A stretch of DNA of 64,000 nucleotides from Acinetobacter phage ABPH49. How positions within the stretch are numbered: the stretch's first letter is position 1; each line of letters begins with the position of its first letter. The notes beneath the pieces are model-generated. The model saw only the letters and a program-made list of their open reading frames with translations, was not told the origin of the DNA and made no database searches. The stretch lies in the sequence record MH533020.1. One strand, 5' to 3'. Positions 1-64,000 of the stretch are shown here, piece by piece. A program made the translations under genes and the position numbers.

Positions 1-1
1 C

Positions 2-1054
2 TCATCGTTTGGTGGCTCCATCCCACGTACAGCCCTGCTGCTGGGGGAGTCCGGCAAACGCGATGATGAAAAGATCGGTAAGTTTGGTGAAGGCCTGAAG
101 CTTGCCCTGCTGATCCTGTGTCGCGAAGGGTACGATGTGGCCGTTCATACCGGTAAAGAGGTGTGGACCCCATACATGGACCACAGTGAACAGTTCGGCA
201 CCGAGTGTCTGCACATCTTCATCGAAGAGTCAGACAACGAAGATGATAGCGCCGTTCACGTATCGATCGGTGGGTTATCCCGTGAGCAGTTCGATGAAAT
301 TGACGACATGTATCTCTCTGAAGAGCAAATGGAAGACGCAATTATCGAGGTTGATGGTTGTCACGTCTTCAATGCGTTAACGACTGCGCCGGAGTACGAC
401 GACGGAATGTATACGGACGACGAGATCCCTCGCAAAGTTTACTGCGGAGGTCTTTTCGTGTGCAACCTGCCGGAAAACTTCGAGTATTCGTACAACTTCC
501 GCCCAGACCGTATCAAGCTGGATCGTGATCGTAAGACTGTTCAGGCGTGGGATATCGCTTGGGAAATCTCCCGGATCTTCGCTTCCGCTGGCCGCGCCGA
601 CATGATCGTAAGTCTGGCCGGTCAAAAGAAAGAGGATGTAGGGAACTACTCCACGATCCACACAACCTACTACGGTGCGTCTACATCGGGCAAGTCTACG
701 GCTGAGTTCAGCGAAGAGCTTCAAACTCTGGCTGCGGAAAGCTTCAAGACTCGACATGGTGAACGTGCGGTCCCTGTATATGACAACATGGATCACGCAA
801 AGCGCCAGCTCTTGACCAAGGCGATACACAAGGCTGGATACATCCCGGTCAACGTTGGGAAGTCTGAGTTCGACATGATCGGTGACTGTATCCAATTGCC
901 GGAGAACTTGACTTTACCTGACGAGCCAAACATGCTATCTTTGCTGCTCGAGTGGAAAGACAAGTTCGGAGGTGAAACTTCCGAGGCGGGGAATGAATCG
1001 ATGAACGAAATCATCGAGAAACTCCAAAACTGGGTGATGTTCAAAGGGGAATAA
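2..1054 (+). CDS. hypothetical protein, 5'-truncated at the window edge; N-terminal GHKL/Bergerat-fold-like ATP-binding motif (GKFGEGLKLALL)
   Basis: open frame 2 runs uninterrupted from position 2 to stop at 1052-1054; motif recognised by eye only. Confidence 0.5.
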   Translation, partial: SSFGGSIPRTALLLGESGKRDDEKIGKFGEGLKLALLILCREGYDVAVHTGKEVWTPYMDHSEQFGTECLHIFIEESDNEDDSAVHVSIGGLSREQFDEIDDMYLSEEQMEDAIIEVDGCHVFNALTTAPEYDDGMYTDDEIPRKVYCGGLFVCNLPENFEYSYNFRPDRIKLDRDRKTVQAWDIAWEISRIFASAGRADMIVSLAGQKKEDVGNYSTIHTTYYGASTSGKSTAEFSEELQTLAAESFKTRHGERAVPVYDNMDHAKRQLLTKAIHKAGYIPVNVGKSEFDMIGDCIQLPENLTLPDEPNMLSLLLEWKDKFGGETSEAGNESMNEIIEKLQNWVMFKGE

Positions 1055-1055
1055 G

Positions 1056-1235
1056 ATGACAAAGGTGATTTTGTTTTGGGTGATGACCACCCTGAGTGGT
1101 GACGGTATCTCCACACAGGCGGGGACCGCTGAGTTCCCCACTGCTGACCAATGCATGACGGCCAAGGCTATGATCTTGGACCATGCAAAGACACTGTCCC
1201 GTGCTGGAGTTTCTGCACAAGCGGATTGTCTGTAA
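1056..1235 (+). CDS. small protein (59 aa) with hydrophobic N-terminus, probably secreted or membrane
   Basis: ATG 1 nt after the upstream stop, RBS GGGGAATAAG upstream; below the ORF-track length cutoff. Confidence 0.4.
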   Translation: MTKVILFWVMTTLSGDGISTQAGTAEFPTADQCMTAKAMILDHAKTLSRAGVSAQADCL

Positions 1236-1555
1236 TGGACGCCGTAATGATCGCAGACCTTGAGGAAGAGGGTTATGTCTTCCGCCGGGATGGGATCGTA
1301 CTGGGCAAGGACGGCTTTAAAATGCCGTCTTACTTGGCTAAGAGTCCATATCATGTAGATCTTGAGTGTAAAAAGCGTTGGGAAGGGAAACAAAACTTCC
1401 TGATTGCACACCTGATCGCTGCTAAGTATAAGCCTTGCCCGGGCGATCTCAAAAGCGGTACGTATTTCATTCGTCATATCAACAGCTTGCAGAGTGACTC
1501 GTCTGTTGAGAATCTCGAATGGGTTAAATTCACATCTCAAAACGGGGGTGGGTGA
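1236..1555 (+). CDS. hypothetical protein
   Basis: TAATG stop/start overlap with the upstream gene; open frame to 1555 (part of track ORF 1151..1555). Confidence 0.45.
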
Positions 1556-1716
1556 TGGAGAGCTATCACGAAATGATGTGGCGTTGGTATCTGGAGGGTG
1601 CCAGATGCTACAGCTCCGGTGGTAAGATCGAGGACTGTCCTTACAGCCCCGAGGATGAGGAGAGCCATCGCGAGTGGATGGACGGATTTGCTGATGCACA
1701 GATGGGGGATTTATGA
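1555..1716 (+). CDS. hypothetical small protein (53 aa)
   Basis: ATGA overlap with the previous stop; open frame; ends in TTATGA overlap with the next gene. Confidence 0.35.
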   Translation: MESYHEMMWRWYLEGARCYSSGGKIEDCPYSPEDEESHREWMDGFADAQMGDL

Positions 1717-2036
1717 CTTCAGTTCGTTACGATGAGTACGTCAGGGATTTGGGTCTTGATGATTTGAGCAGCCTGAGTGAGTCTCTGGAGAACCGCCGAG
1801 CGTTACTTCGGGACGAGGAAAAGAAAACCGTCTGGCGGATCGTTGATCGGTGGATGTGTTACGGAAACTACCGTGAAGAGGACTACGTCCGAGCTGCACA
1901 GGGCCTTGCCGCACACGCAACCAAGATCTTCAACGATGGGGAGAGGGATCGTGGCGACCTCGAGTTGCATATTCAGGCGGAGAGATTGCCTGCCAGTGAA
2001 TATGCCAAGTGGGAGAAAGAATATGGCTTCGATTGA
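1713..2036 (+). CDS. hypothetical protein
   Basis: ORF track 107 aa; translationally coupled to the upstream gene. Confidence 0.5.
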   Translation: MTSVRYDEYVRDLGLDDLSSLSESLENRRALLRDEEKKTVWRIVDRWMCYGNYREEDYVRAAQGLAAHATKIFNDGERDRGDLELHIQAERLPASEYAKWEKEYGFD

Positions 2037-2364
2037 TCTTGAAATGAAACCTGAGATAGAGTCGGACGAGCCAGTCTTCGACTCGCCTCACGGTAGCATC
2101 TGGATCGTCGCTGTAGACTACGCCGGTAGGGTGAGTGTTCTTCAGACCCCAAATATTCACTACTCTCTACTTGACAACGGTCCAGAGGCGGAGTATCTTG
2201 GGCTTCCTGAGAGTGTTGATGACTTAGACCCGGGGGTTTACCGGTGGAAGTGCAGTTATCACACATCTGTCGATTGGGAATCAGGGCATGTTGACGGCTA
2301 CAGCTTCGAAGTTGAAGAGTCCACACTGCTCTGGAGTCCAGATGAGGAATTACCAAGGGGGTAG
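2023..2364 (+). CDS. hypothetical protein
   Basis: internal ATG (MASIDLEMKPE...) of track ORF 1777..2364; starts just before the 1713..2036 stop. Confidence 0.45.
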   Translation: MASIDLEMKPEIESDEPVFDSPHGSIWIVAVDYAGRVSVLQTPNIHYSLLDNGPEAEYLGLPESVDDLDPGVYRWKCSYHTSVDWESGHVDGYSFEVEESTLLWSPDEELPRG

Positions 2365-2368
2365 TGAA

Positions 2369-2644
2369 ATGCGGTCCACAGAAGAAATCATGGCTGATAT
2401 GCCAGAAGATATGAAGGTGAAGCTGGCTGATATAACTGAGATGTTTTCAAAACTGCTGGCAAATCCAGAGGCTTTCATGCCAAAGGCTGAGTGCAAGGTA
2501 TGCGGAGAGAATCGCAGTCAGGATCTGGTGGCGCATGGCCCGGGCGTTGCCCGGTTCATGTATTACCCTTGCCGCCATAGCGAAGTACACAAGGACCATG
2601 TTTCGACGTGGTATGATGAGAAAGATAACGAGGTGGAGGTATAA
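2369..2644 (+). CDS. small Cys-containing (Zn-ribbon-like) protein
   Basis: internal ATG (MRSTEEIMADM...) with GGGGGTAGTGAA upstream; CxxC...C..H pattern. Confidence 0.4.
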   Translation: MRSTEEIMADMPEDMKVKLADITEMFSKLLANPEAFMPKAECKVCGENRSQDLVAHGPGVARFMYYPCRHSEVHKDHVSTWYDEKDNEVEV

Positions 2645-4017
2645 TGACCAAGTCAGTAACTGAGATCCTTAACGAGCTGCGTGCAACCTCGTCTAAGAAC
2701 GAAAAAGAGCGAATCATCCGTGAGAATGCTGATCATGACGGCCTGCGTGAAGCATTTCGTGTAGCTTACTCGAAAGAGTTGAACTTCTTTGTGCGTGGCG
2801 TGAAGAACACCTACCAGAACCCGGGCCTGCGCCCTCTTTCGGACAGCATCAACGATCTGGTAACGAACATCGCTGGCCGCCTGTACACCGGCGACGAAGC
2901 CAAGTCGTACATGCAGCAGCTGATCGGCTTGTGTGAAGAGCCTGATACGCTGGTGGCGATCATCAACCGCGATCTGGAGTGTGGTGTACAGACAACCATC
3001 ACCAACAAAGTGTGGAAGGACCTGATCACCGAGCCTCCGTACCAGAGCTACACGCTGTTCACCGAGAAGTTGCTGCGTAAGTTCAACTTCAAGGGCGCTT
3101 TCTCCGATGAGAAAATGGACGGTCTGTATGCAGACATCATGGTATGGCCTGATCAGGTTATCTATCGCTCACGATCTGGTAAAGAGCTGAACTTCCGTGC
3201 CCCACAGGCAGTGGAAGATGCGCTGATGTCGGCGGCCTGCACTCGAGGCCCATTCGTGGCACACGGTGAAGGTCTGGTTATCGATCCGACAGCACGTCAT
3301 GGTGTTATGGAACGTGCAGAGGGTAACGGCTATCTGAACCAAGATCCTGAAGACATCGACCGAAACCGGGTCCGACTTGTTGTCTGGGACATGGTTGACA
3401 TGGACGATTACATCGCCCGCAAGTCGAAAGTCGAATATTACATTCGTCGTGACAACACCAGCTTCTTGGTTGCAGAGGTGGATGTTCTTGAGCATTTCCA
3501 GATGGTTCGTGGTCGTAAGATCAACAGCCTGAAAGAGGCGATCGACCACTTCATCGAAATGCGACAGCAGAAGAAGGAAGGGACGGTACTCAAAGAAGCT
3601 GATATGTTGTGGGGTGACAACAAGACCAAGAAGGGTATCAAACTGAAGAATGAGTTTGACGTCGATCTGGAAGTTGTTGCGACGACACCTCACAAGAAGA
3701 AGGAAGGTTGGGTGGGCGCTCTGATCTGTCAGACACGTGATGGTCTGCTTGAGGTTGGTGCCGGTTCTGGATTGACAGATGCACTGCGTGGCAAGTCACC
3801 AGACTACTTCGTCGGCCAGATCATCACGATCAAGGCGAACGACATCACGAAATCTGAGACGAAAGAACTCCAGTCTCTGTTCCTGCCACGACTCAACTAC
3901 AAGTTTGTTGAGATCCGCCGGGACAAGAGCATCGCCAACAGTCTGGAAGAAGTTATCCAAGCTGCTGACTCACTGCTGGAACTGCTGCGTAAAATTGCGG
4001 AGGATGTGGATAAATGA
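2644..4017 (+). CDS. ATP-dependent DNA ligase (T4/T7 ligase family)
   Basis: 457 aa ORF; adenylation motif I K-M-D-G (SDEKMDGLYADI) and overall ligase-like layout; TAATG coupling to the upstream gene. Confidence 0.85.
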   Translation: MTKSVTEILNELRATSSKNEKERIIRENADHDGLREAFRVAYSKELNFFVRGVKNTYQNPGLRPLSDSINDLVTNIAGRLYTGDEAKSYMQQLIGLCEEPDTLVAIINRDLECGVQTTITNKVWKDLITEPPYQSYTLFTEKLLRKFNFKGAFSDEKMDGLYADIMVWPDQVIYRSRSGKELNFRAPQAVEDALMSAACTRGPFVAHGEGLVIDPTARHGVMERAEGNGYLNQDPEDIDRNRVRLVVWDMVDMDDYIARKSKVEYYIRRDNTSFLVAEVDVLEHFQMVRGRKINSLKEAIDHFIEMRQQKKEGTVLKEADMLWGDNKTKKGIKLKNEFDVDLEVVATTPHKKKEGWVGALICQTRDGLLEVGAGSGLTDALRGKSPDYFVGQIITIKANDITKSETKELQSLFLPRLNYKFVEIRRDKSIANSLEEVIQAADSLLELLRKIAEDVDK

Positions 4018-4475
4018 CAGGTGAAGGTTACTTCCTGCTGATCATGGGCGTACTTATCGCCCTGATTATGGTCATCTGGGCCGATGACACATTCTTCAAG
4101 CCAAAGCGTGAGACTCGCCCACCGGTGGAGAAGATCCTCGATCTGATAAAGTCAGAGGCTGGTTCCATAATCGTCCACAATGGTGACCACCTCGCTCCAG
4201 AGAGTGTCATGAAGAGGCAGTTCGTGGATTATACCATTGAAGACCGGATCACAAAGAAGCTGACATGGATCGGGAGGTTCCCTATGCATGACACCCCGGC
4301 AATCTCTGGGGATTTCAAGTGGTTCAATTCTTCGGAGGCTAAAAGGCTGTATCGGATCGTCAACAAGATTGGCACACGCCAAAGGAAAGAGAAAAACGAG
4401 AGGGCCTCAAAGGAACGCTATGAGCGTCATGAGGAACTTCGTAAGAAGGCCGAAGAGACGTATAAATACCGTTGA
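4014..4475 (+). CDS. hypothetical membrane protein (N-terminal TM helix)
   Basis: ORF track 153 aa; hydrophobic N-terminus LLIMGVLIALIMVIW. Confidence 0.55.
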   Translation: MTGEGYFLLIMGVLIALIMVIWADDTFFKPKRETRPPVEKILDLIKSEAGSIIVHNGDHLAPESVMKRQFVDYTIEDRITKKLTWIGRFPMHDTPAISGDFKWFNSSEAKRLYRIVNKIGTRQRKEKNERASKERYERHEELRKKAEETYKYR

Positions 4476-4501
4476 CATACTTCCCCGGGGTCATGTAATA
4501 T
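4472..4501 (+). promoter_or_regulatory. sigma70-like promoter (TTGACA-18-TAATAT)
   Basis: near-consensus -35/-10 hexamers immediately upstream of RBS GAGAGGAGAAAA and GTG at 4531. Confidence 0.55.
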
Positions 4502-4530
4502 GGCCCCACATTGAACGAGAGGAGAAAATA

Positions 4531-5319
4531 GTGGAATACATCAATTCGATGCGTAAGCGTGAGGATTTCTTGGTGTTGGGACTTGATCGAGTGATCAACT
4601 GGAACCTTACCGCTCGCGGATCGCATCAGTTCAGTGACGAAGATGTGGCTCGCCAAAAGAGCTTTGTTGCTGAGGAGCTGAAGGAAACAATCCAAGCATC
4701 CGTGGATAAAAACCGTAAAGAGATTATCGACGGGATCTGCGACATGTTTGTTGTTGCTACCTACTGGAACTTCCTCAAGGTAATGAAAGAGCAGAACGGC
4801 CGCATCAAACCAGAAGACCGGGTTTCTGGACATTTCGACGATGGTTTCAAAGAAATGGTTATCCGAGATGCGAGAATGGACACTCTGGACTACATGAAGC
4901 CGGGTAGTTATTGGTCAGATGAAGAGCCTGTCGAGCTTCTCACGTATCTTGAGAACTGCCTTAATGATGACCGTTCGCATACGTTTGTTGAGATTGTTGT
5001 CACCCTGATGGAAATTCTCGACTTCAATGCCGAATTGGCTCTGGGTCGGGTCCTTGATTCAAACGACAGCAAGATGCCGACTGTGTACGAACTGACAAAC
5101 GCACTTGAGCAAGGTGGTTCACAGTTTATGGATGAACCACGGTCAGTTGATGAGATGGTTGAATTTGAGGCTGACAACCTTAACAGGTACCACGCCGGTC
5201 GCTACTCTGGTATCACCGGCAACATCAATGTTCAGTTGAATCGGGTAGTTTTCAAAGACTCGAACAACAAGATCATGAAGCCTTGCACATTCGCTGATCC
5301 AGCCCTCAGCGACCTGTAA
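4531..5319 (+). CDS. hypothetical protein (GTG start)
   Basis: the N-terminal 80 aa of track ORF 4288..5319 are Arg-rich junk overlapping the upstream gene; a promoter and strong RBS precede GTG 4531. Confidence 0.45.
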   Translation: MEYINSMRKREDFLVLGLDRVINWNLTARGSHQFSDEDVARQKSFVAEELKETIQASVDKNRKEIIDGICDMFVVATYWNFLKVMKEQNGRIKPEDRVSGHFDDGFKEMVIRDARMDTLDYMKPGSYWSDEEPVELLTYLENCLNDDRSHTFVEIVVTLMEILDFNAELALGRVLDSNDSKMPTVYELTNALEQGGSQFMDEPRSVDEMVEFEADNLNRYHAGRYSGITGNINVQLNRVVFKDSNNKIMKPCTFADPALSDL

Positions 5320-5327
5320 GAAAGTTG

Positions 5328-5357
5328 TTGACATAGACCACACGGATGTGGTTTAAT
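5328..5357 (+). promoter_or_regulatory. sigma70-like promoter (TTGACA-18-TTTAAT)
   Basis: consensus -35 plus an AT-rich -10 in the intergenic gap before the 5382 gene. Confidence 0.45.
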
Positions 5358-5381
5358 GACCACCTTACATCGGGAGGCAGT

Positions 5382-5573
5382 ATGCAGATAAGCACTTACG
5401 ACCTTATCACCAAGATTGATGCGGTGGTAGTTTGGAAAGCACGGCGGCGCTGGGGGAAGTTCAAAACTGAGCGCACCGAGGTTAAGTCCCAAAACGAGCT
5501 GGCGTATGTCATGAAGACAATCCGCGAAGCTGGTGAAGATGCAAAATTCGTTCGCATTGAACATAAAAAGTAA
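5382..5573 (+). CDS. hypothetical small protein
   Basis: RBS GGGAGG 6 nt upstream of ATG; within track ORF 5346..5573. Confidence 0.45.
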   Translation: MQISTYDLITKIDAVVVWKARRRWGKFKTERTEVKSQNELAYVMKTIREAGEDAKFVRIEHKK

Positions 5574-5590
5574 TCGAGAGGAGAACAAAA

Positions 5591-5914
5591 ATGGCTAAGA
5601 AAGACCTGATCGCAACCATCCCTTCAGACCCGGCAGCACGTAAGCGCCTGTCAGACACCATCAACGAAGCTGTGAAGCTGCGTATCGGCATCAAAGACAG
5701 TCAGGAAAGCCTTCGCGACCTCATCAAGGTTGAGAAAGAAGACCGAGACTTCTGTCCGAAATTCCTGAAAACCCTGATCGACGGTGAGTTCGACAAGCAG
5801 TACGCAGCAGAAAAAGCCCGCCGTAATCTGGAAGGCAAGATCGAACAGCTGAACGAACTGGACATCCTGATGGGCCGCAAGGCTGAGCCGGAAGCGGAAG
5901 ACGGCGAGGAGTAA
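5591..5914 (+). CDS. hypothetical protein
   Basis: ORF track 107 aa; RBS GAGAGGAGAA. Confidence 0.55.
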   Translation: MAKKDLIATIPSDPAARKRLSDTINEAVKLRIGIKDSQESLRDLIKVEKEDRDFCPKFLKTLIDGEFDKQYAAEKARRNLEGKIEQLNELDILMGRKAEPEAEDGEE

Positions 5915-6144
5915 TGTACATCCACTTCCCGGGTGACGTTTACGAAAGGCTGAGTGTTCTTGCACAGCGCGATGAAATCTCTATCGCGGCCTTCGTGGCA
6001 AAAGAGATGGCCCGGATCTCGAAGGAGCGTGTTACCATCGAGTACACGGTCAAGGAAGAAAGTTCCGCAGACATGCGGGAACTCCGAAACCAGATCCTTC
6101 GCTCGCTGGAAATAGGAAAGATTGGAGCACCTACGTCGAACTAG
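5914..6144 (+). CDS. ribbon-helix-helix (CopG/Arc-like) DNA-binding protein
   Basis: 76 aa; RHH-like segment VYERLSVLAQRDEISIAAFV. Confidence 0.45.
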   Translation: MYIHFPGDVYERLSVLAQRDEISIAAFVAKEMARISKERVTIEYTVKEESSADMRELRNQILRSLEIGKIGAPTSN

Positions 6145-6165
6145 GACGAAAGGCATCCAAAAACA

Positions 6166-6196
6166 CTCAAAGGTCACCTTCGGGTGGCCTTTTTCA
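6166..6196 (+). terminator. rho-independent terminator (AAAGGTCACCTTCGGGTGGCCTTTTTC)
   Basis: perfect GC-rich hairpin with UUCG-like loop followed by a T-run; identical copy at 11831-11861. Confidence 0.7.
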
Positions 6197-6223
6197 ATAT
6201 GGCCCACAATAGGGGAGATAAAA

Positions 6224-6442
6224 ATGAAAGGTTTTTGCTTAGGTGTTAGCGTAATGGCGCTGCTTGTAAACATCGTACTGTATTTCTCTATGCCTTCCGC
6301 ACACGCATCGCAGACCATGAGCCTTGTCGATGAATACCGGGACGGCAATCAAAAAGTCTGTGTGTACAGCGACGGACGCAACAGCGCCGAAGTCAGAAAG
6401 AGCCTTGCAGGGGCTTGTCCTTCAAAACATATTCGGGGGTAA
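6224..6442 (+). CDS. small secreted/membrane protein (signal-peptide-like N-terminus)
   Basis: RBS GGGGAGATAAAA; hydrophobic N-terminus MKGFCLGVSVMALLVNIVLYFSMPSAHA. Confidence 0.45.
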   Translation: MKGFCLGVSVMALLVNIVLYFSMPSAHASQTMSLVDEYRDGNQKVCVYSDGRNSAEVRKSLAGACPSKHIRG

Positions 6443-6444
6443 AA

Positions 6445-6762
6445 ATGGGTAACGTACTCCACATCCATGCAACTGATCGCGCTCTGGCTACTGGGCTGTT
6501 TGCACCGCAGGACTCTCCATCTGAGAACTGTGAGTACAACATGTACCTGCCGTCAGAATCATGCGACATGAAGATCTGGCTAACCCAGATCGACACAATC
6601 TTCCAGAGGGTATACTGGATCGGCTTCGACTATGTGACCATCCATAGCGGGGATTATTCAAGCTTGGCAATCACTGGGATGAAAATCAACCTTGGAAATC
6701 TTCTTTTCCGAGAAGGTTCCCGGGTGAATGTCCCTAGTGACCTGCTGAGGAAATTCCTGTGA
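6445..6762 (+). CDS. hypothetical protein
   Basis: RBS GGGGGTAAAA then ATG; part of track ORF 6415..6762. Confidence 0.5.
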   Translation: MGNVLHIHATDRALATGLFAPQDSPSENCEYNMYLPSESCDMKIWLTQIDTIFQRVYWIGFDYVTIHSGDYSSLAITGMKINLGNLLFREGSRVNVPSDLLRKFL

Positions 6763-7196
6763 AGATAACAGACAAGCACGTATTGTTCTTTTCATACAAG
6801 GATATGTTCAGCAACCACTTCCGGTCTGAACGCCCATTCTTCTCTCCACGTCATGAGCGTGACGGGGTTAAGTTCTATACCGGCGAGCACTTCATGATGT
6901 ATGAGAAGGCAAAGCTGTTCGGTGATGAAGAGATCTCAAAGAAGATCCTTGAAACATTCCACCCTCAGGAGGCAAAGAAGCTCGGACGGCTGGTGAAGGG
7001 GTTCAACAACGATGTGTGGGAGTATCACCGTGAGGACATAATCTTCTCGATCGTGTATTGCCGGTTGGTATACGACCAACACCTACGCCTGTCGGCGCTC
7101 AATCACCGCATGGATGGCCGATCATTCGTTGAGGCGTCCCCTTGGGACAAGATCTACGGCATCGGTCTGAAGGAGACTGACCCTGCGTGCGGCTGA
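6759..7196 (+). CDS. NADAR (YbiA-like, DUF1768) domain protein, truncated by an apparent frameshift
   Basis: YbiA/NADAR-like motifs (GEHFMMYEKAKLFGD, IYGIGL). The conserved C-terminus DDPSQWKGLNLLGKAWDNATDAL continues in the +1 frame to about 7319. Confidence 0.7.
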   Translation: MKITDKHVLFFSYKDMFSNHFRSERPFFSPRHERDGVKFYTGEHFMMYEKAKLFGDEEISKKILETFHPQEAKKLGRLVKGFNNDVWEYHREDIIFSIVYCRLVYDQHLRLSALNHRMDGRSFVEASPWDKIYGIGLKETDPACG

Positions 7197-7310
7197 CGAT
7201 CCATCCCAATGGAAAGGATTAAACCTCCTCGGCAAGGCGTGGGACAACGCCACAGACGCTCTGGCGGAAAAGTGCGGAGGGTACGAGCTTATGAGTAAGG
7301 AGAGAGCAAC

Positions 7311-7415
7311 ATGGGGCATATAATGCTACTGATGGTTTACGCTGGATGGTTCTCATCGGTGGCGTGGCTAAGTTTTACTGGGAAACTGCATTTTACCTTG
7401 ACAGTTTCCCGTTAG
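7311..7415 (+). CDS. very small hydrophobic protein (34 aa)
   Basis: AAGGAGAGAGCAAC ATG; hydrophobic sequence; below the track cutoff. Confidence 0.3.
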   Translation: MGHIMLLMVYAGWFSSVAWLSFTGKLHFTLTVSR

Positions 7416-7426
7416 CGGTGTATGGT
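7398..7426 (+). promoter_or_regulatory. sigma70-like promoter (TTGACA-17-TATGGT)
   Basis: hexamers upstream of the HNH gene RBS. Confidence 0.45.
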
Positions 7427-7487
7427 ATCATGTTCTTCTTCCTGACACATCTGGTTGCTTTCTACGAAGTGAAAAGGAGGGGTTACA

Positions 7488-8000
7488 TTGTCAGATAAGA
7501 TAAAGCACAAGATCTGTCTTATCCCAAGGACATCGTGGGACCAAAACCTGCGAAGCCACCTGACGAAGACAGGTTGGGACAAGGTAAGGCGAAAGTGCTA
7601 CGCAGAACATGGCTATCATTGTCAGATCTGCGGGAACCAAGGTGGTAACGGTAAAAAACACCCCGTTGAGTGTCATGAAGACTGGACATTCGAAGACGGA
7701 GAGGTTAAGCTGGTAGGCCTTATGTGCCTGTGCCCTCCGTGTCATGAATTCCATCACCCGGGGCTGGCCGAGATGAACGGTAATGTCGAGCGTATGCTCC
7801 GGCAGTTCATGAAGGTGAATAACATCACTCGCGATCAGGCGATCGCATACATGAAGAGTGAGTTCAATATCTGGCGGGAGCGCAGCAAACAAAGCTGGAC
7901 CCTCAATATTGACTACCTCGACGAGTACATGGGTGGTGAGCAGGTTGGTAAGAAAAAGAAACCGGTGCTGAAGGACTACGGCCCGGGCGAGGCATTCTGA
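7488..8000 (+). CDS. HNH endonuclease
   Basis: 170 aa; Cys/His-rich HNH zinc motifs (CYAEHGYHCQICG...HH); TTG start after RBS AAAAGGAGGGG. Confidence 0.65.
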   Translation: MSDKIKHKICLIPRTSWDQNLRSHLTKTGWDKVRRKCYAEHGYHCQICGNQGGNGKKHPVECHEDWTFEDGEVKLVGLMCLCPPCHEFHHPGLAEMNGNVERMLRQFMKVNNITRDQAIAYMKSEFNIWRERSKQSWTLNIDYLDEYMGGEQVGKKKKPVLKDYGPGEAF

Positions 8001-8031
8001 GGAGTGCGAGAGAAGTGAAGAGGGGGTTTTG

Positions 8032-9153
8032 ATGGGGTACCCATACGTTAAGGACCTCGCGGAGATCATGTCTCCAGATTGTGAGATTATTCTCGATCTG
8101 GATCAGACGTGCTTCGTGGCGGCGGCAGGAGCCGAGAAGAGAACGATCAAGGCGATTCACACCAAATCAGGGAAGTTCGAGATCTTCAAGAACAGGACCG
8201 AGTTCTGGGGATCCGGTAAGAAAGCGATCGGTGGTTGGCTGAAGGATTCAAACACCAACCGCGAGATGGCGGCAATGAAGGCTGGAAAGACCTTCAGGCC
8301 ACTTGGTCGGGAAGACTTCACAATCGAGGATATTCAGACGCCGGAGCCGGTTGAGAACTGTCTACACCTGCTGAAGGTGAAGATCAACGCAATCCTCGAG
8401 CACATGCAGTGCGAAAACGGTGTGGGTGTTCTGGGCGGGGAAGGAAACTTCCGCCTTGTTCTTCCAACGCCGGAGATTTACAAGGGCAACCGCGAAGACA
8501 CTCTACGACCGCTTCTGTTGGCGGATACCCGCGAGTACGTCAAGAAGAAATACGGCGCGGTTGTGATCGACGGGATCGAGGCTGATGACTACCTGACCAT
8601 GAAACAGTGGGAGGGGTGGCAGCACTACCAGCGGACTGGCAAGTTCAACAAGATCGTTGCCTCGTTCGACAAGGATCAGGTGCAGTGCCCGGGGCTTATC
8701 TTCAACACGATGCGTGAAACGGATAAAGGCCGCGAGTCTGGGTGGAAACACCCGCAGCCAATGCTTATCGACGATTCGATGGGTGAAGTGTGGATGGAGA
8801 AGGGTAAGGTTAAGGGCTGGGGTAAGAAATTCTTCGGCTACCAGATGCTGTTTGGCGACACGTCGGACAACGTCAAACCCTACCAGAACTTCGACATCAA
8901 GTTTGGGGAAGGTGCCGCCTTCAAGGTGATCTCCCCTTGCGACACGGAAGCCGACATGTGGGCTGCGATCGTAGACACTTACAAGGGCTGGTTCCCTGAT
9001 GGTGTTGAGTTTGTGGACCACTCTGGAGTTGAGCGTAAGTTTACTGCCGGGCAGTGGGCGAGCGTAATCTTCCAGCTGGTGTACATGAAAAGGTGGGAAG
9101 GTGACGAAACTTCCTTGACCACAAAACTGAGGGAGGTTGGGCTGATCAAATGA
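8032..9153 (+). CDS. 5'-3' exonuclease / flap endonuclease (T4 RNase H / FEN family)
   Basis: GIEADDYL and LFGDTSDN motifs typical of 5' nucleases; RBS AGAGGGGG. Confidence 0.75.
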   Translation: MGYPYVKDLAEIMSPDCEIILDLDQTCFVAAAGAEKRTIKAIHTKSGKFEIFKNRTEFWGSGKKAIGGWLKDSNTNREMAAMKAGKTFRPLGREDFTIEDIQTPEPVENCLHLLKVKINAILEHMQCENGVGVLGGEGNFRLVLPTPEIYKGNREDTLRPLLLADTREYVKKKYGAVVIDGIEADDYLTMKQWEGWQHYQRTGKFNKIVASFDKDQVQCPGLIFNTMRETDKGRESGWKHPQPMLIDDSMGEVWMEKGKVKGWGKKFFGYQMLFGDTSDNVKPYQNFDIKFGEGAAFKVISPCDTEADMWAAIVDTYKGWFPDGVEFVDHSGVERKFTAGQWASVIFQLVYMKRWEGDETSLTTKLREVGLIK

Positions 9154-9482
9154 TCTTTGAGAATGCTGATGAGAAAATCATCGAACTCGTAGAGGCGGAG
9201 GATTCTCTTCGCCACCACCTCGCCCAGTACAAGGGTGCAACAATGTTCTACGATGGACCGTGGACCATTGTTGACGACCCTTGGTCGATCCAGTGGTTGA
9301 ACGAAAAGGAAGAGTTGTGCCAAGTGCAGATCATCGCACCACCGATTGAGGGTGAAAAGTTGAGCATGTTCGTTTGCACATTCGATGCACGAACTGTTCT
9401 GAACCTTGTCCTCATGAAGGAAGAGTACATCAGTGTCGAACACGAATTGGAGAAAGAAAAGAGTGAGAATCCTGACGATTGA
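9150..9482 (+). CDS. hypothetical protein
   Basis: ORF track 110 aa; ATGA coupling. Confidence 0.5.
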   Translation: MIFENADEKIIELVEAEDSLRHHLAQYKGATMFYDGPWTIVDDPWSIQWLNEKEELCQVQIIAPPIEGEKLSMFVCTFDARTVLNLVLMKEEYISVEHELEKEKSENPDD

Positions 9483-10044
9483 CCAGAGTATGGCGTCATG
9501 CGCCTACGTGGTGTTGGAAGACGAAAAGCCGATCTTCAAAGAGGTGTTGCACACAACCGGGGCTGCTGATCCAAAGGCTTGGCAGATCAGGTTCGATAAC
9601 CCGGTTGAGCAAATGGATTACATCTCCAAGAAGATCCTCGGGGTAGCCAACAGCTTCGAAGTCGAGCACGTCGTTATGGAATCGCTGAGTTTCGGATCTG
9701 CGGGTAACGCAACCCGCGATCTGGCCGGGCTGTTCTTCTGCATCCAGCTCACTCTGTTCCGAGATGGACGGTATGGGATGGATCAGCTGCATACGATCGC
9801 GCCGACATCGGCCAAATCTTGGGCATGGAACTTCTTGCCAGAAGACATGCAGTCCGTCCCTAATGAAAAGGGAACCAAGATGAACAAGCGAAAGATGGGT
9901 AAGGATGAAATGGTGATTGTTGCCAAATCTCTGTACCCGGGTTTCCTTGACGGCTACAACAAAACAGGTAAGAATGGTGGGTTGACTGACCTCGCGGATG
10001 CGATCTTGATTGGTCGTACTTGGCGGGCTAAGCGGGGGCTGTAA
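9433..10044 (+). CDS. RuvC-like Holliday junction resolvase
   Basis: ILTIDQSMASCAYVVL resembles the RuvC N-terminal catalytic motif; C-terminal DLADAILIG; start ambiguous (9433 or a downstream GTG/ATG). Confidence 0.55.
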   Translation: MSNTNWRKKRVRILTIDQSMASCAYVVLEDEKPIFKEVLHTTGAADPKAWQIRFDNPVEQMDYISKKILGVANSFEVEHVVMESLSFGSAGNATRDLAGLFFCIQLTLFRDGRYGMDQLHTIAPTSAKSWAWNFLPEDMQSVPNEKGTKMNKRKMGKDEMVIVAKSLYPGFLDGYNKTGKNGGLTDLADAILIGRTWRAKRGL

Positions 10045-10628
10045 TGGCCCGTCGCTACCGCCGTAAAACTTCGAGGTCTGCAAAGCCGAAGTTTGCCACC
10101 AAGAAAAAGGTGACCGCTCGAATCACCACACCGCTGAATAAGGATTTATGGGTTTCAGGGTCGAAATCTATAGAGAAAGAAAGGGATAGGATCCTCGCAG
10201 AACAAGGAGGGCTTTGCGCTCTCCTCGGCGAGCCGGTGATAGACCCGTGTCTTGACCATGATCATTACGACGGGAAATGCCGGGGAGTCCTAAGCAGTGT
10301 GGTCAACATGTGGGAAGGGAAAGTTCATGAGTTGTGGGGACGTCATGTGGCCGAATACACAGACACCCCGCTCAGTGAAGTCCTGAGGAGAATGGCCGAT
10401 TATCTGGAAGCTGATCGGACACAATCTAAGCTGCATGGTAAAACAGTGGCCGACCTGAAGGCTTACCTGAAAAAACTGACGAAAGAAACGATCGTCCGTC
10501 GTGGACGAGAGATCCTTGGTATTGAGATCGACCCGGAACTCGAAAAGGTTGAGCAGATCAGGATCTACGTCGTCGAATTCATTCGTCAACTCGAGGAGAA
10601 TTACGGTTATGAGAGAAGTCGGCCTTAG
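10044..10628 (+). CDS. recombination endonuclease VII-like (HNH/Endo VII family) protein
   Basis: GGLCALLGEPV...DHDHYDGKCRGVL matches the Endo VII C...DHDH..G..RG motif. Confidence 0.6.
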   Translation: MARRYRRKTSRSAKPKFATKKKVTARITTPLNKDLWVSGSKSIEKERDRILAEQGGLCALLGEPVIDPCLDHDHYDGKCRGVLSSVVNMWEGKVHELWGRHVAEYTDTPLSEVLRRMADYLEADRTQSKLHGKTVADLKAYLKKLTKETIVRRGREILGIEIDPELEKVEQIRIYVVEFIRQLEENYGYERSRP

Positions 10629-10833
10629 TGCAGGGATTGATGCACCAGTGATCCAGTTCTTCTATCGCAATTGGCGAGGGGAGTGTGGCTACCGTAAGAT
10701 CAAGGGGACTCCGCAGTTCTGGTATGGAACGAGCCAGTACCACAAGGGTGCCCAGTGGTTCATCAAGGCATACGATGCAGACAAAGATGATGTAAGAGAC
10801 TTCGCAGTCAAAGACATCATTGAATTCGTGTAA
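10609..10833 (+). CDS. hypothetical protein
   Basis: internal ATG (MREVGLSAG...) of track ORF 10501..10833 overlapping the upstream stop. Confidence 0.45.
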   Translation: MREVGLSAGIDAPVIQFFYRNWRGECGYRKIKGTPQFWYGTSQYHKGAQWFIKAYDADKDDVRDFAVKDIIEFV

Positions 10834-10853
10834 ACGAGAGGAGAATAGCAGTA

Positions 10854-11828
10854 ATGACAACCAACCAAACGGTCAAGGCAACAATCACGGATGAGCAGTT
10901 GGAAAATCTGAAGGCGTCTGGGCTTTCCAACCGAGCGATTGCCCGAGACTATCTGGGCAAAGAGAGTCGTGAGTCCTACGTGCGCCTGCGTCTTGATCGC
11001 CTGTACGGAAGCACACGAGCAAGTGTCAGTGCGCTGAACGCTGCCAAACGAAGGGCTAGTGGTCCGAAGGTTCTCGTATTGGACATCGAGACAGCACCGC
11101 TGATCGCCCACATGTGGAGCCTCTGGCAAAACGGGATCGGCCTGAACCAAATGCAAGGTGACTGGCACCTGCTGTCGTATGCTGCCAAGTGGATTGATAG
11201 CGACGAAGTGTTCTACAAGGATCAGCGTGACAAGGAAGACATCACGGATGACTCTGAGCTGTTGGAAGATCTCTGGGAGCTTCTGAACGAAGCGGACTTC
11301 GTGATTGGTCACAACATCCGCAAGTTCGACATCAAGAAGATCAAGGCCCGGATGCTGTTGAATGGCTTGCCGCCTCCGTCAACCTTCCGACAGATTGACA
11401 CCCTGATCATTGCCAAGAGCGTGTTCGCGTTCACCAGCAATAAGCTGGAGTACCTGACTGACAAACTCTGCAAGGTGTTCAAGAAGTCCAAGCACGGTAA
11501 GTTCCACGGACATTCCCTGTGGACAGAGTGTCTGAAAGGTAACCCGGAAGCATGGCTGGAGATGGAGGAATACAACAAGTACGACATCCTGTCCAACCAA
11601 GAGCTGTACGAGATTCTGGCACCGTGGGATGCCCGCCTGCCGAACTTCGACCTGTACACGGATGAGGTCCTCGACAACTCCGAATGGGTTAAAGACGGGT
11701 ACCACCTGACCAACCTCGGTAAGTACGATCGTTATCGTCACGTGGTGACCGGCCAGTACCGCCGTGGGCGGAAAAATCTGCTAACGAAGGAAAAGCGAGC
11801 TTCGTTGCTGTCAAACATCATCGCTTAA
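10854..11828 (+). CDS. DEDDh-family 3'-5' exonuclease (DnaQ/RNase T-like)
   Basis: LVLDIETAP (Exo I), HNIRKFD (Exo II), YNKYD (Exo III) motifs; RBS GAGAGGAGAA. Confidence 0.7.
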   Translation: MTTNQTVKATITDEQLENLKASGLSNRAIARDYLGKESRESYVRLRLDRLYGSTRASVSALNAAKRRASGPKVLVLDIETAPLIAHMWSLWQNGIGLNQMQGDWHLLSYAAKWIDSDEVFYKDQRDKEDITDDSELLEDLWELLNEADFVIGHNIRKFDIKKIKARMLLNGLPPPSTFRQIDTLIIAKSVFAFTSNKLEYLTDKLCKVFKKSKHGKFHGHSLWTECLKGNPEAWLEMEEYNKYDILSNQELYEILAPWDARLPNFDLYTDEVLDNSEWVKDGYHLTNLGKYDRYRHVVTGQYRRGRKNLLTKEKRASLLSNIIA

Positions 11829-11830
11829 CA

Positions 11831-11861
11831 CTCAAAGGTCACCTTCGGGTGGCCTTTTTTC
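11831..11861 (+). terminator. rho-independent terminator (AAAGGTCACCTTCGGGTGGCCTTTTTT), duplicate of the 6166-6196 element
   Basis: 31-bp identity including flanking CACTCA; hairpin plus T-run. Confidence 0.7.
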
Positions 11862-11929
11862 GTGATTGGTGATTGACATGGTCGGTAGGATTTGAGAAAA
11901 TTCTCATGTTGAAGAAGAGAGGAGAAGAA

Positions 11930-12567
11930 ATGAAGATCATTGCTTTAAATGCCCCTGCGAACTCCGGCAAAGACGAGATCGCTAAATACCTGAGCAAAAA
12001 TACGGCACCGTGCACATGGAGATCAAAGAGCTGCTGTTCGAAGTGGCTATCCGCGCCGCCGGGGTCAGCAAAAAGCTCTGGGAAGCACTGTATGAGCGCG
12101 AGTACAAAGAGCGCCCATGCCCATACCTGATGATCAACGGACAAAACGTCAGCCCGCGTGAGTGGATGATCCATTGTTCTGAGGGACTGATGAAGCCGAT
12201 CTTCGGCAACACTGTGTTCGGCGACGCCCTCCGCAAGAAACTCGAGGCTTTGGAAGAAGAGAATGCCGGTAAAGAGTTGGTGATCGTCCTGTCCGATGGG
12301 GGCTTCGTTGCTGAGGCGATTCCAAACATGGATTTTGTCGGTGTTCACAATTACTACCTCGCCCGCGTGCAGCGCGTGGATGAAAACGGTGACCCAAGCA
12401 AATACGGCTTCGGGGCAGATAGTCGCCGGTTCTTGTACGCCAGTGACTTTGGCTTCGCTATCCGTGCCGTTGATTGGGAAAACCGACCAAATGAGCTTGA
12501 GCAGCTGGCAGAAGAGATCTATGCCGACGCAATGGCTAACAAAAAGAGCAGCTGGGAGCAACCATGA
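11930..12567 (+). CDS. deoxynucleoside monophosphate kinase (T4 gp1-like), interrupted by an apparent 1-nt frameshift near 11996-12001
   Basis: N-terminal P-loop ALNAPANSGKDEIAKYLSK in frame 2, the remaining about 185 aa in frame 1. The junction lies in an A5 run. Confidence 0.6.
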
Positions 12568-13160
12568 TTAAATGTCCTATCATTGTCGACGTGGATCAGA
12601 CCTTCGTAGATTCTGCAACACCGTGGCTTCGGTGGTGTGAGGATGTGTACGGTGTTCTGCCAGACTGGAGCCAAAGCCCTCCGAGTGGTGAGATGCACTA
12701 CAACATCGGGAGCTATTTCCCGTCGCCGAAGAAGCATCAACCTCTGCCGCTGTTGTTCTGGGAGGATCCGTTCCTCTACGACAAGCTTCGTCCTCTGCCC
12801 GGCGCACTGGTCGTACTCCGCAAACTGAAAAGTATGGGACACCCGATCCGCTTTGTCTCTTACTGCAAGAACGGCCACTTCAGTTCAAAGGCGAGATTCC
12901 TGAAGCGTGAGACAAGCGACTTCTTGGATCTCGAGACTGGGTCAACTGGGGACGGGTTCTACGCCACAAAGGTGAAAAGTGGTGTAAGCGGTGGTGTGAT
13001 CATTGACGATCGCAACGAGTTCCTGAACCAGTTTGCGGATGACGTGCTGAAGATTAAGATGTGGACCCCGTTCACACAGTCTGTTGAGCCACGTTGCAAA
13101 TACGACTTCGAGGCTCGCAGCTGGAAGCAGATCGGCGACTTCCTGCTGGCAACGCTGTAA
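12564..13160 (+). CDS. HAD-superfamily phosphatase / 5'(3')-deoxyribonucleotidase-like
   Basis: N-terminal DxDxT motif (IIVDVDQTFVD); 198 aa. Confidence 0.5.
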   Translation: MIKCPIIVDVDQTFVDSATPWLRWCEDVYGVLPDWSQSPPSGEMHYNIGSYFPSPKKHQPLPLLFWEDPFLYDKLRPLPGALVVLRKLKSMGHPIRFVSYCKNGHFSSKARFLKRETSDFLDLETGSTGDGFYATKVKSGVSGGVIIDDRNEFLNQFADDVLKIKMWTPFTQSVEPRCKYDFEARSWKQIGDFLLATL

Positions 13161-13348
13161 TGGCGAAGGATTGTGGCACATACGCGGTTAAGTATGGGCA
13201 GCAGGTGGAGATTCTGGACGGCGAGGGGAACATCCTCGCCTCTTTCAGAGCCAGATCTGACATGTGCAAAGAAATTCTTGACAGGTATTTGGCTAACATG
13301 TACCATGTCGACACAACAAAACAGTACAAAATCAAAAGGATACGATGA
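13160..13348 (+). CDS. hypothetical small protein
   Basis: TAATG coupling; 62 aa. Confidence 0.4.
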   Translation: MAKDCGTYAVKYGQQVEILDGEGNILASFRARSDMCKEILDRYLANMYHVDTTKQYKIKRIR

Positions 13349-14332
13349 ATGAGTAAAGTGTTCGAAGGTCGTGGTAACATCTTCGTTAAGGTGATTGCGG
13401 ATTCCAAAGTTCGAGAGAACAAGGAGCAAAAGGCGAGGGTAACAACGTTTGAGTTGACATACCCACGGATCATTCATGCTGAGCTGATGACTCACCGGGT
13501 CCTGACGAAAAATGCGATGTCTTCCCGAGCAGTACCGATCGCAACGATGATTGAACTGGTCCGCAGCCAACCTGCAATGCCGGTAGAGTGGGGCAGCAAT
13601 AACCCGGGAATGCGTTCCATGAACTTGCTGGGTGAAGAAGAGACTGCCAAAGCCAAGGAACTTTGGATTGAGGCCTCCGAGTTTGCTTGCCAGAAGGCAG
13701 AAGAGCTGGCCGCGCTGAATGCACACAAACAGATCGCCAACCGCCTGCTGGAGCCGTTCCAGTTTATGCGTACCATCGTTACCGGCACCGACTGGAACAA
13801 CTTCCGCTGGTTGCGTGTGGACAAGGATGCGGATCCTACCTTCTACGAACTGGCTAAGGTGATGATGGCAGCGATGGATCAAAGCCATCCAGAAACTTTG
13901 AAGTTTGGTCAGTGGCACACCCCGTATGTTGAGCATTGCGAGGGTGGAGCGCCGGGCACGTTCGGTTATTACGTGACGGATGAAGAAGATCAGCGTGTGA
14001 TGCTGACCAAGGAAGAAGCATTGGCGATCTCCGCCTCCTGCTGCGCTCAGGTGAGTTATCGCCGACTGAACAGCACGAAAGACAAAGCATTGGACATCTA
14101 TGGTCGTCTGCTGTCTGGCAACAAGGTGCACGCCAGTCCGTTCGAGCATCAGGCGACGCCTCTCCCGTACCACATGTACGAGAAGAAGCCGCTGAATGGT
14201 GTTGCACTGCCACCGTGGAACTGGCCGAAGGGTGTTACACACGTCAGCCGTGAAATGGAGTATTTCTCTGGCAACCTGCGTGGCTTCATACAGCACCGAC
14301 AATTGCTGGAAAATAACGTCAAAGCCGGTTGA
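13349..14332 (+). CDS. ThyX-like flavin-dependent thymidylate synthase family protein
   Basis: ThyX-like signature LMTHRVLTKNAMSSRAV (RHR-x7-S-x-R pattern with Thr replacing the first Arg); 327 aa. Confidence 0.55.
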   Translation: MSKVFEGRGNIFVKVIADSKVRENKEQKARVTTFELTYPRIIHAELMTHRVLTKNAMSSRAVPIATMIELVRSQPAMPVEWGSNNPGMRSMNLLGEEETAKAKELWIEASEFACQKAEELAALNAHKQIANRLLEPFQFMRTIVTGTDWNNFRWLRVDKDADPTFYELAKVMMAAMDQSHPETLKFGQWHTPYVEHCEGGAPGTFGYYVTDEEDQRVMLTKEEALAISASCCAQVSYRRLNSTKDKALDIYGRLLSGNKVHASPFEHQATPLPYHMYEKKPLNGVALPPWNWPKGVTHVSREMEYFSGNLRGFIQHRQLLENNVKAG

Positions 14333-14358
14333 CATTGATCAGCGGTTTTTGGTAGAAT
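14329..14358 (+). promoter_or_regulatory. sigma70-like promoter (TTGACA-18-TAGAAT) followed by a 5'-UTR hairpin (CCCGGTGATGAGCCGGG, 14369-14386)
   Basis: hexamers plus RBS GAGAGGAAATAA before ATG 14413. Confidence 0.5.
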
Positions 14359-14412
14359 TGACGACTTGCCCGGTGATGAGCCGGGCTGATACGAAAGAGA
14401 GGAAATAACCTA

Positions 14413-14958
14413 ATGGCGTTCAAAAAAGTGCAACACATCTCAGTGACTCTGGACTTCCTGCTGGAGCTGCAAAACAACGGCGGTCTGGCCCACATCGAAG
14501 AGCGTTTCGGTGGTAAAATGGATATCCTGCGGAACTCTGAGCATCTCCGCGCCGCTCTCCGCGTTGTAGGTTTCGACGCATGGGAGATCGACGACAAGGG
14601 TGAGTATGTTACGGACGAAAATGGGCACAAGAAGCCTTCCCGTATTGACAAGCTTCCTGCGGTAAACGTCCGCTGCAACAACATGCCGTACAAGTCCCGT
14701 AAATGCATCGTGTTTGCCGGTCGTATGGTTAGCGGATTCAAACACGCACGGATCTACGATGGTGTCGACATCCTTGACGTCGCAGTGGTCAAAGACAGTG
14801 CCATGCTGGACATGGTTAACGAGTTCGACTATGACGTCCCGGTTGTGGATAAAGTAAATACCCGGAAGTACACCAAACGCGAAGATCGTAACTCCACCGT
14901 CGAAGTGGAATACACACCTGAGCAACTGGAACAACTGTCCGCAATCTTTGGAGAGTAA
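14413..14958 (+). CDS. hypothetical protein
   Basis: ORF track 181 aa; good RBS. Confidence 0.55.
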   Translation: MAFKKVQHISVTLDFLLELQNNGGLAHIEERFGGKMDILRNSEHLRAALRVVGFDAWEIDDKGEYVTDENGHKKPSRIDKLPAVNVRCNNMPYKSRKCIVFAGRMVSGFKHARIYDGVDILDVAVVKDSAMLDMVNEFDYDVPVVDKVNTRKYTKREDRNSTVEVEYTPEQLEQLSAIFGE

Positions 14959-14962
14959 TGCA

Positions 14963-15220
14963 ATGGCGAGAAAGCAAACCCCGGCGAAGTGTGTTCCAGT
15001 TGAGAATACCAAATGGCATCAGCGTGGATTCACCGACAAACACCATTACCAAGGGTGGTTGCAGTTCAACGACCTGATCGACGAAGGTTATGGGTACGAT
15101 GACACGTACTATGACCAGTTCAGTGGTAAAACAATTCGCATCGCGGGCAGTACAGATGCACCTGACGGCACCGAGGCGGATGAAGCAGCACAATTCCTGA
15201 AAATGCACGACAAACAATAA
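14963..15220 (+). CDS. hypothetical protein
   Basis: ATG 14963 within track ORF 14948..15220. Confidence 0.45.
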   Translation: MARKQTPAKCVPVENTKWHQRGFTDKHHYQGWLQFNDLIDEGYGYDDTYYDQFSGKTIRIAGSTDAPDGTEADEAAQFLKMHDKQ

Positions 15221-15233
15221 AAGGGAGATTCAC

Positions 15234-17507
15234 TTGATCAACAAGATTGTAAAGGCCAACGGTTCCACGGTAGACTTCGATCCTGCAAAACTGAACGGCT
15301 GGGCCAAGTGGGCGGCTCAGTATGGTGTAGACTGGAGCAACATCGCACTGCAAGCAGTTAAAAAGTGTTTCGATGGTTGTTCCACGAAAGACCTTCAGCA
15401 AGCAATGATCGACGCCTGCGTTGACCGTGTGGATGAGCCGCATATGATGATGGCAGGACGCCTTCTGATTGGCAACATCTACAAAGAGGCCTTTGGCGGT
15501 CATGATAAGATCCCTACGCTGAAAGACTTCTACCACAGCATGGTTGGAAAGGGCTTTTGGCAGGAGATGGATTACACCGATGAAGAGCTGGATGTGATCG
15601 ACCGCTTCATCGACCATGACAAAGACCTGAATACACCGTACCCGGAACTGAACCAGATCCGAACGAAGTACACCTGCATCGACCGTGTTAATGACGTGTG
15701 CCATGAAAGCCCACAGTTCATGTACATCGGCATGGCGATGAAGAACATGGAGAAATCTCCGAAAGACGAGCGAATGACTGACATTAAGATGCTGTACACG
15801 TATCTGAGTGACAAGAAGATCAACGCTCCAACGCCATTTATGGTAAACCTTCGCACTCCGAAGGGCGGCTATGCCTCCTGTTGCGTAAGCACCACCGAGG
15901 ACACGGCCCCGTCTCTGGCGGCAGCAGACCACATCAACTACATGATGACCTGCGCCTCCGCCGGGATCGGTGCTCACATTAAGAGCCGCAGCAAGTGGGA
16001 CGCCGTGGGTAAAGGTCAGGTTGTCCACCAAGGCAAAATGCCGTACTACCGTGCGACTGTTGCTATGGTGAGTGCAAACCTCCAGTCCAGTCGTGGTGGT
16101 GCAGCAACAATGCACTTCAACTGCATGGACCCTGAGGTTGAGGACCTGTTGCAGCTGAAGAACCCGACGACTGTGACCCAGAAGCAGATCCGCGACATCG
16201 ACTACTCGTTCGGTGCCATGCGTCTGTTCGGTAAGCACGTAGCCAAGAACTTGCCTTGGATGCTGATCAGCTACGCTGCGGCACCGGACCTGTACGAAGC
16301 GGCTTACTCTGAGGATCAGGTTGAGTTCGAGCGCCTTTACGAGCAATACGCTAACGATGAAAAGACCAAGAAGGCTTTCATCTCGGCACGTGAACTGCTG
16401 GTCCTGAACTTGACGCAGCGGATTGAAACTGGCAGGATCTATCAGCACTTCACTGACCGCCTGAACCAGCAGACTCCGTTCAAAGACAAGATCTACAGCT
16501 CGAACCTGTGCCAAGAGATCGGCCTGCCGACCAAAGGGTACGACAACGTTCACCAGCTGAACGAAGCGTCTGAGAGCGGAGAGATTGGTCTGTGCAGCCT
16601 GTCAGCGTTGGTTGCTGGCCGTATCAAGGATGAAGAGTACGGTGACGTGGCGTATTACGCGCTGAAAATGGTTGACAACGTGATCGATTTGATGGAATAT
16701 CCATTCCCTCAGCTCGAGTTCACCGCGAAGGCCCGTCGGAGCATCGGCATCGGGATCACCAACTTGGCGTATGCTATGGCGAAGAACGGCTACAGCTACT
16801 CAACGGAAGAGGGTCGTAATTACGTGCACCGTCTGGCAGAGCTTCACAGCTACAGCCTGCACCGTGCAAGTCTGCGACTGGCTAAAGAACGTGGAGTGTG
16901 CGACTGGATTGGCCGGACCAAATACCCACAGGGTTGGTTCCCACATGATGCAGCTGTACCTGCGGTGGATACAGTCCACTCCCAGCCTCTGCTTCAGGAC
17001 TGGGAGACTCTCCGCAAAGAGATCGTTGAGTCCGGTGGTATTCGACACAGCGTCCTCGAGGCACACATGCCTTGCGAGAGCAGCTCGGTGGCAAGTGGTA
17101 CGCTTAACGGCCTGTATCCGGTTCGTTCACTGAAGACCGTGAAAAGCTCGGGCAATGAGCGCAAGAACGTCGTAATCGTCCCAGAGTACGATAAGCTGAA
17201 GGACAAGTACGACATTGCGTGGGAAGTGAGTACCAAGCATCTGACGGAGATTTATGCCCTTGTGCAGAAATTTACCGGTCAGGGGATCAGTGCCGACTTC
17301 TACGTCGTATTCAAGGAAGGTGAAGAGCGTAAGATCAGTACCCGCGTATTGATCAGCGACTACCTCTACATGATGAAGATGGGGCTGAAGACTGCTTACT
17401 ACCTCAACAGCAAAACCTCGGTTGCCGGTCTGAACACTGGCGTCCGTGATGCAGTTGTCGAGGAGCAGGAGAACGAAGATTGCGCCGGTGGTGGCTGCAA
17501 GCTGTAA
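15234..17507 (+). CDS. nrdA: ribonucleoside-diphosphate reductase large subunit (class Ia NrdA)
   Basis: 757 aa; NrdA-like sequence including SNLCQEIGLPT and the C-terminal Cys pair (CAGGGCKL); TTG start after RBS AAAGGGAG. Confidence 0.9.
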   Translation: MINKIVKANGSTVDFDPAKLNGWAKWAAQYGVDWSNIALQAVKKCFDGCSTKDLQQAMIDACVDRVDEPHMMMAGRLLIGNIYKEAFGGHDKIPTLKDFYHSMVGKGFWQEMDYTDEELDVIDRFIDHDKDLNTPYPELNQIRTKYTCIDRVNDVCHESPQFMYIGMAMKNMEKSPKDERMTDIKMLYTYLSDKKINAPTPFMVNLRTPKGGYASCCVSTTEDTAPSLAAADHINYMMTCASAGIGAHIKSRSKWDAVGKGQVVHQGKMPYYRATVAMVSANLQSSRGGAATMHFNCMDPEVEDLLQLKNPTTVTQKQIRDIDYSFGAMRLFGKHVAKNLPWMLISYAAAPDLYEAAYSEDQVEFERLYEQYANDEKTKKAFISARELLVLNLTQRIETGRIYQHFTDRLNQQTPFKDKIYSSNLCQEIGLPTKGYDNVHQLNEASESGEIGLCSLSALVAGRIKDEEYGDVAYYALKMVDNVIDLMEYPFPQLEFTAKARRSIGIGITNLAYAMAKNGYSYSTEEGRNYVHRLAELHSYSLHRASLRLAKERGVCDWIGRTKYPQGWFPHDAAVPAVDTVHSQPLLQDWETLRKEIVESGGIRHSVLEAHMPCESSSVASGTLNGLYPVRSLKTVKSSGNERKNVVIVPEYDKLKDKYDIAWEVSTKHLTEIYALVQKFTGQGISADFYVVFKEGEERKISTRVLISDYLYMMKMGLKTAYYLNSKTSVAGLNTGVRDAVVEEQENEDCAGGGCKL

Positions 17508-17551
17508 TGTCACAAGGCGGGGGTAATTCCCCGCTTCCACAAGGAGAGAAA

Positions 17552-18648
17552 ATGTCCGTATTCAACAAAGAGAATAACAACTGGAAAACTGGTAAGTACC
17601 CCCTGTTTTTGGGAGAGCAACTGGGCCTTCTCGACACCGTAAACACACCATACAAGCGCCTGTTCGAACTGTACAAGCTGCAAAAGAGCATCGACTGGGA
17701 CGAGAACGAGATGAACCTCGAGCAGTCACGTTTGGACATGGCAACCTGCCTGCCGGGCACCCGAAACCTGATGATCAAGAACTTGGCATTCCAAGCCGAG
17801 CTTGATGGTATCGCGGCACGATGCATGGCACCGCTGCTGGCACCGTTCATCACCAACACGGAGATGTGGCTGGGAGTATCCAAGATCACCGAGGTGGAAA
17901 ACCTCCACGCGATCACTTACACCACGATCATCCGCAACGTACTGAAGAATCCAGAAGAGTTCTTCGAAGAGATCACCAAGAACGAGAAGATCTTCGATCG
18001 TTCTGACAGCGTAATGGAAGTATTTGACGAGCTGGCGATCGCCGGTGCAAAATACACGCTGGACAAAAACTCCATCCCGCGCCGCGAGCTTATGTCTCTG
18101 CTGTTGCGTGCCTACGTGGGCATTTACTGTCTGGAGCGACTCCAGTTCATGTCTTCGTTCGCTGCAACCTTCGCGATCGGCGAGCAGGGCATGATGGTCG
18201 GGATCGCCAAGCTGGTATCGAAGATGCTCAGGACGAGCAGCTGCACGCAGCGTTCGACGAGGAAGTTATTCGGATCCTGTTGGCAGACCCAGAGTGGGCG
18301 GAAGTTTACGAAGAGATTAAGCCGTTTGTGCTGCGCTTTGTAAACGCTGTAACCAAGAGCGAGCTGGACTGGAACGAATATCTGTTCTCCGAGGGTCGTC
18401 AGATCGTTGGCCTGAACCGCCAGTTGCTGGACGAATGGGTCCTGTTGAACGCGGGTGTGGTGTACAAGTTCTTGGGCGTTGAAAACCCGCACAAGATCAT
18501 CGATGTGTCCCCGATCACTTGGATGGGCGATTGGCTGGATATCTCCAAGTTCCAGTTCGCGGCACAAGAAGGTGACATCACCGACTACCCAATGAACGTC
18601 GTGAGTAATGACGTTTCCGATGATGAAGAATTCGACTTCGAGGGATAA
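17552..18648 (+). CDS. nrdB: ribonucleoside-diphosphate reductase small subunit (NrdB) with an apparent 1-nt frameshift near 18221-18226
   Basis: N-terminal 222 aa in frame 2; the conserved iron-site (Q)DEQLH segment and C-terminus (...DDEEFDFEG) in frame 1; RBS CAAGGAGAGAAA. Confidence 0.8.
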
Positions 18649-18649
18649 G

Positions 18650-18943
18650 ATGAGCTACATTGTCTTTGGTAAAGAGAACTGCCCGTACTGCGTCCGCGCC
18701 AAGAACCTTCTGGAGCTTGGTGGGTTTGAGTACCGGTACTTGGATGTAGGTAAGGACGGCCATGCCTTCCAAACCATGCTGGACTGGGTCACAGATGCAA
18801 CGGGGACCGGCCCGAAATCGGTACCTCAGATTTTCGTTGACGAAGACGACACCATGACGTACATTGGTGGACACGACGACTTGGTATTGGCCCTCAACAA
18901 GGCCAAGACTGAAGAGTTGGGCGACGAAGACTTCGACTTTTGA
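18650..18943 (+). CDS. glutaredoxin (NrdC/NrdH-like redoxin)
   Basis: CPYC active-site motif (GKENCPYCVRAKNLL); about 97 aa; directly downstream of nrdAB. Confidence 0.75.
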   Translation: MSYIVFGKENCPYCVRAKNLLELGGFEYRYLDVGKDGHAFQTMLDWVTDATGTGPKSVPQIFVDEDDTMTYIGGHDDLVLALNKAKTEELGDEDFDF

Positions 18944-18957
18944 CAGAGGAGATAAAG

Positions 18958-19335
18958 ATGACCCGTCAAGAAGCACTGAATTACGTAGCAACAGAGCTGG
19001 CTGCACAGGCAGTGCGCCATCAGCGTGTGGCTGCACAACAAACTCTCGACTTCCTGAGCCAGATTGACCCAACCGGGGATCCTGACCTCGAGAAGAAGAT
19101 CCAAATGGGGAAGGAAGAGCTGGCCCTCTTCTCCTCTCAGAAGTTTCTCCGTGCACTTGAGTATCTGTACGCGGAGATCTATGACGGGCTGGAAGACAAA
19201 CATCTCATTCGCTTCGCGGAAGAGGTCGAGTACGAACTGGCCGTCTCAACTGTGGGTGCGTTGAACGCGGCGCGTGTCGGAGAGTTGGTAGACCAGCTGA
19301 TCAACGGCACCTACGTGGCACCAACAATCCAATAA
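18958..19335 (+). CDS. hypothetical protein
   Basis: RBS GAGGAGATAAAG; 125 aa. Confidence 0.5.
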   Translation: MTRQEALNYVATELAAQAVRHQRVAAQQTLDFLSQIDPTGDPDLEKKIQMGKEELALFSSQKFLRALEYLYAEIYDGLEDKHLIRFAEEVEYELAVSTVGALNAARVGELVDQLINGTYVAPTIQ

Positions 19336-19345
19336 GAGGTAATGA

Positions 19346-19837
19346 ATGGCTACAAGTCAGAACCTGAGGGCATTTCTGGACATGCTGGCATGGTCAGAGG
19401 GGACCAGTACAAGCCCGGCCACCAAAAATAACGGTTACGATGTGATCGTTACGGGGATCGACAAGAAACCCGAGGTGTTCACTGATTATTCGGATCATCC
19501 CTTCAACAAAGGGCGTAAATCCAAAGTGATCAATTCCAAAGGCCTGACTTCTAACGCCTCCGGGCGTTATCAGTTCATGCTGCGGGACTGGGCGCACTAC
19601 AAGGCTCAGCTGGGTCTGAAAGACTTCAGCCCAGAGTCTCAGGAGAAATGGGCAATTCAGCTCATCAAGGAACGAAGAGCATTGCCTGACATCGAGAACG
19701 GTAATATCACCGCTGCGATCAGTAAGTGCCGTAACATCTGGGCATCTCTGCCCGGTGCGGGGTATGACCAGCCGGAACATCCGGCAGGGAAGCTGATTGC
19801 ACAGTACGTGAAAGCCGGTGGTATCTTCAAATCCTAA
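19346..19837 (+). CDS. endolysin, lambda R-type lytic transglycosylase
   Basis: strong colinear similarity to lambda R (FLDMLAWSEGT, GYDVIV, FTDYSDHP, GRYQ, LGLKDFSP, IWASLPGAGY). Confidence 0.85.
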   Translation: MATSQNLRAFLDMLAWSEGTSTSPATKNNGYDVIVTGIDKKPEVFTDYSDHPFNKGRKSKVINSKGLTSNASGRYQFMLRDWAHYKAQLGLKDFSPESQEKWAIQLIKERRALPDIENGNITAAISKCRNIWASLPGAGYDQPEHPAGKLIAQYVKAGGIFKS

Positions 19838-19849
19838 AAGGAGACACAC

Positions 19850-20596
19850 ATGCGTCGAAACAACCGTAAAGAAGCACAGGATCGCCGTGACCGTAAAGAA
19901 GTCCGTGGCCGGATTGTAACTCAGCGTGGTAGAGAGGAAGCCTCGATGGCTAAGCCGATCACCCCGCAGGGGATCTTCCAGAAGGATCTTCTTTTCGCGA
20001 TTTCCAACAAGAGTGCAGTCTTCGTTGATGCACCTGCTGGTTCGGGTAAGACGTTTGTTGTGATGAGTACCGTATCTGACTGGCTGAAGCAGGGCAAGAT
20101 CAAGAAGATCGTCCTGTCCCGACCAAGTGTCGGGATGGGTAAGTCTCTCGGACTCTTGCCCGGAGACATCAAGGAGAAGTTCGAGCCGTATCTGGCAGCA
20201 CTGATCTCTGTGTTGACAAATCGGTACGGGCACGGGTACTATGAGACTCAACTGTCCAACAAGAACATCGAGTTCGTGCCTCTGGAATACATCCGTGGCC
20301 GGTCATTTGACAACGCTGTCGTGATCGTCGACGAGTTCCAGAACACCACAGAGGATGATGCTTACACCATCATGACTCGTCTGGGTGAGAACTCTCGCAT
20401 GTTCTGTCTGGGTGATTGCACCCAGAGCGACATGAGGGGCCGTACAACTGGACTGGAGTGGGCGATCAGCTTCATCGATCGTCACAATCTTGGAGAGTTT
20501 GCGGAAATTGTGGAAGGCGACAGCGACGATATCGTCCGCAGTCCTTTCTGCCGGGCGGTTGTTAAAGCTCGAGAACAAGATCTGGGTCTGAATTAA
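19850..20596 (+). CDS. phoH: PhoH-like ATPase
   Basis: Walker A GSGKT, PhoH-like conserved blocks; RBS AAAGGAGACACAC. Confidence 0.8.
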   Translation: MRRNNRKEAQDRRDRKEVRGRIVTQRGREEASMAKPITPQGIFQKDLLFAISNKSAVFVDAPAGSGKTFVVMSTVSDWLKQGKIKKIVLSRPSVGMGKSLGLLPGDIKEKFEPYLAALISVLTNRYGHGYYETQLSNKNIEFVPLEYIRGRSFDNAVVIVDEFQNTTEDDAYTIMTRLGENSRMFCLGDCTQSDMRGRTTGLEWAISFIDRHNLGEFAEIVEGDSDDIVRSPFCRAVVKAREQDLGLN

Positions 20597-20605
20597 GGAG
20601 TCAAA

Positions 20606-20707
20606 ATGCAAGATGAATTCGATGGTTTCATCGGCTACGGTGAAGGCATCCTCGGTGAAGAAGACTGGGGAGTTTTCAAGAAGAGTGAGGAGAACTGGGA
20701 TGTTTGA
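20606..20707 (+). CDS. tiny acidic protein (33 aa)
   Basis: excellent RBS TAAGGAG 7 nt upstream of ATG; below the track cutoff. Confidence 0.3.
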   Translation: MQDEFDGFIGYGEGILGEEDWGVFKKSEENWDV

Positions 20708-20821
20708 TAAACAAATGGCCCAACTTCACTCGGATGCGATGAAGCTCCGCAGTCTGATGGATGACCTGCTGATTCGCTCAGCTGAAGATGTGGATTTCTT
20801 CGACGAGTACGAGGGCGTCTA

Positions 20822-21454
20822 ATGTATTACACGGGGATCGGCAGTAGAGATATCCCGGCAGAGGTGGTTAGCATCATGGAAGATGCTGGCTACCGACTTG
20901 CCAAGATGGGGTGGGTTCTCCGCTCAGGAAAGGCAGACGGGTCCGACGCAGCATTCCAACGTGGGATGCAGAAGTACGTGATAGACTCTGGGATCTCGGA
21001 CTACAAGCGCTTGGCTGAAATTTACATCCCTTGGGACAATTTCACCGGCGGTCAAGGACTTCGAGATCATTGGGACATAAGTCTGAACCAAATCGACATG
21101 TTGTTCCCAGAGCACTCGGCGATGAGGAAGGAGTGGATGTCTGAAGTTCACCCAGCACCAGAGCGTTTGTCTCAGGGTGCCGAGAAACTTCACCTCCGCA
21201 ACGTCCATCAGGTGTTCGGTCCAAACCTGACAGATGCCTTCATAAACCAGAGCAAGTTCGTGTTGTATTACGCGAAAGAAGACAAGAAGGGTAATCCAAA
21301 AGGCGGCACTGCCACGGCTGTAAACCTTGCCAAGAAGACCGGGATCCGAGTCCTTAACCTTCTGAATCAAGAGGGGCGTGACAAGCTGGAGAGTTTCCTC
21401 AAGCAAATGGAGGAGAGAAGGAATGCAAAAAGTGAAGGTAGTCCTCTGCGCTAA
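20822..21454 (+). CDS. SLOG/DprA(Smf)-like Rossmann-fold protein
   Basis: YTGIGSRDIP...SGKADGSDAAF resembles the DprA/LOG-type nucleotide-binding core; 210 aa. Confidence 0.4.
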   Translation: MYYTGIGSRDIPAEVVSIMEDAGYRLAKMGWVLRSGKADGSDAAFQRGMQKYVIDSGISDYKRLAEIYIPWDNFTGGQGLRDHWDISLNQIDMLFPEHSAMRKEWMSEVHPAPERLSQGAEKLHLRNVHQVFGPNLTDAFINQSKFVLYYAKEDKKGNPKGGTATAVNLAKKTGIRVLNLLNQEGRDKLESFLKQMEERRNAKSEGSPLR

Positions 21455-21569
21455 GTGCCTGAAGGTGTATAGGATAAAAGACCCTAAGGATTGTTGCCCG
21501 GGGTGCAAGAAGCAGATATTCTACTCGAACTACACGACCGAGGAGGTTGATGATGTTAAAGGATCCTAA
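21423..21569 (+). CDS. small Zn-ribbon protein
   Basis: CAKC...CPGC pattern; RBS GGAGAGAAGG. Confidence 0.4.
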   Translation: MQKVKVVLCAKCLKVYRIKDPKDCCPGCKKQIFYSNYTTEEVDDVKGS

Positions 21570-21879
21570 GGACCTGAATTATCTCTACTCGTTGGGTAAG
21601 AGAAAAGGCGCACAGTATTTTGAAGTGTGCAACATAGTCGGCGACTGGCTGATTAGTGTTGACGATGGGAAGAAGGTTTGCAAGAGTGACCAGCTTACCC
21701 GTCGCCGGATGTTCCGCGAAGCGGAGTTCATTGTGAAGCCACAAGTTGAGGGCCAGCCTTACAAGCAAGGGGCGAGGATCTCTAAGGAAGATAGTGATGG
21801 ACACCCAGCATGGTTCTACATTGTTGAAGTCGGCGAAGAAAGCCCTGACGGAGACGTCAAGTTGTTGGTTGCGTACTGA
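21547..21879 (+). CDS. hypothetical protein
   Basis: ORF track 110 aa. Confidence 0.5.
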   Translation: MMMLKDPKDLNYLYSLGKRKGAQYFEVCNIVGDWLISVDDGKKVCKSDQLTRRRMFREAEFIVKPQVEGQPYKQGARISKEDSDGHPAWFYIVEVGEESPDGDVKLLVAY

Positions 21880-21895
21880 TCAAAAGGGAGAGTGC

Positions 21896-22405
21896 ATGAG
21901 TCAAGTGTTGTTGGCGGTGGTTCCGCATCGTCGGTTGATGGAGCTGAAGAACTCCGGGGTTGTTCGTCCACAAACGATCAAAGATTTGGCGGATATCGCC
22001 TTCATCAGACTGCGTGACAAGATCATTGCCAAGCGGATTGAAGCAGAGAAGCCTACCGGAATCCTGCGGCTGATGAAAAGAAGCACATTCGAACACCACC
22101 TTACCCGCGAGGTTGAAGTGATGTTCGAGAATCGCGAGGCGCTGGTGTCTCACGTCCAGTGCATTAAGGATCGTCTGCCAACACCTCTTGTGCCGGTGGA
22201 TGAGTCAGAAGTGAAGGATCTTCTGTTCTTGGATCGCGCTACCACGTGTGCCGCAGAAGCGGAGAAGGTTGTGATGCTGTTCAAACTGCATGACGAGGTA
22301 ATCGTTGATGCGGATACCAGCTTCCTGTTGAGCTGGCTGATGAGCAACACGCAGCGAATCAAAGACCACATTGCCGGGGAGGTGAAAGATGAATCGAACC
22401 AATAA
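21896..22405 (+). CDS. hypothetical protein
   Basis: RBS AGGGAGAGTGC ATG; 169 aa. Confidence 0.5.
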   Translation: MSQVLLAVVPHRRLMELKNSGVVRPQTIKDLADIAFIRLRDKIIAKRIEAEKPTGILRLMKRSTFEHHLTREVEVMFENREALVSHVQCIKDRLPTPLVPVDESEVKDLLFLDRATTCAAEAEKVVMLFKLHDEVIVDADTSFLLSWLMSNTQRIKDHIAGEVKDESNQ

Positions 22406-23240
22406 GCGTGAAGATTTGGATGGCGGTTTCATGACGGTTGATACCAGCTCAGAGCGTTCGATCTGGCGTCGTGAGCAGATCACCACCCTTTGGGAGGTTT
22501 ACCTGTCCGGGGCAATGGAGAATCATGGCGATCATTTGGAACGTATCGACCTGATCCGTGCCGCGAGTCCAGAAGATACAATCCGTATCCACCTGAACAC
22601 GCCGGGCGGTGTTGTCTCCATCATGGAAAGCTACCTCGACGCGATCTCCGAGTCTCAGGCGAAGATCATTACCCGCGCCGTTGGGCAAGTTTGCTCTGCC
22701 GGGACTGACATCTGGCTGGCCGGTGATGAGCGTGAAATCTCAGACCGAGCTATCTTCATGTTCCACAACACGCAGCTGTGGACCGGTGGCGACCTGTATA
22801 ACGTTCAGAAGTACGCTGACTTCTCGTCACGTCTGTTCAAGGACCAGCTGACCGTAACCTACGGCGAAGTGCTGACAGAGGCAGAGCTGAACACCATCTT
22901 CACCGGCGGCGAGGTGTGGTTGAGGGGAACTGACATGCAACGCCGTGTCGAGGGCGTAGCGCCTCAGCAGCTGGTCGGGAAAGAGATTGCGAGCGAGACT
23001 GAAGAACCTTCTTCCGGGCGTGAGCTGAAGATCATTCTGGAAGATGGCTACAGTAAACTCATCCCGATTGACACCCTCTCGGTAAAGGACTTTTACGAGT
23101 TCAACCACCAAGAGCTGAAGGGCATCTTGAGCGGTATGGGAGTATCACCTGACCGCTGGATGGGCGTCCGATCGGCCACTGACCTTGCCCAGATGGTCGT
23201 TGACGTGGTGAACGAAACGTATAAGCGGGGCGATCAGTGA
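22389..23240 (+). CDS. ClpP-family serine protease-like protein
   Basis: ClpP-like motifs TPGGVV and GQVCSAGT with downstream His region; 283 aa; located in a non-structural region. Confidence 0.6.
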   Translation: MNRTNKREDLDGGFMTVDTSSERSIWRREQITTLWEVYLSGAMENHGDHLERIDLIRAASPEDTIRIHLNTPGGVVSIMESYLDAISESQAKIITRAVGQVCSAGTDIWLAGDEREISDRAIFMFHNTQLWTGGDLYNVQKYADFSSRLFKDQLTVTYGEVLTEAELNTIFTGGEVWLRGTDMQRRVEGVAPQQLVGKEIASETEEPSSGRELKIILEDGYSKLIPIDTLSVKDFYEFNHQELKGILSGMGVSPDRWMGVRSATDLAQMVVDVVNETYKRGDQ

Positions 23241-23779
23241 CGGAAGAGAAAAAGAAGAAGCAAAAACCACGCCTGAAGTCGAAGGAAGATCGTGCAGCTC
23301 ATGATCTGTACGAAACTCCAAAGTGGTGTGTTGATTCTATTCTGAAGATCATCCCGATCAGGAACGACTGGTCTTACATGGAACCTTGCCGGGCATCCGG
23401 CAGGTTTTATAACCACATGCCGATCGGTTCTGCGTGGGGAGAGATCAGACACGGTATCGACTACCTGAAAACGGAGTACAACAACCGTGTGGATTGCATC
23501 CTGACCAACCCTCCATTCCTGCTGGCACAGGAGTTCGTGGAGAAGGCGCACAAGGACGCAGACGTGGTAATCATGCTGCTTCGCCTTGGGTTCTTGGAGA
23601 GTCAGCGTCGGGAAGAGTTCTGGAAACAGTATCCTCTCAACCACCTGATCACTCTGTCACGAAGACCATCCTTTACCGAGGACGGAAAGACTGATGGGGC
23701 AGGGTACGGATACTTCGTTTGGGATCCCAAGGGCAAGCTGAAAGACTTGAAATTGCCACCGTTCATGTGGATCAGCTGA
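23237..23779 (+). CDS. DNA N6-adenine methyltransferase (orphan)
   Basis: motif I region DLYETP and catalytic motif IV NPPF; 180 aa. Confidence 0.6.
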   Translation: MTEEKKKKQKPRLKSKEDRAAHDLYETPKWCVDSILKIIPIRNDWSYMEPCRASGRFYNHMPIGSAWGEIRHGIDYLKTEYNNRVDCILTNPPFLLAQEFVEKAHKDADVVIMLLRLGFLESQRREEFWKQYPLNHLITLSRRPSFTEDGKTDGAGYGYFVWDPKGKLKDLKLPPFMWIS

Positions 23780-23782
23780 TAC

Positions 23783-23810
23783 AAGGCCGCCTTCGGGCGG
23801 CTTTTTTCGT
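23783..23810 (+). terminator. rho-independent terminator (AAGGCCGCCTTCGGGCGGCTTTTTTCG)
   Basis: GC hairpin with UUCG loop plus T-run right after the methyltransferase stop. Confidence 0.7.
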
Positions 23811-23818
23811 TTATGGTG

Positions 23819-23847
23819 TTGACACCCGGTAATGATTCGAGTAATAT
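23819..23847 (+). promoter_or_regulatory. sigma70-like promoter (TTGACA-17-TAATAT)
   Basis: consensus hexamers with optimal spacing, then RBS GGAGGAAAC and ATG 23869. Confidence 0.6.
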
Positions 23848-23868
23848 GCTCTAAACACCGGAGGAAAC

Positions 23869-24228
23869 ATGAAATATTACCTGTATGCAGTTGCCCTGTT
23901 CACCAAGAAAGACAAGAAGCCTAACGGCTCGATGGTAAAACTCGTCGAAAGTAAGGATGAAGGTCTTGAAAGTGAAGGCATCCGGTGCTACACTTTGAAA
24001 ATCGACACGGCGACATTCTCTCGTTGGAATAATGCTCTGTCCTCCTGCGATGACGGTACAGGTTGGGCAGTTATCCCACAAACAGAAGCGGAGCTGTTGG
24101 CTAAAATAACGGGGAAAGAGTTAAAACCTTTCCGAAACCCAGATTGGGAAGACAAAATAGAGGAGTATAAAGCATGGCCGGGCCAAAACGAGACTTCGAC
24201 AAGGTATTTGAGTTCGAGACAGCTGTAA
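23869..24228 (+). CDS. hypothetical protein
   Basis: ORF track 119 aa; promoter and RBS upstream. Confidence 0.5.
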   Translation: MKYYLYAVALFTKKDKKPNGSMVKLVESKDEGLESEGIRCYTLKIDTATFSRWNNALSSCDDGTGWAVIPQTEAELLAKITGKELKPFRNPDWEDKIEEYKAWPGQNETSTRYLSSRQL

Positions 24229-24386
24229 ATCCAGACTTCCTCGCGGCAGTTAGCTGTTACCCGGACGTGTGGATCTCTTATATCGGTACAGAATCTTGGG
24301 ACGATAGCATTGAAGTTATCGTGACTTCAAAAAATGAAAAGTCGGTGTCTGAGCTGGCAGAAAGATTCGGAGGTAAGAATGGCTGA
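24174..24386 (+). CDS. hypothetical protein
   Basis: ORF track 70 aa; overlaps the upstream gene by 55 nt in another frame, so uncertain. Confidence 0.35.
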   Translation: MAGPKRDFDKVFEFETAVNPDFLAAVSCYPDVWISYIGTESWDDSIEVIVTSKNEKSVSELAERFGGKNG

Positions 24387-25640
24387 TATCAAAAATATCT
24401 GGTTGGTGGCGCTGTCCGCGACATGCTGATGGGCAAGGAACCAAAAGACCGCGATTACGTGGTGGTTGGGTCTACCCATGAGGAGATGATCTCCCTTGGC
24501 TTCGGTATGCCATTTGGTGCGGCATTCCCTGTCTATCACCACCCTGAAACCAAGGAAGAGTATGCACTGGCACGTACAGAGCGCTCAACCGGTCCGGGTT
24601 ACCACGACTTCGAGACTTTGTTCTCGCCTGACGTAACTCTGGAACAGGACCTGCTTCGCCGCGACCTGACGATCAATGCGATCGCATACGACGAAGAGAC
24701 TGGTGAGTTCATCGATCCGCATGGCGGTGTTGAAGACATCAAAAATAAACAGCTGCGTCCGGTAAACCCAAAGGCATTCCTTGAGGATCCTCTGCGAATC
24801 TACCGACTGGCTCGTCTGTTTGCCCGGTACGGCGGTGAGTTCCAAATCGGTTGGCGCACCATGTGGCTGGTAACTCAGGCTGTCAAAGCCGGTGGCCTGA
24901 ACCACCTGCCAAAGGAAAGGAAATTCGCCGAGATCGAGAAGTGCTTCAAAGACGACTCTCGCAGCAACAAACCTTCCATGATGATCACCTTCTTGGCAGA
25001 TATCGGTGAACTGCCGGAGATTGCTGCTCTGGAAGGTGTCCCACAACCGGCGGAGCACCATCCTGAGGGTGACGCTTTCGTCCACACTATGTTGGTGATG
25101 GATGCCGCGTTCAATCTGGGGGCGAGCGCACAGGAGCTGTTCGCAGCCATGCTGCACGACGTGGGAAAGGCCGTGGTTTACGAAAAGTACGGCAAGCTTC
25201 ACGGTCACGAAGAGGCGGGTGTTCCGGTAGTGGAGCAAGTGTGCGACCGGTTTGGTGTACCACTCAGCTGGAGAAAGCTGGCGGTTGTGTGCACAGAGAA
25301 TCATGGCCGGGTCCACAAAATCCGCGACATGCGCCCAAAAAAGGTTCTGGCACTCCTTGAACGATTGAAAGCAGAGCAATCCTTTGATACGATGCTGTCA
25401 CTGTGTCTGGTTTGTCAGGCCGACGCATGGGGACGTGGCCCGGATCGTTATGGAAAGATGTACCTGCAAGGGGTGTACCTGATGAATGTTGCAGAAGCTC
25501 TGGCACTGGCACGGAAAGATCTGAAGATCAAAAACCGTGAAATTGCCTTGCAATGCAAAGGTAATCCGGGTAAGATTGCTGAAAGAGTTCGGGCAGAGAA
25601 ACTGTCCGTGGTAAAATCCGCGATACGGGAGATGAGTTGA
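24379..25640 (+). CDS. cca: CCA-adding tRNA nucleotidyltransferase with C-terminal HD domain; apparent 1-nt frameshift near 24390-24398
   Basis: MADIKNI in one frame, then YLVGGAVRDMLMG..DRDYVVVGST..EEYALARTER..HD domain in the next; colinear with E. coli Cca; the junction is an A5 run. Confidence 0.8.
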
Positions 25641-25996
25641 TGGAAGAGGCAAAACGTAACCAACCGGCAGAGACGTTCTTGGACTTCATGTTGTCAAACC
25701 CCCATGACTTTGTGGTCAAGAAGGAAGACATGAAATCTCACTACACCATGACTGTCCGTCACAAATGGACATCCGCCTCAGTTGTGGTCGTGTCTGGGCG
25801 TGGTGACGTATACACCATCCGCCCGGTGGAGGAGAAAGAGGGTGTTATCGGCTACAGTCATCCAGATACCGCGAAAAACATCTGGAATCAGGGAAGCCGA
25901 ATCATCGAAGACGAGAAAATCTTCGGAGAATATTCCCGTGACGTGAGGACTTCGGCGGCACTGGGGGAGTTCTATGACAAAAAAGAAGAAGGATAA
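25637..25996 (+). CDS. hypothetical protein
   Basis: ORF track 119 aa; ATGA coupling. Confidence 0.5.
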   Translation: MMEEAKRNQPAETFLDFMLSNPHDFVVKKEDMKSHYTMTVRHKWTSASVVVVSGRGDVYTIRPVEEKEGVIGYSHPDTAKNIWNQGSRIIEDEKIFGEYSRDVRTSAALGEFYDKKEEG

Positions 25997-26198
25997 GTTC
26001 CGCTTCGAAGGGCATGTCTGGTATGCAGACAAGAACTGTGGTAAACAAGTCTGCGCCGCGTGCGGGCTTGTTGCCCTTAACAATGAGGCCAGCGACTGGT
26101 GCATCCGTAAAGGTTGCAATTACAAAGATGATCCTGCTTACGAGTTGGCGATGGTCCGGCTTACAGAAGGGAAGAGCTTTATAAGGAGGAAACGATGA
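25974..26198 (+). CDS. small Cys-rich (Zn-binding) protein
   Basis: C..C...CAACG...C pattern; 74 aa. Confidence 0.45.
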   Translation: MTKKKKDKFRFEGHVWYADKNCGKQVCAACGLVALNNEASDWCIRKGCNYKDDPAYELAMVRLTEGKSFIRRKR

Positions 26199-26668
26199 AA
26201 TTAAGAGCTTATGCGCTGGTAAACCAATACATCGCCGGGATCCATGCCGGTATTCAGACTGCTCACGCGCTGATGGAATTGTCCGCGAAGTATGATCTTC
26301 GAGACTGCTTTGACGGAGATGATGCTGCAATGTTTTACGACTGGCGTCGGGAAGACAAAACGCTCATCGTCCTCAATGGTGGGTACCAGCAGCGTATCTA
26401 CGAGGCGATGGAGCTTTGGTCCAAGAGCGTATTCCCATATGCCCACTTCTGTGAAGAGCAGGATGCGTTAAACGGTGCATTGACGGCTGCGGTAATCATC
26501 CTGCCGGAGTATGTCTACGATCGAGCTAACCACATCACTTCTGAGGATGGTTCGTCGCTGTACCACATGCCGGATGGTCTCGAGACAGGAAATGACGTTG
26601 TCGAACTCAACTACATCGAGCGTCAAATCTCTGAATCTTTGGGCAAATTCCGACTGAAGGGGGAGTAA
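26195..26668 (+). CDS. PTH2-like (peptidyl-tRNA hydrolase 2 fold) protein, tentative
   Basis: LVNQYIAGIHAGIQTAHA and ...TLIVLNG....LTAAVIILPE loosely match the PTH2 pattern; weak call. Confidence 0.35.
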   Translation: MKLRAYALVNQYIAGIHAGIQTAHALMELSAKYDLRDCFDGDDAAMFYDWRREDKTLIVLNGGYQQRIYEAMELWSKSVFPYAHFCEEQDALNGALTAAVIILPEYVYDRANHITSEDGSSLYHMPDGLETGNDVVELNYIERQISESLGKFRLKGE

Positions 26669-26949
26669 TGGAAGATAAACACGGGGTGTTCATGTACGGG
26701 GACGAGAAGATCGTCGTCTACCAGCAGCCGGGTTGGTTGTACATGTATTGGCGGCACCTGCCGATCGAATACGGTACACGACTCGCACAGACAGGTCCAA
26801 GTGTTTTCGAAAAGAAATACAAAGGATCTTTTGAGAAGTGGTTCGATGCTGTCCAGAAGCGAGAGAAAGAAACAATGCTCAGCTATCAGGAACAGGCGCG
26901 TGACCTTCTTAACCAAGCGGAGTATATCCGTAAAAACAACGGATTCTGA
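26668..26949 (+). CDS. hypothetical protein
   Basis: ORF track 93 aa. Confidence 0.5.
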   Translation: MEDKHGVFMYGDEKIVVYQQPGWLYMYWRHLPIEYGTRLAQTGPSVFEKKYKGSFEKWFDAVQKREKETMLSYQEQARDLLNQAEYIRKNNGF

Positions 26950-26957
26950 GGAGAATC

Positions 26958-27437
26958 ATGAAAGTAAAAGAGCTTATCGACCTCTTGTCGAAGATGGACC
27001 CAGAGGCTACGGCGCTGTTCGCAGCTGACCGTCTCCACGCCTCCATCGGTGGAACACCGGCCCTGCCGGTTGCCACGGTGTCCGCTGGTTTTGACTGGGA
27101 CAACAACAAAGTGTTCATTGGGCCGCCGGTTGGCGCTCACTTCCTGCAAGTTTCCCGGGAAGACTTCAGAGAGGTCATCGAGTGGAAGCAGCTGCTGTCC
27201 GGTTGTCGTAGTCGTGGGGAAGTTAAGGCGATCCAAGCGAAATACATTGACAAGGAAGAGTTGCGTGGTAAACTGGCCGACATCATCAGAAAACATTTTG
27301 GTGATGACTGGTACCCGAGCTGTTCCGAGTCGATTTTCCAGTGCGACACCCCGTTGATCGAGTCCCCTTCAGTGGTTGCTGAAATCATGGAAGAGTTCGA
27401 TCTTTACAAAAGCGTAGATGAAGAAGAAGAGGAGTAA
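26958..27437 (+). CDS. hypothetical protein (acidic C-terminus)
   Basis: ORF track 159 aa; RBS GAGGAGAATC. Confidence 0.5.
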   Translation: MKVKELIDLLSKMDPEATALFAADRLHASIGGTPALPVATVSAGFDWDNNKVFIGPPVGAHFLQVSREDFREVIEWKQLLSGCRSRGEVKAIQAKYIDKEELRGKLADIIRKHFGDDWYPSCSESIFQCDTPLIESPSVVAEIMEEFDLYKSVDEEEEE

Positions 27438-27442
27438 TAAAC

Positions 27443-27841
27443 ATGGCTGCATACATTTCGGTAATCGTACTTCAGGCACTGTGCCTGTTTCTGGCACTGT
27501 TCGGCATGTTCGGCAAGGCGATCCTGAAGAAAGCCGGTAAGTGGGAATTCAAACCTGAGCCGATCTCTACAGCTCAGAAGGTTGTCCAGCTGCTTATCGC
27601 GATTGGCTACGCGGTGCTGATTTACTTTGCCACCATCGGCACCTTCGTCGGCAACCTGCCTCTGGTTCTGTTCGTTATTCAGGTGACCACCACTTCAGTT
27701 CTTTACCTGAAGCACCTGCCTAAGCGAATGACGTCTGATGACCTGTCCGGCACCATGTTCACCATCAGCGTCGCATACGCGATTGGTATTCTGGTCGCCT
27801 ACACCTACATGGGTCTGGTCTGCGCCCGAGTGGTTGGCTGA
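27443..27841 (+). CDS. integral membrane protein (about 4 TM helices)
   Basis: ORF track 132 aa; long hydrophobic stretches. Confidence 0.55.
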   Translation: MAAYISVIVLQALCLFLALFGMFGKAILKKAGKWEFKPEPISTAQKVVQLLIAIGYAVLIYFATIGTFVGNLPLVLFVIQVTTTSVLYLKHLPKRMTSDDLSGTMFTISVAYAIGILVAYTYMGLVCARVVG

Positions 27842-28053
27842 TGAAAACATGTGACAGCTGCACACACTGCATTGTCATGAAAGGGAAGCCGCACAATCTG
27901 TGCGGCCTTCACGATTATAGAGTCAAGGGGGTTCACACCTGCTTGAGCTTCAAAGGGAGAAAATATGAGCGAAGAGAACAAGGTCCCCGGAAAAGTAATC
28001 ATGAAGTGCTTGGCCGGATCGAAGGCATACGGAACATCTGTCCCGACGAGTGA
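27841..28053 (+). CDS. small Cys-rich protein (CxxC..HC)
   Basis: ORF track 70 aa; overlaps the downstream gene start by about 90 nt, so uncertain. Confidence 0.3.
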   Translation: MKTCDSCTHCIVMKGKPHNLCGLHDYRVKGVHTCLSFKGRKYERREQGPRKSNHEVLGRIEGIRNICPDE

Positions 28054-29041
28054 CACAGACATTCGTGGGATCTTTGTTGCCGAGCCAAAGTCTATCCGCA
28101 CACCGTGGTACACCGTTGGTGAATACACCATGCCAGACGAAGAAGATGGAAAACTTTATGAGCTGAACAAGTTCATGGAGCTGTTCGTCGATATGAACCC
28201 AAACATCATCGAACTTATGTTCGTCAGGGAGTCGGAGATCCTCTTCTCGACACCTGAGTATTGGGAACTCCGTCGACATGCTCACGCTCTGCTGTCGAGC
28301 AAGGTAGCCTTCAAGTTCTCCGGGTACGCGATGGCACAGCTGAAGCGCATCAAAGGCCACGACAAATGGATCAACAACCCACAGCCGGTAGAGGTCCCAA
28401 GCCAGCTGGAATTCTTCAGGATGGTGAATAACTACACTGAAGAGAGGATCTTGAAACATAAAGACTTCATGGACGTACTGATCAGGCTGGAGGGTCTTGC
28501 ATCACTGATCCCTCTGGGAAACTGGTTGTACGGTGTGGTGTTCGACTACCGAGAGTCGGTGCCTCCGATGTTCAACCCGGACGGGTCAATCAGGAAGATC
28601 GCTTATGAGGACATTCCTGACGACATCAAGAAACGCGCGCCGCTCTTCATCGTAAAATACTTGAGCGAGGACCACAAACTCGCAAAAGAAAAGCACAGGA
28701 ACTACTGGACGTGGAAGGAAAACCGCAATGCGGCCCGTCACGAACTGGAGGTTAAGTTCGGTTACGACACAAAACACGCCATGCACCTTGTGCGGCTTAT
28801 GCGTATGGCCCGTGAGATCCTCGAAACCGGAGAGGTCCATGTCTGGAGGCCTGACCACGAAGAGCTTGTTGGTATTCGAAACGGATCCCTTGATTACGAC
28901 ACCCTGATCGAGTGGGCCGAGATGACCGACGAGTATGTGCGGGGCGAGGCATACCAGAACACAAAACTTCCTAAAAAGGTTGACTTGAAGCTGGCATCTG
29001 ATATACTGCTCAAAGTTCAGGACATGGCTTGGAGGAGTTAA
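27965..29041 (+). CDS. Pol-beta superfamily nucleotidyltransferase of unknown specificity
   Basis: NTase core motif GS-x10-D-x-D (AGSKAYGTSVPTSDTDIRGIF) followed by a helical C-terminal region; RBS AAAGGGAGAAAAT; 358 aa. Confidence 0.6.
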   Translation: MSEENKVPGKVIMKCLAGSKAYGTSVPTSDTDIRGIFVAEPKSIRTPWYTVGEYTMPDEEDGKLYELNKFMELFVDMNPNIIELMFVRESEILFSTPEYWELRRHAHALLSSKVAFKFSGYAMAQLKRIKGHDKWINNPQPVEVPSQLEFFRMVNNYTEERILKHKDFMDVLIRLEGLASLIPLGNWLYGVVFDYRESVPPMFNPDGSIRKIAYEDIPDDIKKRAPLFIVKYLSEDHKLAKEKHRNYWTWKENRNAARHELEVKFGYDTKHAMHLVRLMRMAREILETGEVHVWRPDHEELVGIRNGSLDYDTLIEWAEMTDEYVRGEAYQNTKLPKKVDLKLASDILLKVQDMAWRS

Positions 29042-29043
29042 AA

Positions 29044-29304
29044 GTGTTGCAGCAGTTGCCGTTCGTTGAGATGGGTGCCGGTCTGGCACTCATCCTGTAC
29101 TTTGCGATGGTTCTTCGTGTGTTCTTGCGTCTCAAGCGGGACGTTGTTCTCAGAAGGGTTGTCGGCAAAGAATCACAGGAGGATTGGGAGGATTTATGCT
29201 GGAAGATGGCAGCGTGGTGGCCGGTAGTCCCGGTGACAAAGAAGATCCTGAGGAAGTTATCGAAGTCAAAGAGTGCCGTGGTTGCGGTAAATTTGGCGAA
29301 GTGA
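29044..29304 (+). CDS. small membrane protein
   Basis: GTG start; hydrophobic LPFVEMGAGLALILYFAMVLRVFL. Confidence 0.4.
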   Translation: MLQQLPFVEMGAGLALILYFAMVLRVFLRLKRDVVLRRVVGKESQEDWEDLCWKMAAWWPVVPVTKKILRKLSKSKSAVVAVNLAK

Positions 29305-29366
29305 ACTTTGACGGGTACGGGATCCAACAGTATTATTGTGGAGGAAGTCCAAATTGTTGTCCGTGA
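29196..29366 (+). CDS. small Zn-ribbon protein
   Basis: RBS CAGGAGGATTGGGAGGA; CRGCG...CGGSPNCC. Confidence 0.35.
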   Translation: MLEDGSVVAGSPGDKEDPEEVIEVKECRGCGKFGEVNFDGYGIQQYYCGGSPNCCP

Positions 29367-29698
29367 ATGAAACATTCGAGGTTGGTGAAAAGGTAATAAT
29401 CAGTCGGGCCGGGTACAGTAAAGCTGTGTCAACCGTTGAGAGGATGACAAAAACACTGTACATTCTGAAAAACGGGATGCGCTTCTCCCGAGAAAGCAAC
29501 TCCGCGAAGAATGACAGCCATTACACCATAACCTGCCTAATGAAGGCGACACCGGAAAGGCTTCGTAAGGTCTATGCCCAAAACTGGCGCAGGACTTTAC
29601 ATGCTTTTGACTTTAATGAGTTCGACGATGATGCCATCATGGCCGTCGCCAAGGTGTTCAAGGAGGAGCGTGATAGATGTCAAAAGAAAACAAACTGA
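29336..29698 (+). CDS. hypothetical protein
   Basis: ORF track 120 aa; start uncertain. Confidence 0.45.
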   Translation: MWRKSKLLSVNETFEVGEKVIISRAGYSKAVSTVERMTKTLYILKNGMRFSRESNSAKNDSHYTITCLMKATPERLRKVYAQNWRRTLHAFDFNEFDDDAIMAVAKVFKEERDRCQKKTN

Positions 29699-30129
29699 TC
29701 CGTGGTCAGCTGTCGATCTCCAGACGGGATGGCGGCGGTGTACCGGCGCGAGTGACCATCAAGATTCGTGATGAAGTAAGCCGTACCGATTTTGTTGAGA
29801 TTGAGATTCCGTTCGACGAGTTCGCAAGGGCGCTGATGGGATCCGCAGAGCGTCCAATGGGCTACCGTACTAAAGGTCTGGACGTTATCGGCAAAGAACG
29901 CATCAATGAGAATCGCAAGATGATCGTGGACAACGTCGGTTACGACAAGGATGTGTATTCCAAAATCATCGATCGAGACTTCAAAGAGGAAGGGTGGAAA
30001 GCCTGCTCTTATCTCGGTTCAAAGAACTCGATCACTCGACTGGGTGACGAAAAGGTTCAACTGAGCTTTGTCGTGAGCAAATACGAGGAGAGCAAAGACA
30101 ATGAGTACAAGCATCCACCTGAGCCGTGA
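29677..30129 (+). CDS. hypothetical protein
   Basis: ORF track 150 aa. Confidence 0.5.
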   Translation: MSKENKLIRGQLSISRRDGGGVPARVTIKIRDEVSRTDFVEIEIPFDEFARALMGSAERPMGYRTKGLDVIGKERINENRKMIVDNVGYDKDVYSKIIDRDFKEEGWKACSYLGSKNSITRLGDEKVQLSFVVSKYEESKDNEYKHPPEP

Positions 30130-30274
30130 GCAGCTGCTGTTCATCGCCTGTAAATTAGCCGCCGGTGAGGGGTCAATCGAAGGATGGGCACGTCACTACA
30201 ACTTCAAGGATGGTATCCCCGCCGGTTACGCGGAGAAACAGATCCGAGACTACATCGAGGAGGTTCGTGAATGA
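30101..30274 (+). CDS. hypothetical small protein (57 aa)
   Basis: ATG overlapping the upstream gene end; ends in ATGA coupling with the 30271 gene; below the track cutoff. Confidence 0.35.
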   Translation: MSTSIHLSREQLLFIACKLAAGEGSIEGWARHYNFKDGIPAGYAEKQIRDYIEEVRE

Positions 30275-30483
30275 GCTTCGGTATCCCACCGATCGGTGTC
30301 GGCGACTTCTCCGAATACTTCGAAAGGCTGAACAAACAGCCTCAAGTTGTCCAACCGGTCGAGAAAAGTGACTGTCTACACGTAAACTGCCCTTCCTGTC
30401 GTGGGACCGGTATTCGTGCAAACGGTCAGATGTGTGTTCATGGGATCAGCTGCCCATGCAAAAACTGCCGGACTTATGCATAA
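30271..30483 (+). CDS. small Zn-finger protein (CxxCxGxG DnaJ-like repeat)
   Basis: CPSCRGTG...CPCKNC; 70 aa. Confidence 0.5.
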   Translation: MSFGIPPIGVGDFSEYFERLNKQPQVVQPVEKSDCLHVNCPSCRGTGIRANGQMCVHGISCPCKNCRTYA

Positions 30484-30504
30484 GAATTCATGAGTAAGGT
30501 ATCG

Positions 30505-30540
30505 CCTATGGGTGGGATCTCATCCATAGGCATTTTATTA
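30505..30540 (+). terminator. rho-independent terminator (CCTATGGGTGGGATCTCATCCATAGG + T-rich tail)
   Basis: perfect 7-bp stem hairpin followed by CATTTTATT. Confidence 0.55.
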
Positions 30541-30671
30541 CTAATTATCGTCATTTATCTGCACAAATTCAAATCCTCTAAATATCTGTTGCAGTGTGCT
30601 ACTACAAATCCCTGCCTGTAGCTTCTCTTCTTTTTGTGGTAAAATGGTTACGTACCGATAAGGAGGTAATC

Positions 30672-31145
30672 ATGTTTTACTCATACACGATGAACACCCC
30701 CTTTGTTACCAAAAGCCATCCAAAACTCCTCGACGGAGATCTAATCACCTTCTCTGGCGGTTACATCAGGCACATCACCGATGAGGATTACAATAATACC
30801 TTCGTAGTCAGGGATCTGAGCAGGGATGTGTCTTATCGCGCCAGTTCCGCAGACTTGATTGTGACAAGAGGTGGTGATGGAAATCGTCCTTGGCAGCAGC
30901 TGAAGATCGTTGTTCCAAGGACTAGGGCGGGCCACATGGTTCTGAATGACTTCCCCGATGAGGACGATCGGGACGACGTGGCTAACTTCATCGAGGTACT
31001 CTCGGAGATGCAAAGGGAGTACGACAAAAGGAACGGAGTAATGTCGAAATTGCTTGGGTTGATGAAGGATCCTGTCGCAAAAATCATCTTGTTGGCAGGT
31101 TTGGTATATGCTATGGTGACAGTATTCGTGCTGGTTGCCGGTTAA
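30672..31145 (+). CDS. hypothetical protein with C-terminal TM anchor
   Basis: RBS AAGGAGGTAATC ATG; extended -10 TGGTAAAAT upstream; C-terminal hydrophobic IILLAGLVYAMVTVFVLVAG. Confidence 0.55.
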   Translation: MFYSYTMNTPFVTKSHPKLLDGDLITFSGGYIRHITDEDYNNTFVVRDLSRDVSYRASSADLIVTRGGDGNRPWQQLKIVVPRTRAGHMVLNDFPDEDDRDDVANFIEVLSEMQREYDKRNGVMSKLLGLMKDPVAKIILLAGLVYAMVTVFVLVAG

Positions 31146-31149
31146 CGTA

Positions 31150-31195
31150 AAGGGCTAATCATCTTCGGGTGGTTGGCCCTTTCTTCTTGTAAAGG
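31150..31195 (+). terminator. putative rho-independent terminator
   Basis: AAAGGGCTAATC...CTTCGG...TTGGCCCTTTCTTCTT hairpin with T-rich tail after the stop. Confidence 0.4.
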
Positions 31196-31299
31196 CCTGT
31201 ACGGCCTCGAGAGACAACACCTGTACATCGGCTCATCTTTCCTGAGATCGGCCCACAGTGGCCCGCACAGGAGCAAACAGAGGCATTTGAGGAGGTTAT

Positions 31300-31788
31300 T
31301 TGATAGAGCACATGCAAGACTGCAAAGATGCGGTGATGATCCTTGCTTCCAAGTGGAAATACGAGGACATGGTTATCGACAGGAAAGACATGTTGAGGGA
31401 TTACTCCACAAGAGAGGTCCATGTCCGAGAGTGGCCCAACTCATTAGTGGGTAACGGGTACAGATTCAAAGCCACCCGGGCAGAGGGGCGAGGTGGGGAG
31501 ATGTCAGACTGGAGGTTCTGGAAAACAGAGAGCAACTGCCTGCTGCAATGGAGAACAGGGATAGGGAAAGAGGGCTGGGACAACCACCGGTTTGTGATCA
31601 CCACCTTCGGAAAAGAGTCTGTTGTTGAACGACTTCCGGTGAACAAGTTCTTCTCCAATCCTCTCGAACCAACAGACGGAGAGATGATGATGTTCATGAT
31701 GTTGTACCCGGAGGTTATCCCGGCACTGGCGGGGATGAAGAACATAGGACCTTGGATCTGGGAATGGAAAAAGAGGGCGAACAGATGA
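31300..31788 (+). CDS. hypothetical protein
   Basis: ORF track 162 aa; last + strand gene before the strand switch. Confidence 0.5.
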   Translation: MIEHMQDCKDAVMILASKWKYEDMVIDRKDMLRDYSTREVHVREWPNSLVGNGYRFKATRAEGRGGEMSDWRFWKTESNCLLQWRTGIGKEGWDNHRFVITTFGKESVVERLPVNKFFSNPLEPTDGEMMMFMMLYPEVIPALAGMKNIGPWIWEWKKRANR

Positions 31789-31792
31789 CAAA

Positions 31793-31815
31793 AAGGGAGC
31801 CGAATGGCTCCCTTT
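31793..31815. terminator. bidirectional rho-independent terminator (AAAAAGGGAGCCGAATGGCTCCCTTTTCTTTT)
   Basis: perfect hairpin flanked by an A-run and a T-run, at the point where the + and - strand gene blocks converge. Confidence 0.75.
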
Positions 31816-31826
31816 TCTTTTATCGC

Positions 31827-32021
31827 TTACTTCTTGGCTTTCTTCAATACCGGGGCCTTGAACGGGTGGCCCGGTGAAACGGTAGTTCCGTTGGTGAAGC
31901 AGTGACCCATTACCTTTTTGGACACGACCCAACCGTTCTTTGGGGTCTTTACCCACCAGTGCACGAACGGCGCGGACACCACCGCTGCCAGAAAGATCAG
32001 GAACAGAGAGTCATACAGCAT
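31827..32021 (-). CDS. small membrane protein
   Basis: internal ATG (MLYDSLFLIFLAAVV...) with RBS AAGGAGG; part of track ORF 31827..32066. Confidence 0.5.
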   Translation of the reverse strand: MLYDSLFLIFLAAVVSAPFVHWWVKTPKNGWVVSKKVMGHCFTNGTTVSPGHPFKAPVLKKAKK

Positions 32022-32259
32022 CGGGAACCTCCTTAGGTAACGGGCCAGAAAGGGCCTCCAATTCAAGGTCTTCTCCGAAAACCACCGAAGAGCTGAAGCT
32101 CAGGCCGGTATCATCAAGACACAGGTCTGTCCACAGGTTCATGACCTCTTTCTGGGCGATCCCCGCCGCATACTCGTAACTCTTGAACGGCCCGTAGGCC
32201 TTGAACGCCACCAGATCACCATTTGAACCAACAACCATCACGTTTGCTACGTATTCCAT
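32011..32259 (-). CDS. hypothetical protein
   Basis: ORF track 82 aa; RBS GGGGAG. Confidence 0.5.
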   Translation of the reverse strand: MEYVANVMVVGSNGDLVAFKAYGPFKSYEYAAGIAQKEVMNLWTDLCLDDTGLSFSSSVVFGEDLELEALSGPLPKEVPDAV

Positions 32260-32267
32260 AAACTCCC

Positions 32268-32537
32268 CTATTTCAGTTTCTTGAGGTTCTTCTCTTGAAC
32301 CCGCAGTGTTACCCAGCCACGGGACGTGCCAGTTTGGACCCTGACGGAGAACATTCTCTCCGTTGGATTCAACGGATGGGCATACGTCTCATACATCACG
32401 TAGCCGCGTTTACCGGCGTACTTGCCGGTTGTTGGAGTTACATCATCGTCTGACTTTATCGTGGCAGGAACGGGGGTTTCCCCGTACTTCACCCTCGCTG
32501 CCCCTCTGGCCGCATACCATTCTGAAAGGTCACTCAT
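32268..32537 (-). CDS. hypothetical protein
   Basis: ORF track 89 aa. Confidence 0.5.
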   Translation of the reverse strand: MSDLSEWYAARGAARVKYGETPVPATIKSDDDVTPTTGKYAGKRGYVMYETYAHPLNPTERMFSVRVQTGTSRGWVTLRVQEKNLKKLK

Positions 32538-32749
32538 TTCGCCTCCAGCAATGCCAGCCCTTTGCGGTGAATCAGGTCGCGAGCAGTGTACGGCTTACCT
32601 GTACCTTCCCACCCAAGTACGAGATGAGGATTAGCGCAGGTGAAGCAGAACTTATCATACTTCCCGCCGGAGTAGTCACGGCGACAACGAAGGCAGTGAC
32701 CTAAGTACCGGTCATCGTGCGGGTGATCCGCATTGCTGAATACTTTCAT
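32534..32749 (-). CDS. small Cys/His-rich protein
   Basis: internal ATG (MKVFSNADHPHDD...CLRC...CFTC) of track ORF 32534..32848. Confidence 0.45.
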   Translation of the reverse strand: MKVFSNADHPHDDRYLGHCLRCRRDYSGGKYDKFCFTCANPHLVLGWEGTGKPYTARDLIHRKGLALLEAK

Positions 32750-32883
32750 TATTTGAACTCCAAGTACCGAGGCTCTACGTTGCCAACCTCGATGTTGTTG
32801 ACGAGGATGTCGTAGTTCCCATTGTCCCGCTTCCTCAATATTTCGCATTCAAAGCGATAGTGTTTTGGAAGGTATACACTCAT
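32749..32883 (-). CDS. hypothetical small protein (44 aa)
   Basis: perfect RBS AAAGGAGG; TAATG coupling to the downstream gene; overlaps the 3' end of the 32849..33163 gene. Confidence 0.35.
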   Translation of the reverse strand: MSVYLPKHYRFECEILRKRDNGNYDILVNNIEVGNVEPRYLEFK

Positions 32884-33163
32884 GTTTTTCCTCCTTTAGT
32901 TTCTTCCTCCGGGCAATAGCCCTCGCGGCCTGAATGTCCTGATCGGACGGTGGAGGGCCATCATACCCTCCATGCGCCCAGTATGCAAGAGTCCGACCGC
33001 AAGATTTGCACTGGTGGGAATACTCACAGACTGTGTAGTCAAGCCGGTCGTGGACGACCGTCTCAACCTCTTCACTGGAGCAGACGAAACACTTCTTGGC
33101 CCCGCCATCCTCGTCCCAGAATTCACTGCGGAGCTTGTATGTTTCAGGCCGCACCGGCTTCAT
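32849..33163 (-). CDS. Cys-rich (Zn-binding) protein
   Basis: ORF track 104 aa; CFVC...C..C..C pattern. Confidence 0.5.
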   Translation of the reverse strand: MKPVRPETYKLRSEFWDEDGGAKKCFVCSSEEVETVVHDRLDYTVCEYSHQCKSCGRTLAYWAHGGYDGPPPSDQDIQAARAIARRKKLKEEKHECIPSKTLSL

Positions 33164-33512
33164 ACTCTTTCAGCAGGGCTATCACACCGGCCTTCAGAGG
33201 GTTATCAGCAATTGCAGAGTACCGTGGCACCTTCTCACCTTTAAACTCCGTGATGGCGTACCACAGCCCGTTCTGGAGCTTGATCTGGGTTACCCCGCCA
33301 TTCATCAGGAACCGGAAAGAGTCCCCCGCGTTGGAGCAGAAATCGTACCAGTGGTATTCGTCATTCTTTACCACACCAACGGAGCGATTGTCCCCGGCAT
33401 GTGGGTACCCGACAATTTTTGGTTCTTCCTGCCAGCCAGATTTTTCACGGATCATCTTCAGGAATTCCGCGTTCAGCTGGAAGGTTGTCATCTTGTCGTA
33501 ATTTTTCATCAC
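33144..33512 (-). CDS. hypothetical protein
   Basis: ORF track 122 aa. Confidence 0.5.
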   Translation of the reverse strand: MMKNYDKMTTFQLNAEFLKMIREKSGWQEEPKIVGYPHAGDNRSVGVVKNDEYHWYDFCSNAGDSFRFLMNGGVTQIKLQNGLWYAITEFKGEKVPRYSAIADNPLKAGVIALLKEYEAGAA

Positions 33513-33862
33513 AGTAGCCCTTTTGCCTTGTTGAGAACAGCGTTAACCCAGTCGCGATCGAAGCCCGGCATGGTTGGCAGAGGGGTGTCTTGAGGAACGG
33601 CGTCAATCCATTCCAGAGCCGCCTCCAGCGCCTCAACCATCTCGATGCTTACCGCCTTAGCATGTGAAGATCCAACGCGGATCAGTTTATCATCTTCCGA
33701 CGACCAAACCTCTACCGTATTTAACAGTTCGTCTTCCTCGTCGTCCGAAAATGCCGTGGAAGGGATCTCTTTGAATACGTGGGCATTTTCTTTCTTCTTT
33801 GTGTAGCCATAGCCCTTTTGTGCGTACCACCCGTGACTGGTGTCTCTGATCAGGTAACCCAT
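33509..33862 (-). CDS. hypothetical protein
   Basis: internal ATG (MGYLIRDTSHGW...) with RBS GGAGGA; within track ORF 33509..33886. Confidence 0.5.
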   Translation of the reverse strand: MGYLIRDTSHGWYAQKGYGYTKKKENAHVFKEIPSTAFSDDEEDELLNTVEVWSSEDDKLIRVGSSHAKAVSIEMVEALEAALEWIDAVPQDTPLPTMPGFDRDWVNAVLNKAKGLL

Positions 33863-34277
33863 TATAAATCCTCCAGTATTTCCCAAACCTCGGAACGGAA
33901 TTCCGGGTCGCAGTTCAACAGCATTTTTATCGTCGTGTAAAGCTCACCAGATGAGTCAGGGAACGGCATCAAGTGGTACCGGCGAGCATTGATCTCCGCG
34001 ATGTAAATTTCACGTTCTTCCTCAACAGCAGACGGACTCTCCGTCATCACGTACCCTGTCCCGCTGAACATGGTGCCCTTCGGTGCAGGGATGCCACGGG
34101 AGATTCGACGATAGAACGCCTTGATTTCCGCCACCGGGTACCCGAAGTAAACTCCGAGGCCACCCAGCGCAAAGCTTTGGCGTGGAGGTGTTTGAACTCC
34201 GGCAGAGGGATGTCGAATTCGTCACCGTCGTTAACCCGCTCGTTAAATTGCGGAAAATTTGGTCTTGTTTTGGTCAT
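33862..34277 (-). CDS. hypothetical protein, possibly one gene split by a frameshift near 34135-34150
   Basis: track ORFs 34047..34277 (good RBS) and 33862..34134 (no ATG or RBS of its own) overlap head-to-tail in different frames. Confidence 0.3.
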
Positions 34278-34281
34278 TATT

Positions 34282-34485
34282 TTACCCCTTTACGTTGCCG
34301 AAGATGTTGTAAGCTTGCGATCTGTCGATCTCCCCGTGAACCCAGTGGTCCTCTTTCTCGTGGCACACCTTGCATATCCGGTACACCGTCGTAACGGGAC
34401 CATCAACCATGACGTTGTGGTCAAGGTGGGAGATCACCCAGTCGTGTTTGCACGACCTCGCCTTCTTCATGAAAAATCCGAACAT
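34282..34485 (-). CDS. small Zn-binding protein
   Basis: ORF track 67 aa; CKH...C..CH pattern. Confidence 0.5.
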   Translation of the reverse strand: MFGFFMKKARSCKHDWVISHLDHNVMVDGPVTTVYRICKVCHEKEDHWVHGEIDRSQAYNIFGNVKG

Positions 34486-34487
34486 GG

Positions 34488-34736
34488 TTACTCCTCGCTG
34501 ACCCAGTATTTGTAAAACATAGAGTTAACAGCGACGCTTGACTGCTCGTAGAAGAAGTCCGCACCGGTACCTGTGTAGAATGTGGCGAGGTTTGGATGGT
34601 ACGAAGTTACCAAATTGAACAGCGCCTGACCGTAGCGGAGGTCAGGGTTCTTGATAGCCTCGTCATGCGCTCGAGAGGCAAGTTCCACGGCAACGAGTAA
34701 CGGAATCCGGTTGATTTCTTTATCCAGCTTTGACAT
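34488..34736 (-). CDS. hypothetical protein
   Basis: ORF track 82 aa. Confidence 0.5.
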   Translation of the reverse strand: MSKLDKEINRIPLLVAVELASRAHDEAIKNPDLRYGQALFNLVTSYHPNLATFYTGTGADFFYEQSSVAVNSMFYKYWVSEE

Positions 34737-34886
34737 ATCCTCTCCTAATGTGAGTTCTGTTTCGATATGGGGATTCTCTCACCTGAAGACATCCATGTCA
34801 ACAGAAAAGATCACAATTTTGCGAGGAGGAGAGTCAAGCCGACCGTGGCACCAATCCCAACGCAAAGAATCAACTCAATAATCTCG

Positions 34887-35522
34887 TTACTCATTGATTT
34901 CCTCAATCAGTTGGTTCAGTAAGTCTCTGAGTTTTATGATGTTTTTAACACCCATGATGGAAACCTCCTGATTTTTATTATCATCTCGCCTCAGGCTGAT
35001 GGTGCTGGCATTCCCGTTCGAGGTCGCCGTTACAATGGCATCATCGATCTTTCCGCATACCCTCATCGCAGGCCAAGCTACCGTAACCTCCTTTTCGAAG
35101 AAGTCTCGTACCAGCCTAACCACCACCGGTCCGTACATCTCCGCAACCTTGATGATGCGTTCCACACGGTGATATGCTACATCACGCTCACCAATAAACC
35201 GTGTAGTCAAGCATCGAGCTACCTGCACCAAGTGGTTATCGTTATCGGCGCGGAAGCTCCAGTAGCCCTCAGGGTAGGATGACGGCATCATCCGGGTAAG
35301 CAGGCGCTCCAACTGCTCGTCCACGATCTCAACATCTGGATGGATCATCATAGCCGAGAAGTGAAAAGACATCATGTTCCAGTCTACAGCTCCCGGCCCG
35401 CCGGGGAGGGCATCTGAATACATCAGGTAGCCGGACTCGCGAGCTTGACGAAGGTCCATTGTGGACATAAGCTCGTACTCTTTGCGTGGCACAACCACGG
35501 CCACTGATTGCGGCATACTCAT
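34887..35522 (-). CDS. hypothetical protein
   Basis: track ORF 34887..35531; ATGA-coupled start preferred. Confidence 0.55.
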   Translation of the reverse strand: MSMPQSVAVVVPRKEYELMSTMDLRQARESGYLMYSDALPGGPGAVDWNMMSFHFSAMMIHPDVEIVDEQLERLLTRMMPSSYPEGYWSFRADNDNHLVQVARCLTTRFIGERDVAYHRVERIIKVAEMYGPVVVRLVRDFFEKEVTVAWPAMRVCGKIDDAIVTATSNGNASTISLRRDDNKNQEVSIMGVKNIIKLRDLLNQLIEEINE

Positions 35523-36160
35523 TTGAACCACCCCTTTATTTTATCCACCACCGTCTGTCGTGGAGGTGCTGGCTTCAGCGTGAAGTTCTCTGGAACAACA
35601 ACCAGATCTTGGGTCAAGAGGTCGTGAGCCTCCTTCATCATCTTATCTAAGTTGTTGAATTTTCTATTCATTTTTGAAACTCTTGCAAACTTCTCGGTGA
35701 GTTCACCCACAGCCAGACTGTATTCACCCTCCAAGAATATCACATGTTCCATTAGGCCGGTTACTTTGTAGCCCCAATGACTGTGAGGATCAGGGCGAAT
35801 TCCAGTTTTCTGGCATACGGCATCTAGCTCATTGTAGGCCGCTGTCAGTGCGTTCCAGATTCCCTCTACACGCTCTGAAGAGCCTGACAATCGGTCCTTG
35901 TAGGGAGCCGTATCAAACTCTTCCAGCCGGGGGTAGATTCTCTTCGGAGGAGGGGCACTTACGGCCTGAGTTTCCAGAGCTTTCTTCGTTCCGATCGTCA
36001 GACTCAGCTGATCGATATCTGACACCCGATCAAGGATGTACCGGCGCAGGCCTACAACCCCGTCAGGACAAGACAGAATCTCTTTATACCCCCGCGAGGA
36101 GTTTACCTCGATCTTCGTCGTGTGTTTGGACAAGAAGTCCAGAATTTCTGTATCGGTCAC
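35519..36160 (-). CDS. hypothetical protein
   Basis: ORF track 213 aa. Confidence 0.55.
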   Translation of the reverse strand: MTDTEILDFLSKHTTKIEVNSSRGYKEILSCPDGVVGLRRYILDRVSDIDQLSLTIGTKKALETQAVSAPPPKRIYPRLEEFDTAPYKDRLSGSSERVEGIWNALTAAYNELDAVCQKTGIRPDPHSHWGYKVTGLMEHVIFLEGEYSLAVGELTEKFARVSKMNRKFNNLDKMMKEAHDLLTQDLVVVPENFTLKPAPPRQTVVDKIKGWFK

Positions 36161-36170
36161 TTATTTATCC

Positions 36171-36542
36171 TCACCATTTTACGACTATTTGCACCGGGTA
36201 TTGTATAGAACCGCCCCGCTCGTATGCCTGCCGGTAGCCGAAATGCGCCTCGAATCCAAGATCTTTAAGGTTGGATATAAGGTTTTTGGCTCGCGTCAGA
36301 TAAGGCGATACATCGCGGTCTATGCCGTCTTCGTCCGGGTCAGCTACTGCTCCGGCAGTGCAGATGATGCATGAGTAATGTCCCTTGCTTGCTGCGGCGT
36401 GAATAGCATTTTTAACGACCTCTGGTACAAGCTTATCCTCCGCTTCTTTGGACTTACGACGGACATTCTCCGCATTAAATGCCTCAAGATCCACACCCTC
36501 TGGGTATGTTGTATCGTCTGTATGGATCATTATTACCTCCAA
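36171..36542 (-). CDS. hypothetical protein
   Basis: ORF track 123 aa. Confidence 0.5.
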   Translation of the reverse strand: MEVIMIHTDDTTYPEGVDLEAFNAENVRRKSKEAEDKLVPEVVKNAIHAAASKGHYSCIICTAGAVADPDEDGIDRDVSPYLTRAKNLISNLKDLGFEAHFGYRQAYERGGSIQYPVQIVVKW

Positions 36543-36808
36543 CGGATGTGATCATCGCAGCTGTACTCGTACTGAGTCTGCAATGTTGTTTGTGGGACCA
36601 TGACCTTGCCGATGGTCAACCATGTTGTGACGGATTTGGTTTCTGACTGACCGGTCTTGACGCAATGTTGGGCATCCATCTCGACAGAGTCTTTGTACAT
36701 GGCGATCGGCAGTACAATGAACAGGAAGGCCACCAGCCAGACAGCAATGCCGATAAAGATGCCATCTTCAAACTTCATTGCGTCCCAAAGATCTTCAAAT
36801 ATCCACAT
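36533..36808 (-). CDS. membrane protein
   Basis: ORF track 91 aa; TM segment IFIGIAVWLVAFLFIVLPIAM. Confidence 0.5.
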   Translation of the reverse strand: MWIFEDLWDAMKFEDGIFIGIAVWLVAFLFIVLPIAMYKDSVEMDAQHCVKTGQSETKSVTTWLTIGKVMVPQTTLQTQYEYSCDDHIRWR

Positions 36809-36810
36809 GA

Positions 36811-37146
36811 TTAGCTCCCATTGTCTTTAAGTCCTTGCAGCCCGGGAAGGGCCAGTCTACGGTTAAGCTCCTGTATTTCGCCCTCATACTGCTCGAAGAG
36901 GTCTTCGTACATTCTCATTGCCGGAGAGTCTACACCATGTTGGTCGGCAATGCCACCGCTTTCGTATTGTTTTCTTCGGATCTCCATTTGGGCATTGAGC
37001 AAGGTTCCGACGTTGGCGTCCCACATCGCCCGGGTGTAAATTATGTTGTTGTATTTCCTCACCTTTTCTTTCTCTGCCTTCAAAAGCAGGATTACCAGAA
37101 CAACGACAAGGGTGATGATGATCAACGCTCCAATTAATTCAGCCAT
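36811..37146 (-). CDS. membrane protein
   Basis: ORF track 111 aa; N-terminal TM LIGALIIITLVVVLVILLL. Confidence 0.5.
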   Translation of the reverse strand: MAELIGALIIITLVVVLVILLLKAEKEKVRKYNNIIYTRAMWDANVGTLLNAQMEIRRKQYESGGIADQHGVDSPAMRMYEDLFEQYEGEIQELNRRLALPGLQGLKDNGS

Positions 37147-37321
37147 GAAACCCCCACTTCACCGGCATGATGCTGACATGACGATGACTGCGTTTTGGGA
37201 TGGTTTTCAGGTATTCTTCCCTAGCCATCTTAGCCTCTTCCTCGGTAGAATGAGCCGATACCGGCATATCTCGACAGCGGAACGATGTAGAGTCTCTCAT
37301 CACTACGTATATGTTTTTCAT
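37139..37321 (-). CDS. small protein, paralog of the adjacent 37318..37500 gene
   Basis: internal ATG (MKNIYVVMRD...EEEAKMAREEYLK...VKWGF); the shared pattern with the neighbour implies tandem duplication. Confidence 0.45.
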   Translation of the reverse strand: MKNIYVVMRDSTSFRCRDMPVSAHSTEEEAKMAREEYLKTIPKRSHRHVSIMPVKWGFHG

Positions 37322-37500
37322 CCGATCCCCCACTTCACTTCTCGAACATGGACCTTGATGTTTCTCCATTTATCGAGGTCTTTCAGGTACTCTTCCTTTG
37401 CAGTTTCGGCACCTTCCGGCGTCTTGTGGGCAGACAGAAGCTGATCTCCGTACAGGCCAGTCAACGACGTCAAAACAACCACGTGTATGTTTTTACTCAT
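37318..37500 (-). CDS. small protein, paralog of 37139..37321
   Basis: MSKNIHVVVL...AETAKEEYLK...VKWGI; perfect RBS GTAAGGAGAAAAC. Confidence 0.5.
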   Translation of the reverse strand: MSKNIHVVVLTSLTGLYGDQLLSAHKTPEGAETAKEEYLKDLDKWRNIKVHVREVKWGIG

Positions 37501-37509
37501 GTTTTCTCC

Positions 37510-37620
37510 TTACAGTGTCGACAGCAATTTTTCAAACCCAACCACCCCGGCAATGATGAGGAGGACAACTACCCATGCACCCATGAAGCGGAGGATGGTT
37601 GGTGGACTATCGTTCATCAT
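37510..37620 (-). CDS. small TM protein (36-37 aa)
   Basis: RBS AGGAGAT; hydrophobic MGAWVVVLLIIAGVVGF; below the track cutoff. Confidence 0.4.
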   Translation of the reverse strand: MMNDSPPTILRFMGAWVVVLLIIAGVVGFEKLLSTL

Positions 37621-37874
37621 CTTTTATCTCCTGTCCACTCGCCTTCGTGGTGTTTCACGGCAAACGTGTAATCCGGTCCGCCGAGATAACTCTCCCAGTG
37701 CAGGTCGGCGCATCCTGCCGCCCATTCTTGCTCAACAAGGTTGTACCCGCAAAGGGCTACAATTGCCAGCTTACCGGCGGCGATGGCCCCTGCCTCGGTA
37801 TCCGCGCCGCAGATGGTCCTAACCCAGCCACCGGCACAGCAGAAGTCTTTACAGCGTACTTGGACAACCCACAT
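37617..37874 (-). CDS. Cys-rich protein
   Basis: ORF track 85 aa; RBS TGGAGGA. Confidence 0.5.
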   Translation of the reverse strand: MWVVQVRCKDFCCAGGWVRTICGADTEAGAIAAGKLAIVALCGYNLVEQEWAAGCADLHWESYLGGPDYTFAVKHHEGEWTGDKR

Positions 37875-38056
37875 TATCGATCCTCCAGAGAAATGAGAAT
37901 GATCTTTCCTACTTTCAGGAGGTACTGGAGATGAAACTGCTCATTTATGTACCCTTCGTCGTAGGCATAGGCCTCATCAGGATCTCGAGTAGTCCCTTTA
38001 TCAGGCGAAAGGTAATACTCTCCAGTAGCTACATGAAAAATAAGGAACTTTTTCAT
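37874..38056 (-). CDS. small protein, paralog of 38833..39045
   Basis: internal ATG (MKKFLIFHVATGEYYLSPDK...YAYDE) with RBS AAAAGGAGAAGG. Confidence 0.45.
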   Translation of the reverse strand: MKKFLIFHVATGEYYLSPDKGTTRDPDEAYAYDEGYINEQFHLQYLLKVGKIILISLEDR

Positions 38057-38352
38057 TATCGACCTTCTCCTTTTACGAGATGCTTCCAAGAGATGCGGAT
38101 GCTTACGATCTCTGTGAGGTGGTAATCATCACAGCTGTACGTCACTTCATACCCCAGAGACTTCAGCAGCTGACCTGCGGTCAACATTTCGTGGTTCAGA
38201 CTCGCCCCTACAATTTTGCGAGTCAGTTTGGTCTGGGTTTGTGTTGCCGGGACGTTGCGGATATGCTCCCATACTGCTTCTGGAAGAATAACTTCCTTTT
38301 GCAGCGCCTCTGTTGTCCGCTTCGCCATCTCTTCTGCTGTTGGTAAATTCAT
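38056..38352 (-). CDS. hypothetical protein
   Basis: internal ATG (MNLPTAEEMAKR...) with RBS AAAGGGGGAT. Confidence 0.45.
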   Translation of the reverse strand: MNLPTAEEMAKRTTEALQKEVILPEAVWEHIRNVPATQTQTKLTRKIVGASLNHEMLTAGQLLKSLGYEVTYSCDDYHLTEIVSIRISWKHLVKGEGR

Positions 38353-38377
38353 TTTATCCCCCTTTGTTTTCAACATG

Positions 38378-38674
38378 TTAGTAGAATGAGTCTTCGTCTC
38401 TTTGCCAGAGATACTCCCAGCGCTCCTCCGCGTCTCGCATCCGAGACTCAAACCACTGAAGTTCGCGCTTCAGCTTGTCGTACTCCTCCTTTTTCTCCCA
38501 AGAGGCGTACTCGGTGCACTCGCTCTCGAAGTTACCTGAATCCGTGAATGAGGTTTGGTCCTCATTCCCACAGGAACACCGGTAGGATACACGAAGCATC
38601 CCACCGCTGTCAACAACTTCGCTGCCTTTTATTACTTGGTGGTTGCTCGAGATCCGGTCGCAGTTGTTACACAT
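38378..38674 (-). CDS. Zn-ribbon protein
   Basis: MCNNC...C.CG pattern; start uncertain (track ORF extends to 38770 with a GTG). Confidence 0.4.
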   Translation of the reverse strand: MCNNCDRISSNHQVIKGSEVVDSGGMLRVSYRCSCGNEDQTSFTDSGNFESECTEYASWEKKEEYDKLKRELQWFESRMRDAEERWEYLWQRDEDSFY

Positions 38675-38832
38675 AAGCCGGGTTCTCGTCCCAAATCTTG
38701 CCTTTGTTCTTGGATGTTTTCTCACGCCCCCTCCAACTGTTGTGGTGTCCAAAATTGGTTGCAGTGGCACACCAATATTGCCTAAAGAGGCAAACCAAGA
38801 CCCGCCTGAAGAGGCAGGCCAGTTTCCTCAGG

Positions 38833-39045
38833 TCACGCCACGGCCTGACCCTCTCCCCTCGGATTCAGCAGCACCAACCGGCATTCGCCGTACTTCAGAT
38901 TTTCCATGATGCTCCACGAACCGAGGATGGCACGCTCATCGTAGACGTGTGCCGAAACCCGTGATGGGGTAATCCCGCAAAACGGTGCAAGGTAATACTG
39001 GTCCTTTTCCACATCCTTGATCAAAAAGAGTTTACTGGTTTTCAT
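38833..39045 (-). CDS. small protein, paralog of 37874..38056
   Basis: MKTSKLFLIKDVEKDQYYLAPF...HVYDE; RBS AAAGGAGGG. Confidence 0.45.
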   Translation of the reverse strand: MKTSKLFLIKDVEKDQYYLAPFCGITPSRVSAHVYDERAILGSWSIMENLKYGECRLVLLNPRGEGQAVA

Positions 39046-39171
39046 TTGTCGCCCTCCTTTCCTGTACCCCATACCCATGAGCGGGTCACGGTACTTTGTC
39101 CAACTGTTAAGCCCAAACAGGCTCTTTGGTGTCACATCATAAAGCCCGTGTTCCCGCAGGATTGTCCCCTC

Positions 39172-39501
39172 TCAGTCAGACTCTTCATTCTGGGATACCT
39201 CCTTTTCCGGTATACCCCCGGTTTTAGAGGGGGTGGGGTCCAAAATATCACCACCAGAAATATCCCGTGGGGCTGTCTGGTCCCGTGGTGACTCGTCACG
39301 GGCGTGGTATCGCCAAATCCACAAGCTCCCGTGGGGTAAGCGCGTAGCAGGCTCACGAACTTCACCAAGGGCCTCGTCGATCGCATCGCGAAGTCTCAGC
39401 AGCTGCTCTTTCCCAACAAGGGTGACGACCTGTGTATTGCCACTCTTGAAGGTCTGGCAGACCACCAGTGATTCTCTGTCTGTTGCCAACTCAATGCTCA
39501 T
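39172..39501 (-). CDS. hypothetical protein
   Basis: ORF track 109 aa; RBS GAGGAC. Confidence 0.5.
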   Translation of the reverse strand: MSIELATDRESLVVCQTFKSGNTQVVTLVGKEQLLRLRDAIDEALGEVREPATRLPHGSLWIWRYHARDESPRDQTAPRDISGGDILDPTPSKTGGIPEKEVSQNEESD

Positions 39502-40324
39502 ATTTTGTCCTCATGTCTGCTCATTTCTTTCCACCACTATACCCAACCTAAAGAGGTCCGTCAACTGTTATCTTTCCTTGCCAAAATATCCTGCCCTTTG
39601 GAGGCGGACCGGAGGGAGGCCTCTGGGTCTTGGTGTTTCGGGGGAAATTACACTATTTGGATAGTGGTGCTTGACGGAACCTCTGGGCAGAACGGGGGTG
39701 GGGCGGATCTTTGCCAAATATCTGGGCAAAAATCAAAAAGGGTACCAGTTCCTCGCCGTTCTCAAGTTACAGACATTATAACATCGGCGTGCCAGAATAC
39801 AAGCTTTTTCTTTGCCTTTTTGTTGCAGGCATTCACCAACATTTGGGGTCAGATACAGCACTTTTTGCCAAGAAACCCGGGTTTACCTGTGCTTCACCCA
39901 ATTTAACATAAAACACGTTATACGCACCAACAAGGGACCGGCGGAGCGGGCCTGTTGCAATTGAGTCTCATTACCAACAAGGCAGGCCAGCTAAGGCGCG
40001 GCCAGTGATCAGCCACCTCCATTTGAGAACGCTTCTCATTCAACTTTTGCAATCTGAATCGCAATAATAATTATTCTCATTTGCATTTCGATCCGCATTC
40101 CGGGCACCAACTAAATTTAAAATAAAAATATTTGACAAGTAGCGAATACTGTGTTTTGCTAGGCAGCTTTGCCCTGCTGTTGGTCATCTTGTGAGCAAAT
40201 ACAGCCGCTATCCTGTGGAACCAGACCTCCGGGGCCTGTTGGTCTGCCTCTTCAGTCATCCCCTGATGCATTTCTATGCTAAGAAAACAAGATATTTATT
40301 CACTTAATTTGATAACAAAAAGCT

Positions 40325-40520
40325 TGACATACTGTAATTTGTCTCTATTAAAGACAAAGGAAAATAGAGACAAGCGCCACCGCCGAAGGCGATGATCGCG
40401 GGGGAAGCAACACAGCCTAGCGCGTGATAGCGCTGGGTGTGGGGGTTACTCTATTTTCCTTTGTCGCTCGCTACGCTCGCGCCACCCTGATCGCGGGGGG
40501 AAAACTGCGACATCTGGTAA
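40325..40520 (+). ncRNA. candidate structured RNA or origin-like element: promoter (TTGACA-16-TATTAA) followed by a long imperfect inverted repeat (GACAAAGGAAAATAGAG ... CTCTATTTTCCTTTGTC) enclosing a GATCGCGGGGG direct repeat
   Basis: 17-bp arms about 70 nt apart; no ORF explains the region. Confidence 0.3.
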
Positions 40521-40857
40521 AGGTCAACAGCCGAAAAGCTGTGATCGTCTAAAACAGCCTGTGCGCTGTTTTAAGGCGTTTTCATGCTAAGGTGATAAAT
40601 GGTATGGCTTACAGCCCGAAAGCCTCGCAGTGGTCCGCCTGTGAAGCCGTTTAGATGATAATGGTTCTCAACAAGTTGGTGGTAGGATTTTTAGGGTGAT
40701 TGGTGGGTTTTGGGGGTTGTATTGATCATTGGTTGGTGATATTCTGTTAGATCGGTGTTGGTTGTGGGTGATACCATTCCGCCAGCGGCTAAGGCCGGTT
40801 TCCAACTGGTGGCAATGCCTCGAGGCTCGCCGCTGTTCGCCCTGGGTAATCTTGTGA

Positions 40858-40890
40858 CGAAAACAAGAAACCCGGCGCTGTGGCCGGGCT
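40858..40890 (-). terminator. rho-independent terminator (CCCGGCCACAGCGCCGGG + TTTCTTGTTTTCG on the - strand)
   Basis: GC hairpin plus T-rich tail a short distance downstream of the stop of the 40968..41318 gene. Confidence 0.55.
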
Positions 40891-40967
40891 TGTGGTGGGT
40901 GTTACTGTGGGTTACTGCTGGGTGTGAAACAACCATTTAGCCGCTTCATTGCGGGCCGCGACCTCTT

Positions 40968-41318
40968 CTAGAACTCTCCCCAGCTGATCCGGCTGATATG
41001 GCGGTTTTCCATTGCTGCCTGTACTGACAGATCAAAGGGGGAGAAACCATAGCGCACTATGCGGATCTCTTCAAAACCGGTGTAATACTCATTGCCGAAC
41101 TTCTTGGCTGAGAAGACCGCCTCGATCGTGTACTCCCGGTTGCCGTCGTTCACCTCTTCAATGAGGACAGTCTCACGCATTGCCCAATTCTGACAATCGC
41201 GGATAACTTGGCAAGCTTCAGGGCGGAGGGTGCCAAAATTCACGGCGTGAGCCAGCGCAGCAGGGCCAAAGGTGCGGGCAATAGCGATAACATCGGCGCG
41301 GGTTTCGATAGTGAACAT
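40968..41318 (-). CDS. hypothetical protein
   Basis: internal ATG (MFTIETRAD...) with RBS AAAAAGGAATCAC; promoter TTTACA-17-TACTAT and 5'-UTR hairpin GGGAGGCAATACCGCCTCCC upstream. Confidence 0.5.
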   Translation of the reverse strand: MFTIETRADVIAIARTFGPAALAHAVNFGTLRPEACQVIRDCQNWAMRETVLIEEVNDGNREYTIEAVFSAKKFGNEYYTGFEEIRIVRYGFSPFDLSVQAAMENRHISRISWGEF

Positions 41319-41340
41319 GGTGTGATTCCTTTTTGTGGGT

Positions 41341-41395
41341 GGAGGCGGTATTGCCTCCCGATGTGTTAATAGTAGGTCATCTGGCGCAGGATGTA
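41341..41395 (-). promoter_or_regulatory. promoter (TTTACA-17-TACTAT) plus 5'-UTR hairpin GGGAGGC-AATAC-CGCCTCCC
   Basis: the same promoter-hairpin-RBS layout as the repeated cassettes further right. Confidence 0.45.
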
Positions 41396-41415
41396 AAGCG
41401 GATAAGTGAAATAAA

Positions 41416-41445
41416 TGCAAAAAACCCCGGCACTACGGCCGGAGT
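41416..41445 (-). terminator. rho-independent terminator (CCGGCCGTAGTGCCGGGG + TTTTTTG on the - strand)
   Basis: hairpin plus T6 after the stop of the 41433..41705 gene. Confidence 0.55.
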
Positions 41446-41705
41446 TCGTTCGTGATTTCGTTGGCTGCGGCGATCTGCCGTAGGCGTGCCAATCTGTCAA
41501 GGTAGGTGCTATAAGCCTGCATTAGGGCGGCTGGCTCTTCCCGGTCATACTGCAAAGACACCCGGCGATCGTCTTCCATGCCAACGATCCAGAAATAGGC
41601 GTGATCGCTTTCTTCCACCGCAACCAGTTGTAACCAGTTAGGGGACATCCCGTCATCGTCAACAGGGGTTACGATACACTCTTCAAGCTTGATTGATTTG
41701 GTCAT
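41433..41705 (-). CDS. hypothetical protein
   Basis: ORF track 90 aa. Confidence 0.5.
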   Translation of the reverse strand: MTKSIKLEECIVTPVDDDGMSPNWLQLVAVEESDHAYFWIVGMEDDRRVSLQYDREEPAALMQAYSTYLDRLARLRQIAAANEITNELRP

Positions 41706-42019
41706 GATAAAGCCTCATTGGTTGGAAAATTTACTACCTGACACCGAACTTTATCAGGATAGGACCTTCCTGTTATAAAGTCAATAAAAATCGCATCTGT
41801 AAATTCAATGCTTACTGAATCATCACACCAGTTAACTATGTAATTTCTGTTTTCGAGTTGTTTGCGGGTGATGGGTTTTGCACCTGCGGCTTTCATAGAA
41901 GACCCAAGGATTTTATGGACTATCCACACATGCGCCGATCCCCGGTAAGATTTTTCTCCCTCGCTCAACAAATGGTCAAGGGCCTTTTCTGGACTGGTAA
42001 AGTTATAAGACATGTGCAT
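41702..42019 (-). CDS. hypothetical protein
   Basis: internal ATG (MHMSYNFTSPEK...) of track ORF 41702..42145. Confidence 0.45.
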   Translation of the reverse strand: MHMSYNFTSPEKALDHLLSEGEKSYRGSAHVWIVHKILGSSMKAAGAKPITRKQLENRNYIVNWCDDSVSIEFTDAIFIDFITGRSYPDKVRCQVVNFPTNEALS

Positions 42020-42059
42020 GATTAGGGTCTCATATAGGCCCCTTTCGGGGCCGGGTTGG

Positions 42060-42326
42060 TTACTTGTACAGTTTGACAAAGTCGCGGAAAATGTCGTTCC
42101 AGTCAGGACCGTTTTGCAGCTGGTAAGGCTTGCCGTGGTGGTCATAGTTCATGGCGCTAACTTCACCAGTGGCAAAGAAGCCGCTGTCATATGCTGCTTT
42201 CTCGGCCTTGCGGATCACGGCGTTGATCCGGTTTCCGTTCGGGTTGCCGTTGCTCTCAGCGTTCAATTGCTTGGCGGTAACTTCCAGATTTTTCAGGGCT
42301 GTTCTGATGAATTTAACTTTGTTCAC
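42060..42326 (-). CDS. hypothetical protein
   Basis: ORF track 88 aa. Confidence 0.5.
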   Translation of the reverse strand: MNKVKFIRTALKNLEVTAKQLNAESNGNPNGNRINAVIRKAEKAAYDSGFFATGEVSAMNYDHHGKPYQLQNGPDWNDIFRDFVKLYK

Positions 42327-42423
42327 TTTACATTACCTTTCGGGGTGGCTGGCGGTGTGCCTTGCCTCTGGAAACAATAATAGGACCTTTCGGCCCTGAA
42401 GTCTTTAGCAAAAAGTGCTATTT

Positions 42424-42582
42424 TTATCGTTTACCGCTTGCACGGTTATTCAGCCAATCCCGAACCATGCGGATCGCCTCATAATTGTAACCTTCAGCCT
42501 GCATTCTGGCCTCTAACTGCATTTTGGTTAGGTTGAGCCTACGGATCCGCCGGGCGTACTGATAAGCCTGATCTTTTGTCAT
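42424..42582 (-). CDS. hypothetical small protein (52 aa)
   Basis: ATGA coupling; below the track cutoff. Confidence 0.35.
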   Translation of the reverse strand: MTKDQAYQYARRIRRLNLTKMQLEARMQAEGYNYEAIRMVRDWLNNRASGKR

Positions 42583-42764
42583 TATACCCGCTCCCAAAAA
42601 GCATGATAATCAGATTCTGAGATAAAGACACGTTTACCCCGGTACAAGTAAAACCGGTGTTCGGTCCCGCGTTGCGGGTTGCGGCCCTTGTGAATGTTCA
42701 CGGTCTGGCCTGTTGCCGGGTTGGTGAAGCGCCCCAGCGGGCGCACATTTGTTAACTTAGACAT
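42582..42764 (-). CDS. hypothetical small protein
   Basis: internal ATG (MSKLTNVRPLG...) of track ORF 42582..42815. Confidence 0.4.
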   Translation of the reverse strand: MSKLTNVRPLGRFTNPATGQTVNIHKGRNPQRGTEHRFYLYRGKRVFISESDYHAFWERV

Positions 42765-42784
42765 AATCAACGATATTCCCCGGG

Positions 42785-43093
42785 TCAGTAGGTATAAAAA
42801 CCCTTTTCGGCACAAAATCCGAGATAACCGCCGGTTGTTGTTTCCCGTGCTAACAGGCCGGTTAAATCAACAGCGCCTACCCAGCGGCCCCACGCTTCAA
42901 TATAGAAAACAACATAGTTTGCCGGGCGGGCCTCAGCGTCGCCGTTTTTGTCAAAGTAAACAGCGGCGGCTTTTGCAATCTTAGCTACGGCCTTATCTGC
43001 GGCGGCCTCCGTTGCATAGTTTTTGCAAGGGTTTTTGTTATCTTTACGATACTCTTCAATGCGGGCGGTGATAGTTGCAATGATGTTAGCCAT
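42785..43093 (-). CDS. hypothetical protein
   Basis: ORF track 102 aa; preceded by a promoter-hairpin cassette. Confidence 0.5.
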   Translation of the reverse strand: MANIIATITARIEEYRKDNKNPCKNYATEAAADKAVAKIAKAAAVYFDKNGDAEARPANYVVFYIEAWGRWVGAVDLTGLLARETTTGGYLGFCAEKGFYTY

Positions 43094-43094
43094 G

Positions 43095-43190
43095 ATGTTT
43101 ACTCTTTAGTCTGGCGGGAACCATTCCCGCTTGATGTAATGATTATAGCTGATCACGCGGGTGATGTTTAGCAATTCGTGCTATTTTGGG
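43095..43190 (-). promoter_or_regulatory. promoter (TATAAT -10) plus conserved 5'-UTR hairpin GCGGGAATGGTTCCCGCC, cassette copy 1
   Basis: hairpin at 43114-43130 immediately upstream of the RBS and ATG at 43093. Confidence 0.55.
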
Positions 43191-43224
43191 ATATTTCTTC
43201 CAGATGATAAAGCTTATCATTTGC

Positions 43225-43385
43225 ATTCTCACCTAAAAGGCCCTGAGAGCGATTCTAAGCGTTTTGCCGTTTTGGCTACCCTCTAAAACCGCCTGTAATC
43301 CATTCTAAGCCGCTTTTGCCTGAAGCCTAGCGGTTATACCTCTTTGAAGAGATCTCACTAATGCGAGCTATTCTCATCTAGAAAA
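43225..43385. repeat. dispersed intergenic repeat (about 150 bp) containing the AGAGATCTC palindrome; second copy at 44590-44730
   Basis: blocks ...CCTGTAA..TAAGCCG.TTT...AGCC...GAGATCTCACTAAT...ATTCTCA shared by both loci. Confidence 0.45.
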
Positions 43386-43646
43386 TCAGGAATTATGTGA
43401 TAAAAGCTTGTCAACGCTTGCCAAGTATGATTTAAGCAGGCTGATGCTCTTCATGTGGTCAACGTGCCCGGCCTTGCCGTTCTGGCTGTTGGTCTTAGTT
43501 TTCCTATACCGTGCCAACAACAACAGGTAAAGATCTGTGTTATGGCGGTTAGCGAAAGGCGGCGTTTGCCGCTCTGGTAAAGCCAGTATGTGACAGGGGG
43601 CAAATCGGCGGGATTGGTCCAGATCGTTACGGCGGTTAGCGCCCAT
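43386..43646 (-). CDS. hypothetical basic protein
   Basis: track ORF 86 aa with RBS GAGGA, but low-complexity and internally repetitive DNA; weak. Confidence 0.25.
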   Translation of the reverse strand: MGANRRNDLDQSRRFAPCHILALPERQTPPFANRHNTDLYLLLLARYRKTKTNSQNGKAGHVDHMKSISLLKSYLASVDKLLSHNS

Positions 43647-43686
43647 GAGAAGATCCTCAAAGATGGGGCCTTACGGCCCCTGTTGG

Positions 43687-43920
43687 TTAACGTAAAGCCT
43701 TGACGGTTTCGCCATAGGAATAATCAATAGGCGATCCGGGGTGATCAGCGGTAATCACATCGACGCCGGTTTGCTTCAGCACGATCCCGGCGACCGTTTC
43801 GTAAATAGGCTGGCGGACGTCGTCGCCGCTTTCGTTTGTGGCGTCATAGTAGCCGGTTAGGATTTCGTCGCCCGCTTGAAGGTTTTCAGCGTTGATCAGT
43901 TGGCGCGTTTTAGTAGTCAT
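43687..43920 (-). CDS. hypothetical protein
   Basis: internal ATG (MTTKTRQLINAEN...) of track ORF 43687..44004; hairpin GGGGCCGCACAAGGCCCC in the leader. Confidence 0.45.
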   Translation of the reverse strand: MTTKTRQLINAENLQAGDEILTGYYDATNESGDDVRQPIYETVAGIVLKQTGVDVITADHPGSPIDYSYGETVKALR

Positions 43921-43963
43921 ACGTAAAGCCTCTATAGTGGGGCCTTGTGCGGCCCCTGTTAGG

Positions 43964-44447
43964 TTAGAAGTTGTGGTAACCGTCGATGCTATTAGGGTTG
44001 ACAAAGGGGAAATGATGATTCAGCGTGTTGCGGCCCCATTGTGCCATATTCATGGAGGCCAGATCCCGGCGCTCAACTGCTGCGGCGTATGCCTCGGCCT
44101 GTTCTGCGGCGTCATTCTCAACAAAGGCGCGGATCTTCTCGCATACGTTATCCGGTAGCCTTGCCAACTCATGATAGGCGAACATGTAGCCATTGAAAGC
44201 GGTGATAACCCGGCCTTGGAACTCAGCAAAGCGTGAATGGTGGTAATTGTAAGACGTTGGATCAATGAAATGCTCTACCGGTGAAACGCGGATATCATCT
44301 GGCTTGCAGAATTGCCAAACAGCCTTGCCAAGGTCTAAGCACAATTCGCCGTCAGCTGCAATATTGATGACGGTTGCATTGATGAGGCCTTTGCTGATGG
44401 AATCGAAAATAACTTTCTGGCCTACGCAATAGATTGACTTTTTCATG
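43964..44447 (-). CDS. hypothetical protein
   Basis: internal ATG (MKKSIYCVGQKVIF...) with RBS AAAGAGG. Confidence 0.5.
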
Positions 44448-44589
44448 GTGTTGCCTCTTTGTTGGCGTTGTTTCGTTCTGATGAGGTAATTATAGATCAA
44501 CGGGTGGGAGATGCAAGCGGATTTTTCAACTTTTTGCATCTTTTTCGTTGTTGAGAACGCTTATAGTTTACATTCTCATCTTGCGGGGT

Positions 44590-44730
44590 GTTTTGTCCAA
44601 ACTGGTGTTTTAGCTGTTGTCAAGCCGTCTTAAAACGGCCTGTAAGGGCCTATAAGGCGTTTTATCCGTTAGCCTTGCCGTTGTATGGCTTCGCAGAGAT
44701 CTCGCTAATAGGAATAATTCTCAATTGGAA
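44590..44730. repeat. second copy of the dispersed intergenic repeat (see 43225-43385)
   Basis: shared blocks including CGCAGAGATCTCGCTAATAGGAATAATTCTCA. Confidence 0.45.
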
Positions 44731-44740
44731 AAGCCCGGAT

Positions 44741-45085
44741 TTACCGGACCTTTATTGGCAACACGCAACCCCATTCCGGGCGCTGCTTTTCTGCTACGCT
44801 TTCCAACTCTTCAGCCTCATAGCCTGACGTTCTCAGATCAAACAAGGCCGCGTCTATTTCTTCTATCTTCTTTACAAGCTCGTTTTTGCGGGCCTGTAAG
44901 GCATCGTCTAACGCTTCTATTGCCTGTTTGACCGTCTCCCCTTTTGCCTCTAGATAACCCCGATCCCTGCCGGGCAAGCTCCCGGCGCTGGTGCTGGCCG
45001 TCCAGCGTCCACGCTTAGACCAGAAAACCCGGAAGCCTTTAACCTCAAAGATGAAATTTTTCATTACGTGGCAAAAGCGGATCAT
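44741..45085 (-). CDS. HicB-like (UPF0150 fold) protein
   Basis: FRVFWSKRGRWTASTSAGSLPG...GETVKQAIEALDDALQ resembles the HicB antitoxin N-terminal domain; RBS GAGGAAAG. Confidence 0.4.
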   Translation of the reverse strand: MIRFCHVMKNFIFEVKGFRVFWSKRGRWTASTSAGSLPGRDRGYLEAKGETVKQAIEALDDALQARKNELVKKIEEIDAALFDLRTSGYEAEELESVAEKQRPEWGCVLPIKVR

Positions 45086-45297
45086 ATCTCTTTCCTCGCT
45101 TGTAAGTAAAGCACCGCCGTTAAGTAGGACTCATCGGCCCACTCTTTAACCGCATCCATAAAGGATGGGTATTTGTAGCTCTTAGCCTCGGGTGTTCCGT
45201 GCCAAGGGTAGATAGTCTGATAAACCTCTTTTAATACCTCTTCCCGGCGCTGTTGTGTCATGGATTCAGGATCATAACGCAAAGGTAAATTGTTCAT
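45082..45297 (-). CDS. hypothetical protein
   Basis: ORF track 71 aa. Confidence 0.5.
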   Translation of the reverse strand: MNNLPLRYDPESMTQQRREEVLKEVYQTIYPWHGTPEAKSYKYPSFMDAVKEWADESYLTAVLYLQARKEI

Positions 45298-45740
45298 TTC
45301 TTGGCAAGCTCCCGATAAAGGCGATCATGGTAGGCCGGGCCGCGTTCGTTAACGTCGATATAAGCCTGCGTTGCGATCCGGCTCTGGTCTGGGTCACAAA
45401 TCAGAGTAGTAATGCCGCCAGCAACTACAGACACGCGGCCAAGATAATAAACATAAGCGCCGCACTCTGTGAAAATGGTGCAATTCTGGCGCAGGTATGG
45501 TAACAGGTATTTATCCCCCATTGCACGGGCCTTGTAAATAGCCTGTGAGCCGTTGATCAGGCGCTTGATGTGATGCGGGTCGTTGATCGCCTTGTTTGGG
45601 CTTCCCATGTACTGATAACGGGCCTCGGCGATGTTTTTGGCCTTGGCTTCAAGCTCTGGGATCATAACGTTGATCCGGGCCTGTTCCTGCGCCGCTGGCG
45701 TCAACTCATCAAAGTAAAACAGTTTTGAAAGATTCATCAT
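45294..45740 (-). CDS. hypothetical protein
   Basis: internal ATG (MMNLSKLFYFDEL...) with RBS CAAGGGGC. Confidence 0.5.
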   Translation of the reverse strand: MMNLSKLFYFDELTPAAQEQARINVMIPELEAKAKNIAEARYQYMGSPNKAINDPHHIKRLINGSQAIYKARAMGDKYLLPYLRQNCTIFTECGAYVYYLGRVSVVAGGITTLICDPDQSRIATQAYIDVNERGPAYHDRLYRELAKK

Positions 45741-45836
45741 AAGCCCCTTGGCTTGTTGGTTACCTTTGACCGGTGAAGCCTCGCAAGGCCCCACCTCAAA
45801 GATATTATGGGACCAGTTCGGCCCCTTGTCAACACT

Positions 45837-46226
45837 TTAAATATAAACTTTCCCGTCGTCGCCGACGTATGGATCACAGCTCCCGGCTTTTTTGCTCATC
45901 GCTGTAAGAACGTCGCCAGTGTTGCCAAGGCCGCGATCCCAGAATCCTACGCCGTGCCCGTTGCGAGTTAACCAAAAGTCATGCCCGGACAATTCGAAAG
46001 AGTGGAGGCCGTCGGCGTCTAGACGTTCCATAATGGTATAAGCATCTTTCCAAAACGCATGGCACTCTAATTTCACCTGCTCCACAGTCTCGGCGGCCAG
46101 CTCAAAGGCTTGGAGATCCTCCACCTCTTCACCAGTGGCGGGATCCGTGCCCGGCGTGCTCCACAGCATGGCGGTGATATAGGCCTTTACAAAAGCGTTG
46201 AATTGTGGGTTATCTGAGTATTGCAT
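45837..46226 (-). CDS. hypothetical protein
   Basis: ATG (MQYSDNPQFNAF...) with RBS AAAAGAGATA; the track ORF start is a TTG. Confidence 0.5.
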   Translation of the reverse strand: MQYSDNPQFNAFVKAYITAMLWSTPGTDPATGEEVEDLQAFELAAETVEQVKLECHAFWKDAYTIMERLDADGLHSFELSGHDFWLTRNGHGVGFWDRGLGNTGDVLTAMSKKAGSCDPYVGDDGKVYI

Positions 46227-46279
46227 AATGGTATCTCTTTTCAAAGGGGCCGGGGTATCCGGCCCTTGTGGTTAGTATT

Positions 46280-46495
46280 TTACGCCAATTCGGTGATGGT
46301 TGCAACAGCGCCAAGCATTACATATTCCGAACCTTCAGCGGTGAAGTGACGATCGCCGATATAGCTTACAAAATCAGACTCGCCGACGTTACGCATAAAA
46401 CACTTATTGTCAGAATCACGAACAAAGAATTGAACCTTCTCTTTCTTGTTGGTGTAGAACTTGCCAGCGCTGCGAGTGGTTTTGGTCTGGTACAT
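46280..46495 (-). CDS. hypothetical protein
   Basis: ORF track 71 aa. Confidence 0.5.
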   Translation of the reverse strand: MYQTKTTRSAGKFYTNKKEKVQFFVRDSDNKCFMRNVGESDFVSYIGDRHFTAEGSEYVMLGAVATITELA

Positions 46496-46568
46496 TTGGG
46501 ATTTCCTCTTGTTGTCCCGTTTCGATATAAAAGATTATACATCACCCACGGGACAACGCAAGCACATT

Positions 46569-46721
46569 TTAGAGATAAGTGATCGAAAACTCCCAACTGA
46601 TTGAAAACGTTTTGTAAACCAGCCAGCAAATCAGACCTACAAGTGCCAGATCACACAGGACAGACAAGCCAAGGGCGGCTAGGTATTTACGGCGCAGGCG
46701 CTTTGTGGTTGAATTTTCCAT
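46569..46721 (-). CDS. small membrane protein
   Basis: internal ATG with RBS AAGGGGGAA; TM segment LGLSVLCDLALVGLICWLVY. Confidence 0.4.
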   Translation of the reverse strand: MENSTTKRLRRKYLAALGLSVLCDLALVGLICWLVYKTFSISWEFSITYL

Positions 46722-46731
46722 GTGTTCCCCC

Positions 46732-47016
46732 TTAGAACCAGTTGGCTGAGTCGTTGAATTTTTGATCGCCGTAGCGGCCGGTAAAGTACAGGCGAACCAG
46801 TGTTGAGAATCGCTCACAGGTCACTGATACAATCAAAAGCGACAAGGTAGCATCCATTTGATCCCACTCCTCAAGCTTCAGTCCGCCAGCCTGCGCCGCC
46901 TGTTGTATGCGCTTCAATTCATCATGGCACGCCGCCCGGGTCCAGCCTGTAAGGCTACCAGTCCCGATCACTTGCTGCAATACGGCATTGTTTACGGGTA
47001 AAGGTTGGTTTGTCAT
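46732..47016 (-). CDS. hypothetical protein
   Basis: ORF track 94 aa. Confidence 0.5.
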   Translation of the reverse strand: MTNQPLPVNNAVLQQVIGTGSLTGWTRAACHDELKRIQQAAQAGGLKLEEWDQMDATLSLLIVSVTCERFSTLVRLYFTGRYGDQKFNDSANWF

Positions 47017-47022
47017 GGTGCT

Positions 47023-47160
47023 ATCCTCTTAGAAGTTGGCCGCGTGGCCGGTTTGGTAAATAGAATCAAGTGCCTTAAAGATCCCGATCATTCTGTCGGC
47101 GTCAAGTCGGTTTACTGATAACTCAACCAGCTTGTAAATCAGTTCGTGGATGATTGACAT
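47023..47160 (-). CDS. hypothetical small protein (45 aa)
   Basis: RBS AGGAG 7 nt upstream of ATG; below the track cutoff. Confidence 0.35.
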
Positions 47161-47205
47161 CTTTAAGGCTCCTGTGCGGGCCGTGGTGGCCCGCTGTAGT
47201 TTGGG

Positions 47206-47625
47206 TTAGCGCTGATAGCCGATCAGCTCAAAACGGGCACCGGCAGCGCGGTAATTGCAACATTCACAGGCTGCGGGGGTGAAGTCCGTCTCTTTCTCAC
47301 CATTGCCCAAAAATTTATAAAGGCGATCCAGTCGCAAAACAGACTTTTCGATCTTGGCTTCCCACTCCGCCGGGATTTCTTCGCGGTGTTCACCATTGGC
47401 CCAGAACAGGCGGCAATCTTCGCACACCATGAGACTGATCGGATCTTTTGATGGCTCCAATTCGAAACCGTTGTTTAAGATCACGTGCTTCACGGCTTCC
47501 ACCATAGACGGGCTTTCGTTGTATTTGCCGGATACCGGGTCGATCTCGATCATTCCGATAAATGAACCTTCACGCTCTACAGCCATGCGGTTTGATGTGA
47601 CGCGGGTCAAAGTGCAGTTATACAT
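47206..47625 (-). CDS. hypothetical protein (Cys-containing)
   Basis: ORF track 139 aa. Confidence 0.5.
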   Translation of the reverse strand: MYNCTLTRVTSNRMAVEREGSFIGMIEIDPVSGKYNESPSMVEAVKHVILNNGFELEPSKDPISLMVCEDCRLFWANGEHREEIPAEWEAKIEKSVLRLDRLYKFLGNGEKETDFTPAACECCNYRAAGARFELIGYQR

Positions 47626-47848
47626 GGTAAAATCCTTTGTTTCTGTTGGTTGATAACTCTTTATATGCGGCTATCTTAGCAATGATCATAACCGCATGTA
47701 AAGGATTATTTTTCGGTAATGTGTAAAATTTTTGGCGCTTTGTTCACTGGTGCGGGCTTCTCGCCGTACTGGTGGATAAAGAAAGCAAAAACACAGGCTA
47801 ACATGATATGCTTTTTCCAGTCAATACGCACCGTATGCTTTTTTGTGC

Positions 47849-48064
47849 TCATAGGTAACGCCCCCACACCTTAGGGATCATGGCATCGATCACCATCGCC
47901 AGACCCGCCAGCGGCCCGGCAACAAACAGGGCAACCGCTCCGCATACCGCCACCGAATCGGCGGACCCGGTTGTCATAATCCCGATCCCGGCGGCAATGT
48001 ACGCCACAGGGACCGCAACTAACATTAAGAATATTGCAGCGGATACTGTGATTAAGCAATTCAT
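47849..48064 (-). CDS. membrane protein
   Basis: internal ATG (MNCLITVSAAIFLMLVAVPVAYIAAGIG...) of track ORF 47849..48127. Confidence 0.45.
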   Translation of the reverse strand: MNCLITVSAAIFLMLVAVPVAYIAAGIGIMTTGSADSVAVCGAVALFVAGPLAGLAMVIDAMIPKVWGRYL

Positions 48065-48372
48065 TTTTCTAATCTCTGGGGCGGTGTCCGCCCCGTTGGG
48101 TGTCAACTTACCGGCACCGCGTGCCAACTATTGACTATGGTTTTATCTTTACCGCGTGCCTCTTCAAGGTCGCGATAGTGTTTCAAGGCCCGATCCTTGT
48201 CAGTGTATACGCCTTTCACCTCGGCGGCAAGCGGGGCCGCCGTGGCTTGCGTGACAATGTAAATCACGTTAGTGATCCGCCGGGATCGTATCGTTAGCGA
48301 TGGCGGCGATAACGCCTTGCACCATATGATCCGGCAGGTAATCGCTCTCCGCCTCGGCGATGCGCTGGCCGT

Positions 48373-48576
48373 TCACCTCGCATCATAGCCGATCTTGAAC
48401 CCTTCAGCGGTACGGTAAACCATAACCACCAGCGGGCAAGTTTTGGATTCGTCCTTGTGGTGTTTAAAGGTGATCATGGTGACGTGCCCGGAGATCTTCA
48501 CCTCTGCATCGATGTGACGTTCTACAGCGGACAGGAAGAAAAATTGATTTGCTTGGCTCATGCGTTGGATAGTCAT
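48373..48576 (-). CDS. hypothetical protein
   Basis: ORF track 67 aa; directly downstream of cassette copy 2 (RBS AGGAAACT). Confidence 0.5.
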   Translation of the reverse strand: MTIQRMSQANQFFFLSAVERHIDAEVKISGHVTMITFKHHKDESKTCPLVVMVYRTAEGFKIGYDAR

Positions 48577-48660
48577 TTTAGTTTCCTCTGTTGGCGGGAA
48601 CCATTCCCGCCGCTTGATAAGAAGTATAGGCGATTGTTCGCGGTGCTGTCAACTAAATAA
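48577..48660 (-). promoter_or_regulatory. promoter (TTGACA-18-TATACT) plus conserved 5'-UTR hairpin GGCGGGAATGGTTCCCGCC, cassette copy 2
   Basis: hairpin at 48593-48611; the same order -35/-10/hairpin/RBS/ATG as the other copies. Confidence 0.6.
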
Positions 48661-49186
48661 ACAGGACTTTATCAATTAATTTTTCCACCAGATCCGCGCG
48701 GTGTGCTGCGTTGCCGTTCGTCTGGCTCAGGGATACGGCGCAGGCGGCGCGGTATGCGGCGATCATGGGTTTAAGCTGCACGCGGTTAACCGTGGCTCGG
48801 GCGGCGGTGTCTGCGTTGTCACTCTGGCCTTTCATGAAGGTTATAGCGTTCTCTTCGCCGACCTTATATTTTGTAATGATCCGGCGATCTTTGAGGTAGG
48901 AAACGATCTCTTTCTGGAAGGAATAGAACCCCTCGAGGCTTCCACGTTCCAACATTTCCCCAGCAACAGACCAGACACAAGCGGCGGCGTAGGTCCCGGT
49001 TTGGCATGAGTCGGCCAGAACGTTTACCGCGTGGCGGAATTCACCGGCGGCGATCAGCTGGCGGATCTCATAAGCGCGGAATTTATAAAAGGTATGCATG
49101 GCGCTTCCAACGGGCGCTGTTCGGCGCTCGGCGATCGCCTGATCAACGATGTCAAATTTCGGCTGCAATTCGTTTAAAGTGTACAT
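48653..49186 (-). CDS. hypothetical protein
   Basis: ORF track 177 aa. Confidence 0.55.
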   Translation of the reverse strand: MYTLNELQPKFDIVDQAIAERRTAPVGSAMHTFYKFRAYEIRQLIAAGEFRHAVNVLADSCQTGTYAAACVWSVAGEMLERGSLEGFYSFQKEIVSYLKDRRIITKYKVGEENAITFMKGQSDNADTAARATVNRVQLKPMIAAYRAACAVSLSQTNGNAAHRADLVEKLIDKVLFI

Positions 49187-49273
49187 GGTAGATCCTCAAC
49201 TGTTTTTGTGGGTTAACTTCTTTAACTGATGCCGCCATTGTATAGCGGCACCTTAAAGAATGCAACCTTTATT

Positions 49274-49429
49274 TTACCTCGCAAAGTATGCCGGGTTAAC
49301 CTTGATCCCGTGGCGGGTCAGTTCGTCAGACCGCACACGTTGACCAGCGGTAAAGCGGAAAACCCCCGCGCCTGTCCCGATCGTTACATCTACCAGACAA
49401 AACAGCAATTTACAGATTGAGCCTTTCAT
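49274..49429 (-). CDS. small hydrophobic protein
   Basis: internal ATG with RBS GAGGTAA. Confidence 0.4.
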   Translation of the reverse strand: MKGSICKLLFCLVDVTIGTGAGVFRFTAGQRVRSDELTRHGIKVNPAYFAR

Positions 49430-49440
49430 ATTGTTACCTC

Positions 49441-49545
49441 TTAAAAAATGTATTGTAAAAGTGAACCTACACCATACCAGAACGCCGCACACAAAACAAG
49501 GATTGCGGCATAAACTTTTTGATTAAACGTGAAGCGTTGACCCAT
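49441..49545 (-). CDS. small TM protein (34 aa)
   Basis: RBS GGGGGAACGGCA ATG; hydrophobic; below the track cutoff. Confidence 0.35.
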   Translation of the reverse strand: MGQRFTFNQKVYAAILVLCAAFWYGVGSLLQYIF

Positions 49546-49750
49546 TGCCGTTCCCCCCGCTAGGTTTCTTGTTTAGCTGCTGAACCATCCACGCCGGGAC
49601 CTTCTGGCCCGCTGGCTTGTGGGTGAATTTCGTGGTTTTCTTGGTGATGCGGATAAATACAGATGGCATTTTGTAGTCCCTTTTGGTTTGCTTTCGTTTG
49701 CATATGCCGCCATTCTACACGACGGCATAAACCAACGTCAAGCTATTATT

Positions 49751-49936
49751 TTATGGCATTGGCTCAACTTCAGGGCCGGGGATACACTGCGCCAAAATGT
49801 AGCGGTGATCCTTGCGGCGCTCGGCTGCTACGATCTCACAGGTTACGCGGTCGTCGTAGGAGTCAATAACGTAATCTTCACAGTTCATATAACCGAAGTT
49901 TGACAAAAAGCACATAGTTGCGAATACTTCAAACAT
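49751..49936 (-). CDS. hypothetical small protein
   Basis: ORF track 61 aa. Confidence 0.4.
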   Translation of the reverse strand: MFEVFATMCFLSNFGYMNCEDYVIDSYDDRVTCEIVAAERRKDHRYILAQCIPGPEVEPMP

Positions 49937-50092
49937 TTACACACCCTCCCGAACATAAAATTTTGTGCCTGCTGGCAGGCGTTTGCCGTAGCCCTCTCGA
50001 TCTCTCAGTCGCTGGCGGGCTTCTTTCTCATTGTGGCCGTGAACCTTGAGGGGGTGAGCCACGCCGGGGATATTTACAAAATAGTGTTTCAT
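49937..50092 (-). CDS. hypothetical small basic protein
   Basis: internal ATG (MKHYFVNIPG...) of track ORF 49937..50128. Confidence 0.4.
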   Translation of the reverse strand: MKHYFVNIPGVAHPLKVHGHNEKEARQRLRDREGYGKRLPAGTKFYVREGV

Positions 50093-50094
50093 AG

Positions 50095-50202
50095 TTACCA
50101 GCCTTTTACAATTGCGATTGCTGCACATGATACCAGAGCAACCAGAGTGAAGAAAACAGCGCCGATCGCGCTAACAGGTACTTGTGTCAATTCATAAGTC
50201 AT
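50095..50202 (-). CDS. small TM protein (35 aa)
   Basis: hydrophobic MTYELTQVPVSAIGAVFFTLVALVSCAAIAIVKGW; below the track cutoff. Confidence 0.3.
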   Translation of the reverse strand: MTYELTQVPVSAIGAVFFTLVALVSCAAIAIVKGW

Positions 50203-50306
50203 TTTACATTTCCTTGTCGGTTTGGTCGGGGCCTTTCCCGTCCTGATGTAAGTAATATACACCTACTCGATCGGGGTGTCAACAAGGAAACAGAAAATAA
50301 TTTAGA

Positions 50307-50531
50307 TTATTTTCGTGTGACTCGGATCGCCGTAAAAATCTGCTTTCCCTCTTCACAGATCAGGATCTGCGAGGTACTAACCCGGATACCTTCACGCGAT
50401 GCCGTAGCTGTCAGCGAGCTAACCGCCTGCGCGTAGGTTTTTGGAGCCTCCACAAAATAAACCAGTGAATAGCCTAGCTGTTGCGCCTTCAGGTGGCGGA
50501 TAAAAGCGGTTAGACTAAGAATGTTTTCCAT
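50307..50531 (-). CDS. hypothetical protein
   Basis: ORF track 74 aa. Confidence 0.45.
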   Translation of the reverse strand: MENILSLTAFIRHLKAQQLGYSLVYFVEAPKTYAQAVSSLTATASREGIRVSTSQILICEEGKQIFTAIRVTRK

Positions 50532-50589
50532 CGTGTCGCATTACCTTTGTTTGTGGGTCAAAAGCGGCCCGTGTGGGCCGCTACGCTGT

Positions 50590-50730
50590 TTAATCCTTCA
50601 GGCCTTCCCAGTGCCACGCCTTGCCGCGTTGCGTCTTGTTGGCCTTGCTACGCTTAACCTTGTCGCGGTCGTGGTAGCCAAATTTTTCTTTGCTTGCCGC
50701 GTTGCGGGTTACTGCATTGTTGGTGATCAT
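50590..50730 (-). CDS. hypothetical small basic protein
   Basis: internal ATG with RBS AGGATAA. Confidence 0.4.
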   Translation of the reverse strand: MITNNAVTRNAASKEKFGYHDRDKVKRSKANKTQRGKAWHWEGLKD

Positions 50731-50740
50731 GCTTATTATC

Positions 50741-51046
50741 CTATTTGTTTGATTTAAGTTCAAGTGCATAACGGCGATCAATCTCATCCTGCACCAGTTC
50801 CAACGATTGGCGGGTGTAATGGTATAGCACCTCGCCGCCTAACTTCTCGAGCCGGGACAATACTGCATCGGCTACGAATTCATTTAACGCGCCGTTTTCC
50901 CGCGTGGTGTACACATCACCAAACAACTCATATTCAATATAATGAAACACTTTATGCTTTCTCCGCATAAGCTCCCGTTTGATGAGGGGCGGCGCATAGT
51001 ACGCCACCACCGCCACGGCCGCAAGGCCTGTTATCATATCAATCAT
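50741..51046 (-). CDS. hypothetical protein (N-terminal TM)
   Basis: ORF track 101 aa. Confidence 0.5.
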   Translation of the reverse strand: MIDMITGLAAVAVVAYYAPPLIKRELMRRKHKVFHYIEYELFGDVYTTRENGALNEFVADAVLSRLEKLGGEVLYHYTRQSLELVQDEIDRRYALELKSNK

Positions 51047-51461
51047 TCATCGCGTCATCCAGTAAACGGGCGATATCTTCCACGATGACGGCGCAGATCG
51101 TCCAGCTGATTACCTCCCAATCATCACCCTTTTGAGCATAGAGCGCCTTGCCGATTTCGTCAAGGTTGAAGTCCGCCAAGCCTCGGCACTCTTTGAGCAT
51201 TTCCAGAGATGATCCGTTGCCACAGTTTGCGGCCAGATTGGACAAATGATCTTGCACCTGATCCGCATACTTTTTGAGGAAAGCGCCGCACTCAGTATAG
51301 TAAATGAAACTTGTACCGCCTGCCGCGCCGTGGTTGGCGATGTCTGAAGCTTTCTCCTTGAAGTCTGCCCAGCTGCCGTGCACATTGGCAACCGCGCGGA
51401 TCAGTTTTGCATTCAGAGCGTTGTCAGTAACAAAAGATTTCAGAGTGATATTCTTAGCCAT
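51039..51461 (-). CDS. hypothetical protein
   Basis: ORF track 140 aa. Confidence 0.5.
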   Translation of the reverse strand: MAKNITLKSFVTDNALNAKLIRAVANVHGSWADFKEKASDIANHGAAGGTSFIYYTECGAFLKKYADQVQDHLSNLAANCGNGSSLEMLKECRGLADFNLDEIGKALYAQKGDDWEVISWTICAVIVEDIARLLDDAMND

Positions 51462-51571
51462 GATATTTACCTTATATAAAATGCCTGTCGGCGGTTGTTT
51501 GGGTTAGGGTGTTTCCCTTCCCCTGATGCCACCTATTATAGGGCGGCACCGGGAAGAGTCAACAACTATTT

Positions 51572-51937
51572 TTAATTTTCTTCGTCTTCCTCTTCGTTTT
51601 CCAACTCTTCGATCTTCTCTTCCAGATCGCTGATCTCGTTTTCTAATTCCTCTTCCTCTTCCATTAAGCCCTTATAATCCTCCTCGTCCTCTTTATCAAG
51701 GCTGTCGGTCCAGTCATTCAGGCCGCCACGGAAAGCGGTCGGGTCCAGCTGTTGGAGCGCGTAGCCCGTGTTGTAGGTTCCACCGGCGATCTCAACCGTC
51801 CCGTAGACCTCATCAAGATACTCCATGTAATCCTCATCGCTGCGGCTGATTTCGTAGGATTCCATTTCAGCCTGTTTTTCCTTCAGGTTATTGCGGGCGA
51901 TGATCAGTTGAGCGTTCAAAGTTTCGATGTTAGCCAT
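51572..51937 (-). CDS. hypothetical protein with strongly acidic C-terminal tail
   Basis: ORF track 121 aa; preceded by cassette copy 3. Confidence 0.55.
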   Translation of the reverse strand: MANIETLNAQLIIARNNLKEKQAEMESYEISRSDEDYMEYLDEVYGTVEIAGGTYNTGYALQQLDPTAFRGGLNDWTDSLDKEDEEDYKGLMEEEEELENEISDLEEKIEELENEEEDEEN

Positions 51938-52020
51938 TATATTTATCTCTCATATTGTGGCGGGAACCATTCTCGCCTTGATGTGTCGTATCTTACTACT
52001 ACCTGTTTTGCGTGTCAAAC
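51938..52020 (-). promoter_or_regulatory. promoter (TTGACA-17-TAAGAT) plus 5'-UTR hairpin GGCGAGAATGGTTCCCGCC, cassette copy 3
   Basis: hairpin 51958-51976; then AGAGATAAATATA ATG. Confidence 0.6.
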
Positions 52021-52026
52021 TTATTT

Positions 52027-52221
52027 TTAAATCTTTTTGCCTTGCCAATCAAACTTGAAAATCACTTTTAAATCAGGGCCTAGCAGGTTTCCGGCGGCAC
52101 TCAGTGCGGCGATCCGCTGGCTGGCTTCTTTCTCTATGTCGTTAAGAGTCTTTACCTCGCCTTTGTGGTTTACCGGCTGTATATACAAAACCGGCCCCGT
52201 TGATAAGCTTATGCTGTACAT
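52027..52221 (-). CDS. hypothetical protein
   Basis: internal ATG (MYSISLSTGPV...) with RBS AAGGAGG. Confidence 0.45.
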   Translation of the reverse strand: MYSISLSTGPVLYIQPVNHKGEVKTLNDIEKEASQRIAALSAAGNLLGPDLKVIFKFDWQGKKI

Positions 52222-52541
52222 TGTGAAACCTCCTTGAACCGTGCGGCCTCGTCTGGGTGTGCGTAGCGACCGAGGCCTATCACATACTCCCAATTTTCGG
52301 CAGTCATTACAAAAGTTTGGTGACGGCGGTCAAGTATGCCGCTTAATGCCGCCTGATCATTATAGACCGTTGGGCTTTTTGCGTCGATAACATAGCGGTT
52401 TAAGCTTGCCGCCTCGCCAGCCGTCAACACGTGGCCGGTATAACATGTATAACCCTCACAAAGCGGGTTTTTAGCCAAGTGATCGACCCGGCCTTGTAAA
52501 GACTCCAAAGAAGGGAGATCAGGATTCTGATTGTATTTCAT
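52209..52541 (-). CDS. hypothetical protein
   Basis: ORF track 110 aa. Confidence 0.5.
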   Translation of the reverse strand: MKYNQNPDLPSLESLQGRVDHLAKNPLCEGYTCYTGHVLTAGEAASLNRYVIDAKSPTVYNDQAALSGILDRRHQTFVMTAENWEYVIGLGRYAHPDEAARFKEVSQCTA

Positions 52542-52606
52542 AGTTTAACCTCGTGTCAACAAAACTTTTATGAGTGGGACCAGACAAGATCCCACTGGTA
52601 AAAGCC

Positions 52607-52786
52607 TTAGTGACGGTTTAAGCTCAAAGTGCCGCCGGTATGGGTTAGGCCCACCGTCCAGCCGTCGCGGCCCTTAACCGGTTGTTTGGTTTTGCCGCCT
52701 ACCTTGCGGAGGATAGCCGCTTCTTTGCGGGCCTGTTCGCGGGTGGTGTGAGTTGCGCCGATAGTAACGATAGTAACGTTTTTCAT
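52607..52786 (-). CDS. hypothetical small basic protein (59 aa)
   Basis: ATG directly downstream of cassette copy 4 (RBS AAAGGAAAGG); below the track cutoff. Confidence 0.4.
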   Translation of the reverse strand: MKNVTIVTIGATHTTREQARKEAAILRKVGGKTKQPVKGRDGWTVGLTHTGGTLSLNRH

Positions 52787-52860
52787 AATGCCTTTCCTTT
52801 TGGTCTGGCGGGAACCATTCCCGCCTTGATATTGAGTATATTAGATTATCTTGTTTTGCC
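52787..52860 (-). promoter_or_regulatory. promoter (TTGACA-17-TAATAT) plus 5'-UTR hairpin GGCGGGAATGGTTCCCGCC, cassette copy 4
   Basis: hairpin 52807-52825; consensus hexamers with 17-nt spacer. Confidence 0.65.
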
Positions 52861-52862
52861 TG

Positions 52863-53216
52863 TCAACCGATCATTTTAGTTTTTACTGAAATTTTCGGGT
52901 GTGGAAGGATCGACCCGTCCAGCAATTCCCCGCCTGCGTGGCGCTGGCGGAAGCGATCCACAAAGTTCAACAATTCGGTATAGCTCGAGATCCTGCCGCG
53001 TGCTGATCTGTTTAGCCCTGCGTACTTAGGATCCCCATGAGACGATGATACGGTCGCCACGCGGCCCGGGGTGATAGGTTGGAAGTATACCGCACGCGCG
53101 GCGCGGATTGACTCAATACCCGGGGCGGCTTTCTTGGCTACGGTTTCGCCATGCTTTACAAACAAGATCTTGTTAAGTTCTGGGGCGTAGGCGTGGATCT
53201 CGATAACCATTTTCAT
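52863..53216 (-). CDS. hypothetical protein
   Basis: ORF track 117 aa; preceded by cassette copy 5. Confidence 0.5.
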   Translation of the reverse strand: MKMVIEIHAYAPELNKILFVKHGETVAKKAAPGIESIRAARAVYFQPITPGRVATVSSSHGDPKYAGLNRSARGRISSYTELLNFVDRFRQRHAGGELLDGSILPHPKISVKTKMIG

Positions 53217-53300
53217 CTGTCATTACCTTTTTGATTTTGGCGGGAACCATTCCCGCCGCTTGATAACTAATTTACGCCCTTATCTTGTTGGCGTCAACTA
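53217..53300 (-). promoter_or_regulatory. promoter (TTGACG-17-TAAATT) plus 5'-UTR hairpin GGCGGGAATGGTTCCCGCC, cassette copy 5
   Basis: hairpin 53239-53257; then AAAAAGG RBS and ATG 53216. Confidence 0.6.
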
Positions 53301-53305
53301 CTATT

Positions 53306-53596
53306 TTAAATCTTTTTTACGTCTTTTCCTGCAACAACCCGGACACGTGCGCCGGGGTGGCGGGCCTGATACGTGGCCGCGCCGTCTTCGCATTCGCGCT
53401 TTGTTCCCACGTGGATTACAGATATTTCCCCGTCCAGCTTATCAGTGGTTACGGCGGCGTGCGACCGGTCAACGGACAACCATCCCGCCTCGAAAGCTGC
53501 GATATTTTCCGCCTTGTTGTAGCGGCTTTTCATGATCAGGCCTTGGCGGGCACACTTCACGCCATACTGATAAGCCGGGGTGTTTACGTCGATCAT
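53306..53596 (-). CDS. hypothetical protein
   Basis: ORF track 96 aa. Confidence 0.5.
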   Translation of the reverse strand: MIDVNTPAYQYGVKCARQGLIMKSRYNKAENIAAFEAGWLSVDRSHAAVTTDKLDGEISVIHVGTKRECEDGAATYQARHPGARVRVVAGKDVKKI

Positions 53597-53610
53597 TTTG
53601 CATTTCTCCT

Positions 53611-53901
53611 TTACAGTATGCGGGAACCTTTGAATCTAAGAATGTAGCGTTCTGTTTTGGCCGCGATGTTTTCCACCGTCTGGCGGTCATAGCCTTGGAT
53701 CTGGATGTAACAACATACCGGCGTGTTGTATGTTTCGATATCTACCAGACATGGCGGAAGGAAACCATTTACCGGCGGAAACTTTTTCCTGATCGTGTCG
53801 TGGAATTTTTCCGCCGCGTCTAGGACCTGATCAACCTCGAGATTTTCGCCCGGCTCAAAGTCTATACTACAGCGGTAAATGGTTTCAATTGTGCTTTTCA
53901 T
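53611..53901 (-). CDS. hypothetical protein
   Basis: internal ATG (MKSTIETIYRC...) of track ORF 53611..53961. Confidence 0.45.
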   Translation of the reverse strand: MKSTIETIYRCSIDFEPGENLEVDQVLDAAEKFHDTIRKKFPPVNGFLPPCLVDIETYNTPVCCYIQIQGYDRQTVENIAAKTERYILRFKGSRIL

Positions 53902-53911
53902 TGTCTGGCCT

Positions 53912-54064
53912 TTATCGGGTTTCGATATGCTCCATTCTAAGCCACGGCCCGGCGTTGTCAACTTCTTTTTTAATCAGCGCTTTGGCCTCAACCGCCGATC
54001 CGGCCTTGATCCATTGCCGCCCGTAGTGCTGGCCGACTTGCCAGCGGATCAAATATTCTTTCAT
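53912..54064 (-). CDS. hypothetical small protein (50 aa)
   Basis: RBS TGAGGGC; below the track cutoff. Confidence 0.35.
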   Translation of the reverse strand: MKEYLIRWQVGQHYGRQWIKAGSAVEAKALIKKEVDNAGPWLRMEHIETR

Positions 54065-54074
54065 TTTGTTGCCC

Positions 54075-54335
54075 TCATCTTAATTGTGAATCTTTAGACC
54101 CGCGCCGGTTGTACGTTGACGCGATCGCCCGATCGTGGTCCTGTTGGCACGTGATGCAATACCGGCAACCCGGCACGGCCGCCCGGCGGCGCTCTGGTAT
54201 AGGCTCCCCGCAATCGTCACAGTGAGTTAATGATTCACCCCGGCGGATCTGGGACCGTGCAAAATCGATCGCGTTGTCTATTGTTGCTTGGATCATGTTT
54301 AGATGATCGTCAGCACCTGCAAAACCACTAGCCAT
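54075..54335 (-). CDS. DksA/TraR-family C4 zinc-finger protein
   Basis: CDDCGEPIPERRRAAVPGCRYCITCQ matches the TraR/DksA four-Cys finger; start uncertain (54335 or 54296). Confidence 0.55.
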   Translation of the reverse strand: MASGFAGADDHLNMIQATIDNAIDFARSQIRRGESLTHCDDCGEPIPERRRAAVPGCRYCITCQQDHDRAIASTYNRRGSKDSQLR

Positions 54336-54416
54336 AAAATAGAGTCCCTTGTAAAGTTTCGGACAGTCTACGCCAGCCACCGGAGCAAAGCAAGCAAAAA
54401 TATTTTAATTTTGTTG

Positions 54417-54444
54417 TTGACTGCTGCAACACAGGGCCTATAAT
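54417..54444 (+). promoter_or_regulatory. sigma70 promoter (TTGACT-16-TATAAT) reading rightwards out of the minus-strand block
   Basis: perfect -10 and near-perfect -35 in the intergenic region. Confidence 0.5.
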
Positions 54445-54475
54445 GGAGGTACAAACAACGCGGAGAATTGAAACA

Positions 54476-54685
54476 ATGTTGAACCTTGACCAGTTGAAAG
54501 CAGCAATAAATAACGGGGAGCTTGAAACGGCTTACAAGGATTGCCGCCGGTACGGGGTGATAACCTCCAAAGAGGATCGCCAGTGGTTTGGCGACATTAT
54601 CACCACGGTTTGGATAAGTTATCTGGGTAGGCCCTTTAAATTCTCCTTGCGGTTAGGTGTGGTAACGGCGGCAACTCTTTATTAA
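54476..54685 (+). CDS. hypothetical small protein (69 aa) on the + strand inside the - strand block
   Basis: downstream of the 54417 promoter; weak RBS; part of track ORF 54443..54685. Confidence 0.3.
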   Translation: MLNLDQLKAAINNGELETAYKDCRRYGVITSKEDRQWFGDIITTVWISYLGRPFKFSLRLGVVTAATLY

Positions 54686-55019
54686 ATTGTGTTGACAACC
54701 CAGCGCAAGCTGGGTTATTCTGTTGTCAGCAGGAAACGCCACCCCACGGCGAAAAGGCGGGGCTAACGCAGCCGGGCACGGCGCGGAAGGTTAATCGCCG
54801 GTAGCTCGTCCAAAATTTCTTTTGTAAAGATTGAGAAAAAGCTTGATCGTGGGTGTGAGTGTGCTATTCTTATCACATGGCACCGGATGACGGGGAAGAC
54901 AAACACCACCCCTGCCTGTCATTCTGCAAACGAGAATGATTATCATTCAACATCCTAAATGAGAACCATTCTCATCCCGACCGGGAGAGATCTAGACCGA
55001 AAAACTGATTTACAAAAAC

Positions 55020-55235
55020 AGGATACCCTAGAAAAATTTTTCGCCCTCCCCTCTTCTGATATAATACGATCGGAAATTTAAAAAATCGATCGAGATCCTA
55101 AAAATTTTTCGCCCTGCCCTTCTGTAGATTACGAAACCGAAAATGAAAAACCGATCGAGTACCAGAAAATTTTTTCGCCCTCCCCTGCCCGGGGTATTTC
55201 GATCTCGATTTTGAAAAACCGATCGAGAACTCAAG
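55020..55235. repeat. three tandem direct repeats of about 65 bp (core AAAAATTTTTCGCCCTCCCCT ... AAAAA(T/C)CGATCGAGA); candidate iterons or origin
   Basis: read directly from the sequence; the first unit carries an extended -10 TGATATAAT; no credible ORF (only the spurious 55028..55234 ORF). Confidence 0.6.
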
Positions 55236-55379
55236 TTTTTTTTAATCCCACGAGGTTGGTAGGAGCGGGCCGATGGAGACCCTTCCGGTGGGTCAAGGTG
55301 TTGGGATACGTGGCGAAGTTATCCACACTTGGAGGTAAGTGGGTGGTAAGCTGTAGGTGGATGGAGGCCCTGAGTGGGT

Positions 55380-55470
55380 GATTACCGGCAACCGAGTGGC
55401 CGCCGGGATCTCAATTTGAATCTCGATTTGGATTTGATTTTGATTCAGGTTTTATAATATCCTGAAAAAT
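55380..55470. repeat. AT-rich tract with short GATTTG/GATTTTG direct repeats; candidate DNA-unwinding or origin element
   Basis: ATCTCAATTTGAATCTCGATTTGGATTTGATTTTGATTCAGG...TATAATATCC. Confidence 0.4.
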
Positions 55471-55471
55471 A

Positions 55472-56254
55472 TCAAATATCTCCAAATATCTTGTCGAGAT
55501 TGTACTGGTGGGACGGGTAAATCATCTGGAAAAGATCTCCCTCTTCTTTCGTAGGCTTCGTCCAGTCAACAAATATCTTCTTCACCTCTGCGATAGGGAT
55601 CGTTAAATATCCGCTATCACCGGGCAGCTGCATCCCGACCTTACCCTCTGTAAGGTTCAACACACATCCATTGCGGTAAACGTAGAAGCCGTGGCCGCAC
55701 CACACGGCACGAATACCCTGCACTGGGTCCATGATCTGATACTCACCACGCTTCAAGTCAGGGTACATGGTGCAACGCCTCAGGCCGAGCGACGTAATTA
55801 CCTCAACAAACAACGGGGCGACTTTATGTGCGGCTATGTGGGAATCAACAGTCATGGCGTATGGGAGGTTTCTAGTAAGTTCTTCCCTCATGTGGGTCAC
55901 CATAATCTTCAGCTGTTCCAGAGACAGCTCGTCAAGGTCTGGTTCCTCATGTAAGCCGCCTGACGCCTCTAGGGCACATACCACGTCATGGCGGAAGTCA
56001 TCCATCTTCTCGTAGACTTTGTCGTGGTACTCCATGAAGTCACTGAAGTCGGGGGCCGAAAGGCTGTTAAGCTCCTTCACCAATGGGTGCACGTCATCAA
56101 GATCATCAGCATTATCGAGATTGTTGGCAATCGTGGCAATCTCCGACATCAGGTCATCCGCACTCGGAGAGGCTGGAGTCTTGCAATTGTAATTGGCATA
56201 GTATTCGGTAACACCCAATACGTGATCCATAGTGATATGGTTTAGTGGCACAAA
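55472..56254 (-). CDS. hypothetical protein
   Basis: track ORF 55472..56383; the N-terminal 40 aa are low-complexity; GTG 56254 with SD AGGAGG preferred, ATG 56230 as alternative. Confidence 0.45.
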   Translation of the reverse strand, partial: FVPLNHITMDHVLGVTEYYANYNCKTPASPSADDLMSEIATIANNLDNADDLDDVHPLVKELNSLSAPDFSDFMEYHDKVYEKMDDFRHDVVCALEASGGLHEEPDLDELSLEQLKIMVTHMREELTRNLPYAMTVDSHIAAHKVAPLFVEVITSLGLRRCTMYPDLKRGEYQIMDPVQGIRAVWCGHGFYVYRNGCVLNLTEGKVGMQLPGDSGYLTIPIAEVKKIFVDWTKPTKEEGDLFQMIYPSHQYNLDKIFGDI

Positions 56255-56355
56255 ACCTCCTGTACGCCATTCTAAAGACGTTGATTGTTTACTGGTGTGG
56301 TTGGATGGGTTGGGGGTTGAAAGTTGAATAGCGGCCCGCAGGGGCCGCACAGAAG

Positions 56356-56658
56356 CTACAGCAGGTACGCCACCAACCAGCACCGGGTCTTCATGAACTC
56401 AAGGGTCCAATCAACCGCTTCGTTGAACTCCGCGACGTGCTCGGCGCTGGCGCTGATCCGAAGGATATTGAAGGTATTATCGTCAACATCCAGAGTCACG
56501 TGACTGTTGAAGTCCTGACTCTCAAATTCGGCAACCACCAAATCTTCCATCTCAGCGTTGTCCGACCAAACGTTTTCAGGGTCGGTGCTCTCGAATGCCA
56601 GCCGGGCGGTAGAGATTATCGACTTGATCCCGAGATCTTTTCTTTCGTGATGTTTCAT
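56356..56658 (-). CDS. hypothetical acidic protein
   Basis: ORF track 100 aa; RBS AGGGGAGA. Confidence 0.5.
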   Translation of the reverse strand: MKHHERKDLGIKSIISTARLAFESTDPENVWSDNAEMEDLVVAEFESQDFNSHVTLDVDDNTFNILRISASAEHVAEFNEAVDWTLEFMKTRCWLVAYLL

Positions 56659-56666
56659 GTTCTCCC

Positions 56667-56816
56667 CTATCGATGCAGGATGTATGCGAAGTACGCGCTG
56701 TTGCGGTTGGCCTTCACGCCATAATACGCCTCATGCCCGTAGCCAAACAGCCAGCCGGTGACGATCAGGATGTACTCCCACATCTTCCAGCGTGCTTTGA
56801 GTGCCAGCTTTTTCAT
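56667..56816 (-). CDS. small membrane protein (49 aa)
   Basis: hydrophobic WEYILIVTGWLFGYG; below the track cutoff. Confidence 0.35.
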   Translation of the reverse strand: MKKLALKARWKMWEYILIVTGWLFGYGHEAYYGVKANRNSAYFAYILHR

Positions 56817-56977
56817 TTCCCCTCCGGGTGGTTGATTGTCGTCAATGTCTCACCCAGAGTCCGGGCCAGCTGCTCACGGAGTTGTTGGGTGCCTTGGTAT
56901 TTCACGGCCGTGTCACGGAGCCTGTTTACAAGCTCCCGAAACACGTGCGGCTTTACGTGGGTCTTAGTCTCGTTCAT
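56813..56977 (-). CDS. hypothetical small protein (54 aa)
   Basis: ATGA coupling to the downstream gene; weak RBS. Confidence 0.3.
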   Translation of the reverse strand: MNETKTHVKPHVFRELVNRLRDTAVKYQGTQQLREQLARTLGETLTTINHPEGK

Positions 56978-57416
56978 CTTTCTTTGCCGGTGCGATGAAG
57001 TAGTTCTGACCCTGTTTCACTTGCACAAAGAAGCCACGGAACCACACGCTACCGTCCAGCATGTCTGTATTCATAGCCACATCGTACAGATCGAGGGTTT
57101 CACGGGATGGGCGCATGGTGGCCGTCAGAAGAGTGTCGAATGCACTCATTGAAAGCTCGTACATGTGGCCGTCTTTGTCTTCCAGATGGATGTTGGCTGC
57201 GCTACGCCCACGGCTGTAAGTGTTGTAACGGAGTTCCAGCTTCCGACTGATGTGCTGATCCACAATCTTGTGCGTCTGCGAAGGCATCCAGTGATATTTG
57301 TCCCGATCCTCCTCGATCCGGATGTCGCCTTCCCAGCCAGTATACCACTTGCCGTCTTTTTCCCCGCCATCGTAAACTACCGCAGGATACTTTCGTTTGT
57401 TCAGCTTTTTGTTCAT
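56964..57416 (-). CDS. hypothetical protein
   Basis: ORF track 150 aa. Confidence 0.5.
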   Translation of the reverse strand: MNKKLNKRKYPAVVYDGGEKDGKWYTGWEGDIRIEEDRDKYHWMPSQTHKIVDQHISRKLELRYNTYSRGRSAANIHLEDKDGHMYELSMSAFDTLLTATMRPSRETLDLYDVAMNTDMLDGSVWFRGFFVQVKQGQNYFIAPAKKDERD

Positions 57417-57505
57417 TTTACCTCCACAGCGTTATCAGTAGGTGGAGTGTACCACACACAACCACCAATGCAAGCCCTAATCTGATCATCCAAAATGAGA
57501 TCAGG

Positions 57506-57727
57506 TCACCCATGCGATCCTTTTCGATTTTTGGCCTCCTTTTGGTTTATTGCAATAAACCATGCCACTGTAAATGCTATGCACGTTATGGATCTGGCGA
57601 TCTTGTCATTCTCGACACCGAACAGGTGGTTCAACAACATGTGGGTGCCGACACCAAATGCAGCCAGTAAGGCTCCACACAGGGCCATCCAAAACATCAC
57701 GACCAGAAACTGTAAGAAAATCTTCAT
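57506..57727 (-). CDS. membrane protein
   Basis: internal ATG with RBS GAAGGAG; two TM segments. Confidence 0.45.
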   Translation of the reverse strand: MKIFLQFLVVMFWMALCGALLAAFGVGTHMLLNHLFGVENDKIARSITCIAFTVAWFIAINQKEAKNRKGSHG

Positions 57728-57924
57728 TTCTTTATGAACTCCTTCTCTATCATATTCCCCAACAAGTAGCAAGTGACAAATACAGCAGCTATTCCAACGA
57801 ACTTAATGAACATCCACAAGTTATTGTTTATTAGCCATGCGGCACTGATCATCAAAGCTGCAACGATCATGATCACAATGATAGCACACAACCCATAAAA
57901 CATACGCTTTAGAAAATTAGACAT
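57724..57924 (-). CDS. membrane protein
   Basis: internal ATG with RBS TGGAGG; two TM segments. Confidence 0.45.
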   Translation of the reverse strand: MSNFLKRMFYGLCAIIVIMIVAALMISAAWLINNNLWMFIKFVGIAAVFVTCYLLGNMIEKEFIKK

Positions 57925-58112
57925 GAAAACCTCCAACATTTAGTAAAGATCCGTTATAATTAGGAGATCAATAATGACGACCGGTTAGGGAGTTATTATT
58001 GATCGAATAATTATCATGAGCGACCAGCGGGAGCGAGTGTTCTTATGTTAATACTTGTGTTCCTTTTTAAGAACACCACTCCACGCCGATCTTGTAGCTG
58101 TTGACTACAACA

Positions 58113-58493
58113 TCATCTCTCGAGACGCTTGGTGAACTTCCTCACCGCGTTGTCAACCTCCTCATCATCGGTACCGGCCTGCCAGTGGATAACGAGAAGT
58201 GATCCCAACTCTATCATCTCTCGGTCCACGTCGTCAAACCTTTCCGTCAACATTTGGATCAGATCCTTCTCACTGTCCTGAACGTCGTCTGGATAGGTGA
58301 AACTGTTGAACTTGACATACGTGTCTTCGAATCCATCACTGAACTTCCGCTCAATTTGGAAACCTTTCCCGTTGGCCGTGATGTTGTACACGATGCTTGA
58401 CTCTTCCCCTGAGTCTGGGATATCCGTTACTGTGAAGATCCCGTACATCCCTGTACGAACGGCGATTGCTTCGCCAGATACGTTTCTTGCCAT
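58113..58493 (-). CDS. hypothetical protein
   Basis: ORF track 126 aa; RBS AAGGAGAG. Confidence 0.5.
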   Translation of the reverse strand: MARNVSGEAIAVRTGMYGIFTVTDIPDSGEESSIVYNITANGKGFQIERKFSDGFEDTYVKFNSFTYPDDVQDSEKDLIQMLTERFDDVDREMIELGSLLVIHWQAGTDDEEVDNAVRKFTKRLER

Positions 58494-58502
58494 GAACTCT
58501 CC

Positions 58503-60269
58503 TTACATGAACTCATCGAAGTAGATCACCTCGCCAAATGGCGCTATCCACGGTGCCCGTCGCCCACCCAGCTTGACCCACAAGGTTTGGTTGTACTTGT
58601 GGTACCAATCTTTCTCGTTGGCTGGAGAGTGGAACTCGCAGTCAGTGAAGATTATCAGCTGATCAACCCGCTCGTCAAGCGTGTCGAGGTAATTAAACAC
58701 GCAGAACACGTCAGTCCCCCACGAAGTCTCGATCTTGTAATCGTTGATCTCGAAGGCATTCTCTTTCGTGTACCGGCATACCTTGCCCACGTGCGTTGAC
58801 CAGCAGAACAATACCACCTCGAACTCGTCGAACTGGTTCATCAGTCCACCGATCTCATTTCGAACATGGCGGAGAAGGCCGTCGTTAAATGACCCTGACA
58901 CGTCGAAACCAATGAATACCTTGATGATCTTCTTGGTATCCTTGCCCGGCAACACGACCGACTGGTTCGGCTTAATGTACCCACCTGACCGCAGTGAGCG
59001 AGTCAATGACCACGACCGACGATGTGGACGGCGATACGACACGTTTTCCTTACGCAGAGACATCAGGGTCTTACGGATCATCTCCATGTAGTTGATACAG
59101 GCTTGTTGGCCGTCTTCCAACCACTCGCGGGCCTCTTTTGGTGCAGCTGCCCCAGCGTTAATGATCGCAACCTCGCATGTGCGACGCATAACCGCCTGAT
59201 TTTCTTTCATCTCCTCTTCGGAAATCTCAGGCTGCTTTGATGTGTCTACGCCCAGTGCACTTTGGATATCCCCGAGGGAAGTCTTTCCGTCATCATCCTC
59301 TTCACCTTCCTGATCGGAGGATCCCTTTCCGCCGACGCCGGATCCTTCTCCCTCTTCTTCACCCTCGCCCTCTTCAGGTTCGCCTTCCCCGTCGCCAGAA
59401 TCTGCTTCGCCTGAGCCTTCCAAATCCCCCTCGTCGTCCTCTTCTTCCTCGGTATCATCGTCTTCATCCGGGGAAGACCCGCCACCTTCTTCTTCTTCGG
59501 GTTCCTCAGGTGGTGGAGTGCCAGAATCATCCTCTTCTCCCTCCGGCTTGTTGCCGGATCCGTCTTCATTGAGGTGGACGTCGTGGGACTTGTCTGGAAC
59601 ATCCTCGCCAGACTCTACACGCTTGTAGATGTCTCGGTAAATGTCTTCAGTCGCCCAGTTCAGGTACTTGAAGTCTACGCAGCACAGGGACAACCATCCG
59701 AACTCTTCACCACGGACAAAGACAGTTTTCTCTGCATCAGGGAACCACGCCTTGCCGAGGGCATCAGTTTTACTGTGCTCGATTACCAGACTTGTGTTGA
59801 TGCCGTGATCCGCAGCGATGTTGAACTCATCATTGTTGAACTCTTTACCACGGAAGATGTGTTCGTTCAGTACGTGGCGCACCTCATGCTCCATGACAAA
59901 GACAACCTCGCGAGGGGTCTTCTCTTTGAACCAAACATCCAGCTCCTCCTTCAGCCGCTGCCGCTTAGCGAAGGACATACCCAGACTGTCGATGCGCTTG
60001 TGGACCATCTCACGGCGCTTCTCTGACATCCCGGCGATGAACTCGACGGAGTAGTAGAAGTTGCGACCATCAGTGGCGCAGGTACTTAACCACTCTGTGG
60101 CCTCAACAACCGGCATGGATGCGAGCATGGTGCCGTAGAACGGGCGAACACGCTGAAGCTGTATGGATGCCATCTCCAACAGGCGGGTCGCCTTCTCGGA
60201 GTTTATACGCGCCTCTGCAAGCTCTTCTTGGGTCATGTGTTTTGGTGCAGTTAACAACTCGATAGACAT
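58503..60269 (-). CDS. CobT-like VWA-domain protein with an N-terminal HExxH metallopeptidase-like motif and a central poly-acidic tract
   Basis: HEVRHVLNEH (HExxH), C-terminal MIDAS-like DVSGS, about 110-aa D/E/G-rich linker; start at the second ATG (MSIELLTAP) with RBS TGGAGGAAAGA. Confidence 0.7.
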   Translation of the reverse strand: MSIELLTAPKHMTQEELAEARINSEKATRLLEMASIQLQRVRPFYGTMLASMPVVEATEWLSTCATDGRNFYYSVEFIAGMSEKRREMVHKRIDSLGMSFAKRQRLKEELDVWFKEKTPREVVFVMEHEVRHVLNEHIFRGKEFNNDEFNIAADHGINTSLVIEHSKTDALGKAWFPDAEKTVFVRGEEFGWLSLCCVDFKYLNWATEDIYRDIYKRVESGEDVPDKSHDVHLNEDGSGNKPEGEEDDSGTPPPEEPEEEEGGGSSPDEDDDTEEEEDDEGDLEGSGEADSGDGEGEPEEGEGEEEGEGSGVGGKGSSDQEGEEDDDGKTSLGDIQSALGVDTSKQPEISEEEMKENQAVMRRTCEVAIINAGAAAPKEAREWLEDGQQACINYMEMIRKTLMSLRKENVSYRRPHRRSWSLTRSLRSGGYIKPNQSVVLPGKDTKKIIKVFIGFDVSGSFNDGLLRHVRNEIGGLMNQFDEFEVVLFCWSTHVGKVCRYTKENAFEINDYKIETSWGTDVFCVFNYLDTLDERVDQLIIFTDCEFHSPANEKDWYHKYNQTLWVKLGGRRAPWIAPFGEVIYFDEFM

Positions 60270-60343
60270 TCTTTCCTCCAAAAGAAAATGGGCCATCTGT
60301 TAAGATGACCCATTGTTTCATGTGTTGATTACGAAGTCAACAC

Positions 60344-61588
60344 CTATTTGAATGCACTCGCCATCGATGCATATCGCGCCATGTACATCGAGACGATATT
60401 CGACAGGTCTTTCACTTTTCGCAGCAAGCTGGTGATCAGGTTATCGCCACGCAGTGGGTTCATGTCCAGAATCGCCTCTTCCTCTTTGGCAACCTGACGC
60501 ATCAGCTTCATGGAGACAGCAATGATCGAGTCCTTGGCTTCATGGATGTGGTTTTTCATCATGAATTTCAGGAAGTTAGCTACACGACTCAGGAACTCGT
60601 CGTTGCTGTACTTGTCGATATTCATCACATCTTTCTTCAGCTGGCGCAGGCAGTAATACACCAACACGGACACCAGATCGATCTCGTTAGGTGCCAGTTT
60701 GTTTTTGTGCTCTGTTACCTTCCCGCTGAGTACGTCCTCGGCGTCTGGAAGCTTCTTAGACCGCACGTGGTGGTCCATCAGGGCAGTTACCATGTCTGAA
60801 CCAACCAGACCTTGAATAGCCACTTCTGCCAACTCACGGTCCAGCTCTCCGGCATCATAATCATCGAGAACATTGCCGCAGTCTACCAGTTGGCGAGGTG
60901 ACGAGAAGCATGGCCCTTCGAAGCCTTGTGTACCAACCAGATGGCCGGTATAGATTTTGTCCGGGTTTTTCTTGATGAAGGTTACGACGCTCTGGTGCAC
61001 GTTCTGAGGAACAGCGAAGTCCTCGATCCACACAGTTGCGTTATAATCAACCTCAACAATCATCATTCGGTTAACCAACGGACCCAACAGCTCGGTTGTT
61101 GCACCGTTGTCGCCCGGGCGGTTACCAGCACCGATAAAGACGGACTTCGGGAAGGTGAACTCGCCGATACGGTGATCCAGCATGATCTGGTATGCCGCCT
61201 GTTGACACGCCGGGCTGGCGTTTGTCAGCTCGTCAAGGAAGACGAATCCGCGCCAGTTTGGGTCGGTAGGCCAGAAGCTTGGCGTTGCGTACACGGTTCT
61301 GACGATAGTCTTTCCGTTCTCGACAACCTCAACTGGGATCTGCACACCGGCCAAGTCGGCAGGTTCTTTATCCGACAGGCGGATATCACAGACTGACCCC
61401 CACGACGTACCGATGTAATCTGGGAACATCTCCGCCGCGAGTTGGGCAATCTTTTGGGATTTACCAAGACCGGCACCGCCGAAGAAGAAGATCGCCTTGC
61501 CAGTTTTGGCACAGTGTTTGATCAGGGGTTCCATCTGGCGCATGGTTATGCGACGAGTGAAGATGTTTTGCTTTTTGTACTGAGCCAC
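60344..61588 (-). CDS. MoxR/CobS-like AAA+ ATPase
   Basis: Walker A FFFGGAGLGKS, Walker B VFLDEL; GTG start after RBS AAGAGGA; promoter TTGACA-17-TATCAT upstream. Confidence 0.75.
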   Translation of the reverse strand: MAQYKKQNIFTRRITMRQMEPLIKHCAKTGKAIFFFGGAGLGKSQKIAQLAAEMFPDYIGTSWGSVCDIRLSDKEPADLAGVQIPVEVVENGKTIVRTVYATPSFWPTDPNWRGFVFLDELTNASPACQQAAYQIMLDHRIGEFTFPKSVFIGAGNRPGDNGATTELLGPLVNRMMIVEVDYNATVWIEDFAVPQNVHQSVVTFIKKNPDKIYTGHLVGTQGFEGPCFSSPRQLVDCGNVLDDYDAGELDRELAEVAIQGLVGSDMVTALMDHHVRSKKLPDAEDVLSGKVTEHKNKLAPNEIDLVSVLVYYCLRQLKKDVMNIDKYSNDEFLSRVANFLKFMMKNHIHEAKDSIIAVSMKLMRQVAKEEEAILDMNPLRGDNLITSLLRKVKDLSNIVSMYMARYASMASAFK

Positions 61589-61618
61589 AATATTTCCTCT
61601 TTCATGTGAATGAGGCCC

Positions 61619-61647
61619 CATGATAAGGACCTTTTGACAGGATGTCA
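61619..61647 (-). promoter_or_regulatory. sigma70-like promoter (TTGACA-17-TATCAT) for the CobS/CobT-like operon
   Basis: reverse complement of 61619-61647. Confidence 0.45.
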
Positions 61648-61866
61648 AATTACTTTTTCGTACCCTTCTGCATAGAGGTCAGTGACAAACCATGCAACCA
61701 ACTTGACTCCACCTTCAGAGAATGGATCCAGTGCCGACGGGTATGGGGTAGCCATAGTTCCATCTCGCCTTTCAAACCAATTTGTCAGGGTTTTGTTTGC
61801 GAAGTCGAATCGGTAAGTATGTCCCGAGATTGGTTCGCGAAAAGTCAAGGTATCATCTTGATTCAT
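61645..61866 (-). CDS. hypothetical protein
   Basis: ORF track 73 aa. Confidence 0.45.
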   Translation of the reverse strand: MNQDDTLTFREPISGHTYRFDFANKTLTNWFERRDGTMATPYPSALDPFSEGGVKLVAWFVTDLYAEGYEKVI

Positions 61867-62062
61867 AGATGCTCTCCAAGTCTAACCACTGATCAAGACC
61901 AACAGCCTTTCCATCGGTCTTCCGGTATTTAGTAATCTTGCCAGTTGAGCACTGGACCGCACTGACCCAGTATTTCTGACCCCCGTCCCGCAGTTGCTCT
62001 GACCAACCCCACCCGAGGGTGTTGCTGATCTTGCCTCTGTGAGTGAATTCTTTCTTAGCCAT
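61853..62062 (-). CDS. hypothetical protein
   Basis: ORF track 69 aa. Confidence 0.45.
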   Translation of the reverse strand: MAKKEFTHRGKISNTLGWGWSEQLRDGGQKYWVSAVQCSTGKITKYRKTDGKAVGLDQWLDLESIYESR

Positions 62063-62116
62063 TATTTACCTCCAGAACAACCCCAACTCCGCCGCAAGTT
62101 TGGCATGGGCCAACCT

Positions 62117-62407
62117 TCATGTCCGATTCATCATAGAAGAATCCTTGGTGGCACCCATTTCCCCGGCAAACATGGGCTTTAGCTTTTTTCGTTGCCGGAT
62201 GATCCAGAATCCACTGTGACCACCTTTCCCAACCTCCTCGAGGTAACCTTTGGAGATCAGGCCTTCCGCCACCTTTCCGATTTTAACAGGTAACAGGCAG
62301 TCCCCGTCCCAATACTGGGTTTTTCGACGAGGACTGGCCTCTATCTCCCAGCCAAATACAACAGCAGCTTGGAGGAAACTTGCCTCGCGTTTGTTAATCT
62401 TGCTCAT
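62117..62407 (-). CDS. hypothetical protein
   Basis: internal ATG (MSKINKREASF...) overlapping the stop of the upstream HD gene; within track ORF 62117..62464. Confidence 0.4.
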   Translation of the reverse strand: MSKINKREASFLQAAVVFGWEIEASPRRKTQYWDGDCLLPVKIGKVAEGLISKGYLEEVGKGGHSGFWIIRQRKKLKPMFAGEMGATKDSSMMNRT

Positions 62408-62886
62408 CACTGACCCCCGTGAAGGATTTCGTGCAGCTGGCGGGCAGAGTCCAGACGAACCCACATCGCGTGGTATTTACGCATACGCAGCAGATCCTTG
62501 TCGGTAATGCCCTTCAGGCGGCGAATGTCGGTATTGTGGCGCAGGTCGGCCAGCTTAACCAGTGTTGCATTCGGGCTTTGCATCAGGCCATTGAGGTATT
62601 CCTCAGGCGTCTGACCTTCCTTCTTGGTCATGCGGTCGACAATGTCCACGACGGACTTGTCAAATCCGGCCTCGAGGAGGTATTCCAAAGTGACGTTGGT
62701 ATCTTCCACCAGATCGTGCATTACCGCAGCCGCTTTCACCAACGGGTCCTGCGACTTGACGTAGTGCATCACTTTCAAGCAGTGCAGGATGTATGGTTGA
62801 CCACCCTTGTCAAACTGGCCGTGGTGATGGGTAGCTGCCAGATAGATTGCTTTAGCCAGTTGTTCTTCTTTGCTCATCAGTTCCAT
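62407..62886 (-). CDS. HD-domain (p)ppGpp hydrolase-like protein (small alarmone hydrolase, MESH1/SpoT-hydrolase family)
   Basis: HHHGQ...(17)..MHDLVEDT..KLADLRHN motif series of the RelA/SpoT hydrolase domain; 159 aa, no synthetase domain. Confidence 0.7.
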   Translation of the reverse strand: MELMSKEEQLAKAIYLAATHHHGQFDKGGQPYILHCLKVMHYVKSQDPLVKAAAVMHDLVEDTNVTLEYLLEAGFDKSVVDIVDRMTKKEGQTPEEYLNGLMQSPNATLVKLADLRHNTDIRRLKGITDKDLLRMRKYHAMWVRLDSARQLHEILHGGQ

Positions 62887-62898
62887 TATCTTCTCCTA

Positions 62899-63846
62899 TT
62901 AAAACATCTGTGGTGGCGGGAAGTATCTAATTTCTTCGTACTTAGGATATGAAGGATATCCTAACTTCTCCCCCTCGTCAACAAAAAACTGACCATCAGG
63001 CCAAACCATCCGAACCAGTGGTGGGATCTCTGGAAGGTTTTTAATCTCCTCGTCGAGCATCTTTGCAACATCCTGCGTCCGGCAGAAGGAAGCACATACC
63101 CTGTCATTTGGGAAAATAACAGATTCATGCTCTGTGCCGATCTCCATCCACATGTGGGTGTCACGATTGGACCAGCTGGAATAGTCCCTGACATTGGACC
63201 CATAATCCGGCCGCGCCGGTGCATTGCCGAAGTTTATCCGCAAGCCACCCAGCTGCGTCCTAACCCTATTGACGCCATACCCGAATTCCTTCGTCACCAG
63301 AGAGATCTCTGTCCCGAGCGTCAGCTCTTTGTGTTCTTCGGTGAGAAGACTACTCACCGCACTTAAACCCTCTATGCAGTACCAGAGGGACCCAACTTTT
63401 GGGCCACTACCCTGTTGGGAATCGAGCTTATAGAAATGCTCGAAAAGCTCCTCCAGAACGGTTTTTATGGAGGTGTTGTAGAATTTAACCATCCCAGTCC
63501 CGCTGACTGTCGGCATCAGATTAGGGCTTGCATTGGTGGTGGTGTGGTATCGGATAGATGGAGCCTCACGATAGAGAACAAAGGAAACGTCATCCCTTTC
63601 CTGATGCTTTACTGAATAGGCAGCGGCGCTGCCCATATTGATCATCGCATCAAGAATGCGCTCATGGAACTGAACAGACCGGTAATTTGGTATTTTACGC
63701 AAGGCTGAGTAAAACAGTGACTCATTTTTGTCGTTGGTCTGAGTGTCCCAATTGCCATTCAACATCGCCTTCATCTCCCTTTCTGAGAAGTTTGGTGTGC
63801 GTATGGATCGTTGTCCGACCCACCACGGATTTTTGTCAATTTTCAT
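62899..63846 (-). CDS. hypothetical protein
   Basis: internal ATG (MKIDKNPWWVGQ...) with RBS GAAGGAGGG; within track ORF 62899..63882. Confidence 0.5.
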   Translation of the reverse strand: MKIDKNPWWVGQRSIRTPNFSEREMKAMLNGNWDTQTNDKNESLFYSALRKIPNYRSVQFHERILDAMINMGSAAAYSVKHQERDDVSFVLYREAPSIRYHTTTNASPNLMPTVSGTGMVKFYNTSIKTVLEELFEHFYKLDSQQGSGPKVGSLWYCIEGLSAVSSLLTEEHKELTLGTEISLVTKEFGYGVNRVRTQLGGLRINFGNAPARPDYGSNVRDYSSWSNRDTHMWMEIGTEHESVIFPNDRVCASFCRTQDVAKMLDEEIKNLPEIPPLVRMVWPDGQFFVDEGEKLGYPSYPKYEEIRYFPPPQMF

Positions 63847-63904
63847 ATTCCCTCCTTCATTAGATTCACATAAAGGTACCATGATATTTTTATGATTTCA
63901 AGTG

Positions 63905-63933
63905 TTGACTTCGGATAATTCGACATGTAATAT
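63905..63933 (+). promoter_or_regulatory. sigma70-like promoter (TTGACT-17-TAATAT) diverging from the minus-strand block
   Basis: consensus hexamers with 17-nt spacer; followed by RBS GAGGG and ATG 63966. Confidence 0.5.
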
Positions 63934-63965
63934 TGGCACATCTTAAACGAACTGAGGGTATGAAT

Positions 63966-64000
63966 ATGTCTCGAGTTATGACCAAGAAAGAAAAGATGGC
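63966..64000 (+). CDS. hypothetical protein, 3'-truncated at the window edge
   Basis: ATG after the promoter and RBS; only 11 codons visible. Confidence 0.3.
   Translation, partial: MSRVMTKKEKM

Follow-up and report, generated by a model that had tools for sequence, protein, structure and literature searches.

A short minus-strand gene of Acinetobacter phage ABPH49 (sequence record MH533020.1) encodes a putative small alarmone hydrolase (SAH), which raises the question of which nucleotide such an enzyme would hydrolyze and what a phage would gain from it. An earlier note on this DNA, made from the sequence alone, had described the protein as a stand-alone, SpoT/MESH1-like hydrolase. In the following, "the window" refers to the complete stretch of 64,000 nt that was analyzed. 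The reading favored here, with a probability of roughly 0.6, is that the SAH is an orphan antitoxin-like counter-defense enzyme acting on adenosine 3'-pyrophosphates.

Gene Organization and Phage Origin

The SAH gene and its immediate surroundings comprise the following features:

62407..62886, minus strand: SAH coding sequence, 159 aa, HD_4 domain, putatively Aph1-type (open reading frame list, Pfam, PHROG and match to 7SMG)
62893..62897, minus strand: Shine-Dalgarno sequence AGGAG, 6 nt before the ATG of the SAH (direct sequence reading)
62899..63846, minus strand: ORFan of 314 aa that opens the leftward block and immediately precedes the SAH gene
62117..62407, minus strand: small downstream gene, 96 aa, PHROG 24592; its ATG and the SAH stop codon overlap in TGATG
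63881..63908, minus strand: promoter-like site TCAACA-16-TATCAT, 9/12 match, which could drive the ORFan-SAH block
63905..63933, plus strand: promoter-like site, 9/12 sigma-70 match, in the shared divergent intergenic region

The 159-aa open reading frame (ORF) is a real, intact and phage-borne gene, and its reality is established directly. On the minus strand, the sequence between the stop codon of the upstream gene and the SAH start reads TAA-TAGGAGAAGATA-ATG, with AGGAG located inside this 12-nt spacer. The phage origin of the window is confirmed, on nucleotide comparison, by 96.8% identity to Serratia phage vB_SmaM-Kashira (hereafter Kashira) over 2.5 kb. The SAH gene differs from its Kashira counterpart at 10 nucleotides, with 10 synonymous and 0 non-synonymous changes, and the frame is under purifying selection; the protein is 100% identical to Kashira URC22816.1. 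An antisense ORF of 177 aa (62419..62952, plus strand), longer than the SAH ORF, was rejected as a shadow ORF, because it has no family match and because all substitutions relative to Kashira are synonymous in the minus frame. Kashira itself is a lytic myovirus of the Vequintavirinae.

The earlier note had located the SAH gene at the start of the minus-strand block, next to a strong divergent promoter region at 63.9 kb. Both statements need to be amended: the SAH gene is the second gene of the block, preceded by the 314-aa ORFan, and a strong promoter is not demonstrated, as each strand carries no better than a 9/12 match and the number of sigma-70-like sites in the divergent intergenic region (4 vs. 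2.2 +/- 1.2 in shuffled sequences) is not significant on its own. The minus-strand site is also present in Kashira, and a promoter is annotated in the equivalent intergenic region of Salmonella phage PVP-SE1. The ORFan is probably co-transcribed with the SAH gene, and the TGATG overlap of the SAH stop codon with the downstream ATG implies translational coupling to the 96-aa gene.

Domain Composition and Catalytic Residues

The earlier note had named a profile search as one check of its assignment. In this search, Pfam HD_4 (PF13328) matched the SAH with 37.3 bits at a gathering score of 27.2 (E 2.8e-9) and Pfam HD with 26.9 bits at a threshold of 22; PHROG 990, "metal-dependent phosphohydrolase," matched with E 4.9e-57. 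The RelA/SpoT model TIGR00691 (687 positions) aligns only with its positions 1-118 (57.9 bits), and no RelA_SpoT synthetase, TGS or ACT regulatory domain was detected in the protein by Pfam, which returned HD_4 and HD only. By these profile matches, the SAH is a single-domain, hydrolase-only HD_4 protein of the RelA/SpoT-homolog superfamily, in agreement with the earlier description of a stand-alone phage SAH without a synthetase. Since the 159-aa protein matches only HD_4 and HD and has no kinase domain, the product name of URC22816.1 in GenBank, "GTP pyrophosphokinase," is wrong.

A database search yielded 3449 homologs of the SAH at E<=1e-10, and homologs are present in 330 phage records. 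The identity to Streptococcus prophage proteins amounts to 39-46%. Across related contigs the SAH is 76-81% conserved, whereas its flanking genes diverge. Homologs are named "guanosine-3',5'-bis(diphosphate) 3'-pyrophosphohydrolase" by annotators, and in some records a feature adjoining the SAH match is labeled "thymidylate kinase."

Two motifs of the catalytic core are encoded as follows:

62713..62718, minus strand: codons of H57-D58 (cac gac), the HD metal-binding/catalytic dyad, invariant in 58 homologs and aligned with Aph1 and Rel
62701..62706, minus strand: codons of E61-D62, the ED motif of RSH hydrolases, invariant in the alignments

The HHHGQ motif is formed by residues 20-24, the second motif reads H57-D58-L-V-E61-D62, and the third motif, A113-D-L-R-H-N118, contains the catalytic D114 as well as N118. 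HHHGQ and HD..ED had been correctly recognized in the earlier note, and its "ADRLHN" is a transposition of two letters in the actual "ADLRHN." H21, H35, H57-D58, E61-D62, D114 and N118 are all present and all invariant in an alignment of 58 sequences; the HD motifs are therefore not degenerate. The catalytic residues of the SAH align with those of both Aph1 and Rel.

Similarity to Aph1 and Predicted Substrate Specificity

The closest solved relative of the SAH is Aph1 from Bacteroides caccae (7SMG), which was matched over SAH residues 9-145 with 94 bits (E 6.3e-26), as compared with 46 bits for Rel and 33-36 bits for MESH1. Over the full length, the identity to Aph1 is 35-38%. Both proteins are compact and built from one HD domain of about 150 aa (159 aa in the SAH, 149 aa in Aph1), and the last helix of the SAH is extended at the C-terminus by approximately 15 residues; MESH1-type SAHs are longer than the SAH by about 20 residues (MESH1, 178-180 aa). 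An AF2 model of the SAH reached a pLDDT of 92.7, and its four best Foldseek matches were the four Aph1 chains of 7SMG, with TM scores of 0.89-0.91 (target-normalized) and an rmsd of 1.4-1.7 A. The corresponding TM scores were 0.63-0.65 for MESH1 and about 0.63 or lower for Rel and SpoT, at an rmsd of about 4 A. Aph1 possesses two helices fewer than (p)ppGpp hydrolases, and the homotetramer is a trait of its family (Ahmad et al., 2023, PMC10083569); the SAH model displays the compact Aph fold in a whole-fold superposition on 7SMG. The family-specific C-terminal segment Y90-E143 of Aph1 carries no HD motif (PMC10083569), and Aph1 residues 90-141 alone match SAH residues 104-138 with E 2e-8 and 49% identity.

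Three stretches of the gene encode the residues on which the specificity prediction is based:

62809..62811, minus strand: codon of D26 (= Aph1 D24), putative specificity determinant (alignments; role from PMC10083569)
62518..62529, minus strand: codons of D120-I-R-R123 (= Aph1 D116...R119; alignments; role from PMC10083569)
62473..62478, minus strand: codons of K137-Y138 (= Aph1 K133-Y134; alignment), the Tyr contacting the pyrophosphate in Aph1 (PMC10083569)

The SAH keeps five of the six Aph1 signature residues, including the equivalents of D24 and R119, by which Aph1 is restricted to (p)ppApp and kept from (p)ppGpp: Aph1 D24, D116, R119, K133 and Y134 correspond to SAH D26, D120, R123, K137 and Y138. 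D26, R123 and Y138 are invariant among 58 relatives, and conservation reaches at least 90% at D120 and K137. The sixth residue, R96, is not kept and aligns with SAH G100, Gly being the consensus at this position in the phage clade of the SAH (58-sequence alignment). Unlike the other five, R96 lies at a distance from the active site, and the R96A variant is not reported to affect specificity (PMC10083569).

The segment FDKGG of the SAH aligns with IDKAG of Aph1 and YRKSG of Rel, so that D26 occupies the position of a Rel Arg that stacks on guanine (PMC10083569). In the second region, NTDIRRL of the SAH aligns with NMDITRL of Aph1 and N--MRTL of Rel; here, the SAH shows a two-residue insertion (T119-D120) relative to Rel, followed by R123, which stands in place of the guanine-bonding Thr of Rel. 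The guanine-recognizing residues R43, R44, S45 and T153 of TtRel are not kept in the SAH, which carries D26, K27, G28 and R123 instead. The hydrolase domains of MESH1, SpoT and Rel share the superfamily, the HD/ED catalytic core and the predicted metal dependence with the SAH, which differs from them in lacking the guanine-recognition residues and any regulatory or synthetase domain.

Aph1 is specific for (p)ppApp without detectable (p)ppGpp hydrolysis, and the double exchange D24R + R119A confers ppGpp activity (PMC10083569). Among the Aph homologs tested in the same study, 12 of 12 hydrolyzed ppApp, and two of the 12 also showed modest ppGpp hydrolysis (PMC10083569), which makes the specificity prediction for the SAH a probabilistic one. 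The fold, the family placement and the conservation of residues are direct results, and the best reading of the alignments and of the structural model is that the SAH belongs to the Aph1-type clade, which probably corresponds to PbcSpo in the nomenclature of Jimmy et al. The label "SpoT/MESH1-like" is not supported by the bit scores (94 vs. 33-46), the TM scores (0.89-0.91 vs. about 0.63) or the residues D26 and R123.

A SpoT/MESH1-type (p)ppGpp hydrolase would lower ppGpp and thereby keep host transcription and translation running for the phage. This function would be in line with the common HD_4 superfamily and the annotators' names for the homologs, with the modest ppGpp activity of two of 12 Aph homologs, and with the presence of a TraR/DksA-type zinc finger and a MazG-like protein in the window, which hint at this regulatory axis; that the stringent response can restrict phages is stated in a preprint (bioRxiv 10.64898/2026.01.27.700999). 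It is nevertheless considered unlikely, as the guanine-recognizing residues are replaced, as Aph1 with the same residues gains ppGpp activity only through D24R + R119A, and as sequence and fold resemble those of Aph1 far more than those of MESH1, Rel or SpoT. Of the two alarmone classes named in the earlier note, (p)ppApp is thus the predicted substrate, and since D26 and R123 are Aph1-like and the reverse changes give Aph1 its ppGpp activity, (p)ppGpp is disfavored, together with a direct blunting of the ppGpp-dependent stringent response.

An adenine-specific pocket would fit many adenosine 3'-esters, and the SAH might degrade another 3'-phosphorylated adenosine compound, such as NADPH, PAPS or a 3'-modified defense signal, and act against host defense by signal degradation. 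RSH hydrolases are indeed catalytically versatile: MESH1, for example, dephosphorylates NADPH and binds PAPS, and XccSAH is described as metabolically promiscuous (PMC9765508). However, positive evidence for such a substrate is lacking, all 12 Aph-family enzymes hydrolyze ppApp efficiently, and the toxSAS (toxic small alarmone synthetase) rescue by the PVP-SE1 ortholog described below requires no new substrate, which leaves this idea decidedly improbable.

Absence of a Partner Synthetase

Besides the SAH, a Pfam sweep of the window identified a CCA-adding-type enzyme, RlaP and a NADAR-domain protein as well as a ribonucleotide reductase (RNR), the TraR/DksA-type zinc finger and the MazG-like protein. 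Kashira encodes 20 tRNAs, an RNA ligase, HAD_SAK_2 and NAD salvage genes. No tRNA genes were found in the window, the tRNA cluster of the phage being located outside of it. Judging by these gene families, the phage is heavily invested in tRNA/RNA maintenance and in other functions of the orphan-antitoxin type.

In temperate phages, Aph1 is part of a module in which the genes of a MuF-fused (p)ppApp synthetase, Apk2, and of the immunity protein IapK adjoin the Aph1 gene. Aph1 serves in Bacteroides and Streptococcus prophages as immunity protein against the Apk2 toxin (PMC10083569, PMC12226406), and S. pneumoniae prophages carry such MuF-Apk2-linked Aph1 proteins (PMC12226406). Similarly, the SAH could confer self-immunity against a (p)ppApp synthetase toxin of the phage itself, and a "FluMu protein" is annotated in Kashira. 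This annotation was followed up and rejected as a MuF toxin, since the protein is a Mu-type portal without toxin domain. No RelA_SpoT synthetase domain was found among the 88 ORFs of the window (Pfam; 18 families matched) or among the best 25 of 31 families matched by 50 further Kashira coding sequences (CDSs) of at least 140 aa; the remaining six families were weak (E 2.6e-5 to 1e-3), and the Kashira scan left out CDSs below 140 aa, the origin-spanning DNA polymerase CDS and the end-cut terminase. The lack of a partner synthetase in these sweeps is a direct observation. In addition, no IapK-like arrangement exists beside the SAH gene, whose neighbors are the ORFan and the PHROG 24592 protein, the phage is lytic, and only 0.4% of Aph homologs adjoin MuF genes (PMC10083569). 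With neither a partner synthetase nor a MuF toxin in the sweeps, self-immunity is largely refuted and was rejected as highly improbable. The absence of a MuF-Apk2 or IapK neighbor in a lytic myovirus leads to the classification of the SAH as an orphan rather than a cognate immunity gene.

Relation to toxSAS-Neutralizing Hydrolases

The SAH is 53% identical (82/156, E 3e-57) to gp220 of Salmonella phage PVP-SE1, which is also a member of the Vequintavirinae. The SAH of PVP-SE1, assigned to the PbcSpo subfamily, neutralized five of five tested toxSAS in E. coli, namely CapRel, PhRel, PhRel2, FaRel2 and FaRel (Jimmy et al., 2020, PMC7229694). As gp220 is the only SAH homolog in the PVP-SE1 genome, it was taken to be the tested protein, and its full-length identity provides the link of the ABPH49 SAH to PbcSpo. 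In both phages the SAH stands alone and occupies the same slot, in which one gene separates it from a divergent intergenic region and a MoxR-like ATPase is encoded downstream. The two proteins differ in 47% of SAH residues, and the flanking genes are not homologous; gp219, gp221 and gp222 of PVP-SE1 gave no informative Pfam match. The counter-defense against toxSAS and CapRel that the earlier note had suggested thus has experimental backing in an ortholog and would, by analogy, extend to the SAH.

The pyrophosphorylation of tRNA CCA ends by toxSAS can be reversed by SAHs; biochemical assays showed this for ATfaRel and MESH1, and PaSpo is reported to do the same (bioRxiv 10.1101/2021.04.30.441581; PMC11559606). 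ATfaRel of Cellulomonas marina is the type IV antitoxin of FaRel, and PaSpo is the SAH of Salmonella phage SSU5. Both degrade the toxic product without binding the toxin, remove the 3'-pyrophosphate from tRNA and cross-protect against all toxSAS classes. The SAH would share this mode of action, but ATfaRel is encoded together with its toxin in a TA operon of three genes, and PaSpo belongs to another SAH subfamily. For the PVP-SE1 SAH and Aph1, tRNA de-pyrophosphorylation is suggested by their rescue of tRNA-targeting toxSAS, and the SAH, by analogy, probably acts on pyrophosphorylated tRNA CCA ends as well.

Alternatively, the SAH might clear (p)ppApp that is unrelated to defense, either basal host (p)ppApp or that made by T6SS effectors of the Tas1/Apk1 type, as metabolic insurance for the ATP pool and purine synthesis. 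The biochemical prediction is identical to that of counter-defense. Aph1 protects against Tas1, many Aph homologs reside in contexts linked neither to toxins nor to defense (PMC10083569), and the phage carries nucleotide-pool genes for RNR and NAD salvage. On the other hand, hydrolases work orders of magnitude more slowly than Apk1 and achieve only partial rescue, interbacterial attack would be a weak selective force during a short lytic cycle, and the toxSAS efficiently counteracted by the PVP-SE1 ortholog include tRNA-targeting ones, which make no (p)ppApp. An insurance role is accordingly regarded as improbable.

A strategy analogous to that proposed for the SAH is known from AdfN, a phage NADAR protein that serves as orphan antitoxin against DarTG1 (bioRxiv 10.1101/2024.07.11.602962). 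In this case, a lytic phage encodes an enzymatic antitoxin-like protein without a toxin, which reverses the modification regardless of the structure of the toxin. AdfN differs in fold and chemistry (an ADP-ribosylglycohydrolase acting on DNA), and its role was demonstrated during infection. By contrast, all evidence for counter-defense by phage SAHs is derived from co-expression, and a literature search found no paper in which a phage SAH raises the plating efficiency on a toxSAS host in real infection.

Proposed Mechanism

In the favored model, the SAH would be produced from the leftward operon that starts at the divergent intergenic region, and the timing of its expression is suggested by gene position. 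It is predicted to be a stand-alone, Mn2+-dependent HD-domain 3'-pyrophosphohydrolase, in which the metal centre of H21, H35, H57-D58 and D114, together with the E61-D62 motif, would hydrolyze the 3'-pyrophosphate ester. A base pocket shaped by D26, D120 and R123 would accept adenine and exclude guanine, and K137-Y138 would keep the pyrophosphate in place. From the predicted substrates pApp, ppApp and pppApp, the enzyme would regenerate AMP, ADP and ATP, and the 3'-pyrophosphorylated terminal adenosine of tRNA (CCA end) may be a further substrate. The SAH would thereby undo the chemistry of host toxSAS that make (p)ppApp, such as FaRel, and also that of tRNA-CCA pyrophosphorylators such as CapRel, PhRel and FaRel2. 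As a result, translation and ATP pools would survive the triggering of abortive infection, a role resembling that of a type IV antitoxin. By analogy, we infer that the SAH shares the activities of its homologs and that counter-defense is its role in infection.

The Upstream ORFan

The fast-evolving 314-aa ORFan is the only unexplained element at the locus. It has no Pfam or PHROG match, a word-indexed search found it in Kashira only, and an exhaustive HMMER search among 1.84 billion proteins returned only four representatives. In related contigs it is always located directly upstream of the SAH gene, with an identity of 29-34% where the SAH shows 76-81%. An AF2 model based on five sequences reached a pLDDT of 55.5, and Foldseek against the PDB returned nothing better than E 0.08 at TM <0.2. 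In PVP-SE1-like phages, the slot of the ORFan is filled by a non-homologous protein of similar size.

The ORFan and the SAH could form a two-gene counter-defense cassette, with the ORFan as target-specific binding inhibitor of a host toxSAS or another defense. In such a cassette, a "specific" blocker would be paired with a "universal" product-degrading hydrolase. The idea draws on the ORFan being first in the operon, on the gap of only 12 nt that separates it from the SAH start codon, and on the constant pairing in the few contigs that contain it. Apk2-IapK-Aph1 offers a comparable arrangement, as does FaRel with its two antitoxins AT2faRel and ATfaRel. In Apk2 modules, IapK proteins are 35-38% identical where Aph1 proteins are 43-57% identical, and the matching pattern of divergence of ORFan and SAH was counted toward the cassette, which remains speculative and rather improbable.

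Biological Implications

With regard to the enzyme family, nothing about the SAH is new to the field, as the family has been characterized structurally and functionally and the finding was to be expected. In practical terms, the misleading GenBank name "GTP pyrophosphokinase" is corrected. Within a lytic Serratia phage, the SAH offers a testable candidate for orphan-antitoxin counter-defense, predicted to be specific for adenosine 3'-pyrophosphates by virtue of the switch residues D26 and R123. It also joins two literatures that apparently describe a single clade, the PbcSpo phage SAHs known for toxSAS rescue and the Aph1-type (p)ppApp hydrolases. Should Aph-type enzymes remove the pyrophosphate from A76 of tRNA as well, the rescue of tRNA-targeting toxSAS by an adenine-specific enzyme would be explained.

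Gene Identity and Domain Content

The gene for a small alarmone hydrolase (SAH) proposed in the earlier note was recovered from the ORF listing with the claimed position, length and strand:

62407..62886, minus strand, coding sequence of the SAH, 159 aa

Its ATG is preceded 6 nt upstream by an AGGAG ribosome-binding site, read from the sequence and located within the 12-nt spacer downstream of the preceding gene's stop codon. Over 2.5 kb, the window shares 96.8% nucleotide identity with Serratia phage vB_SmaM-Kashira (hereafter Kashira), a Vequintavirinae myovirus of 144.5 kb, and all of the 10 nucleotide differences between the two SAH genes are synonymous (10/10), indicating that the frame is translated and constrained. 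An antisense ORF (62419..62952, plus strand, 177 aa) exceeds the SAH gene in length, did not match any family and was rejected as a shadow; a naive longest-ORF gene caller prefers it to the SAH gene. An identical protein is already deposited in GenBank, as the SAH shows 100% identity to Kashira URC22816.1 (ON287374.1, 122542-123021). The label of this entry, “GTP pyrophosphokinase,” is wrong, since the protein has a hydrolase domain only, and would lead keyword searches astray.

The conserved motifs comprise HHHGQ (residues 20-24), H57-D58-x-x-E61-D62 and A113-D-L-R-H-N118, the last of which had been reported with two letters transposed (“ADRLHN”). The proposed search with the HD_4 model returned 37.3 bits against a Pfam curated threshold of 27.2, the curated threshold of Pfam HD was also passed, and PHROG 990 (“metal-dependent phosphohydrolase”) was matched at E 4.9e-57. 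The match to the RelA/SpoT model is confined to the first 118 of 687 positions; consequently, the protein lacks a synthetase domain, as had been claimed, and also a regulatory domain.

Relationship to Aph1 and Predicted Specificity

The closest solved relative of the SAH is Aph1, the (p)ppApp hydrolase of Bacteroides caccae (PDB 7SMG; E 6.3e-26, residues 9-145), followed by the hydrolase domains of Rel/SpoT (~1e-10 to 1e-11) and by MESH1 (~1e-7). An AlphaFold2 model built from an alignment of 58 homologs was confident (pLDDT 92.7, pTM 0.88). A Foldseek search of the PDB with this model ranked the four chains of Aph1 first, with target-normalised TM of 0.89-0.91 and rmsd of 1.4-1.7 Å, whereas MESH1, Rel, SpoT, PaSAH and RelH reach a TM of at most ~0.7, mostly ~0.6, at 3-7 Å. 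A SpoT/MESH1-like assignment is therefore disfavoured, Aph1 being nearest by both sequence and fold.

The Aph family is defined by homology across a C-terminal segment without HD motif and by the signature residues D24, R96, D116, R119, K133 and Y134 (Ahmad et al., PMC10083569). Searched alone, the C-terminal segment of Aph1 matches the SAH at E 2e-8. In the alignments, Aph1 D24, D116, R119, K133 and Y134 correspond to D26, D120, R123, K137 and Y138 of the SAH; across 58 relatives, each of these positions is either invariant or conserved in at least 90%. The sole signature residue absent is R96, replaced by G100, and this is the one Aph1 signature residue distant from the active site (PMC10083569). 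Bacillus subtilis Rel, in contrast, has Arg at the position of D26, Thr at that of R123, and no counterpart of the T119-D120 pair. The protein is thus very probably an Aph1-type SAH and, given its likeness to Aph1 in sequence and fold, is predicted to act on adenosine 3'-pyrophosphates, with adenosine likely preferred over guanosine substrates. Hydrolysis of ppGpp to blunt the stringent response, as the earlier note had suggested, appears unlikely: Aph1 gains ppGpp hydrolysis through D24R and R119A (PMC10083569), while the SAH keeps D26 and R123.

Gene Neighbourhood

The leftward block starts at a divergent intergenic region of 120 bp, and the SAH gene is its second gene, not its first. The strong divergent promoter proposed for this region found no statistical support, as its promoter-like hexamers match at just 9 of 12 positions and their count is not above shuffled expectation; Salmonella phage PVP-SE1 has an annotated promoter in the equivalent region. 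The neighbouring genes are:

62899-63846, minus strand, ORFan of 314 aa, opening the leftward block and immediately preceding the SAH gene
62117-62407, minus strand, small downstream gene (PHROG 24592), its start overlapping the SAH stop codon (TGATG)
58503-61648, minus strand, MoxR-like AAA ATPase (434-aa ORF, PHROG 1297) and 597-aa DUF2201_N/DUF2201 protein

Kashira, PVP-SE1 and three metagenomic contigs share the order of divergent region, ~320-aa gene, SAH gene and small gene, with the MoxR-like ATPase and the DUF2201 VWA/metallopeptidase further on. The order is kept, yet the genes flanking the SAH gene show no homology between the Kashira clade and PVP-SE1, which identifies the SAH gene as a conserved gene among variable accessory genes.

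Compared with Kashira, the PHROG 24592 gene is one nucleotide shorter in a run of G near 62196, which reflects a genuine frameshift or else an artefact of sequencing; the product shrinks from 117 to 96 aa and loses the Cys-rich, CxxCxGxG-like C-terminus. The 597-aa protein adjoining the ATPase is a VWA-like putative metallopeptidase with a long acidic, E/D/G-rich linker, and its PHROG label “HNH endonuclease” seems doubtful. The MoxR/DUF2201 pair is kept in Kashira and the metagenomic relatives, and the MoxR ATPase is present in the stretch of PVP-SE1 examined.

The sole unexplained element at the locus is the ORFan, for which a search of 1.84 billion proteins yielded just four representatives. 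Each one examined, Kashira's and two others that were looked up, comes from a Kashira-like phage contig, where it occupies the corresponding position next to the SAH gene. Its identity to the Kashira protein is 92% (SAH, 100%) and drops to 29-34% in related contigs (SAH, 76-81%), with a conserved LVRMVWPDGxFFVD motif at the C-terminus. Searches in Pfam, in PHROG and by predicted fold gave no family and no fold match, and the model was not confident. Faster-evolving toxin binders stand beside a universal hydrolase in the (p)ppApp toxin module of the immunity protein IapK and Aph1 (PMC12226406), and AT2faRel is likewise paired with ATfaRel (PMC7229694). By analogy, the faster-evolving ORFan might be such a partner of the SAH, a speculation that we consider improbable.

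Proposed Role in Counter-Defence

Homologs of the SAH are widespread, with 3449 database proteins at E<=1e-10 and occurrences in 330 phage and 428 plasmid records. Vequintavirinae SAHs (PVP-SE1, 4MG, BIS47, CR3 and others) show ~52-56% identity; the single homolog in PVP-SE1, gp220, is 53% identical (82/156, E 3e-57). The SAH of PVP-SE1 (presumably gp220), assigned to the PbcSpo subfamily, neutralised all five validated toxic small alarmone synthetases (toxSAS) CapRel, PhRel, PhRel2, FaRel2 and FaRel, and it was proposed that incoming phages could evade alarmone-based abortive infection via such hydrolases (Jimmy et al., 2020; PMC7229694). The toxSAS neutralisation belongs to the PVP-SE1 protein, to which the window SAH is linked by the 53% identity. 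Family, structure, specificity determinants and toxSAS neutralisation by a phage ortholog are already published. No publication showing a phage SAH role during real infection was found.

Later work revealed that four of these five toxSAS are not alarmone makers. Removal of the pyrophosphate from tRNA CCA ends has been shown for ATfaRel and MESH1 (bioRxiv 10.1101/2021.04.30.441581) and is also reported for PaSpo of phage SSU5 (PMC11559606). An adenine-specific 3'-pyrophosphohydrolase acting on tRNA A76 would reconcile an Aph-type active site with rescue from tRNA-targeting toxSAS, and we infer that the Aph-type enzyme may act on this terminal nucleotide. In the proposed model, the SAH would be an orphan, type-IV-antitoxin-like counter-defence enzyme hydrolysing the 3'-pyrophosphate of (p)ppApp and probably also that of pyrophosphorylated tRNA, which would restore ATP pools and aminoacylation once a host toxSAS fires. 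We assign this role a probability of roughly 0.55. Of the earlier proposals, that of a stand-alone hydrolase is confirmed, and that of toxSAS counter-defence has backing from the PVP-SE1 ortholog; the stringent-response idea is weakened by the Aph1-type residues and fold. An analogous case is the NADAR protein AdfN, to its authors' knowledge the first lytic-phage orphan antitoxin for counter-defence (bioRxiv 10.1101/2024.07.11.602962); for the SAH, this role is putative.

The same predicted activity could instead clear (p)ppApp of non-defence origin, which seems unlikely. Another adenosine 3'-ester could also be the true substrate, for which we see a rather small chance. A role in self-immunity to a (p)ppApp synthetase encoded by the phage itself, such as Aph1 has for MuF-Apk2, is very improbable: a RelA_SpoT domain was found in none of 88 window ORFs (all 18 matched families inspected) and was not among the best 25 of 31 families in 50 further Kashira CDSs of at least 140 aa, and the Kashira “FluMu protein” is a Mu-type portal.

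Further genes bear on the counter-defence reading:

24423-25640, plus strand, CCA-adding-type nucleotidyltransferase (PolyA_pol head and HD domain)
27965-29041, plus strand, RlaP “RNA repair pathway” nucleotidyltransferase
4288-5319, plus strand, 343-aa protein with MazG-like PRA-PH domain
54075-54380, minus strand, small TraR/DksA-type C4 zinc finger (CDDCGEPIP...CRYCITC; Pfam zf-dskA_traR, E 1.2e-13)

A NADAR-domain protein (E 8.9e-26) was also identified among the 88 scanned ORFs. The NADAR family includes phage orphan antitoxins undoing DarT1 ADP-ribosylation, and the NADAR and MazG-like proteins are candidates for further enzymatic counter-defence genes of the same phage. TraR-like proteins target RNA polymerase, substituting for ppGpp/DksA; the phage may therefore affect stringent-type transcription control independently of the SAH. 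Just beyond the window start, Kashira (57616-60330) encodes a nicotinamide phosphoribosyltransferase and a ribose-phosphate pyrophosphokinase, an NAD+ salvage pair; such pairs have been proposed as a countermeasure to defences that deplete NAD. Outside the window, Kashira carries, besides this pair, 20 tRNA genes, an RNA ligase, a HAD_SAK_2 protein and an Rv2179c-like 3' exoribonuclease. This RNA-maintenance and anti-defence inventory is compatible with, but does not prove, a counter-defence role of the SAH. Together, the RNA genes of the window and Kashira suggest a substantial tRNA/RNA-repair toolkit, which could work together with a tRNA 3'-end pyrophosphatase.
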